Of a stretch of DNA of 12,424 bases, positions 1 through 12,424 are shown in pieces. Position numbers and translations under genes: made by a program. Origin of the DNA: Promethearchaeota archaeon (GTDB lineage Archaea; Asgardarchaeota; Lokiarchaeia; Sigyniarchaeales; SOKP01); NCBI GenBank assembly GCA_048938005.1, contig JBHLMQ010000030.1, positions 26,381-38,804 on the forward strand. The letters are read 5' to 3'. Below the pieces are notes generated by a model, which was not told the origin of the DNA, did not search any database, and saw nothing but the letters and a program-made list of their open reading frames with translations. Numbering within the stretch: the first letter of the stretch is position 1; the number at the start of each line of letters is the position of its first letter.

Positions 1-1
1 A

Positions 2-58
2 TCCCCTAAACCTGTTACGTCCCCTAAACCTGTTTCATCCCCTAAACCTGTATCATCC
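2..58 (+). repeat. 18-bp coding tandem repeat, 3 copies plus a partial copy (may extend left of the window)
   Basis: TCCCCTAAACCTGTTACG (2-19), TCCCCTAAACCTGTTTCA (20-37), TCCCCTAAACCTGTATCA (38-55), TCC (56-58); encodes SPKPV(T/S). Confidence 0.9.
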
Positions 59-406
59 ACACAACCTACTGAAGTGGCTTCTGAGTATGAAGCAACTGAA
101 CCAATGCCTTCAATTAAAACTGCAGGAAAACCAGCACCAGCTATAAAGGTATCAACAACAGGGCTAATAACTGATGCTAAAGTAGCTTTTGTGTTTAGTG
201 CAATATTAGAACATTTCTCTGACATTTGGATTTCAAAAAAACCAGATGGGAGTTTTGCCGTCGAACAAATAGATGGCCCGATATGCCAATTTTCAATTAA
301 AGAAGGTGCAAAACTAACTTTTTCAGCCAATAGTTTTTCTGATGTGGATCCGAAAATAAAAACAGCAATCCAAAAGAAATTTATCGAGCTCTCAAAATTA
401 CTATAG
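2..406 (+). CDS. Hypothetical protein, 3' part (truncated by window edge); Pro/Ser/Thr-rich linker followed by a ~80 aa globular C-terminal domain
   Basis: Frame is open from base 2 (SPKPVTSPKPVSSPKPVSSTQPTEVASEYE...) to TAG at 404-406. The GTG at 74 used by the ORF track is internal. I do not recognise the family. Confidence 0.75.
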   Translation, partial: SPKPVTSPKPVSSPKPVSSTQPTEVASEYEATEPMPSIKTAGKPAPAIKVSTTGLITDAKVAFVFSAILEHFSDIWISKKPDGSFAVEQIDGPICQFSIKEGAKLTFSANSFSDVDPKIKTAIQKKFIELSKLL

Positions 407-420
407 AACTGTTAAAACTA

Positions 421-460
421 TAATTTTTATTTTATTCTTTTTTATTATTTATTAGATTTT
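421..460 (+). terminator. Putative oligo-T archaeal terminator
   Basis: T-rich tract (TTTTTATTTTATTCTTTTTTATTATTTT) 15-50 nt after the TAG at 406. Weak evidence in an AT-rich genome. Confidence 0.4.
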
Positions 461-506
461 AGAAGAGTATATCATCTTAAATTTAAAATATTTCTTATGA
501 TTAATT

Positions 507-2264
507 ATGAAATTCAATAAATTATCTCAATTGTTTTCAGAACTGGAAAGTACGACAAAAAGGCTTGAAATGATTGATCTTCTGTCAGGCTTTTTTGAAA
601 AAATTAAAGAAAAGAAAGAATATGAGGACTTAGATAAAATTATCTATCTTTTACAAGGTCAATTAGCGCCGAACATCAAGCAATTTCCCAAAATGGGATT
701 GGCTGAAAAGATGATAATCGAAGCATTATCTATACACTCGGGAATAGATGGTAAAAGAATTAAGGAAGTTTTATTAAAACAGGGGGATATTGGAGCAGCT
801 GCAGAATTAATTTTATCAAGAAAAAAGAAGCAAAAATCTTTATTTGACTATAATAAAATAAATGAAAAACCAGGAATTTCAATTGAGATTTCTGAATTAT
901 ACTCTGAACTAAAGAGAATTGCATTAACTGAAGGCGCCGGATCGCATGATATAAAGCTTGGAATATTAAGAGGATTAATGAGAAAATGCTCTCCCTTAGA
1001 AACAAAGTATTTATTGCGAATTATAACGTCCACATTGAGAGTGGGGGTTCAATCACCTACTATAATAGAAGGTTTAGCACTAGCTTTCACCGGTTTAAGA
1101 GACAATAAAGATTTCATAGAAAGAGCGTATACTTTACATCCAGATCTAGGAGAAATCTCAAAAATATTAGCAGAGAAAGGTTTAGAGAAAATAAAAGAGA
1201 TTGATATTGATTATGGAACTCCTATTTTAAGTATGCTAGCATCACGTGAAATCTATACTGAATTTCTCAGTCGACTAGGAGCACCCTTTATTGCAGAACA
1301 TAAATTAGATGGAGAAAGACTTCAAATACATAAGACTGGTAATAATATCATATTATTTTCACGACGTTTATTAGATATTTCAGAGCAATATCCCGATGTT
1401 TGTCAAGTAATAAGAGAAAATATTAGAGCCGAAAATGTGATAATCGAAGGAGAAGTTGTAGCAATGGATCCATTTTATGAAAGAATGCTTCCCTTTCAAG
1501 TTTTAAGCCAAAGAAGACGAAAATATGATGTAGAAGATATATCGAAAGATGTACCAGTATGTTTATTTCTGTTTGACCTCTTAAAATTTGAAAATGAATC
1601 ATTTGTTGATAAACCTTTACCAATACGACGTAAGAAATTAGAGGGGATCGTAGAAGAAAGGGATGAATTGCGTTTGGTCAAATCAGTTATGATTAATTCA
1701 ACTGAAGAATTATTAGATTTTTTTAATAAAGCTAGAGATGAGGGGACTGAAGGGATCATGGCAAAGTCGATGAAAGAAAACTCTATATATCAAGCAGGGA
1801 ATCGTGGTTTCTTATGGCTTAAATTAAAAGGATTAGAAGGGGGGAAACTGAAGGACTCTGTGGATGTTGTTTTAGTAGGTGCTTTTTATGGAAGAGGTCG
1901 TAGAAAAGGATGGTATGGTACATATATAGGTGCTGTTTTAGATCCTGAAAATGATAGATTTGTAGCATTTACTCGTGTTTCTTCAGGTTGGACCGATGAA
2001 ATTATGGAGACTTTAACAAAAGATATGAAGCAATATGAAATTGAGAGAAAAGCACCTAACGTTATATGTGAAGATACGCCTGATACATGGCTTCAACCAG
2101 AAGTAGTAATTGAGATAATAGGTGATGAGATAACAGTTAGCGACAAATTTGCTAGCTTAGGATATTCTATGAGGTTTCCAGTGTTTCAAAGAATGCGTCC
2201 TGAAAAAGGTCCAAAAGATATAACGACTGTAAATGAGATTATAGAATTATATAAGACTCAATAA
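507..2264 (+). CDS. lig: ATP-dependent DNA ligase (archaeal type)
   Basis: 585 aa. N-terminal DNA-binding domain, motif I EHKLDGER (adenylated Lys), IIEGEVV (III), LFDLL (IIIa), EGIMAK (IV), WLKLK (V), SMRFPVFQRMRPEK (VI). Confidence 0.97.
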   Translation: MKFNKLSQLFSELESTTKRLEMIDLLSGFFEKIKEKKEYEDLDKIIYLLQGQLAPNIKQFPKMGLAEKMIIEALSIHSGIDGKRIKEVLLKQGDIGAAAELILSRKKKQKSLFDYNKINEKPGISIEISELYSELKRIALTEGAGSHDIKLGILRGLMRKCSPLETKYLLRIITSTLRVGVQSPTIIEGLALAFTGLRDNKDFIERAYTLHPDLGEISKILAEKGLEKIKEIDIDYGTPILSMLASREIYTEFLSRLGAPFIAEHKLDGERLQIHKTGNNIILFSRRLLDISEQYPDVCQVIRENIRAENVIIEGEVVAMDPFYERMLPFQVLSQRRRKYDVEDISKDVPVCLFLFDLLKFENESFVDKPLPIRRKKLEGIVEERDELRLVKSVMINSTEELLDFFNKARDEGTEGIMAKSMKENSIYQAGNRGFLWLKLKGLEGGKLKDSVDVVLVGAFYGRGRRKGWYGTYIGAVLDPENDRFVAFTRVSSGWTDEIMETLTKDMKQYEIERKAPNVICEDTPDTWLQPEVVIEIIGDEITVSDKFASLGYSMRFPVFQRMRPEKGPKDITTVNEIIELYKTQ

Positions 2265-2283
2265 GTTTTCAATTATTTATAAA

Positions 2284-4182
2284 TTAAAATTTCTCTAAAC
2301 CTAATTCTCTTATTTTTGCTTGAGTTGGATTTCCAGTTATTTTGTCCCATCCACGTTCATCATAATAACCATCAAGTAGTTGATTAGCAATTTCAGGAGT
2401 TATTATGGTTTCTCCGAAAAAATCTCGGAAGATAAGCTCTGTATCTCCAAAATTCAATGGTTTAAACCATTCTTCTGGAAATTTATCATCTTTTCGAGAA
2501 AATCCCACTTTCATGTTTAGAATTTTAAGTAAATTCCAAGATCTTTCAGCTGCTATATGCAAATCCTCAGATTTCATATTAAACCCTGTCACTGCGTTAA
2601 AGAAATCTGTAGCTGATTCTAATCCGTAGAAACGATTCATTTGAGCTCTTGCACAGAGACCTAATGAAGTTAAAACAGTATACCAATCTTCTGAATATCT
2701 TGTCAATCTTCCTATATTTATTACCATTTCTTTTACTGGGGGGGAGAATATTCTAGCAATCGCAGATTTAGGAATACCCATTCTTGAAAAATGAATATTA
2801 AACTTTTCTATTGAACTTCCAGCACCTAAATAGGTTGGAGAGCCTCCAGATGCAACATGAGCACCTTTAGGATTTACAACTTGTTCAAATTCCATAGTAC
2901 CAAGGCGTAAAAGTCGTGGTTCAAATATGATATCTAAACCTTTAACAGTAAGCATTTCATTTTCAATTGAATCATAAGCTTCTGCCAATTTTTTCCATCC
3001 ATCAGCTAAAAGATTTCCAAATTCTTTCCTATATGTGATAATTTCTATAAGTTTAATTAATGTATTATAATCCGTTTTCCATTCCATTCCTGTATTTTCT
3101 TTGGTTAAAATACCTTTCTTATATAAAATTGTACAAAATTTCAACAAAGATGTAATTGTTAATGAATCTAATCCATATCTATTCACAATATCATATGCTT
3201 TAATAGCTTCATCAAAATTTATTAAATTTTCAAGTGTAAACATCAAAGCAGGATTAATGATGGAAGAAGTATAATTTAATAATCCAGAATGACTTCCTTC
3301 TTGGAGTTCAAGAATATCTTTATCACCCATCGGACAAGAAGGACAAGCTATCCGTCGTTTCTTTAACTTATTAAGGTAAATTCGTTCATTACATTGTCTG
3401 GCCTTTTCTTTCTGACCTGAACCTGTTAGCAGCATGCCAACAGGAAGACTTCTCAGCATTCCTAACTGATGCCATGATTCTCTTTGAGGATAATTTTTAA
3501 TGCGTTCTAATAGCTTACTAAATAATTCATTAAATTTTTTCGAATTAGCAATAGAGACTCCTAGAGTTCCTTTTACTGCAATTGCTTTAAGATTTTTAGA
3601 ACCCATAACTGCTCCAAGTCCTCCTCGTCCAAATGTTGATGTTCTATCAATTAAAGCTAGGGAACCTCTTACCAAATTTTCACCAGCTTGTCCAATTGCA
3701 ATTACTCCACAATTATTATGCTTTTTTTGTAAGAAATGAGTTGATTCTACTATATCCCGGCCCCAGATTTCTTTTGCGTCTATTAAATCAATGTTATCAT
3801 CCAATATTAATAAAGAAACTGGTTTATCTGCTTTACCTGAGATGATTACATGGTCAAATCCCGCATGTTTTAACTGGAATCCAAAACTCATACTCCCACA
3901 TGAATAAGCAATTGCCCCTGTTGCTGGAAATTTACTTGTACATACAGTTCGGGAAGATCCAGGGGTTATTGTTCCTACTAAAGGTCCTACACCAATTATG
4001 AGATAATTTTCAGGAGATAATGGATCTATATTTGGCTTAATTAATTCAGCAGCAATCTTTGTATTTATACCAAGTCCACCAATAAATTGCTTAATGTCCT
4101 CAATATTTTGTTTTCTTACAGTTATTTTGTTATCTGTGAGATTAACATTAAGAATCTTACCAGTATATCCTTTCAATTCCAT
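2284..4182 (-). CDS. Aldehyde:ferredoxin oxidoreductase family (tungstopterin, AOR/WOR-like) protein, divergent
   Basis: N-terminus GYTGKILNVNLT, LKHAGFDHVIISGKA, IGQAGEN, GRGGLGAVMGSKNLKAIAV, YGLD, SLGLC and YYDERGWD. Start placed at the ATG at 4182 (TGATG overlap with the ferredoxin stop, preceded by AGGAGGAGG) rather than the TTG at 4185. Confidence 0.92.
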   Translation of the reverse strand: MELKGYTGKILNVNLTDNKITVRKQNIEDIKQFIGGLGINTKIAAELIKPNIDPLSPENYLIIGVGPLVGTITPGSSRTVCTSKFPATGAIAYSCGSMSFGFQLKHAGFDHVIISGKADKPVSLLILDDNIDLIDAKEIWGRDIVESTHFLQKKHNNCGVIAIGQAGENLVRGSLALIDRTSTFGRGGLGAVMGSKNLKAIAVKGTLGVSIANSKKFNELFSKLLERIKNYPQRESWHQLGMLRSLPVGMLLTGSGQKEKARQCNERIYLNKLKKRRIACPSCPMGDKDILELQEGSHSGLLNYTSSIINPALMFTLENLINFDEAIKAYDIVNRYGLDSLTITSLLKFCTILYKKGILTKENTGMEWKTDYNTLIKLIEIITYRKEFGNLLADGWKKLAEAYDSIENEMLTVKGLDIIFEPRLLRLGTMEFEQVVNPKGAHVASGGSPTYLGAGSSIEKFNIHFSRMGIPKSAIARIFSPPVKEMVINIGRLTRYSEDWYTVLTSLGLCARAQMNRFYGLESATDFFNAVTGFNMKSEDLHIAAERSWNLLKILNMKVGFSRKDDKFPEEWFKPLNFGDTELIFRDFFGETIITPEIANQLLDGYYDERGWDKITGNPTQAKIRELGLEKF

Positions 4183-4427
4183 CAATTATCCTCCTCCTTA
4201 AACCTTAGAGCACCATATAAACAATGTTGAACACATTGACCACATTTAATACAGGTGTCTAAAAAAATAATTTTTGGGGCTAATCCATATCTATCCTTTA
4301 TTTCCAAATTAGCCTTTAAGGGATTAAATATCTTATGATGGGTATATGAACACCATAATTTACATAAAATACAACCAGTACACTTTTCCTCATCAATTAA
4401 TATATTAATTATACTTTCTTTTACCAT
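4182..4427 (-). CDS. 2x[4Fe-4S] ferredoxin-type protein, probable AOR partner
   Basis: 81 aa with CTGCILCKLWC and CIKCGQCVQHCLYGAL motifs. Its stop overlaps the AOR start by 1 nt. Confidence 0.9.
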   Translation of the reverse strand: MVKESIINILIDEEKCTGCILCKLWCSYTHHKIFNPLKANLEIKDRYGLAPKIIFLDTCIKCGQCVQHCLYGALRFKEEDN

Positions 4428-4453
4428 TATATTTCATATCTTCCTAGTTTTAA

Positions 4454-5944
4454 TTAAAATTTTATTATTAGTCCATTTTTTCTTTCCATTTCTTTCAATA
4501 ATGGGGGTAGTTCTTCAAATTTATTGAAATTTAAATCTAAAATTTTTAATGATGAAAGAGATGCGATTGAATTAGGCAATTTTTCAAGTTTATTCCCCCA
4601 TAAATTAAATACTTCTAAAGATGATAGAATCCCAATCCATTCTGGAAGAGTGGTGAAGTTGTTCCAACTAAGATTTAAAAATTTAAGTGATTTTAATTTT
4701 GTCATTGAAGAGGGCAAATCGCTTAATTGATTATTTCTTAAATTTAGTTTTTCTAGAGAATTTAGGTTTCCTAATGAATCAGGGATATTACATAATTTAT
4801 TATCGTATAATTCTAATTCCTTTAATGAATGAAACGAGCCAATCCATTCTGGAAGCGTTACTAACTTATTACCTCCCATTCCTAACTTTTCTAAGAATAA
4901 AAGTGGTTGAACTTCCTTCGGGATTGTCGTAAAATTATTCCAACCTAGTTCAAGTTCCTTTATTGAGGCACTCAGATTAATTTCTATTGAAGTTAATTTA
5001 TTTCCATGTAAATCTAAAGATTTAAGTGAAGAGAGAGAACTTATTGATGAAGGAAGATGTGTTAACATATTATTTCTCAAATTCAAGTTCTCAAGTGTTT
5101 TAACTAATCCAATCGATTCAGGAAGGTTTCTTAATCTATTAGTTTTTAAGTTTAAAGTCTTGAGTGATTTGAAATAACTGAAATCTGGTAATTTTGTTAT
5201 CTTGTTATAACTTAAATCCAAATATTCAATTGATCTGTTTAAAACAGTTGGGATATTTATAAGATGATTAAACCTTAAATCACACCTTTTAATAGTATTT
5301 AGAGAGAATATTGATTCAAGGATTTTTTCTAGTTTACTTAAACCAGAACTATATCTTTCAACATTAGATAAGTCTAATTCAGTAATCAAACCCGATTCGT
5401 TAATTTCAAACTTTATATAACCAAATGTAAGTTTTAGAGAAGAAAGGATATAATAACTAATCAGTATATCAGTAAGTTCTTTATTAGAAAAATCTTTAAT
5501 ATTCCTTTTCTTAAATAAACCATTTAAATTATATTTATATTTTCTTCTGCGGAATCTATTTAATTTATCAATCAAAACTGATTTAGACTTATCCTGATTA
5601 ATTTCCCCTAATGTTGATATTATTGTTATCAAACATTTTAATGATGTTTCGTGCTCAAAAGCCCATGAGATTGGAGCTAAAGCTTTATTGATATAGAGAT
5701 TCTTTAAAACTTTACATGTTAAATTTCTAACATTTTCATTAGTATCAGAAATTAAAAGATGTTCTAAAAATTTGAAAGTTTTTTCGTCAGTAGTCCCAAT
5801 TTCTTCTAAAATCTTAATACTTTCTATTCGAGTTTCAGGGTTTTCAGCATTGTCAATTAGAGTTAGTAGTAATTCAATTGCAGATGGTCTATCTAAATCC
5901 TTATTTTTTAAATCCTCAGATATCGCGTTTGGAGTTAAAGGCAT
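4454..5944 (-). CDS. Leucine-rich repeat protein with N-terminal HEAT-like helical repeats
   Basis: 496 aa. N-terminal helical repeats (ETRIESIKILEEIG, LLISDTNENVRNLTCKVL) followed by ~12-13 LRRs of 21-23 aa with consensus LxxLxLxxNxLxxLPxxI. Confidence 0.92.
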   Translation of the reverse strand: MPLTPNAISEDLKNKDLDRPSAIELLLTLIDNAENPETRIESIKILEEIGTTDEKTFKFLEHLLISDTNENVRNLTCKVLKNLYINKALAPISWAFEHETSLKCLITIISTLGEINQDKSKSVLIDKLNRFRRRKYKYNLNGLFKKRNIKDFSNKELTDILISYYILSSLKLTFGYIKFEINESGLITELDLSNVERYSSGLSKLEKILESIFSLNTIKRCDLRFNHLINIPTVLNRSIEYLDLSYNKITKLPDFSYFKSLKTLNLKTNRLRNLPESIGLVKTLENLNLRNNMLTHLPSSISSLSSLKSLDLHGNKLTSIEINLSASIKELELGWNNFTTIPKEVQPLLFLEKLGMGGNKLVTLPEWIGSFHSLKELELYDNKLCNIPDSLGNLNSLEKLNLRNNQLSDLPSSMTKLKSLKFLNLSWNNFTTLPEWIGILSSLEVFNLWGNKLEKLPNSIASLSSLKILDLNFNKFEELPPLLKEMERKNGLIIKF

Positions 5945-5977
5945 AAATTTATACTATATTATTAAATATTATATTTC

Positions 5978-7516
5978 TTAAACTCTTTCTATCATCATTC
6001 CACCTAACCGAATAGGTCCCCCTGTAAGATTATATATTTTTTCTGCTTTTCTTAATTTGGACTCACTATGCGAATAAATTTTAAAAACCATTTCTCCTTC
6101 TTTGATTTTAGCACCTTGTTTTTTAACTATTTCCACTCCAGAGGTTTTCGAACTAGGACATCCCGCAGTTTTTGCTATTTGATTGATTATTGAGTTATTT
6201 ACTTCAACTATATAACCTTCTTTGGAACTAAAAAATTCTTTAACGTGGGAACCTAACTTAATATCTTCGGGTTTAATTTCAGGATCGCCCCCTTGAGCCT
6301 TAATAATTTTTTTCATTTTTTCATAGGCTCTACCTGAACGTAATATATCTTTTGCCATACTTTGACCCATGCCTTTTTGAGCTTTTCCACTCATTTCAAG
6401 AAGAATACCTGCTAAATCTGTAGATTTTTCTATTAACGAATTTGGCCCAGCAGAGTAGTCCCGTAATAATGTAAGAGCTTCTTTAGCTTCTAAAGCAGGA
6501 CCTACAGCATGACCTATAGGTTGATGAGCTAATGTGAGGGCACATTCTGCCTCAATTCCTACATTTGCAGCGATTTCTTTAAATAAATAAGCAAATTGTT
6601 TTCCCTTTTCAGGTGTTGTAAATTTTGTTCCTTCACCTACAGGTATATCAAGTACAAGTTTTTTGACTCCTAATGAGAGCTTTTTTGTTAGAATGGAAGG
6701 AATCATAAGACCAATAGGATCCATATGTAAAGGACGCTCAATTTCTATTAAAATATTATCCGCTGGGGCTGTTTCAAGAGCTCCACCCCATATCATACAT
6801 GCGTTTTCTTCAGATACAATTTTTTTTAACTCTTCTGGGGTAAAAGCAACAGGAGCTAAAACTTCCATTGAGTCTGCTGTACCAGAAGGTGATGTTATAG
6901 CTCTTGTTGAAGATTTTGGAATAGTTAAACCAGCAGCAGCAACAATAGGTACAATAATGAGAGAGACTTTATTTCCCGGTACACCACCCGTACTATGTTT
7001 ATCATAGACATCCATTCCAAAGTAAAAGATTTCTCCACTCCTAGTCTCTGATAAAGCTAAAGCAGTCATCTCTTCATTATCCATTCCATTAATCGACACT
7101 GCTGTTATGAATGCTGCTAAATCTATTCGCGATAGGGAACCAGAAACCGCATCTGAGATAATTCCATTTATTTCTTCACTAGATAATTTTTGTCCTTTTA
7201 TCTTCTTTTGAATATATTTGAATGAATCAGGCGGATCTGCTGGTTTTACTGAAACTACTGTCTCATTTTTTAATTCCTTTTTATCTCTTAGGAGATTACG
7301 GAATACTCCAATTTCTCCCGGTTCAACGATAGTTCCTAAATAATCAATTTGAATAATTGCTACCCAATATTTTTCTTCTATTAACTTTGATCTAATATTC
7401 TTTACAAAGACACGTTCACCTGCTTTTTGCCCTAACTCTTCAGCGTCTTTGATATTTAAAACAATATCTTTAACATTTCCAGTTTCAAAATTGATTTCTT
7501 TAACTTTTAATTTCAT
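5978..7516 (-). CDS. deoA: AMP (nucleoside monophosphate) phosphorylase, thymidine phosphorylase family, archaeal type
   Basis: 512 aa. DKHSTGGVPGNK, PKSSTRAITSPSGTADSME, LDIPVGEGTK and QPIGHAVGPALEA motifs, plus the ~90 aa N-terminal extension typical of AMP phosphorylases. Confidence 0.93.
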   Translation of the reverse strand: MKLKVKEINFETGNVKDIVLNIKDAEELGQKAGERVFVKNIRSKLIEEKYWVAIIQIDYLGTIVEPGEIGVFRNLLRDKKELKNETVVSVKPADPPDSFKYIQKKIKGQKLSSEEINGIISDAVSGSLSRIDLAAFITAVSINGMDNEEMTALALSETRSGEIFYFGMDVYDKHSTGGVPGNKVSLIIVPIVAAAGLTIPKSSTRAITSPSGTADSMEVLAPVAFTPEELKKIVSEENACMIWGGALETAPADNILIEIERPLHMDPIGLMIPSILTKKLSLGVKKLVLDIPVGEGTKFTTPEKGKQFAYLFKEIAANVGIEAECALTLAHQPIGHAVGPALEAKEALTLLRDYSAGPNSLIEKSTDLAGILLEMSGKAQKGMGQSMAKDILRSGRAYEKMKKIIKAQGGDPEIKPEDIKLGSHVKEFFSSKEGYIVEVNNSIINQIAKTAGCPSSKTSGVEIVKKQGAKIKEGEMVFKIYSHSESKLRKAEKIYNLTGGPIRLGGMMIERV

Positions 7517-7566
7517 CTACTTTTCTCACTTTATTTTGGGGTAGAAATATATAAAACAAATAAAAT

Positions 7567-8865
7567 TTATAATTTTATTGAAAGAGGGAAATCTTTAACC
7601 TCTCCAATTAGGTTTTGGTCTGGATCTTTAAATGTTGCTTTTATCTTAATAGAATAATCTCCCGCTTGTTTCGGTTTTAGATTGAGTTCCCATTTTATAT
7701 TTTCATTTGATCTGAGTGTATATATTTGTTTTTTTAAAGTGCCTCTCATTACTTTAAGATTTTCTGGAAAATCTATTTCTATATTAAGATCTAAAGCTTC
7801 ACCTTCACTTTTATTTTCAATAAGGATTTCTAAGGGAAAAGTTTGACCAATGAGAGGAGGTCTCAAACTTTTCATAGAAATGTCTAGCGTTGGAGGAGGA
7901 GATATTAGATTTGGATATAATATTTCAGAAATTTCATAGAAAAATTTTAATTTCCCATCTATTTCTGAAGTTAATAAAATAGGTCCAATATATGGTTTTT
8001 CCATTTGAAAATGAGGTTTTATTACCAAATCTACTTGACAATTTTGACCCGGGATTATTTTTATTGGTAAATCTGGTTTTTTATGAAAAGTAAAATTATC
8101 AGAAATATTTAATCCAATTTTAGAAATTTTTAATTCCTCTATGTTATAATTATAAAAAGTATTTGTTTTTATATTTAAAAGAGGTTTTGTATCAATATAC
8201 ATTGTTAGATTTATAATCTCATTAGTTGTATATACATTCTTATCCAAATTTAATTTAGTTATTAAAGAAGCAATTGTTTTTGCTATTACCAATGCTTGTT
8301 TTGCTAATTTTATCTCACCCTCATGAAATTTAAAACTTTCAAAATCGTTCTTAATCTTTTTTATATAATTCTCTTTTTTATCCTTTGTAGCAACTGTTAA
8401 ATCCTTTATTAGCTTAATTAGCGGATTATCCTTAAAATACGCATCATCTACATAAGTTTTAATTTTTTTTACTATATTTAATCCTTCTTCTTGTTGTCCT
8501 TCTACAAATAGACATAGATAAGATAAACTTGAAAACATAATGAAATTATAATTACGATCACTAGAATTTCGTAAATTGGGAATATAATTCAGTGCTTCCT
8601 TGAAGAATTGATAAGCTTCTAGGAAATTATTATTAAAAAGAGATGCATTACCAGCATTTCTTAAAAATTCTAATCCATGTGCATATTTATCCTCATTTAT
8701 TGCACTTTTTGCAGCATTAAAAAAACAGGCTTTTGCCATTTCGTAATTACCTAAATTCATGAAATTATTTCCACCAGTATTAAATAATTTTGCTGCTCGT
8801 TTATATTGCATTGCTTTATAAAGTTGCTCTGCTTTCTTTAATTGTTTTTCAGGATCTTTTCCCAT
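7567..8865 (-). CDS. Hypothetical protein: N-terminal TPR/alpha-SNAP-like helical repeats plus two C-terminal Ig-like beta-sandwich domains
   Basis: 432 aa. Residues ~1-190 show a TPR-like AxxxFxxA pattern. The C-terminus has an Ig/CARDB-like pattern (GQTFPLEILIENKSEGEALDLNIEIDFPENLKV...LKPKQAGDYSIKIKATFKD). No signal peptide or TM helix is apparent. Domain calls are by eye. Confidence 0.7.
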   Translation of the reverse strand: MGKDPEKQLKKAEQLYKAMQYKRAAKLFNTGGNNFMNLGNYEMAKACFFNAAKSAINEDKYAHGLEFLRNAGNASLFNNNFLEAYQFFKEALNYIPNLRNSSDRNYNFIMFSSLSYLCLFVEGQQEEGLNIVKKIKTYVDDAYFKDNPLIKLIKDLTVATKDKKENYIKKIKNDFESFKFHEGEIKLAKQALVIAKTIASLITKLNLDKNVYTTNEIINLTMYIDTKPLLNIKTNTFYNYNIEELKISKIGLNISDNFTFHKKPDLPIKIIPGQNCQVDLVIKPHFQMEKPYIGPILLTSEIDGKLKFFYEISEILYPNLISPPPTLDISMKSLRPPLIGQTFPLEILIENKSEGEALDLNIEIDFPENLKVMRGTLKKQIYTLRSNENIKWELNLKPKQAGDYSIKIKATFKDPDQNLIGEVKDFPLSIKL

Positions 8866-8973
8866 CTTAATTTCACTTCAATAAAAATAATTAATAAATT
8901 AGAAAATAATTTTTAAAATAAAAACTTAAAAGAAAGATATAACACTTTTCTATAAATATAAAAATATAGAATT

Positions 8974-9038
8974 CCGAAACCTTCACAAGGCTAGTCCCAA
9001 TTCAACTAAAATTTATTTGAAAGGGTCATTCTATTCGG
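8974..9038 (-). promoter_or_regulatory. Putative SECIS element, eukaryote-like kink-turn type
   Basis: Minus-strand RNA: CCGAA-UAG-AAU-GA-CCCUUUCAAAU-AAAUUUU-AGUUGAAUUGG-GA-CUA-GCCUU-GUG-AAGGU-UUCGG. AUGA at 9029-9026, AAA 11 nt later in the apical loop, GA at 8996-8995. It directly follows two genes with in-frame UGA at Cys positions. Folded by hand. Confidence 0.78.
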
Positions 9039-9501
9039 TTTTTTTCTTTTTTGATTCTTTCTCCTCTTTCTTAGAAGAATTAGAATCTTTTAAAGGATTG
9101 CTACCTAAGTTTTTTATAATCTCTGAAATGCGACTAGCTTCTTCTTGAAATCTTTGTCCTTCAGCAGCACTACAGTGAAACATTTGAATTCTCTCTGGTG
9201 AAAGTCCAACTATTCTAAGAATTTCTTTTGTATATTTAACATTCCTTTCTGCAACCAAATTCCCACTTTCATAGTCACATTCACCTTGGTATCAAGCTCC
9301 GATGACGATTCCGTCAGCACCCTTACCTATTGCTCGCATCATTAAAGAAGGAGTTACTCTTCCAGAGCAATTAATCCTCACAGGTCTAAGTGTTGCGGGA
9401 TATTGCGCTCTTATAGTACCTGCCATATCACCAGCACCATATCCTCACTTCCAGCATAAAAATGCTAAAATTTTCATATCTCCATTAGATCTACTTGCCA
9501 A
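9031..9501 (-). CDS. mvhD: MvhD/VhuD (F420-non-reducing hydrogenase delta / FlpD family) [2Fe-2S] subunit, selenoprotein with 2 Sec
   Basis: One continuous frame: (M)ASRSNGDMKILAFLCWK-U-GYGAGDMAG...RINCSGRV...GADGIVIGA-U-YQGECDYESGN...SAAEG. TGA at 9445-9447 and 9292-9294, TAG stop at 9031-9033. The TTG start at 9501 lies 5 nt after GAGGTGA; an alternative ATG is at 9477. 156 aa. Confidence 0.93.
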
Positions 9502-9506
9502 TTATT

Positions 9507-9513
9507 TCACCTC
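9507..9513 (-). promoter_or_regulatory. Shine-Dalgarno site for mvhD
   Basis: GAGGTGA within the 13-nt hdrA-mvhD gap, 5 nt upstream of the in-frame TTG. Confidence 0.75.
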
Positions 9514-9514
9514 T

Positions 9515-11491
9515 CTATACCTCTTCTAGAATTGCGTCTATTTGTTTTTCATATTGAGGTTCTCTATAATATCTAAGGGTTATGGCTTCTGAAGGACAAT
9601 TAGCCAAACAACTGCCACATCCCCTACATAAAATCTCATTCACCTCAGCTCCATCATCGTTTAGATTTATAGCGTTATATGGGCAATTCAACTCACATAA
9701 TCCACATTTTGCACATCGTTCTTTATCAACCGATGCTCGGATCAGTAAAATCCGATATTTGTCTTTTCCCATTAGTCTAGCAAGTGAAGATGCTGCTGCT
9801 CTACCTTGTGCTATAGATTCAACTATAGATTTTGGACCTTGGCTGACTCCTGCAAGAACTATTCCAGGAATCTTTGTATCTATTGGATTTAATCTAGCAT
9901 GAAATTCTTTAAAGAATCCATCTTGACTGTTTTCCAATTTAAGTATCTTTCCTATTTTTTTAACACCAGTAGCGGGAACCATTGATGCAGAAAGTACAAC
10001 CAAATCATACTCTAGTTCTTTTAATCCACTTGAACCCAATGTATTTTGCATGATTATTTTTAGATTATGAGTATTAGGATCTTCTTTTATTCTGCTTATG
10101 TTTGTTCTAATATATTTTATACCCTCCTTCCTTGAGAGAGTGAAATATTCTTCATAATCTTTCCCAGCAGCTCGCATATCCATATAAGCAACAGTAATAT
10201 CTGCCTCTGGATAATGTTGTTTGATTAATTTACTGTTCTTTATTGAAATCATACAGCATACACCAGAGCTACAATAAGTATTCATGTTTAAATCCCTTGA
10301 GCCTACACATTGAATGAATAATATTTTTTTTGGTTCTTTCCCATCCGAAGGTCTTACCAAATGTCCTATGGTTGGTCCGTTCGGAGCTAACATTCTTTCA
10401 AGTTTTAGTTGAGTAATTACATTAGGATATTTATTATAGCCCAAATAGCCCATAGGTGGTTCAAATTCATCCCAACCTGTAGCGACCACGATTGAGCCTA
10501 CATCAATCTCTACGATTTCGTCTTGTTGATCAAAATCAATCGCGTCTAGTTCACATGCTCCTTTACATAATTCACATTTGATACATCGTTCCATATCAAT
10601 TTGGGCTAAAGAAGGAACCGCTTGAGCAAATGACACATATATAGCTCTCCTTGAATCCATTCCCTCATTGAATTCATTATAACCAAAAGCGGGGCACACT
10701 TCAAAGCATGCTCCACACCCATTACAATCATTTGTTACATATCGTGCCCTCTTTCTAATTTTTACAGTAAAATTCCCTACAAAACCAGAAACATCTTCAA
10801 CATCACTATACGTGTATAAATTGAGTCCAGGTGTTCTTGCCGCTTGAAGCATTACTGGCCCCAATATTCATATACTACAATCATCTGTAGGAAATGTTCG
10901 ATCTAATTTAGCCATTTTGCCACCTATGGTAGGATTTTTTTCTACAAGATGTACTTCAAAACCTTCTTCAGCTAGATCGATTCCTGCAGACAATCCCGCT
11001 ACTCCACCGCCAATTATTAAAGCTTTTTTTGTTATATCAACTTCTTTAACTAAGATCTTTTCTAAAACAGAAGCTCTTGCTACGGCTGATCGCATTATAT
11101 CTTCAGCAACTTTTTGAGCTCCTAGTTTATCTTTTTTATGTACAAAACTAGAATGTTCACGGATATTAGCAAATTCAAGATAGGATGAATCAATACCCAT
11201 TGCTTCTAAGACACTTTTAAAAACGGGCTCATGAGTTTTAGGTGTACATGATGCTACAACTAATCTATTTGCATTTGTTTCGACCATTTTTTGTTTTATG
11301 AATTCTGCACCAGGTTCTGTACAAAGACTGATATATCGCTCTGCAGCAACTACATTTGGCAATGTCTTTGAGAATTCTACTAAAGCAGAATTGTCAATTA
11401 CCTCAGCAATATTAAGCCCTCAATCGCAAATTAAAACAGCAATCCTTATTTCTTCGTCATATTGATTTGTCTTGTTTGTTGTTTCTACCAT
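9515..11491 (-). CDS. hdrA: Heterodisulfide reductase subunit A (electron-bifurcating FAD/Fe-S protein), selenoprotein with 2 Sec
   Basis: Single frame from the ATG at 11491 (after AAGGT) to TAG at 9515-9517, 658 aa, joining ORF-track fragments 10868-11362 and 9515-10864. In-frame TGA at 11420-11422 ([14 protein letters not shown]; canonical CxCG) and 10868-10870 ([14 protein letters not shown]; canonical DCxxCIL). Also GGGVAG FAD motif, four CxxCxxCxxxC motifs and QCVGSRD...YCS...CCM. Confidence 0.95.
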
Positions 11492-11688
11492 TGCATATTA
11501 CCTTTTTATGATTTCTTTTTAATTTCCTCCAGCTTTGTTATTATAATTTAAATACAAATCTAAATGGTACAAATTAATTAAATAAATTTAAATTGTCTTA
11601 ATAAAATGTTTCTTATAGTTAAAAATTATTTTAAATATAAATTGAATTGTTAATAATTAAAATCATTTGAAATTATAAGGTGGAATAT
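11492..11688. promoter_or_regulatory. AT-rich divergent promoter region between hdrA and the membrane-protein gene
   Basis: ~197-bp intergenic gap between head-to-head genes with several TATA-like TTTAAA/TTATAA tracts. Exact boxes cannot be assigned. Confidence 0.5.
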
Positions 11689-12096
11689 ATGATTTTTCAA
11701 ATGGAGACTATAATGCCATTCATAATTGCTCTTGTATTAATCCTAGCAGATATATTGATTTTAAAGCTGGCTTTATTACTGACCAATGCTGAAGTAAAAA
11801 CAAATATAAAATGGGTTGCATATAGTTATTTAATTCAATTCGGTATAATCTTTTTCATTAGCCTCCCTATGCTTCTATTGGGTTTTATGGGCGCGTATGA
11901 AGATGGTGGACCACACCCTGCTATAATTGCTCTCACAATAATATTTTCTGCTTTTATCGATTTAAACATCATAAATATTATTCATAAACCGGGCATAAAG
12001 CGTTCTCTTATTATAACTTTATTAATAATAGTTCCTCTAAGTTATGCTATGTACCTTATTAATTCAAATCTAGGGTCATTAATATTTAAAGTTTAA
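11689..12096 (+). CDS. Hypothetical integral membrane protein, ~4 TM helices
   Basis: Four hydrophobic stretches. The ATG at 11689 is preferred because AGGTGG (11678-11683) looks like its RBS; the ORF track uses the GTG at 11680. Confidence 0.75.
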   Translation: MIFQMETIMPFIIALVLILADILILKLALLLTNAEVKTNIKWVAYSYLIQFGIIFFISLPMLLLGFMGAYEDGGPHPAIIALTIIFSAFIDLNIINIIHKPGIKRSLIITLLIIVPLSYAMYLINSNLGSLIFKV

Positions 12097-12103
12097 AATC
12101 TTA

Positions 12104-12424
12104 CTAAAAACCTATTTCTTTATTAATTTTTTTGCTCATATCAATTATCTCATCTCTAGCAGCTTTCCCAAAATCCTCTGGAGTATATTTTTTATTCCTA
12201 GTATATGCAAAAATTATACCTCTTGAAGAATTTACAATTCCGCCAAGACCATTTTTATAGAAACCATTTTTAATATCTTTTGCATGGGCTCCTTGAATCC
12301 CATAACCAGGTATAAGTATAAAAGAATTTTTTACAATTTCGCGAATTTTTTTTAATTCTTGAGAAAAAGTTGCCCCCACTACTGCTCCTAAATTAGTGAA
12401 ATCAGAAAATCGTGATAGATTTTT
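12104..12424 (-). CDS. pyrF: Orotidine 5'-phosphate decarboxylase (subfamily 2), 3' part, truncated by window edge
   Basis: Frame is open from the window end: ...NLGAVVGAT...FILIPGYGIQG...GIVNSSRGIIFAY, the characteristic C-terminal motifs. Confidence 0.92.
   Translation of the reverse strand, partial: KNLSRFSDFTNLGAVVGATFSQELKKIREIVKNSFILIPGYGIQGAHAKDIKNGFYKNGLGGIVNSSRGIIFAYTRNKKYTPEDFGKAARDEIIDMSKKINKEIGF

Follow-up and report, generated by a model that had tools for sequence, protein, structure and literature searches.

The hdrA and vhuD genes on the minus strand of the window, by which we mean the whole 12,424-nt stretch of DNA analysed here, very probably form an operon of two selenoprotein genes in an Asgard archaeon of the phylum Promethearchaeota, with four UGA codons served by one 3' SECIS element. 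Judging from sequence, the four in-frame UGAs are almost certainly read as selenocysteine (Sec). The arrangement itself is not new: it matches the Lokiarchaeota/Asgard HdrA-VhuD (FrhD) selenoprotein pairs with one shared lokiSECIS that are described in text passages of Mariotti 2016 (PMC4989117) and Huang 2024 (PMC11227280), and the first-pass annotation had likewise pointed to multi-Sec HdrA/VhuD described in Lokiarchaeota. What may be new are a second hairpin and a lower helix that flank the SECIS.

As the first-pass annotation had proposed, the region contains two uninterrupted minus-strand frames, with no frameshift and no internal TAA or TAG over 814 codons. The upstream frame, hdrA (9515..11491), has 658 codons, an ATG start, a TAG stop and two in-frame UGAs, namely codon 24 (11420..11422, LICD-U-GLNI) and codon 208 (10868..10870, DDCSI-U-ILGP), the latter being the canonical HdrA Sec site. 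Its product aligns to the HdrA of M. thermolithotrophicus (5odc_A) with an E value of 2.5e-200, residues 13-655 falling on 2-650 and spanning the TGA sites, and it matches four more solved HdrA chains (E 5e-193 to 9e-163). Pfam places NAD_binding_8/Pyr_redox_2 at residues 156-207 and finds four Fer4 stretches besides; a FAD-binding Rossmann motif and four ferredoxin-type 4Fe-4S motifs are thus present. On the NCBIfam models HdrA2, HdrA and HdrA_Methbact, the product scores 773.7, 587.9 and 528.3 bits, all below the curated cut-offs of 1100, 1400 and 1300 bits, so that it is a member of the family and not an equivalog of the methanogen enzymes; these HdrA models carry a fused MvhD-like C-terminus, and the product matches positions 1-643 of a profile 777 long. 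At the homologous place, 70 related loci terminate hdrA with TAG (44) or TAA (26) and none with TGA; since the stop of the window's hdrA is UAG, it is not recodable as Sec. No hdrBC was found within the 12,424 nt, and CCG-domain genes are many elsewhere in the genome. Full-length Cys-type hdrA paralogues are encoded in the same genome.

The downstream frame, vhuD/mvhD (9031..9501), encodes a FlpD-family iron-sulfur subunit in 156 codons, from a TTG start to a TAG stop, with UGAs at codons 19 (9445..9447, LCWK-U-GYGA) and 70 (9292..9294, VIGA-U-YQGEC). The product covers the whole of Pfam FlpD (PF02662; positions 1-123 of 123, 136.7 bits against a cut-off of 22.3, E 5.3e-40) and matches chain 9sfi_K with an E value of 2.6e-33; on the NCBIfam VhuD model it reaches 141.9 bits, below the 215-bit cut-off. 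Its UUG start follows the hdrA stop after a spacer of 13 nt, in which a Shine-Dalgarno-like motif, AGAGGTGA (9507..9514, minus strand), stands directly behind that stop codon. This motif recurs in the related loci compared, where ATG, GTG or TTG is found behind it at the same place, and the numbering of vhuD from TTG 9501 that had been used initially is therefore sound. An ATG at 9477 was ruled out as the start, being mostly an Ile codon in relatives. Under translation table 11, the hdrA-vhuD stretch is split into fragments of 164, 449, 44 and 75 aa.

When the readthrough products are aligned to the HdrA and MvhD families, the four TGAs fall on Cys or Sec of solved structures. Codons 24 and 208 of hdrA align to Cys13 and Cys197 of 5odc_A, respectively, and each of the two vhuD codons aligns to X, a non-standard residue, in 9sfi_K and to Cys in 8rvu_F. 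It had been claimed that all four positions are Cys and mostly Fe-S ligands: Cys or Sec is indeed what solved homologues have, and a ligand role is documented for the Cys197 position of HdrA only (a passage of PMC9012536). The further claim, that methanococcal VhuD has Sec at both of these sites and methanococcal HdrA at the DCxxU site, is borne out by the X residues of 9sfi_K and by Sec197 of M. maripaludis HdrA, as given in part of the text of PMC13518236. Conservation was assessed in 80 related Asgard loci, with identities down to about 67%. Both vhuD codons are TGA in all 80; codon 208 of hdrA is TGA in 71 of the 71 loci that cover the site, and codon 24 in 67 of 69, the remaining two having a Cys codon. 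A further TGA stands at the position of the window's Cys57 in 28 related loci, one of which also has a TGA at Cys82.

The genome, a 101-contig bin of 3.72 Mb with 30% G+C, 95% completeness and 7% estimated contamination, contains Sec machinery, for which a search had been suggested; in such a bin, it is binning alone that ties machinery genes on other contigs to this organism. It includes a tRNA-Sec (RF01852, 61.7 bits for a cut-off of 47; called by ARAGORN as tRNA-SeC with anticodon tca, that is, UCA), an adjoining SepSecS gene (TIGR03531, 485 bits, cut-off 224.85) and two selD genes that both contain a single in-frame TGA (TIGR00476, 183 and 165 bits, cut-off 125). EFSec and PSTK are likely encoded as well, to judge from a PSTK-like gene (TIGR03574, 146.2 bits over positions 1-248 of 249, below the 290.5-bit cut-off) and from a SelB/EFSec-like frame of 474 aa, about 4 kb from the tRNA-Sec, that scores 231.9 bits on the bacterial SelB model TIGR00475 (cut-off 242.25). 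These results bear on a reading that we regard as very unlikely, in which what is inserted at the recoded UGAs is, in part or predominantly, Cys or a near-cognate residue and not Sec, as might happen at scarce selenium. The Cys codon found at hdrA codon 24 in two relatives and the Cys-type paralogues mentioned above would be in keeping with it, as would the observation, reported in a passage of PMC13518236, that Sec is not strictly required at the HdrA site. However, the Sec pathway genes are present, including two selD that themselves need Sec, and it is UGA, not UGY, that is strictly retained in nearly all relatives, which argues for selenocysteine.

A eukaryote-like type I SECIS core begins 1 nt past the vhuD stop (8995..9029, minus strand). 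It comprises AUGA (9029-9026), a stem of nine positions (9025-9017/9005-8997), an apical loop of 11 nt, AUAAAUUUUAG (9016-9006), and GA (8996-8995); the four UGA codons are upstream of it by about 0.26, 0.42, 1.84 and 2.39 kb. Seven of the nine stem positions are standard pairs, the two others being C-U and U-U. For Asgard eSECIS elements, passages of PMC11227280 and PMC4989117 give a core of the form 5'-(A/G)UGA ... (G/A)A-3' flanking an upper stem of 7-15 bp with at most two mismatches, and an apical loop of 8-20 nt, with 9 bp and 11 nt in Loki; the window's element agrees in core, stem and loop length, its two mismatches being the permitted maximum. Among the 80 related loci, 77 have AUGA, a nine-position stem with at least seven pairs, a loop of 11-12 nt and GA, while two of the other three have GUGA and one has six of nine pairs, so that a like element is present in all of them.

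In an alignment of 78 of these sequences, 90.1% of stem cells are paired compared to 36-52% with the partner slid, a percentage that is inflated by the requirement of at least seven of nine pairs for inclusion, which leaves the homologous placement unaffected. Covariation is pronounced: both sides change in all nine pairs, with a score of 0.652 versus at most 0.201. The A residues at loop positions 3-5 are invariant (78 of 78), and positions 1-2 are variable. A search model (R1) trained on the 78 sequences, the window's own among them, and run over the window with filters off gave one match of 58.3 bits, the next best reaching 10.6 bits; there is thus a single SECIS, after vhuD, and none after hdrA. 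The single-sequence fold of 8950-9050 has a z of 0.02 versus shuffles, which means that thermodynamics alone does not pick out the SECIS. Over the whole window, Rfam in evalue mode returned no SECIS family, only chance-level hits to ar14 (E 1.3) and ceN40 (E 8.5), and ARAGORN returned no tRNA.

Another view would be that UGA terminates here, that fragments such as the C-terminal 449 aa of HdrA are made individually and then assemble, and that the 3' structure has another purpose, for example transcription termination. Two features might speak for such an arrangement: a start-like Met occurs six codons past U208, where database entries begin, and a T run is found behind the second hairpin. Yet the stretches between the UGAs (codons 25-207 in hdrA, 20-69 in vhuD) lack a conserved start or ribosome-binding site of their own, and the breaks come exactly at catalytic or ligand Cys positions that are Sec in Methanococcus, namely the VhuD sites (9sfi_K) and HdrA site 197 (PMC13518236). 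Moreover, the AUGA...GA core and the stem geometry match the Asgard SECIS described in passages of PMC4989117 and PMC11227280, as the A run of the loop may also do, and the same element is found behind unrelated genes with an in-frame TGA. We therefore hold termination at these codons to be highly improbable.

As for the genetic code, TGA is an ordinary stop genome-wide. Among 2,147 ORFs of at least 200 aa, 271 end in TGA, and the frame stays open past it for a median of only 7 codons, compared to 8 past TAA and 8 past TAG; the check for genome-wide UGA reassignment speaks against it. A genome-wide change of code, with UGA read as a standard amino acid such as the Trp of table 4 or the Gly of table 25, which would make the four codons ordinary sense codons, could be read into the databases, where all 25 full-length relatives of HdrA show TGA as Trp at both sites, and where full-length relatives of a Sec-Sec protein family encoded elsewhere in this genome show WW; this reflects only the code chosen by some gene callers. 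Besides the short read-through, the large neighbouring genes of the window are open under table 11, the four sites are Cys or Sec and never Trp or Gly in solved homologues, and a dedicated tRNA-Sec with a UCA anticodon exists alongside the SECIS, so that we give this reading almost no credence. Hardly any more can be given to the idea that the TGAs arose from faulty sequencing or assembly, or from mutations that turned the genes into pseudogenes: although table 11 does fragment both genes, the 814 codons hold no other stop or frameshift, and the idea is contradicted by conservation, the same codons being TGA in 67 to 80 independent assemblies with identities down to about 67%, and by the vhuD TGAs recurring in 0-difference contigs from runs of different studies.

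These contigs come from four public sequencing runs of four studies and were aligned onto the region, as a check on the sequencing-error possibility raised at the outset. In X1, X4 and X6, contigs with 0 differences span the two TGAs of vhuD, and in the fourth run (X13) such a contig includes the TGA at 9294-9292. The TGA at 10870-10868 is close to the edge of a 0-difference contig in X4, at a distance of just 3 nt, and the cover of the four runs excludes 11357-11600 and hence the TGA at 11422-11420 (hdrA codon 24). Among the public runs listed as containing the locus, none is an RNA run.

Selenocysteine insertion at the four UGAs would proceed as follows. The hdrA and vhuD genes would be transcribed as one mRNA, and translation of vhuD would start from its UUG with the help of its own Shine-Dalgarno-like motif. 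An EFSec-type factor would bring Sec-tRNA(Sec), and insertion at all four UGAs would be directed by the one 3' SECIS. The predicted products are HdrA, the core of flavin-based electron bifurcation, and VhuD, its [2Fe-2S] electron-entry subunit; selenium would be placed at the Cys197-equivalent site of HdrA, in the HdrA N-terminal cluster domain and at two conserved Cys positions in VhuD. A search for MCR_alpha, and hence for mcrA, gave no match in the genome, which is 95% complete, so that the CoM-S-S-CoB pair of methanogens is probably not the physiological acceptor here.

On both sides of the SECIS core, additional pairing is predicted. CCGAA (9034..9038, minus strand), which covers the last two sense codons of vhuD, may form the 5' strand of a lower helix with UUCGG (8974..8978, minus strand), 9038-9034 facing 8978-8974. 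Between the GA of the SECIS and this 3' strand lies a second hairpin (G-CCUU-GUG-AAGG-U; 8979..8991, minus strand), and a run of five T (8960..8964, minus strand) that follows the structure is a possible archaeal transcription stop, going by its sequence. UCGG is invariant in the 78 aligned sequences, and all 78 have CCG upstream, in differing reading-frame registers; owing to this invariance, the vhuD set offers no covariation for or against the lower helix. An automated search for this helix gave mixed registers, since AAACC can pair also with GGUUU of the second hairpin. The second hairpin is paired in 89.7% of cells among 76 distinct sequences, with changes on both sides in two of five pairs. 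An analogous hairpin is seen in nine SECIS elements listed for this genome. An unrelated gene family has one as well, in 20 of 20 SECIS, with a stem of different sequence.

It is conceivable, although we think it rather unlikely, that the recoding signal is larger than the published two-helix SECIS and forms a three-helix junction, made of the lower helix, the AUGA/GA arm and the second hairpin in the 3' strand of the internal loop. The geometry of such an arrangement is reminiscent of a k-junction. A literature search for a three-way junction in an Asgard SECIS returned no paper. If the junction exists, the second hairpin could be a docking site of the archaeal SECIS-binding factor, and the junction could account for the action of a single element on UGAs as far as 2.4 kb upstream, over two cistrons.

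A search of the genome with model R1, which scored 150 of 14,762 first-look candidates, retrieved seven sites, all of them no more than 86 nt behind an ORF that contains an in-frame TGA; hdrA or vhuD accounts for four of these ORFs. It missed the elements on C21 and C9, which were found by a loose pattern scan. That scan gave 38 matches, most of them likely noise in a genome of 30% G+C, and only those behind TGA-containing ORFs were retained. One SECIS-linked protein family elsewhere in the genome has an invariant Sec-Sec pair and may be new; with a model of this protein, Foldseek found no PDB match at E <= 0.001. A 78-aa membrane ORF on C80 was not found with its query in 40 genomes of the same family.

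Three known systems can be compared with the locus. Asgard HdrA-VhuD pairs, as described in passages of the two reports, share several traits with it: vhuD follows hdrA on the same strand after a very short spacer, HdrA contains multiple Sec, one of them at the canonical site near residue 200, VhuD contains two, hdrA stops with UAA or UAG, and the only SECIS stands behind vhuD, abutting its stop codon (AUGA, nine-position stem, 11-nt loop, GA). There are also differences: the lokiSECIS loop of these passages starts with AAAAA and that of the window with AUAAA, and the window's stem has a 2x2 non-standard patch, common to its closest relatives; the lower helix CCGAA/UUCGG and the second hairpin have no mention in text passages of PMC4989117 and PMC11227280. 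In Methanococcales, the solved structures 9sfi and 5odc together with passages of PMC13518236 and PMC4989117 show the same families and the same hdrA-vhuD adjacency, and the canonical HdrA site and both VhuD sites are Sec there too. However, these genes have euryarchaeal GAA_A-type SECIS, one per gene, and an HdrA with a single Sec (passages of PMC4989117 and PMC11227280), whereas the window has a second Sec in the HdrA N-terminal domain, one eukaryote-like SECIS for both genes, and a genome without an mcrA match. Eukaryotic type I SECIS share the kink-turn AUGA/GA core and can serve multi-Sec mRNAs such as that of SelP, whereas the window's element serves two cistrons, with a shorter, fixed stem and an extra hairpin at the 3' side of the internal loop. 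According to a passage of PMC4989117, no SBP2 is known in Asgard archaea.

The locus is a prime example of how table-11 gene calling destroys two energy-metabolism genes. Standard pipelines had been expected to call such genes pseudogenes; instead, database relatives are shortened or given Trp. Among the 120 best database matches to HdrA, 91 are C-terminal pieces of 434-469 aa, mostly 445-446 aa, and Asgard metabolic reconstructions built on entries of about 445 aa, or on those with Trp, thus misdescribe HdrA/VhuD modules. The locus also adds, with figures for conservation and covariation, one more case in which four UGAs, spread over two cistrons and 2.4 kb, would be served by one eukaryote-like SECIS, which bears on the origin of the eukaryotic Sec system, and the extra hairpin and the Sec-Sec family are leads on the archaeal SECIS-binding factor and on undiscovered selenoproteins.

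Translated under table 11, the minus strand of 9031-11491 yields only fragments, of 164, 449, 44 and 75 amino acids. With TGA read through, two uninterrupted frames appear, exactly where the first-pass annotation had placed them: hdrA (11491-9515, minus strand; 658 codons, TAG stop), with in-frame TGAs at codons 24 (11422-11420) and 208 (10870-10868), and vhuD, or mvhD (9501-9031, minus strand; 156 codons, TAG stop), with in-frame TGAs at codons 19 (9447-9445) and 70 (9294-9292). The observation of a four-UGA hdrA-vhuD operon is thereby confirmed, and the evidence that follows supports its interpretation as a selenoprotein operon. Translation of vhuD starts at a TTG at 9501, 5 nt 3' of the motif AGAGGTGA (9514-9507, minus strand), which directly follows the hdrA stop; related loci have ATG, GTG or TTG at this position, behind the same motif. 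An internal ATG at 9477 was rejected as the start, its position being mostly an Ile codon in related loci.

The HdrA product aligns end to end with a solved HdrA chain (5odc_A, E 2.5e-200, residues 13-655 on 2-650), and contains an FAD/NAD-type Rossmann motif and four ferredoxin-type motifs. Because its score on the NCBIfam model HdrA2 (773.7 bits) falls below the cut-off of 1100 bits, we consider it a member of the HdrA family and not an equivalog of the methanogen enzyme. The vhuD product makes up a complete FlpD/MvhD domain (PF02662; 136.7 bits, cut-off 22.3), with E values of 2.6e-33 to 1.8e-28 in its matches to VhuD/MvhD chains. The expectation that homologues carry Cys or Sec at the UGA sites was borne out: codons 24 and 208 align to Cys13 and Cys197 of M. 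thermolithotrophicus HdrA, and both vhuD UGAs align to two X (non-standard) residues of 9sfi_K and to Cys of 8rvu_F. The statement that methanococcal HdrA has Sec at the canonical site also holds: M. maripaludis HdrA has Sec197, possibly acting in a selenenylsulfide relay between FAD and the Fe-S cluster at that site, according to the accessible text of PMC13518236. That the UGA positions are mostly Fe-S ligands is documented for the Cys197 position only.

Conservation was assessed, by scripted alignment of translated frames, in the best 80 of 219 confirmed loci (one genome per species scanned; vhuD identity 67-93%), whose titles read Promethearchaeota, Hodarchaeota, Hermodarchaeota, Thorarchaeota, Odinarchaeota or 'uncultured archaeon'. 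In the NCBI taxonomy, Promethearchaeota is an archaeal phylum; we take it to correspond to the Asgard archaea. Both vhuD sites are TGA in all 80 loci, and hdrA lies upstream in 75, the other five being cut by contig ends or giving no match. Of the loci covering the respective hdrA site, all 71 have TGA at codon 208 and 67 of 69 have it at codon 24, the remaining two having a Cys codon there. An extra TGA stands at the equivalent of the window's Cys57 in 28 loci, one of which has another at Cys82. At the homologous C-terminus, the hdrA stop is TAG in 44 and TAA in 26 of the 70 full-length cases and never TGA, in agreement with the argument, in the accessible text of Mariotti 2016 (PMC4989117), that a UGA stop of hdrA would itself be recoded.

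A SECIS element begins 1 nt after the vhuD stop. On the minus strand it comprises the 5' core AUGA (9029-9026), a stem of nine positions (9025-9017 with 9005-8997; seven standard pairs plus C-U and U-U), an 11-nt apical loop, AUAAAUUUUAG, and the 3' core GA (8996-8995). The same element, with AUGA, at least 7 of 9 pairs, a loop of 11-12 nt and GA, occupies the same place in 77 of the 80 relatives; the exceptions have GUGA (two) or 6 of 9 pairs (one). Among 78 sequences (71 distinct) preselected for at least 7 pairs, 90.1% of stem cells are paired (36-52% after sliding the 3' partner by 1-3 columns), all nine pairs show changes on both sides, and the covariation score is 0.652, as against at most 0.201 for the slid versions. 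R1, a covariance model built from the SECIS alignment with the window's own element in its training set, gave with filters off one strong match in the window, at 58.3 bits, the next best reaching 10.6. From this single strong match we infer that one SECIS serves both genes; the UGAs lie about 263 and 416 nt away from it in vhuD and about 1.84 and 2.39 kb away in hdrA. Rfam gave no SECIS family match in the window, and the single-sequence fold of the region is unremarkable. The C-U/U-U positions are a tolerated internal 2x2 patch, not an error. As a side observation, these non-standard pairs (9022-9023 with 8999-9000, minus strand) are common to the closest relatives, for example L027, L028, L044 and L046, and contigs of other sequencing runs carry a variant at 9023 (CCC to CCU).

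The conserved structure may extend beyond this core. In a wider alignment of hdrA-vhuD loci (78 sequences, 76 distinct), CCG(A) precedes the core and an invariant UCGG follows it; in the window these strands of a lower helix are CCGAA (9038-9034) and UUCGG (8978-8974), both on the minus strand. The lower helix overlaps the end of the coding region, and because reading-frame registers differ among loci, the upstream strand is conserved as RNA and not as protein. Between GA and UUCGG lies a second hairpin (8991-8979, minus strand), which starts 3-4 nt after GA in the SECIS set. It is 89.7% paired in the hdrA-vhuD alignment, where two of its five pairs change on both sides, one of them being A-U in 39 sequences, U-A in 20, U-G in 6 and C-G in 3. 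Inspection of the flanks by eye discerned the hairpin in nine SECIS elements of the genome; the lower helix of one of these genomic elements, on contig C12, is CCCC/GGGG. In 20 SECIS of an unrelated Sec-Sec family described below, the hairpin differs in sequence; there pairing reaches 93.0% and three of five pairs change on both sides. This second hairpin could also be part of a terminator. Core arm, lower helix and second hairpin would together form a three-helix arrangement that is possibly new. The accessible texts of Mariotti 2016 and Huang 2024 (PMC11227280), figures and supplements aside, model the SECIS as core, upper stem and loop, touch on lower stems briefly and do not mention the three-helix arrangement; a literature search for Asgard SECIS with 'three-way junction' gave no paper.

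Sequencing error as the source of the TGAs was checked against contigs from four public runs of four studies, one of which may be the window's own source, over the region 8900-11600. Both vhuD TGAs recur in contigs with no difference in X1, X4 and X6, and such a contig of X13 covers the TGA at 9294-9292; the TGA at 10870-10868 lies near the end of a contig with no difference in X4, cover in the four runs extending to all but 11357-11600, which includes the TGA at 11422-11420. Genome-wide reassignment of UGA is excluded, because 271 of the 2147 ORFs with 200 or more amino acids end in TGA, and the frame beyond TGA closes at a median of 7 codons (8 for both TAA and TAG): it is a normal stop in this genome.

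The genome (3.72 Mb in 101 contigs, 95% complete, 7% contamination; the window is C49:26381-38804) also holds the Sec machinery that the first-pass annotation had proposed to look for. A tRNA-Sec (61.7 bits, anticodon TCA) directly adjoins SepSecS (485 bits) and lies about 4 kb from a SelB/EFSec-like gene (231.9 bits, just under the bacterial model's cut-off), the cluster spanning C97:100492-107065. SelB/EFSec and PSTK each gave one candidate with a score below its model cut-off, the PSTK-like gene scoring 146 bits. Two tandem selD (selenophosphate synthetase) genes (C86:1934-4019) have one in-frame TGA each; R1 found no match behind either, which fits the separate type II SECIS that the literature accessible to us reports for selD.

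With 150 of 14,762 candidates scored, R1 identified at least seven sites in the genome, each at most 86 nt behind an ORF with an in-frame TGA, the window operon included. Beside the window's pair there are three further hdrA-vhuD selenoprotein pairs: C12:49418-51851 (R1; four hdrA UGAs, at the equivalents of codons 24, 57, 82 and 208), C18:17254-19738 (R1; two hdrA UGAs) and C21:7378-9866, which came from a looser pattern scan and contains the fifth Sec-hdrA. Another hdrA with two UGAs (R1; C78:7090-9160), near which a NiFe-hydrogenase large subunit and fused hdrA forms are encoded, has no vhuD behind it but its own SECIS, with an AUGA...AA core 11 nt after the stop, and is an exception to the rule, in the accessible text of Mariotti 2016, that Loki HdrA and VhuD are always in tandem. 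Among the hdrA paralogues, a protein search counted five that carry TGA and at least three full-length ones lacking it (Cys-type), together with many fused forms; no match to MCR alpha turned up in the genome. The window contains no hdrBC or hydrogenase genes; the neighbours are a TPR protein, a nucleoside-phosphorylase-like protein, a HEAT and leucine-rich-repeat protein (496 aa, 4454-5944, minus strand), ferredoxin with aldehyde:ferredoxin oxidoreductase (2284-4427, minus strand) and DNA ligase. Two R1 sites follow small membrane ORFs with one TGA each: 45 aa on C73 (L108:1280-1417, plus strand; …GGTG-U-GG; 41.4 bits) and 78 aa on C80 (L105:580-816, minus strand; …EPT-U-PSTC…; 50.9 bits), the latter, as a query, not being found in 40 related genomes. 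Each ORF combines a basic stretch at the N-terminus with a single hydrophobic helix, and has its TGA near the C-terminal part. The looser scan also gave a VhuU-like ORF of about 50 aa (C9:about 12840-13033; …FDC-U-LSCAAH…), 3' of a NiFe-hydrogenase large-subunit frame of 436 aa; the UGA within the SECIS AUGA serves as the stop of the VhuU-like ORF, as for VhuU.1 in the accessible text of Mariotti.

Outside the window, a 158-aa ORF (C17:134497-134970, or L109:1019-1492; plus strand) contains two adjacent TGAs, HAD-U-U-AD, with a SECIS, one of the R1 sites, behind it (C17:134979-135019). It has 191 database relatives, mostly of exactly 118 aa and ending at the first TGA; the few full-length entries aligned have WW at the Sec-Sec site. 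Among 200 genomes of the phylum, the family occurs in 36 of 40 from the window's GTDB family, in one of three from a sister family and in none of 157 others; every match covering the site has at least two in-frame TGAs, and no Cys form was seen among them. All 23 aligned loci keep both of the adjacent TGAs, and in about 20 of 30 loci an R1 match lies just 3' of the gene. The ORF has no Pfam match. Its AlphaFold model (pLDDT 84.9) shows weak beta-grasp similarity to SAMP1, Urm1 and MoaD-like proteins (E about 7e-3), the structure search giving no match at E <= 0.001. The family differs from the CxxC Prx-like family in the accessible text of Mariotti 2016, is absent from the archaeal selenoprotein families that the accessible text of a 2026 review names, and is possibly new.

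The hdrA-vhuD operon itself is an already-known arrangement, as the statement that multi-Sec HdrA/VhuD have been described in Lokiarchaeota rightly held. According to the accessible text of Mariotti 2016, Loki HdrA and VhuD are separated by a very short spacer; HdrA has as many as four Sec, distributed over five possible positions of which one is canonical, and a stop that is always UAA or UAG; VhuD has two Sec; and a single lokiSECIS (AUGA, 9-bp stem, 11-nt loop) occurs only after vhuD. The window operon has exactly the same arrangement. Huang 2024, in its accessible text, reports 1439 selenoprotein sequences from 227 Asgard genomes; of the Sec users, 58.1% have HdrA and 57.3% FrhD/VhuD, with a shared eSECIS-like type I element. 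In public annotation, the read-through HdrA has as its 120 best database relatives P0124-P0243, of which 91 are pieces of 434-469 aa that mostly open with MLQAAR or the like, six residues past the Sec site, and are named '4Fe-4S binding protein' or 'heterodisulfide reductase subunit A'. Another 25 are full-length, all with W at both sites, and four have other lengths. The W-bearing entries come from contigs of about 2-6 kb on which genes were called with TGA=Trp; W at the HdrA Sec sites is an artefact that TGA=Trp models produce systematically when calling genes on short contigs. The prediction that pipelines mishandle these genes thus held for HdrA in the form of truncation or mistranslation, and pseudogene flags were absent among these entries. 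While the hdrA-vhuD locus itself is of modest interest, the extended SECIS and the Sec-Sec family are leads that merit a specialist's look.

Follow-up and report, generated by a model that had tools for sequence, protein, structure and literature searches.

A probable SECIS element of the lokiSECIS type behind the hdrA-vhuD genes of an Asgard archaeon and the co-varying lower domain on which its kink-turn core is placed

Introduction

Two adjoining genes of a Promethearchaeota archaeon, viz. an hdrA-like gene and vhuD, carry four in-frame UGA codons between them, and the question that is raised by this locus is what in their transcript would allow these codons to be read as selenocysteine (Sec). 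The stretch of DNA that was analyzed in this work, which is referred to below as the window, is 12,424 nucleotides (nt) in length (contig JBHLMQ010000030.1 of the assembly GCA_048938005.1). An earlier note on this DNA had proposed that a eukaryote-like SECIS element in the form of a kink-turn is found directly behind the second of the two genes, and that the stop codon of this gene forms a part of the lower stem of the element.

Elements of this kind have been described in two previous studies. In the main text of Mariotti et al. (2016; PMC4989117), the lokiSECIS is presented with an AUGA / A-rich loop / GA layout for which a kink-turn is expected; the genes hdrA and vhuD are described as occurring always in tandem, with one SECIS after vhuD and with an hdrA that never stops with UGA, and the SECIS may overlap the end of the coding region and even supply the stop codon (PMC4989117). 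An eSECIS-like layout is described in the main text of the work of Huang, Xiao and Zhang (2024; PMC11227280), which covers more than 400 Asgard genomes, and a SECIS that is common to hdrA and frhD as well as its overlap with the stop codon are also covered there (PMC11227280). Since the layout, the kink-turn, the shared SECIS and the stop overlap are all contained in the main texts of these two papers (PMC4989117, PMC11227280), the novelty of the element was overstated in the earlier note; the kind of the element, its gene context and the mechanism proposed for it had all been described before. The results presented here concern a further copy of it, its conservation among related species, and the structure of its base.

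Probable Sec Codons of the hdrA and vhuD Genes

The hdrA-like gene (9515-11491, minus strand; open reading frame read with TGA as U) codes for a protein of 658 amino acids (aa) in which 4Fe-4S and FAD/NAD-binding domains are identified by Pfam. Its in-frame UGA (Sec) codons are located at codon 24 (11422-11420) and at codon 208 (10870-10868), and a Sec position at codon ~200 is given as the canonical one for HdrA in the main text of PMC4989117. The gene ends with a UAG stop codon (9517-9515), which agrees with the non-UGA hdrA stop that is demanded by the lokiSECIS model as described there (PMC4989117). The vhuD gene (also mvhD; 9031-9477, minus strand), whose ATG start codon at 9477 (with a TTG at 9501 as an alternative) is located 37 nt past the hdrA-like gene, ends with the UAG at 9033-9031, and its translated product is FlpD/MvhD (Pfam, E 4.4e-40). 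Its Sec codons are codon 11 (9447-9445) and codon 62 (9294-9292), both of which are conserved Cys/Sec sites. Each of the two genes is open only when two TGA codons are read through, and the four UGA codons are located 263, 416, 1839 and 2391 nt upstream of the element described below. A tRNA-Sec is present in the genome, where it scores 61.7 bits against an Rfam cut-off of 47, and ARAGORN concurs with this identification.

Other genes of the window are an ATP-dependent DNA ligase gene on the plus strand (507-2264) and, on the minus strand, an aldehyde:ferredoxin oxidoreductase gene (2284-4185), a gene for a repeat-rich protein that is leucine-rich by eye (4454-5944), a thymidine-phosphorylase-like gene (5978-7516), and a gene for a 432-aa protein with a sub-threshold match to a TPR-type Pfam family (7567-8865).

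Core of the Element

The element is located on the minus strand directly behind vhuD, at 9033-8992. In its 5' to 3' direction it consists of the UAG at 9033-9031, which is both the vhuD stop codon and the 5' strand of the kink-turn C helix and pairs with 8994-8992; an AAU bulge (9030-9028) and the 5' G and A of the tandem G.A pairs (9027-9026); the SECIS arm, a hairpin of 29 nt (9025-8997); and the 3' G and A of the tandem G.A pairs (8996-8995), followed by the CUA that makes up the 3' strand of the C helix (8994-8992). The AUGA of the SECIS corresponds to 9029-9026. The stem of the arm is 9 bp in length (9025-9017 with 9005-8997) and consists in the window copy of 7 standard pairs, a C.U and a U.U, whereas its apical loop of 11 nt (9016-9006) is A-rich at the 5' end and has AG at the 3' end. 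The UAG, the AAU bulge, the two GA steps, the hairpin and the CUA had all been placed identically in the earlier note; its upper helix of ~11 positions has to be shortened, as the two extra positions pair in 3 and 22 of 81 orthologues, respectively, and a stem of 9 bp is supported. Stop triplets are found in all three frames within the element (9033-9031, 9028-9026 and 9008-9006), and hence any frame that enters the element would be terminated there.

The energy of folding does not distinguish the element from shuffled sequences, either for a 56-nt piece (z = 0.03, with 97 of 200 shuffles equally good) or for an 81-nt piece (z = -0.55, 48 of 200 shuffles). As the fold is no more stable than that of shuffles, the case for the element rests on its conservation and context. 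The centroid fold pairs 9034-9028, a stretch of 7 nt that overlaps the stop codon and the AUGA, with 8972-8966, which follows shortly behind the outer helix described below; this arrangement would compete with the kink-turn.

Conservation and Covariation among vhuD Orthologues

A scan of genome contigs from Asgard MAGs with the VhuD protein has identified 80 orthologous loci, and the alignment that includes these and the window consists of 81 sequences, of which 80 are distinct. TGA is found at the second Cys/Sec site in all 80 loci and at the first site in 79, the remaining locus being outside the protein alignment there. A SECIS core is present at the same place behind vhuD in 80/80 of these loci, with the exact 9/11/9 geometry in 74 and with variants in loop or stem length in 6. 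In the 81-sequence alignment, 89% of the cells of the 9-bp stem are paired and compensatory changes are found at 8 of its 9 pairs, so that the covariation for which the earlier note had suggested a search at the 3' ends of mvhD orthologues is indeed present. The structure as a whole is 88.5% paired versus 78.0% in column shuffles (0 of 500 reach the real value); the pairing drops to 31-48% when the partners are slid by 1-3 columns, and the covariation score is 0.350 versus 0.165 for the 81 orthologues.

The nucleotides that define the core are conserved to a very high degree. AUGA is found in 79 and GUGA in 2 of the 81 orthologues, while the U of the bulge, the G and the A of both strands, and the closing G and C are each invariant (81/81), and the bulge columns are without length variation. 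The loop is 11 nt long in 75 of the 81 sequences, ends with AG in 75, and has at least three A among its first five positions in 79. GA directly 3' of the stem is shared by all 81 orthologues; across 16 genomes of the genus, a wider set of 90 elements has GA at this position in 66 and AA in 24. Compensatory changes are observed in this wider set at all 21 pairs, and it is 90.0% paired versus 66.1% in shuffles and 38-55% with slid partners, although these counts come from a model-fitted alignment of close kin and therefore overstate independence and lean towards structure.

The pairs of the C helix are retained to different degrees. Its first pair is G-C in 80/80 distinct orthologues, its second pair is formed in 56/80 (A-U 33, U-A 17, U-G 5, G-C 1), and its third pair, U-A, in 29/80. 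In the 90-element set the first pair is G-C in 77 and A-U in 12 and is never unpaired, and the second and third pairs are formed in 70/83 and 50/86, respectively. These patterns indicate that a C helix of 2-3 bp is real and that it is short, as a kink-turn requires.

The eukaryote-like character that the earlier note had assigned to the element stands, as its AUGA, 9-bp stem, 11-nt A-rich loop ending with AG, and GA are those of the published lokiSECIS. The kink-turn has fared equally well: the full sequence signature (a G-C closing pair, a 3-nt N-A-U bulge, and GA on both strands) is found in 81/81 sequences, which supports the assignment of the core as a kink-turn at the level of its sequence. 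Based upon these features and their gene context, we consider it very likely that the element serves as the SECIS for hdrA-vhuD, a bicistronic operon in an Asgard archaeon of the Lokiarchaeia type, the lokiSECIS being the same as the Asgard eSECIS-like type I element.

An Outer Helix and a Side Hairpin at the Base of the Element

The conserved structure reaches past 9033-8992, which was the extent given to its lower domain in the earlier note. An outer helix, referred to as helix I, is formed by CCGAA (9038-9034, minus strand), located in the last two sense codons of vhuD, and by UUCGG (8978-8974), and a side hairpin, P3 (8990-8980), is built from four base pairs (8990-8987 with 8983-8980) that close a loop of 3 nt (8986-8984) with an invariant G. 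The stem of P3 is 92% paired among the orthologues, its third pair occurring as A-U in 42, U-A in 22, U-G in 5 and C-G in 2, and in the 90 elements it is 88% paired with compensatory changes at all 4 pairs. The CCGA/UCGG of helix I is near-invariant in the 80 distinct orthologues, with a variable distance to the element; the near-invariance makes helix I uninformative for covariation among the VhuD orthologues, in which P3 covaries. In the 90-element set, which consists of several gene families, all five pairs of helix I show compensatory changes, one of them occurring as G-C in 41, C-G in 18 and A-U in 12. Helix I, the SECIS arm and P3 are predicted by both RNAalifold and the MFE fold of the window sequence, whereas the UAG/CUA pairing is predicted by neither. 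A U5 tract (8964-8960, minus strand) lies 10 nt past helix I; archaeal RNA polymerase terminates at oligo-T, and this tract is a likely end of the transcript.

On the 5' strand in the window, the 5 bp of helix I run without a gap into the 3 bp of the C helix, and P3 is inserted in the 3' strand; hence the base of the SECIS would be a three-way junction from which the kink-turn is three pairs away. The outer helix, the side hairpin and the junction are not mentioned in the main texts of PMC4989117 and PMC11227280, and literature searches extending over titles and the beginnings of abstracts found no three-way junction for an Asgard SECIS. The co-varying three-way-junction base, to which the alignments point, is in our view a modest new point.

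A related arrangement is known from the k-junction of the TPP riboswitch, in which a third helix likewise branches off close to the turn from the strand without the bulge (Wang et al., 2014; PMC4005666). In the k-junction as described there, the insertion point of this third helix faces the loop of the kink-turn directly (PMC4005666). The element was not assigned to the strict k-junctions, since P3 begins 4 nt past the 3' GA (8990 vs 8995), after the C helix of 2-3 bp and one unpaired base.

Position of the vhuD Stop Codon

The location of the stop codon relative to the element differs among the 81 orthologues. In 32 of them the stop is a UAG within the C helix, as in the window; in 7 it is a UGA that is shifted by one base and overlaps the stem; in 14 it is the UGA of the AUGA; and in 25 it is a UAA that is found 12-18 nt upstream, just ahead of the outer helix. 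Single sequences have a UAA beginning 5 nt ahead of the AUGA, a UAA 29 nt upstream, and a UAG that closes the apical loop. In the 32 orthologues of the window type, the base opposite the U of the stop codon is A in 17, U in 6, C in 4, G in 3 and other in 2, which marks a position without pairing constraint. The description of the stop codon as the lower stem is hence correct for this gene, in which the last two sense codons are involved as well, and it is its conservation that fails, with 32 of 81 orthologues sharing the arrangement. The presence of the stop codon in the stem thus appears to be a lineage-specific detail and not a conserved design.

The earlier note had gone further in suggesting that the stop codon is built into the lower stem under selection, such that terminating ribosomes gate the SECIS and couple the insertion of Sec to the flux of translation. 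As the 5' strands of helix I and of the C helix fall within the last two sense codons and the stop codon, a terminating ribosome must melt the element; with the usual ribosome footprint, a ribosome that terminates at 9033-9031 has melted helix I, the C helix and a part of the arm. Also in favor of this suggestion are the fact that in 79/81 orthologues the stop codon is within the AUGA core or at most 18 nt upstream of the AUGA, where the footprint would cover a part of the element, and the stop triplets in all three frames. However, the melting of the element would follow for any stop codon within ~20 nt and points to a compact placement rather than to a demonstrated regulatory device. The stop position, which ranges from the loop to 29 nt upstream, drifts freely while the RNA remains constant, and this argues against a conserved stop-in-stem mechanism, as does the free variation of the base opposite the U of the stop codon in the very sequences that share the arrangement. 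Another element of the same genome is located 89 nt past its stop codon, and the overlap is thus not required. In the published account, the proximity prevents the recoding of nearby UGA stop codons (PMC4989117), and the effect of the terminating ribosome on the element is in essence already printed in the main text of that paper as a minimum-distance constraint (PMC4989117). A coupling to flux that has been selected for is consequently unlikely in our estimation, and the reading that we prefer is that of a SECIS that acts on the UGA codons upstream of it.

Specificity of the Element for Sec-Containing Genes

The covariance model R1 was built from the orthologue sequences, with the window included among its 81 rows. 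It identifies a single element for both genes in the window, with a score of 83.2 bits versus 10.3 bits for the next match (E 6e-17, obtained with the window among the training rows). Seven elements are identified by R1 in this genome, each behind an ORF with at least one in-frame UGA, and 4-10 elements per genome are found in 15/15 genomes of the same genus. A strict motif has 9 matches in the 3.7-Mb genome, 7 of which are the R1 elements, while five genomes simulated by a first-order Markov model contain 1, 0, 1, 0 and 0 matches; a loose pattern gives 69 matches in the genome.

A tblastn search of the genome with VhuD has identified 14 matches of the MvhD family. A SECIS core is found 4-56 nt from the alignment end in 3/3 of the Sec-type paralogues, which have TGA at both sites, whereas it is found in 0/11 of the Cys-type paralogues within -30 to +260 nt, a control that consists of paralogues of one genome only because all 80 orthologous loci are of the Sec type. 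An equal presence of the element behind Cys-only genes, which the earlier note had named as evidence against its proposal, is accordingly not what is observed. A fourth Sec-type MvhD paralogue, on contig C12, was under the tblastn threshold, and the element is present there as well. A second close vhuD paralogue with two TGA codons (contig C21:9374-9900; 57-58% identity) is followed, 23 nt past its stop codon, by a 9/11/9 core with 9/9 pairs; R1 misses this element, the flanks of which differ, and an outer helix and a side hairpin can be drawn for it by eye.

These observations also bear upon the possibility that the structure is mainly an element of the transcript 3' end (a terminator or an exonuclease block) and not a Sec signal. 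Its location at the 3' end of the operon, with the U5 tract 10 nt on and with helix I closing the whole structure, would suit such a role, but the 11 Cys-type paralogues that are without it also need 3' ends, its invariant AUGA/GA kink-turn signature and A-rich loop are those of the published SECIS, and all 7 of the R1 matches follow an ORF with an in-frame UGA, which together make this role very improbable. A chance hairpin beside a stop codon in AT-rich DNA, for which the folding energies and the 69 loose matches might be adduced, is already refuted by the comparative data (conservation with compensatory changes in 80/80 loci, 9 real versus 0-1 simulated matches of the strict motif, and the E value of the model in the window) and deserves practically no credence. 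The SECIS reading is the one that is followed below.

Outside the genus, R1 at E <= 0.001 identified nothing in 10 genomes from three other families of the order, for each of which 150 first-look candidates were scored. These 10 genomes do have TGA-bearing vhuD-like genes, and a relaxed core pattern finds a SECIS-like core behind 5/10 of the vhuD-like genes and has no match behind the other 5/10. An outer helix and a side hairpin can be drawn by eye for the five cores.

Other Candidate Selenoproteins

Several genes other than vhuD that precede elements of this family are of interest. For at least 10 of the 90 elements, the R1 SECIS is directly preceded by the gene of a protein of ~160 aa with two adjacent in-frame UGA codons (e.g., locus L087:1002-1502 on contig C17 of genome G000; also L152, L154-L158, L161 and L162). 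Its Sec-Sec dipeptide is part of a conserved HAD-UU-ADV or GC-UU-EKV motif, no Pfam family matches it at E <= 1, and it is outside the seven Asgard selenoprotein families that are listed in the main text of PMC11227280. It represents a candidate for an unreported selenoprotein.

A second group consists of small single-pass membrane proteins (45-90 aa) that are rich in Gly over one stretch and have a single in-frame UGA close to where the helix ends on its C-terminal side; each of them is followed by a SECIS. Examples are L083:1290-1427 (G000, contig C73) and L082:580-816 on the minus strand (G000, contig C80), and similar small ORFs precede L092, L104, L106, L113, L115, L118, L135 and L139; Pfam gave only weak noise for these ORFs. 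In L083, the UGA is three codons ahead of the stop codon and the SECIS is located 89 nt past it. These ORFs are candidates for small selenoproteins, and they may resemble the eukaryotic membrane proteins with a C-terminal Sec.

Lastly, an hdrA-like gene with one in-frame UGA (L086:17-1573; G000, contig C78) has its own SECIS 14 nt past its stop codon. This element is an AUGA_AA variant, with no vhuD between the gene and the element, and the arrangement departs from the single element that, according to the main text of PMC4989117, is common to hdrA and vhuD in all cases.

Comparison with Known Elements

In comparison with the lokiSECIS as described in the main text of PMC4989117, the core of the element shows no difference, and it is similarly located directly after vhuD, with one element for hdrA and vhuD. 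The element also fits the Asgard eSECIS-like type I model of PMC11227280, which combines a GA_[G/A]A core with an upper stem of 7-15 bp, in which up to 2 mismatches are allowed, and a loop measuring 8-20 nt. The 3-bp family-specific lower stems that are reported there for frhA and selD are comparable to UAG/CUA here, whereas the main text of that work is without a lower-stem consensus for hdrA/frhD and without a side hairpin (PMC11227280). A scan of the whole window against Rfam at E <= 10 gave no SECIS or kink-turn family and two weak unrelated matches, and the lokiSECIS has no match to the Rfam SECIS models according to the authors of PMC4989117 as well. As there is no Rfam family for it, the membership of the element in this class rests on the printed features and on our own covariance model.

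The type I SECIS of eukaryotes is similar to the element in its AUGA...AA...GA layout, its kink-turn core, and its action from the 3' UTR on distant UGA codons. The differences are an upper stem that is shorter here (as described in PMC4989117), a position that abuts or overlaps the stop codon, and a base that would be a three-way junction. The C helix, the 3-nt bulge and the tandem G.A/A.G pairs are shared with kink-turns of the Kt-7 type. SBP2 was not found according to the main text of PMC4989117, and the presence of two L7Ae-domain genes only in the genome is in line with this reported absence.

The VhuD SECIS of Methanococcales and Methanopyrus, which was compared by its description only, belongs to the same gene (PMC4989117). 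The methanogen SECIS is described as having a GAA_A asymmetric internal loop between two G-C clamps (PMC11881835, PMC11227280). An assignment of the element to the methanogen type was rejected upon inspection, as there is no GAA_A loop in the 9-bp stem. It was likewise not assigned to the C/D-box or other L7Ae-guide RNAs, for which there was no Rfam match and no C/D box pair by eye.

Proposed Mechanism and Significance

In the reading that we favor, the RNA from ~9038 to 8974 would fold from helix I through the C helix and the kink-turn into the 9-bp arm, with P3 in the 3' strand. The folded structure would recruit, by direct contact or via a kink-turn-binding protein, the elongation factor that is specific for Sec and carries Sec-tRNA(Sec), and this recruitment would allow the four upstream UGA codons on one hdrA-vhuD transcript to be read as Sec. 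Recruitment to the four UGA codons, which is the published reading, is also the most likely one. The conservation of sequence and structure, the covariation, the association with Sec-type genes only, the single copy for both genes and the tRNA-Sec are shown by the data, whereas we infer the binding partners, the bicistronic transcript, the action on distant codons and a kinetic coupling of any sort.

This copy of the element does not represent a new kind of signal, and the published model is confirmed by it in one more genome. What is gained is a sharper structure, which is based upon 81 orthologues and 90 elements and consists of a C helix of 2-3 bp and a co-varying outer helix with a side hairpin between them. 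One may speculate further that the functional Asgard SECIS is not the published hairpin but the kink-turn placed on a three-way junction, in which helix I would be coaxial with the C helix of 2-3 bp and be accompanied by the side hairpin with its invariant loop G; that this lower domain, which is conserved in all of the elements examined here over several selenoprotein families, is needed for recognition by the archaeal SECIS-binding factor; and that terminating ribosomes reset it, as its 5' strand is formed by the coding end. This is a tentative proposal, to which we give a minor chance of being correct. A lokiarchaeal SECIS was not functional in Methanococcus maripaludis, according to PMC11881835, and if the proposal is true, the need for the lower domain could explain such a failure of a heterologous reporter, provided that the construct lacked this domain. 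Designs for binding and reporter studies should span ~9042-8968 and not the hairpin alone. As this family of elements has been used to argue for an Asgard origin of the eukaryotic Sec-decoding signal, correct structural models of its members are of importance.
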